DNA of 11,162 bases from Armatimonadota bacterium (GTDB lineage: Bacteria > Armatimonadota > Zipacnadia > Zipacnadales > UBA5352). The stretch lies in assembly GCA_034722055.1 (NCBI GenBank), contig JAYENL010000096.1, forward strand, positions 1 through 11,162, in the 5' to 3' direction. Under the pieces are notes generated by a model. It was not told the DNA's origin, ran no database searches, and worked only from the letters and a program-made list of their open reading frames with translations. The position numbers were made by a program, and so were the translations under genes. Every line of letters begins with the position of its first letter. Within the stretch, counting starts at the first letter, position 1. Shown here one piece after another: positions 1 through 11,162 of this stretch.

Positions 1-52
1 CCTGGCTCGCCTGCGAGCCTCCGGACACTCCTGTCCGTGCGTCGTGTGCCGT
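1..52. repeat. Repeat block A copy 1 (double hairpin; may extend beyond the window edge)
   Basis: cct-GGCTCG-cctg-CGAGCC-tc-CGGACA-ctcc-TGTCCG-tgcgtcgtgtgccgt; direct imperfect repeat of 5713-5762. Confidence 0.8.
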
Positions 53-53
53 T

Positions 54-79
54 GTCGGGCTGGAAGCCCGACCTACGCG
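54..79 (-). repeat. GTAG-family REP palindrome (copy 1)
   Basis: Minus strand CGC-GTAG-GTCGGGCT-TCC-AGCCCGAC; exact reverse complement of 228-253. Confidence 0.85.
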
Positions 80-96
80 AAGGATGGAGACAATGA

Positions 97-171
97 CAAC
101 GACCGGGCCGGGACGGAGACCGGCCCTTCCAAACGGCACGGCAAACGTCGTGAGAGGGTCCGTCCTGAGGA
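97..171. repeat. Repeat block B copy 1 (REP-like hairpin plus tail)
   Basis: caacgacc-GGGCCGG-gacggaga-CCGGCCC-ttccaaac..gcaaacgtcgt..ccgtcctgagga; direct imperfect repeat of 5564-5637. Confidence 0.85.
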
Positions 172-227
172 TGGGGCCAAAGCTGGACGAAGCCGGTCCC
201 CGCGCCGTCGGGACAGCAGGTTCCTCC

Positions 228-253
228 CGCGTAGGTCGGGCTTCCAGCCCGAC
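228..253 (+). repeat. GTAG-family REP palindrome (copy 2)
   Basis: CGC-GTAG-GTCGGGCT-TCC-AGCCCGAC: GTAG tetramer followed by an 8-bp stem. Confidence 0.85.
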
Positions 254-350
254 GCCGTTTCCCGACCGCCCGTTGCTCTGGCAACCGCCCCTCCATCGTG
301 AGCGCAAGGCTGTTGTCGTGATGCAAGATGATACGCGAACTCCGGCGGCA

Positions 351-2582
351 CTACCGCCGCGCAATCAGCGGCAGCGACGCCACCAGAGCCGCGCCCCCCA
401 GCACCGCCAGCAGGCGAGCAGTGGCCGGCAGGCCCATCATCGGCACCAGCAACACGCTCACCGCGGCCGCACCCGCGGCGCCTCCTACCAGGTCCAGCGC
501 ATAGAGCGATGATGCCGCCCGGGCCTCCCTGCCGCCCATGAGGCCGACGCCCAGCGGGAAGGCGGCACCGGTCAGCAGGCTCGCGGCCAGCGCCACAAAG
601 CCCAGCACAACGGTGGCCAGGGCCGGGATCGCGGAGCTTACGGCCATCAGCCAGGGGAAGCTGACGCACAGCGCGACGAAGATGCCGCTGATGCCAGCGA
701 ACAGCGCCGGCCGCCACGTATCCTTCTGCGTGCGCGCCAGCATCGCTCCCAGTGCCAGCCCCAGCATGTTGAGCGTCATCAGCAGGCCGATCTGATGATA
801 CAGGTAGCCCGCGATAGCCTGGAAGGCGAACAGCACCACGAGCTGCACGGCCATCTCCAGCAGTCCGATGATCAGGATGGCGGCCCCCACCGCGATCCGC
901 CGGTAGCTCCCCCGCCGGCTGAGCGTGAGCGCCGCCAGCAGCGCCAGCGCCGTCAGCCCCCAGGCCGCCGTCCGCGCCGCCTCACCCACGCGGCTCAGCC
1001 ACCCCAGCTCCGCGCGCGGCCAGAACTGCCGCGCCCACAGCCGCATCTGCAGGTGATAGGCCACCGGCCGGAAGTCGGTGTTGGTGGGCGCGTCGGCGGC
1101 CTCGCGCACCGCCTCAAGCGCCATCTCACACGCCAGGGGGTTCAACGCGGCCTCCAGCGTGAAGGGCGTCAGGAACTGGGTCTCGACGTCTCGCTTCTCG
1201 AGCTGTTGCGCGATGCTCCCGGCGCCCGCGTTGTCGCCCGCCAGGAAGTAGAGGCGCTCGCCGATCGGCAGCACCGCCCGCTCGGAGAAGGACTCCCCCA
1301 GTGCCCGCCACACGCCGCCGACCGTCAGGCGCCGCTCGCCGGTGAGGGTGGTGCGCGGCGAGCTCAGAGTCGTCATCAGCACGCCGCCCTCCCGGAGCGC
1401 CCGGCGCGCCTCCCTGAAGGCCTCCTGTGTGTAGTAGCGGTTGATGACCGCCGTAGTGGGATCCGGCAGGTCGGCGGCGATCACGTCGTAGTGGCGATCG
1501 GCGGCCTTCAGGAAGGCCCGGCCATCGGTGAAGTGCAGGTGCAGTCGAGGGTCGCTCAGCGCGGCCGCCAGCTTCGCGGGCACGTGGCGCCAGACGAACT
1601 CGATCCCCCGGCGATCCAGCTCCACGTAGTGCACCTCGCGCACGGGGTGCTTGAGGGCCTCACGGACAGCCGGCGGGCCGCCGCCGATCATCAGCACCCG
1701 CCGGGGCTGTGGATGCGCCGCCAGCGCGATGTGGACGGACTCGGCGTCCTGCTGGGGGCCGGTGGCGAAGGCGGGCACGCCATCGTGGGAGAACGTGAGC
1801 TGGTCGTGCTGCCGGCTGACGCTCCAGAGGCCGTAGCGCGTGTTCGTCCACGCCACCAGGTCGCGCTTCCAGCGGACCTGCATCAGCGCCCGGTCGATGC
1901 CGTGCGTCACCGCCGGCCAGGCTGCCGGCACGATGCACGCCGCAGCCAGCGCGCCGGCGGCAACGGCGGCACCGCCCCGCTCCGCCGCGGCTGCGACCCA
2001 GCAGGCGAGCACGCAGTTGAGGGCGCACAGGCCGCTCACGGCGGCCACGACGTTGAGGTGATCTGCCACCAGGAAGTGAAAGAGCACGCCGGCCGCCACC
2101 GCCCCGGTGGCCTCCAGCACGTAGACGGCGCTGGCGCCTCGCTCGCTGATTCCCTCCAGAAGCGCGCAGCCGAGGGCAAACTGGGCCCCCAGCACCAGGC
2201 ACGCCGGCGCCAGGGCCGCCGCCGTCAGTGCCAGCGCGGACAGCGGCGATGCGATCTGGCCGGGGAACTGGCCCTGCTGGCCCGCCAGCCGCGCCAGCAC
2301 CAGCCCTCCGGCCATCAGCGGCGCCAGGGCCAGCTCGCTGCCGGCCAGCAGGCCGGGCGTGGCGCGCCTCGTGGAAAGGCGTCCGCCGACGGCGCTGCCC
2401 GCCGCCACCAGCAGCAGCCACGCCAGCAGTATGATGCCGATGATCAGCTCGTTGCCTACGAAGGAGACCAGCAGCTCGCGGGTGATGACGACCTGATACA
2501 TCAGGGCCGTGAACCCCACCCCCGCAAGGGCAACGGAGAGAGGGCCCAGCAGGTGCTGTGGATCGTCGCTACGACCAGACAC
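351..2582 (-). CDS. Fused MFS-like membrane protein / spermidine synthase-like (class I SAM-binding) domain, ~14 TM
   Basis: 743 aa. About 7 hydrophobic helices, then a soluble Rossmann domain (RRVLMIGGG, VHYVELD, DGRAFL, YDVIAADLPDP, YYTQEAF, LREGGVL), then about 7 more helices. The GTG start overlaps the amrS stop by 14 nt. Confidence 0.85.
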   Translation of the reverse strand: MSGRSDDPQHLLGPLSVALAGVGFTALMYQVVITRELLVSFVGNELIIGIILLAWLLLVAAGSAVGGRLSTRRATPGLLAGSELALAPLMAGGLVLARLAGQQGQFPGQIASPLSALALTAAALAPACLVLGAQFALGCALLEGISERGASAVYVLEATGAVAAGVLFHFLVADHLNVVAAVSGLCALNCVLACWVAAAAERGGAAVAAGALAAACIVPAAWPAVTHGIDRALMQVRWKRDLVAWTNTRYGLWSVSRQHDQLTFSHDGVPAFATGPQQDAESVHIALAAHPQPRRVLMIGGGPPAVREALKHPVREVHYVELDRRGIEFVWRHVPAKLAAALSDPRLHLHFTDGRAFLKAADRHYDVIAADLPDPTTAVINRYYTQEAFREARRALREGGVLMTTLSSPRTTLTGERRLTVGGVWRALGESFSERAVLPIGERLYFLAGDNAGAGSIAQQLEKRDVETQFLTPFTLEAALNPLACEMALEAVREAADAPTNTDFRPVAYHLQMRLWARQFWPRAELGWLSRVGEAARTAAWGLTALALLAALTLSRRGSYRRIAVGAAILIIGLLEMAVQLVVLFAFQAIAGYLYHQIGLLMTLNMLGLALGAMLARTQKDTWRPALFAGISGIFVALCVSFPWLMAVSSAIPALATVVLGFVALAASLLTGAAFPLGVGLMGGREARAASSLYALDLVGGAAGAAAVSVLLVPMMGLPATARLLAVLGGAALVASLPLIARR

Positions 2583-3741
2583 CGGGGATCTTGTTCCCGC
2601 AGAACCGGCAGGCGCCGTTCGGCTTCACGTGCGTCTCCCGGACCTGGAAGCCGTAGCGCCGGACCACCACCTCGCCGCAGGAGGCGCAGTAGGTGTTCTC
2701 ACCGGCGTGGCCGGGGACGTTCCCGAGGTAGACGTAGTCCAGGCCCTCCTCGCGGGCGGCGTTTCGGCACTCTTCGAGTGTGCTCACGGGGGTCGAGGGG
2801 AGCTTCGTGAGCTGGTAGGCGGGGTGGAAGCGCGAGAAGTGCAGCGGCACTCCCCGCCCCACAGCGCGCTTGAGCCACCGGGCCATCTCCCGAATCGTGT
2901 CGAGGTCATCGTTGACCGTGGGCACCACGAGATAGACGATCTCCAGCCACTTGCCCAGCGCCTGCACCCGCTTGATGGTCATCTTCACTGGCTCCAGAGT
3001 CCCGCCAGTGTAGTTATTGTAGAAGTCCGTGGTGAACCCCTTGAGATCGACCTTGATGGCGCCGAGGTGCGGCGCCAGCTTCAGCATCGGCTCCCGGTTG
3101 ATGTACCCGTTGGAGATCATCACCGGCTTGAGCCCCTGCTGCCTCGCCAGCTTCGCGGTGTCCAGCATGTACTCATAGAAGATGGTGGGCTCGTTGTAGG
3201 TGAAGGCCACGGCCTCGCAGTCGTACTCCCGGGCCTTGCTGACGAGCGTCTCGGGCGAGAGAGGGATCGGCCGGTCGAGCTGCTCGGGCCTGATCTGCGA
3301 GATCTCCCAGTTCTGGCAGTCTTTGCAGCGCATGTTGCAGCCCACGGTGCCGACCGAGAACGCGCGGCTGCCCGGCAGGTAGTGGAAGAGCGGCTTCTTC
3401 TCGATGGGGTCGATGTTCACCGCCGCCGCGGTGCCGTAGACCAGCGTGTAGTAGGTGCCTCCGCGGTTCTCGCGGACGCCGCACACGCCCCTCCCGCCGT
3501 CGCCCACCGCACACCCTCGCGGACACAGCCTGCACTGGACGTTACCACCGGGCAGCTTATCGTAGAACATCGCCTCATGCGCATCTGAGGCTCCCGCGAC
3601 GCTCTCGACGCCCCGCAGCCCGCTGCCGACTACGCCCGCGAGTGCGCCGGCGCCGCCCAGCGCCAGCCCCCCGCCCACGAGCAGCTTCAGCATCGATCGC
3701 CGATCCATCGTCTCCTTCTCTTCGCGTGTCTCCTCGCCCAC
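2569..3741 (-). CDS. amrS: AmmeMemoRadiSam system radical SAM enzyme with Tat signal peptide
   Basis: Radical SAM CxxxCxxC (GCNMRCKDCQNWEISQ), N-terminal CRLCPRGC..CGVR, IDPIEKKPLFH, FTYNEP, PLHFSRFHP, YVYLGNV, C-terminal CASC..CRFC. Start is ambiguous: GTG 3741 (GAGG 7 nt upstream), ATG 3708 (AAGGAG 3 nt upstream) or GTG 3756. Confidence 0.93.
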   Translation of the reverse strand: MGEETREEKETMDRRSMLKLLVGGGLALGGAGALAGVVGSGLRGVESVAGASDAHEAMFYDKLPGGNVQCRLCPRGCAVGDGGRGVCGVRENRGGTYYTLVYGTAAAVNIDPIEKKPLFHYLPGSRAFSVGTVGCNMRCKDCQNWEISQIRPEQLDRPIPLSPETLVSKAREYDCEAVAFTYNEPTIFYEYMLDTAKLARQQGLKPVMISNGYINREPMLKLAPHLGAIKVDLKGFTTDFYNNYTGGTLEPVKMTIKRVQALGKWLEIVYLVVPTVNDDLDTIREMARWLKRAVGRGVPLHFSRFHPAYQLTKLPSTPVSTLEECRNAAREEGLDYVYLGNVPGHAGENTYCASCGEVVVRRYGFQVRETHVKPNGACRFCGNKIPGVWS

Positions 3742-3745
3742 ACTC

Positions 3746-5365
3746 TCACCTCTCACCCTCAGCGCCCCGCAGAACCGCCTCGCTGAAGACCTGCGCGGTG
3801 AAGACCTGCAGCGTCGCGCCCTTCTGCCAGGCGTCGGGCGGCAGGCCGGCCTTCTCCGCGCACAGATGCGCCAGCATCTCCTCCCTGTCCCAGCCCTGCT
3901 CCGGCGCCACCTGGGGCAGGAAGACCCCTCGCCGCCGGCCCTGGCTCACGATGACGCCGTGCTCGCCGACCATGATCTCCTCCGGATCATCCACGGTCCG
4001 CAGCGGCGAGAGCACGCTGATCTCGATCTCCAGCTCGTCCACCTCGGCAGCGGTCACGGGCATGAAGCGCGGGTCCTCCGTGGCCGCCGACGCGGCCGAG
4101 GAAATCACCGCCTCGCCCAGGGGCTGGCGCGCCTGCAGCGAGCCGATGCACCCCCGCAGGCGTCCCTGCTTATTGAGCGTCACGAACACCGCCCGCTGCG
4201 GCTGGAAGGCAGGATCGTCCGCAGGCGGCTCTGGAGGGGCCTCGCCGGCGGTGACCGCCTCGACAGTCTCCCGCGCCAGTGCCAGCAGCCGCCGCTGCTG
4301 CTCCGCGTTGAGCTCCCCGGCTTCAGCGGTCTGCCGCGGGGGGCCCTCGTCCCGAGCCGCGGCCTCAGTGTCCTCGCGGCCCTCACGCGCGCAGAACGCC
4401 GCTGCGCCATAGCCCACGCACTGGCCCTTCTCGCCCATGGGGGAGTCGCCGGAGTTGGCGTAGTCGATCACCACTGCACTGTCGGCGCCAAGCCGCCGCG
4501 CGGCCTCCATCACCACCGCGACCGGCCCCAGCCCGCACAGCGTGCAGCTCAGGTTCGCCATCCCCTCGGCCATCAGCTCTGCATCCCTTTCGCGCACCGC
4601 TTCCGCGTCGAAGCTGGCGATGGCCTCCAGCATCGCCCGGTCCACGCGGTTGGCGTCCTCGTAGGCCGGGTAGTGCGACATGTCGGTGCTGGCCACCAGC
4701 AGCACGGAGCGATCCGCCGCGACCTGCACAATGGCGTCCGCCGCTGCGGAGCAGTTCTCCTCCGAGAAGTCGTGCATCACCAGAGGGACGATGGCGAAGT
4801 CGTCCAGCACCATCTGCAGGAAGGGCAACTGCACTTCGAGGCAGTGCTCCGTGCCGTGCGCCTGCGCGCTGCGGTGGAAGCGGTCGGACGCCTCCGCCAG
4901 CGCCGCGCACAGCTCCCGATCCACCGGCACCTCACCCAGCGGCGTACGCCAGACGTCGGAGGCGGGCAGGGCTATGCCCTGGGTGGGCCATCGGTGGCTG
5001 GGTCCGATGATGATGACCGTGTCGTAGTCGGCGCCTCGGAGCTGAGCGTAGGCGGCCGCCGCTATCGACCCGGAGTAGACGTAGCCCGCGTGGGGAGCCA
5101 TGAGCCCGATCACCGGACCAGGCAGCTCCGCCGCCTCGGCCTCCTCGAGCATCTCGCGGACCGTCGCCCGCAGCTCATCGGGATCGCCGGGGTAGAAGGC
5201 GCCTGCGACGGCGGGCTCGCGCACCGTCTCGGCCGCGGGCTCGTCCGCTACGCCGATTTGTGGAGCAGCGTGTGCGTCAGAGGGCTGAGGCGGCCGGCAC
5301 CCCCACAGAGCCAGCGCGCCCAGCAGCCCCATCGCAAGCAGAGCGCCGGTCACGCGTCGCTTCAC
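3746..5365 (-). CDS. amrB: Fused AmmeMemoRadiSam protein B (Memo-like) and protein A (AMMECR1), predicted lipoprotein
   Basis: Memo motifs REPAVAGAFYP, APHAGYVYSG, IGPSH, TPLG, EHCLEVQLPFLQ, ASTDMSHY, LCG, YANSGD, VGY. AMMECR1 motifs from ~4315 down: VFVTL, LRGCIG, EDPRF, EISVLSP, FLPQVA, KAGL. Start reassigned to GTG 5365 (GGAGG at 5375-5379), giving 539 aa beginning MKRRVTGALLAMGLLGALALWG-C. Confidence 0.93.
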   Translation of the reverse strand: MKRRVTGALLAMGLLGALALWGCRPPQPSDAHAAPQIGVADEPAAETVREPAVAGAFYPGDPDELRATVREMLEEAEAAELPGPVIGLMAPHAGYVYSGSIAAAAYAQLRGADYDTVIIIGPSHRWPTQGIALPASDVWRTPLGEVPVDRELCAALAEASDRFHRSAQAHGTEHCLEVQLPFLQMVLDDFAIVPLVMHDFSEENCSAAADAIVQVAADRSVLLVASTDMSHYPAYEDANRVDRAMLEAIASFDAEAVRERDAELMAEGMANLSCTLCGLGPVAVVMEAARRLGADSAVVIDYANSGDSPMGEKGQCVGYGAAAFCAREGREDTEAAARDEGPPRQTAEAGELNAEQQRRLLALARETVEAVTAGEAPPEPPADDPAFQPQRAVFVTLNKQGRLRGCIGSLQARQPLGEAVISSAASAATEDPRFMPVTAAEVDELEIEISVLSPLRTVDDPEEIMVGEHGVIVSQGRRRGVFLPQVAPEQGWDREEMLAHLCAEKAGLPPDAWQKGATLQVFTAQVFSEAVLRGAEGER

Positions 5366-5374
5366 CGTAGTTCG

Positions 5375-5379
5375 CCTCC
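5375..5379 (-). promoter_or_regulatory. Shine-Dalgarno of amrB-amrA
   Basis: GGAGG 9 nt upstream of GTG 5365. Confidence 0.7.
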
Positions 5380-5385
5380 ACCGCA

Positions 5386-5415
5386 ATTGTACTCCCGGCG
5401 CCTTGGGGCCGTCAA
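5386..5415 (-). promoter_or_regulatory. Sigma70-type promoter of the amr operon (TTGACG-N18-TACAAT)
   Basis: -35 TTGACG at 5415-5410 and -10 TACAAT at 5391-5386, each 5/6 consensus in very GC-rich DNA, directly upstream of the RBS and amrB start. Confidence 0.7.
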
Positions 5416-5563
5416 GCAGAGGCGGCGCGTTGGGTGCGAATTCCAAGTGTCGGGAGAACGCGCGGGCGCCCGCGCCCCAGTACTTACCTGGGTTCCGCGC
5501 GCCCTACCCGCACCCGACAATCTGAGGCCGCAGCCGGCGGCTTTCACGTGCCTACACGGAAGG

Positions 5564-5637
5564 CAACGGCGGGCCGGGACGGAGACCGGCCCCGCCAAAC
5601 ATCACCGCAAACGTCGTCGGAGGGGCCGTCCTGAGGA
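5564..5637. repeat. Repeat block B copy 2 (REP-like hairpin plus tail)
   Basis: caacggc-GGGCCGG-gacggaga-CCGGCCC-cgccaaac..gcaaacgtcgt..ccgtcctgagga. Confidence 0.85.
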
Positions 5638-5712
5638 GGGCTGTGAAGGCCGACGGAGTCGGCCAGCAGCGGTCGTTCGGTGCCATGGACGTTCCCGCAG
5701 CGAACTCCACAG

Positions 5713-5762
5713 CCTGGCTCACCCGCGAGCCTCCGGACTCGTGTCCGTGCGCCGTTTGCCGT
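5713..5762. repeat. Repeat block A copy 2 (double hairpin)
   Basis: cct-GGCTC-acccgc-GAGCC-tc-CGGAC-tcgt-GTCCG-tgcgccgtttgccgt. Confidence 0.8.
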
Positions 5763-5780
5763 GCGCTGATCCGGGTACGG

Positions 5781-5898
5781 CAACGGCGGGCCGGACGATG
5801 GTCCGGCCCCTCCATACGACACTGCAGCCACTCGCGCGGCGCCCAAGATGCAGTCGTGCCGTTTGGAGGGGCGCGCCTCCGTTCGCGCCCGGCCGTTG
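5781..5898. repeat. Inverted pair of GGAG-type REP-like units (REPIN-like)
   Basis: caacggc-GGGCCGGAC-gatg-GTCCGGCCC-ctccatacgacactgca (5781-5826) faces tgcagtcgtgccgttt-GGAG-GGGCGCG-cctccgtt-CGCGCCC-ggccgttg (5849-5898), ending 22 nt from the glycosidase-like gene's stop. Confidence 0.8.
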
Positions 5899-5920
5899 TC
5901 GTTCCTGCCGCGAAACTACC

Positions 5921-8900
5921 TCAGCTCCCCGCGCACCAGCGAATGGCGTTCAGCAGCAGCCTGAGCTCGTGATCCGTGGGGGCCGCGTCGGAGTCGTCGG
6001 GCGCCAGGCCGATGGCCAGGCCGGTGGCGAGGTAGCGACCCTGGCCGTGCTCCCCACACACCGCCACGGGCCTGCCGTCCGTGTCGGTCGCCACCACGAT
6101 CCCGGCGTCGCCTGCGTCCAGGAGAACGTGATCGTAGTAGCTGTGGGTCAGCTCCGCGCCGGGCGAGATCTCCGCCGTCACCGGGTGCTCGGCAATCACC
6201 TTCCAGGTCCGCTCCCGGATGTGATCAGCGCCGCCCGTGCAGATGGCCGGCAGCGGGGCCGGCAGCCCCCGGTAGCCCACCGCATCGTGCGTGGCGATCA
6301 GCCCTCCGCCCTCGCCGACGAACTTCCGCAGCAGCCGAGCCTCCCGCTCGCCGATCATTCCTCCGCTGCGGGGCTGCGGCACCACCACGACCTCGCAGGG
6401 CGCCAGCGCCTCCCGGCTGATCTCCCACAGCGGCGCGACATCCAGCCCTTCGCAGCCCTGCAGCGCCTCCATGATGGAGGTCGAGCCGTAGCCGCCCTGC
6501 ATGACCGCCACCGCCAGGCCGGTGCCCTCGAAGACCGGCCCCTCGGTGCGCGACTGCAGTATCCGCTCCTGCTCCTCGGTCAGTGGCGGCAGCTCGGGCA
6601 CGCGATAGAAGGCCGGCGGGTCGCCCGCGGCCTTCAGGTAGACCGATCCCTCGGTGGAGGAGGGCATGACGATCTCGGCCACCACGAAGTAGCCCAGATC
6701 CGGGTCGAGCTCGTCGAGGCTCACCCGGTAGATGTGGTCGCGGTCCATGTGCCCCGCGAAGCCCTCGTGCTCGTCCGCGCTGATCTCGGTCAGCTCGTCC
6801 GGGGCGTCCGCCGGCGCCGAGGCGAGAGCCACCCGCCGCGTGGGCAGCCCCTGCTGGCCGCGCTCGTACCCAAAGATCACCTCATAGTCACCCGGGCCGG
6901 AGAGCGCCTCGGTGACCTCCCACTGCAGCGTCTGCCTGCCACGCTCCATGGTCTTGTCATCCCATCCGGCGATGCGGTGCCGGCGCCAGGGCTCCGACGG
7001 GTCCACGATGCCGTAGGGCTGCAGGCCCTGCGCCACGGCGTCCACGACTCCCTGCACGGCGCGCAGCGTGCCGTCATAGCGGCCACCGGTTACGTCCGGG
7101 GAGATGACGTCGCGCCAGGCTACCAGCGCCCGCCGGCCCTGCAGCCCGGCGTTGGCCACGTCGGTCATGGCCTCCTGCAGCCGCTGGCGCACGTCGCGGT
7201 CGAAGACCTCGCCCGCCGCCACCAGCTCCGCGACCTCGTAGATGCGCCGGGCCAGGATGGCATTCGATTGCGCGAAGCGCGTGTCGTGGACCAGCTCGGG
7301 CACGTCCAGGCGCTCGGCGATGCGCCGGGCCTCCGCCACGTCGTGCAGGTCCTCGTCGAGCTGCTCGACGCTGTCGTAGTAGCGCCAGATGCCCTCGCCC
7401 AGCTCCGGCGCCGTCCCGTTCTGGATCAGGGCCGCCGCCTGCCGCAGCAGCGCCAGATGGTTGCCGCAGCCGTGCGGGGAGCCGTAGAGGTTCCAGGTGA
7501 TCGGCCCCAGCAGCTCCGCCCACTCGCCGACGGCCTCGGCGTCCTCGACGCCCTTCCGCGTCGCCCACGCGATGGCGAACTCCCGCGGCGAGCGCCCGTC
7601 CACGTTCCAGCCCCACTCCGCGGCGGCCAGCACGTTGAACTCGTGGAGCTGGTTGTTCGGCACCGTGTATCCGCAGACCGAGTCGATGCCTTTCTCTGCG
7701 AACTCGGTCATACGATACTTCATGAACTGCGGCCCGCTCCAGGGGCAGACGAGCGCGAACGACGCCGTGAACTGGGGGTAGACGCCCAGCCAGTTGCCCT
7801 CCGCGGCGTAGCGCTGCATCAGCGGGTAGATCATCGGCTCGCGGGAGGAGTTGTAGGTGGACAGGGGGCGGCCGGCGCCGCAGTAGTAGCTGATGTCCAG
7901 CTCCGGCGGCGCCGCGGCCAGCACCTCCTCGTTCACGGGGAATGAGCCCTGGGTGAGCAGCACGCGGGCGTCGATGTCGATCCCCTCGTCCCGCATCTCC
8001 TGCAGGATCTCGCCCACCACCTTTGCCTCCAGGGCGTGCTGGGGCAGGCCCTGCTCCGCCGCCTGCTGGCACTGTTCGCAGGTGCAGTGCCCGTGCCACT
8101 CCGAGAGCCACACCTGAATGTCGGTGACGCCCTCCATGGCCGCCAGCTCGCGCATCCAGCCGCCGATGATCTGCTTCGTCTGCGGCTCGTGGAAGCACAG
8201 CGGCGCCGGTGAGCCGCCTACGTCAGCCCGCTCCTCGCCCTCACCCTCAACCTCCGGGTAGTGCTCGAAGATGCCCGTACGGCCCAGGTAGTCGAGGTGG
8301 TGGATGATGGGCACCAGGTTGAGCGCGCGCAGTCGCGCCGCCCTGAGCCTGTCCTCGTCCAACTCGGCCACCGGCGCGCCGTCGTCGGTGAAGCTGAGGC
8401 CGGCGTGGCGCTCCACCAGGTTGAGCTTGTGCTCGGCCATCCACTCGATGTCCGAGCCGGCGCTGCCGCCCCACTCGCCCCGCTCCTCGATGTCCGGCCA
8501 GTCCACCACCTCCGCCAGCGGGATCGTCACCCCGCCGTCGGCGAAGCGGCCCTCCAGGAGCTGGCAGAGCGTGCGCGCGGCGTAGTAGACCCCGCGCGGG
8601 TCAAGCGCCCCCAGCGCCAGCGTGTCCTCGTCCAGCGGCTGGATGACGTAGGCCTGCTCGGCGTTAGGCACCTCGCGCAGCCGCTGCGCGCTCGGGACTG
8701 TCCGGCCGCCGAGCCGTCCCTGCTCGTCGCAGACGCCCAGCAGGAGGGTGAAGCCGCCCTCGTCCAGGTCCACCCCGACCTGGGCCTGGAACAGCTCTCT
8801 CAGCTCCGCGGCGGCCTGTCCCTCTGTCTCGCCCGCGTCATCGGCCAGCACCAGACGCACCTCGTCCGCGGGCAGCGTGACGGCTCGCGGAATCGCGATC

Positions 8901-9037
8901 TGCTGCGGCAGCGGCAGGAGCTGGCGCAGCCAGCGCGTGCGCTGCTCCCCGGAGACACGTGTGACCGTCCAGCCCTGCGGGGCGGCGTGACACCCCACCG
9001 GGATGATTATACATGCGGCAATCAGCAGCTCTCGCAT
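5921..9037 (-). CDS. Secreted multidomain glycoside hydrolase-like protein (GH20 N-terminal zincin-like domain, putative TIM barrel, beta-sandwich, C-terminal class I GATase/ThuA-like domain)
   Basis: LLPLPQQI..EQAYVI..DPRGVYYAARTLCQL..VVDWPDIEERG..WMAEHKLN is the GH20b/GH84-type N-domain signature. C-terminal LLRKFVGEGGGLIATHDAVG..GQGRYL..LLLNAIRW is GATase-like. ATG 9037 has GGAGG 7 nt upstream and a signal-like N-terminus MRELLIAACIIIPVGCHA. 1038 aa. Confidence 0.75.
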   Translation of the reverse strand: MRELLIAACIIIPVGCHAAPQGWTVTRVSGEQRTRWLRQLLPLPQQIAIPRAVTLPADEVRLVLADDAGETEGQAAAELRELFQAQVGVDLDEGGFTLLLGVCDEQGRLGGRTVPSAQRLREVPNAEQAYVIQPLDEDTLALGALDPRGVYYAARTLCQLLEGRFADGGVTIPLAEVVDWPDIEERGEWGGSAGSDIEWMAEHKLNLVERHAGLSFTDDGAPVAELDEDRLRAARLRALNLVPIIHHLDYLGRTGIFEHYPEVEGEGEERADVGGSPAPLCFHEPQTKQIIGGWMRELAAMEGVTDIQVWLSEWHGHCTCEQCQQAAEQGLPQHALEAKVVGEILQEMRDEGIDIDARVLLTQGSFPVNEEVLAAAPPELDISYYCGAGRPLSTYNSSREPMIYPLMQRYAAEGNWLGVYPQFTASFALVCPWSGPQFMKYRMTEFAEKGIDSVCGYTVPNNQLHEFNVLAAAEWGWNVDGRSPREFAIAWATRKGVEDAEAVGEWAELLGPITWNLYGSPHGCGNHLALLRQAAALIQNGTAPELGEGIWRYYDSVEQLDEDLHDVAEARRIAERLDVPELVHDTRFAQSNAILARRIYEVAELVAAGEVFDRDVRQRLQEAMTDVANAGLQGRRALVAWRDVISPDVTGGRYDGTLRAVQGVVDAVAQGLQPYGIVDPSEPWRRHRIAGWDDKTMERGRQTLQWEVTEALSGPGDYEVIFGYERGQQGLPTRRVALASAPADAPDELTEISADEHEGFAGHMDRDHIYRVSLDELDPDLGYFVVAEIVMPSSTEGSVYLKAAGDPPAFYRVPELPPLTEEQERILQSRTEGPVFEGTGLAVAVMQGGYGSTSIMEALQGCEGLDVAPLWEISREALAPCEVVVVPQPRSGGMIGEREARLLRKFVGEGGGLIATHDAVGYRGLPAPLPAICTGGADHIRERTWKVIAEHPVTAEISPGAELTHSYYDHVLLDAGDAGIVVATDTDGRPVAVCGEHGQGRYLATGLAIGLAPDDSDAAPTDHELRLLLNAIRWCAGS

Positions 9038-9137
9038 CACGAACCCTCCCATGCGCGACACGCGTTGACCTCTCGTCCCTGTTCTGGCTGTTCGCCCCCG
9101 ACGCGCTCCTTCCCTCGGAGGCATACGGAATACGGCG

Positions 9138-11081
9138 TCAGATGAAGTTCTTGTAGGTGCGGACGCCCCACACGGGGCCGATGATCCCCCAGATGGCGCC
9201 CATCACGTAATCGCCCAGCAGGACGCCGAGGAAGACCCTGAAGGCCTTCTGATGCCCGGAGCGCCCGCCGTAGCGAAGCACCACCACCTTGCAGAGCCAG
9301 CCGACCAGGAAGGAGCACCAGAAGTAGTTCATCGCGAAGCTCACTGCCAGGGCGTAGCCGGCCGGATGCAGCGGCAGTGCGGTGTGGAAGTGCACCGACC
9401 GCAGGCCCCAGAAGATGGCCGCCCCGGCGGCGGTGGCCGCGATGGCCGGGTAGTCCGGCCCCGGCTCGGCCTGCAGCCAGTGCGCCAGGCGCCGATAGCT
9501 CTCCCATCCCACCCAGGACTTGAAGGCCATGCAGCGGGCCGCCGCGCCCTCCCGGAAGTAGATGTGCAGGTTCGCCCAGTAGGACAGCAGGATGCCCGCC
9601 ACCGTCGCCAGCGCGATGGTCCTCACCAGCGAGCCGAGTCGGATCTGCTCCACCTGTGCGATCTTCATGCTCTCAAGCTGGAAGGGCATGGGGTGGCAGC
9701 GGTAGCAGCGGTTGAACCAGTAGGTCACCGACAGCGCGGTGAGCTGCTCGGCGCCAAGGGCCGGGGCTCCGGTCACGTTGACGATGATGCGCTGGGGGTT
9801 GATGTAGTAGATCTCATGCGGCGTGCCGAACTGGGCGCGCACGCGGGCCATGGCGATCGAGAGCGCGAAGAACACCGCCACGTACCCGGCCATCAGCGCG
9901 GCGCTCATGCCCGTGAAGCCCAGCAGGATGACCACCGCCGTCAGGCAGACCACAAGCCCAGCGGCGGCCCACCGGTACAGCCGCGCCTCCTCGCCGCCAT
10001 CGGCATGCCCCAACAGCAGTCCCCAGACGCGCCGCAGATGCCCCCGCGTGGTCAGCAGCGCGCCGATCGCCAGCGCAAGCCACGCCCCTGAGGCCTGGTG
10101 CGCCAGGTAGGGGAAGCCGTTCGGCGGCGCCTCCCGCATCCCCAGCAGCTCCGCGCCCACCATCTGCACCTGGCTGAACAGGAAGAAGAACCAGCACGAG
10201 AACGACAGGTCGGAGGGGATGAAGAACGCCAGCGCCACCGCGAAGGGGTAGATCCCGTAGTAGAAGCGGTACAGCCCGCGCCAGGGATAGCCGGTGAAGC
10301 GCGGGCGCTCCAGCTTGATCAGCGGCACGTCCGGAAAGGCCGGCACCAGCGTGTGGATGCCGCTGACCAGCGTGATGACGAAGCCGATGGCGAAGCCGCC
10401 CCAGATCAGCCGGTCGCGGAAGAACTCCGAGCGGCCGGCCCGCGTCTCCGTCATCTCCAGCGGCAGGACCACCATGGGATATGCCAGCTTCTCGTGCTCC
10501 GTCCAGTGCCGCTGCAGGAGGGTGTTGATGCACAGCATGGCCCCGATCAGCGCCGCCAGGAAGCCGCCCCACGCCGCCAGCGGCACCAGGAAGGGCCGCA
10601 GCAGCCAGGGCTGGATGAAGCTGCCTCCGCCCTCGTAGAACGTCTGCAGGGCCGTCATGTCCGAGACCACCAGCCAGGGGCGGAGGTGCTCGTGGAACAG
10701 CTCCTCCCACGCGTTCTCGGGCGTGGCGAACCAGTGGGCGTGGCCGATGGTGCCGAACAGGTTCTGCACGAAGTCGTGGCCGGAGAGGGTCTCGGAGATG
10801 ACCACCACGATGTAGGCGGTCAGCAGCTCCACCTGTGACAGCGCAAGACGGGGGCTGAGGCGCCGCAGGCCCAGGTTCAGCGCCGTCAGGCCTGCCAGAA
10901 TGAACACGGGGGTGATGAACAGGGGCAGGCAGGAGCCGTCCATTATGCCCCAGCGGGCCTCCGCCATGGTGACCCACCAGGTGTTGGCGGCGGCCAGGAT
11001 CAGGCCCAGTGCCACCGCGCGCGGCGTCACCGCCACGCGGGTGCTCTCGCTCGCTTTGCTCTGGGCCTGTGCCACGCTCAT
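9138..11081 (-). CDS. DUF6785/DUF6784-family multi-pass membrane protein (putative transporter)
   Basis: 647 aa with many TM helices. Motifs ELLTAY, WTEHEKLAYPMVVLPLEM, FFIPSDLSFSCWFF, ARVRAQFG, HPMPFQLE, PLHPAGY, VLRYGG, GVLLGD resemble this family, recalled from memory and not searched. Confidence 0.75.
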   Translation of the reverse strand: MSVAQAQSKASESTRVAVTPRAVALGLILAAANTWWVTMAEARWGIMDGSCLPLFITPVFILAGLTALNLGLRRLSPRLALSQVELLTAYIVVVISETLSGHDFVQNLFGTIGHAHWFATPENAWEELFHEHLRPWLVVSDMTALQTFYEGGGSFIQPWLLRPFLVPLAAWGGFLAALIGAMLCINTLLQRHWTEHEKLAYPMVVLPLEMTETRAGRSEFFRDRLIWGGFAIGFVITLVSGIHTLVPAFPDVPLIKLERPRFTGYPWRGLYRFYYGIYPFAVALAFFIPSDLSFSCWFFFLFSQVQMVGAELLGMREAPPNGFPYLAHQASGAWLALAIGALLTTRGHLRRVWGLLLGHADGGEEARLYRWAAAGLVVCLTAVVILLGFTGMSAALMAGYVAVFFALSIAMARVRAQFGTPHEIYYINPQRIIVNVTGAPALGAEQLTALSVTYWFNRCYRCHPMPFQLESMKIAQVEQIRLGSLVRTIALATVAGILLSYWANLHIYFREGAAARCMAFKSWVGWESYRRLAHWLQAEPGPDYPAIAATAAGAAIFWGLRSVHFHTALPLHPAGYALAVSFAMNYFWCSFLVGWLCKVVVLRYGGRSGHQKAFRVFLGVLLGDYVMGAIWGIIGPVWGVRTYKNFI

Positions 11082-11162
11082 GGGATTACAGGGCCAAAGC
11101 CTTGCGGCAGGTTCGTGCTCCCGGCCACCCGCTCCTTCAGGAGCTCGATCTCGCGTCGCCGC
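11078..11162 (-). CDS. 3' end of an upstream gene (partial, unknown product)
   Basis: Open frame RRREIELLKERVAGSTNLPQGFGPVIP* whose TGA (11080-11078) overlaps the next ATG (11081-11079) as ATGA. Confidence 0.6.
   Translation of the reverse strand, partial: RRREIELLKERVAGSTNLPQGFGPVIP

Follow-up and report, generated by a model that had tools for sequence, protein, structure and literature searches.

An AmmeMemoRadiSam variant with predicted export signals and a membrane protein that may deliver SAM to exported radical SAM enzymes

Radical SAM enzymes, which require SAM together with strong reductants, are regarded as cytoplasmic. One of them, AmrS, forms the AmmeMemoRadiSam trio together with Memo (AmrB) and AMMECR1 (AmrA); to our knowledge this trio has no known reaction, and its human homologues are linked to disease. 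It has been proposed that the trio modifies RNA bases, in a paper whose excerpts carry no mention of a signal peptide (PMC2034487). The locus described here, in a window of 11,162 nt that represents the whole stretch of DNA analysed, resembles this system in that AmrA, AmrB and AmrS are clustered, keep the conserved residues and score over their family cut-offs (TIGR04335, 183 bits against 99; TIGR04336, 286 against 26; TIGR04337, 357 against 220). It differs in the fusion of AmrB and AmrA behind a signal peptide, in an AmrS with a twin-arginine (Tat) leader that falls on a separate branch, and in the presence of a fourth component, a membrane protein here called M. In excerpts of the literature on AmmeMemoRadiSam, on periplasmic or exported radical SAM enzymes and on flavinylation, a description of this subtype was not found, and Burroughs et al. 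2019 (JBC 294:10211, cited in PMC7159879) may note exported versions.

The three genes all lie on the minus strand, matching the span 351..5415 of the window. The fused gene amrB-amrA and amrS are separated by 37 nt, and the start of M overlaps the stop of amrS by 14 nt. A sigma70-like promoter (5386..5415, minus strand), which is a consensus match only, has -35 and -10 hexamers with an 18-nt spacer; it agrees with the consensus at 10 of 12 positions and is the sole such site within 200-5950, where 0.2 were expected in shuffles. The arrangement of one promoter and three packed genes proposed in the first-pass annotation was thereby confirmed. An Rfam search of the window gave no match, and the flanking repeats were rejected as a component of the system because these elements occur genome-wide.

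The gene amrB-amrA (3746..5365, minus strand) encodes a protein of 539 aa and starts with GTG, with GGAGG 9 nt ahead of it. The signal peptide (5297..5365, minus strand) has a lipobox-like Cys23, and Lgt genes were found in the host genome. Of the earlier reading as a lipoprotein, the signal peptide stands, but the lipobox is lineage-specific and has Trp at -2, which we take to be non-canonical: a lipobox-like Cys is present in 6/8 other fused genes of the host's order and in 10/50 of a wider sample, 45/50 of which have a plain hydrophobic signal. The Memo domain (4394..5221, minus strand), recognised by a profile match, carries His92, His124, Asp228, His231 and Cys277, which align with conserved residues of human MEMO1 and are presumably metal ligands. 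In the AMMECR1 domain (3785..4291, minus strand), the RGChG motif with Cys406 and the DxRa motif, both defined in PMC2034487, are intact.

The product of amrS (2569..3708, minus strand; ATG start) is a radical SAM enzyme of 379 aa with CxxxCxxC at residues 124-131 and further cysteine clusters at 59-76 and 341-370. Its leader of about 40 aa (3589..3708, minus strand) has a hydrophobic stretch behind a twin-arginine motif, and a TatC gene was found in the host genome. By a fixed motif rule of our own, applied in place of SignalP, 71/81 enzymes from many phyla have a twin-arginine motif and four of the misses have a Sec-like leader. The leader frequency in the 80 loci of the wide sample is biased upward, as these were chosen for matching best a query that itself has a leader. 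In a tree built without the leaders, leader-bearing AmrS (n = 125), again from many phyla, separates from leaderless AmrS (n = 43) with a support of 0.95. The Tat leader, noticed at first in this window only, is thus borne out as a trait kept across phyla. A CxxCH insertion occurs in 9/245 AmrS frames. The host genome also carries leaderless copies of AmrA, AmrB and AmrS.

M (351..2582, minus strand; 743 aa) has an orthologue in genome G001 that matches at 87% over residues 1-743 and supports the GTG start. A structure model built from an alignment (pLDDT 92.9; a single-sequence fold gave 43) shows seven helices, a soluble domain, to which a Spermine_synth match at residues 283-409 belongs, and seven further helices. 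The SAM-binding domain had been placed after about seven transmembrane helices, which is correct as far as the preceding helices go; the seven that follow it complete a 14-helix transporter. Helices 1-7 (1920..2561, minus strand) represent the N-terminal half of an MFS transporter plus a first inserted helix, and their cavity contains the conserved residues Q30, R35, E36, E45, W55, R98, Y154 and E157. Helices 8-14 (360..998, minus strand), with Q588, Y694 and D697 conserved, represent the second inserted helix and the C-terminal half, and the soluble domain between them comprises residues 222-528 (999..1919, minus strand). The MFS fold is complete, with two six-helix halves that enclose a central cavity and with the termini inside (Z 29.4, rmsd 3.4, 344 aligned residues spanning 7-743). 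Since the short loops hold 14 Lys/Arg on the inner side against 1 on the outer side, and inside exceeds outside in 53/53 homologues, the soluble domain is predicted to face outside.

These features bear on the view that the leaders are membrane anchors or relics only and that, as in the classical trio, every component is on the cytoplasmic side. It is true that SAM and low-potential electrons belong to the cytoplasm, and neither the fused AmrB-A of locus L249, from the host's order, nor the AmrB-A of L058 has a clear leader. Nevertheless, the frequency and spread of the twin-arginine and Sec-like leaders, the loop charges of M in every homologue and the CxxCH insertions in AmrS make such an orientation highly improbable, as do the leaders borne by neighbouring DUF362 and DUF6599 proteins.

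The outer domain of M is most easily compared with polyamine aminopropyltransferases, among them membrane-bound PRK03612-type enzymes and the fused MFS/spermidine synthase family NF037959, with which it shares the soluble fold (spermidine synthase 1uir: Z 28.0, rmsd 3.0, 280 aligned), the adenosyl contacts and an MFS-like part before the domain. Unlike them, M is a complete transporter of 14 helices, the two halves of which flank the domain, and it has lost the amine-binding Gln, His/Gln and Asp positions. It remains far below the aminopropyltransferase cut-offs (TIGR00417, 91 bits against 249.55; PRK00811, 98 against 260; PRK03612, 135 against 472); NF037959 was not among the matches of the M in the window, while the homologue L305 scores 56.7 against a cut-off of 40 in that family. 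Among 53 aligned M sequences, the adenosyl-contacting residues E321 and D353 are kept in 48 and 51, respectively, and the residue after the GGG motif is Asp or Glu in 0/45 (8 of the 53 could not be parsed), in contrast to 12/12 seven-helix synthases. According to excerpts of PMC3725402, a single change at this position turns plant enzymes from the use of dcSAM to that of SAM. Because the adenosyl contacts are kept and the dcSAM-selecting Asp is absent, the outer domain, judged from its sequence, probably binds SAM. When the alignment of M was used for a further protein search, a single protein was gained and no cultured organism was named.

Co-occurrence was followed in three sets of genomes; since the genomes are related, the counts overstate independence. 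In the 41 genomes of the host's order, tallied by hand, 28 have exported AmrS and M, 10 have neither, 1 (59% complete) has exported AmrS only and 2 have M with AmrS fragments; the 10 double absences sit in 3 genera. In 201 Desulfobacterota genomes, exported AmrS occurs with M in 75, AmrS alone in 4, M alone in 5 and neither in 117, with a score threshold that was chosen after viewing the data, had no clean gap and misclassified 3 of the 40 loci read. The corresponding numbers in 151 Acidobacteriota genomes are 50, 2, 3 and 96. On the level of gene neighbourhoods in the host's order, M stands next to 12/46 loci with Tat leaders and to 0/41 leaderless loci. As had been anticipated, the membrane gene tracks the exported enzyme, and leaderless systems in this order are without M nearby.

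The partner of M is not the one that had been assumed. In 3 of the 5 Desulfobacterota genomes with M only, M is coupled to an unrelated radical SAM enzyme with a Tat leader, and M is present in 24/26 genomes having this enzyme versus 80/201 overall; the enzyme with a Tat leader at locus L295 is PflX-like. AmrB-A was rejected as an obligate partner, since no AmrB gene lies near M in 21/45 loci. A dedication of M to the Memo/AMMECR1 trio, as proposed in the first-pass annotation, does not hold: M persists without exported AmrB-A and joins another enzyme. It is with radical SAM enzymes of the exported kind that M goes, and not with Memo/AMMECR1. The discordant genomes left are 6/201 in Desulfobacterota and 5/151 in Acidobacteriota, which gaps in the MAGs may or may not account for.

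Modelling of AmrS and M together, a check suggested at the outset, predicted a complex in which AmrS docks on the outer domain with a score of 0.78, while the best control gave 0.00. The mark for such scores was reached by 116/157 solved pairs and 2/215 mismatched pairs. Runs of the model share at least 83% of contacts, the partners have a pLDDT of at least 80, and the contacts lie beside the cluster motif of AmrS. In a clade-specificity test the AmrS positions of the predicted interface did not stand above the remainder (p = 0.37), and the interface on M is only moderately conserved. Docking on a protein partner is known from PFL-activating enzyme (3c8f), a glycyl-radical activase to which AmrS is closest among solved structures (E 4e-14), but activases are cytoplasmic and AmrS is far under their cut-off (47.6 bits against 231.75). 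M was rejected as a glycyl-radical target because the modelled interface is without an invariant glycine loop, and no glycyl-radical target was found among the recurring neighbour genes.

The same interface takes in residues 256-278 of M at the acceptor pocket, near which His284, Glu281, Asn381 and Arg382 are conserved, and this would suit an M whose outer domain is itself a SAM-dependent methyltransferase or aminocarboxypropyl transferase. The domain and the docked radical SAM enzyme would then treat the same substrate one after the other, and the MFS part would feed SAM mainly to the site in the domain. The hydrophobic residue after GGG is a signature of methyltransferases and replaces Asp as in putrescine N-methyltransferase, a SAM-using descendant of spermidine synthase. 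The M in the window still has Asp371 at the position that is catalytic in the synthases, so that catalysis is possible. However, putrescine N-methyltransferase is a soluble plant enzyme with the catalytic Asp kept, whereas M is a membrane transporter fusion in which this position varies (of the 53 sequences, 21 have Asn, 17 have Asp and 15 have another residue). Moreover, M occurs with two unrelated radical SAM families that have differing sets of partners, which a shared cofactor fits better than a shared substrate. We therefore consider a catalytic role of this kind unlikely.

From the sequences and models, the reading we prefer, and hold to be reasonably probable, is that M provides a radical SAM enzyme in the periplasm with its SAM. 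The supply of SAM by M, already suspected from the window, is supported by the loss of the Asp, by the modelled complex and by the switch to another exported radical SAM family. AmrS would receive its Fe-S clusters while still in the cytoplasm and then leave folded via Tat, as its leader suggests, while AmrB-A would leave via Sec and, in this lineage, probably become lipid-anchored. M may move SAM outward by way of the MFS cavity, which is lined by acidic and aromatic residues, to the adenosyl-binding outer domain, from which it could be handed to AmrS docked there; methionine and 5'-deoxyadenosine would probably go back through M. Electrons might come from a membrane ferredoxin of the NapH/NosR type. 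This candidate is unlinked here; elsewhere it lies beside M or forms one protein with it, and P0030, P0034 and L305 have fusions of M with FMN-binding and NapH-type domains. The radical would then act, together with the metal site of Memo and the cysteine of AMMECR1, on an extracytoplasmic substrate other than tRNA or rRNA, as an exported system cannot easily perform RNA base modification, which is unlikely for this subtype. An analogous layout is found in AT3/OatA-type membrane acyltransferases (see also PMC12423673), in which a membrane domain carries a cytoplasmic cofactor to extracytoplasmic chemistry; these use acyl-CoA, another fold and an external catalytic domain, in contrast to the MFS fold, SAM and separate docked enzyme proposed here.

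Transport in the opposite direction was also considered. In this case the exported enzymes would convert an environmental nucleoside, base or aromatic compound, M would take up the product or only salvage 5'-deoxyadenosine or MTA, and SAM would arrive otherwise. The structural neighbours of M are mostly ordinary MFS transporters, nucleoside carriers among them. In L295 M is preceded by a FadL-type porin and a nucleoside-recognition Gate gene, with similar genes in L296, and three Zixibacteria loci have a gene of the IF-2B family upstream. Such neighbours are rare, however, the supply of SAM would be unexplained with no other SAM carrier recurring near these genes, and the loss of the acidic residue gives space for the carboxylate of SAM, which leaves an import function quite improbable.

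Returning to SAM delivery, its wider form is a proposal to which we give about an even chance: M would be a general module for SAM export and hand-off, an MFS channel carrying a repurposed spermidine-synthase domain, which docks at least two Tat-exported radical SAM families and allows 5'-deoxyadenosyl-radical chemistry beyond the membrane in many bacteria and some archaea. A flavin/Fe-S membrane ferredoxin, either fused or adjacent, would be the electron source, and the exported Memo-AMMECR1 pair would act on a non-RNA substrate. As for the product, we can offer a tentative guess, namely that exported client enzymes such as the DUF362 proteins of the LarA clan are given a small cofactor or a modification. 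The DUF362 subtype occurs in 20/41 genomes of the host's order, all of which have exported AmrS; L049 and L057 are examples of complete loci with a DUF362 gene. As an obligate partner it was rejected, since it was not found in 11 further genomes with AmrS or M, including the host (93% complete). By sequence it has no solved relative, and an Atlas search gave DUF362 clusters only.

If SAM delivery by M is correct, a widespread exported branch with its own transporter would extend radical SAM chemistry to the envelope, and M would be a candidate bacterial SAM exporter that can be assayed directly. The argument against a tRNA or rRNA substrate for this subtype reduces the search space, for which M, DUF362 and the NapH-type ferredoxin are offered as named partners, and a non-RNA substrate of exported Memo-AMMECR1, if true, would constrain the possible roles of human MEMO1 and AMMECR1. 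Finally, a function in polyamine metabolism is improbable for many of the proteins in these phyla that carry the annotation 'spermidine synthase'.

The three genes lie on the minus strand of the window, a complete contig of the host genome (C96), behind a single sigma70-like promoter site (5415-5386, minus strand). The Memo-AMMECR1 fusion AmrB-A (3746-5365) scored above the curated cut-offs of TIGR04336 and TIGR04335, and the radical SAM enzyme AmrS (2569-3708) above that of TIGR04337; both retain the conserved family residues. The third gene (351-2582) encodes M, a membrane protein of 743 aa whose closest named homologues are found in Armatimonadota. At its N-terminus AmrB-A has a basic, hydrophobic signal with Cys23 as the last residue, AmrS carries an N-terminal twin-arginine leader, and TatC and Lgt are encoded in the host genome. 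Reanalysis of genes, cut-offs and leaders thus showed that the first-pass annotation had been right in describing a three-gene operon with one promoter. The trio is a known system of unassigned function, for which RNA base modification has been proposed (PMC2034487). Searches on the system name and on periplasmic or exported radical SAM enzymes returned no description of an exported subtype in a largely open-access literature. The leader-bearing trio is a real, apparently new form of the known system, and M is possibly a new SAM-delivery module.

Conservation of the leaders was followed in the best 80 of more than 600 matching AmrS loci, a choice that favours leader-bearing ones. Going by their record titles, these loci came from Acidobacteria, Aminicenantes, Planctomycetes, Zixibacteria, KSB1, Deltaproteobacteria, Omnitrophota, Latescibacterota, Poribacteria and two archaea. 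By a fixed rule, 71 of 81 AmrS enzymes in this biased sample had a twin-arginine leader; among the other ten, three were twin-arginine by eye, four Sec-like, one cut off and two leaderless. A hydrophobic signal was present in 45 of 50 Memo frames, the remainder being three marginally below threshold, L058 and the cytoplasmic control. The leaders are therefore conserved in orthologues, as had been anticipated. In the host's order, signals were found in 7/8 other fused B-A genes versus 0/21 unfused Memo genes. A tree of AmrS cores separated 43 leaderless from 125 leader-bearing enzymes (support 0.95), the latter including a distinct second clade. In an Aenigmatarchaeota locus (L092:6001-9341), M adjoins a Tat-leader AmrS. 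One exported subclade (L100, L108, L171, L179, L185, L253-L255, L257) is marked by a CxxCH insertion, a possible c-type heme site, that precedes its first Cys cluster; the insertion was seen in 9/245 AmrS frames (8 distinct). Tandem AmrS gene pairs occur in four Desulfobacterota genomes (G189:C42, G093:C24, G052:C11, G128:C12).

The host genome contains further copies. AmrS genes on C79, C130 and C314 and a Memo gene on C199 are leaderless; another Tat-leader AmrS lies on C113, and M is present a second time on C106. Its stand-alone leaderless AMMECR1 (C67:37043-37621) is 69% identical to the AMMECR1 domain in the window, which suggests that the exported and the cytoplasmic systems underwent exchange recently.

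M had been expected to accompany Tat-leader AmrS and to be missing from leaderless systems, and this was the pattern observed, in tables that are inflated by kinship among genomes. In the host's order (41 genomes, hand tally), 28 had both, 10 neither (confined to three genera), one the Tat enzyme only (59% complete) and two M with AmrS fragments. M was near 12/46 Tat loci versus 0/41 leaderless loci there; the flanking sequence covered was 1.5 to 4 kb long and often cut short by a contig end. Among 201 Desulfobacterota genomes (the phylum of G041, a Desulfobacterales record), 75 had both, 4 AmrS only, 5 M only and 117 neither; classes were assigned from profile scores, and 40 near-threshold loci, of which 3 were misclassified by score and then corrected, plus 11 from discordant genomes were read. 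The counts for 151 Acidobacteriota genomes (the phylum of G042, a Terracidiphilus record) were 50, 2, 3 and 96, the unpublished genome G268 being included in the last class. Here, the loci read had leaders in 9/9 cases above the score gap and 0/9 below, and M was not found at three leaderless AmrS operons with B and/or A adjoining.

The partnership of M was not with the Memo/AMMECR1 trio as such. Ten genomes of the host's order carry second-clade AmrS (whole or fragments), and each has just one Memo gene, which is short and unfused; in the seven genomes where its locus was read, this Memo has no leader. M was retained in nine of the ten. At 21 of 45 wide loci with M there was no nearby Memo. 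Inspection of the M regions in the five Desulfobacterota genomes with M and no exported AmrS showed that in three the end of M overlaps or directly meets the beginning of another radical SAM gene with a twin-arginine leader. Its product matches TIGR04337 only at about E 1e-5, and we take it to be PflX-like. This clade (L294:4892-5959, L295:4893-5963, L296:4866-5960, L306-L331) occurs in 26/201 Desulfobacterota genomes, with an RR or KR leader in 26/26 and M in 24/26. Counting either exported enzyme, 78 genomes had both enzyme and M, 4 enzyme only, 2 M only and 117 neither. What these two unrelated exported radical SAM families have in common is a need for SAM. The earlier view of M as a dedicated partner thus holds for exported radical SAM enzymes and fails for the trio, since M occurs without exported Memo and pairs with the PflX-like enzymes.

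Several arrangements were recorded at these loci. PflX-like enzymes often adjoin exported AmrS or M, and at two loci (L295:8245-10273, L296:8219-10250) genes for a FadL-type porin and a nucleoside-recognition Gate protein are found upstream of the M/PflX-like pair in the same orientation. The second AmrS clade (G000:C113:743-5668; L019-L029, L112-L128), which has no exported Memo, is preceded by a large TPR protein at 21/29 loci; the gene after it encodes Tat-DUF362 at 15 loci and an exported protein of metallo-beta-lactamase fold at 3. Stand-alone signal-bearing AMMECR1 adjoins M and Tat-AmrS at L173:941-1684, L177:7350-8114 and L178:761-1531; the stretches fetched for these loci contained no Memo.

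The structure of M predicted with a 53-row alignment (pLDDT 92.9, pTM 0.92) consists of seven helices, a soluble domain and seven helices. In model comparisons, the membrane part matched the MFS fold in full (best Z 29.4, rmsd 3.4, 344 residues, range 7-743), and the soluble part matched that of spermidine synthases (Z 28.0, rmsd 3.0, 280 residues). Because positive-inside counts were 14 versus 1, with the same direction in 53/53 rows, the soluble domain is predicted to lie outside; that the system faces the cytoplasm seems very improbable. M shares with spermidine synthases the fold and the adenosyl contacts (E321 in 48/53 rows, D353 in 51/53), whereas it has lost their amine-binding residue set, and the position after GGG is hydrophobic, with Asp/Glu in 0/45 parsed rows (8 further rows unparsed) versus 12/12 seven-helix synthases fetched for contrast. 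In plant enzymes, a single change after GGG ends aminopropyl transfer and permits SAM use (PMC3725402). An active methyltransferase is an unlikely identity for M; that M imports a product or acts as a salvage carrier appears less likely still. The near-invariant acidic and aromatic cavity residues (E36, E45, W55, Y154, E157, Y694, D697) would fit a cationic cargo.

A complex model of the AmrS core with the M outer domain scored 0.78 (runs 0.80, 0.78, 0.78; best control 0.00), at least 83% of contacts being shared between runs and partner pLDDT being at least 80. The score mark was reached by 116/157 solved versus 2/215 mismatched pairs, rates that apply only approximately to own alignments. 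Tyr171 and Arg293, both conserved, are among the modelled contacts, as are residues that directly follow the cluster motif. The model supports AmrS-M contact; against it count the absence of excess clade-specificity at predicted interface positions relative to others (p = 0.37) and the moderate conservation of the M side. We know of no solved complex of the two families. The genes with their leaders, the folds and topology, the altered residues, the co-occurrence and this supportive model form the observed basis of a scheme in which AmrS would be exported by Tat already cofactor-loaded, SAM would pass through M to docked AmrS and products return, a membrane ferredoxin would reduce AmrS, and a non-RNA substrate would be processed together with Memo and AMMECR1. 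We consider the scheme as a whole more likely than not.

Genes near the 80 wide loci included M (45), DUF362 (41), B-A (37), DUF6599 (15), a NapH-type Fe-S membrane protein (13) and DsbD_2 (4). P0030, P0034 and L305 are fusions of M with both FMN-binding and NapH-type domains, and in P0017 M is joined to the Fe-S domain only; four Fer4_5 proteins of the host genome are not linked to the operon. At L305:3791-7402, the fusion of M with FMN-binding and NapH/NosR-type Fe-S domains is followed by exported rhodanese proteins. DUF362 is a LarA-clan member (PMC11770544). In the linked exported subtype (L045:3924-4922, L049:4896-5879; alignment A3), of which some genomes have several paralogues, certain Lys and His residues are invariant. 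The subtype is probably an optional client, because it occurred only in genomes with exported AmrS (20/41 of the host's order) yet was not found in the host genome. To judge from the residues of LarA, a pincer-like cofactor may be bound to it.

Two further genes lie upstream of the operon in the same orientation. One (5921-9037) encodes a secreted protein of 1038 aa that combines GH20 domain 2 with a ThuA-like domain, the other (9138-11081) a DUF6785/DUF6784 membrane protein; no link between them and the operon was seen. REP-like palindromic repeats lie on either side of the operon (1-300 and 5480-5920). Over both strands, the 23-mer at 232-254 recurs in the genome with 19 exact matches and 84 that differ at one position, and since a 97% repeat copy ends contig C173, the repeat may explain the contig break.
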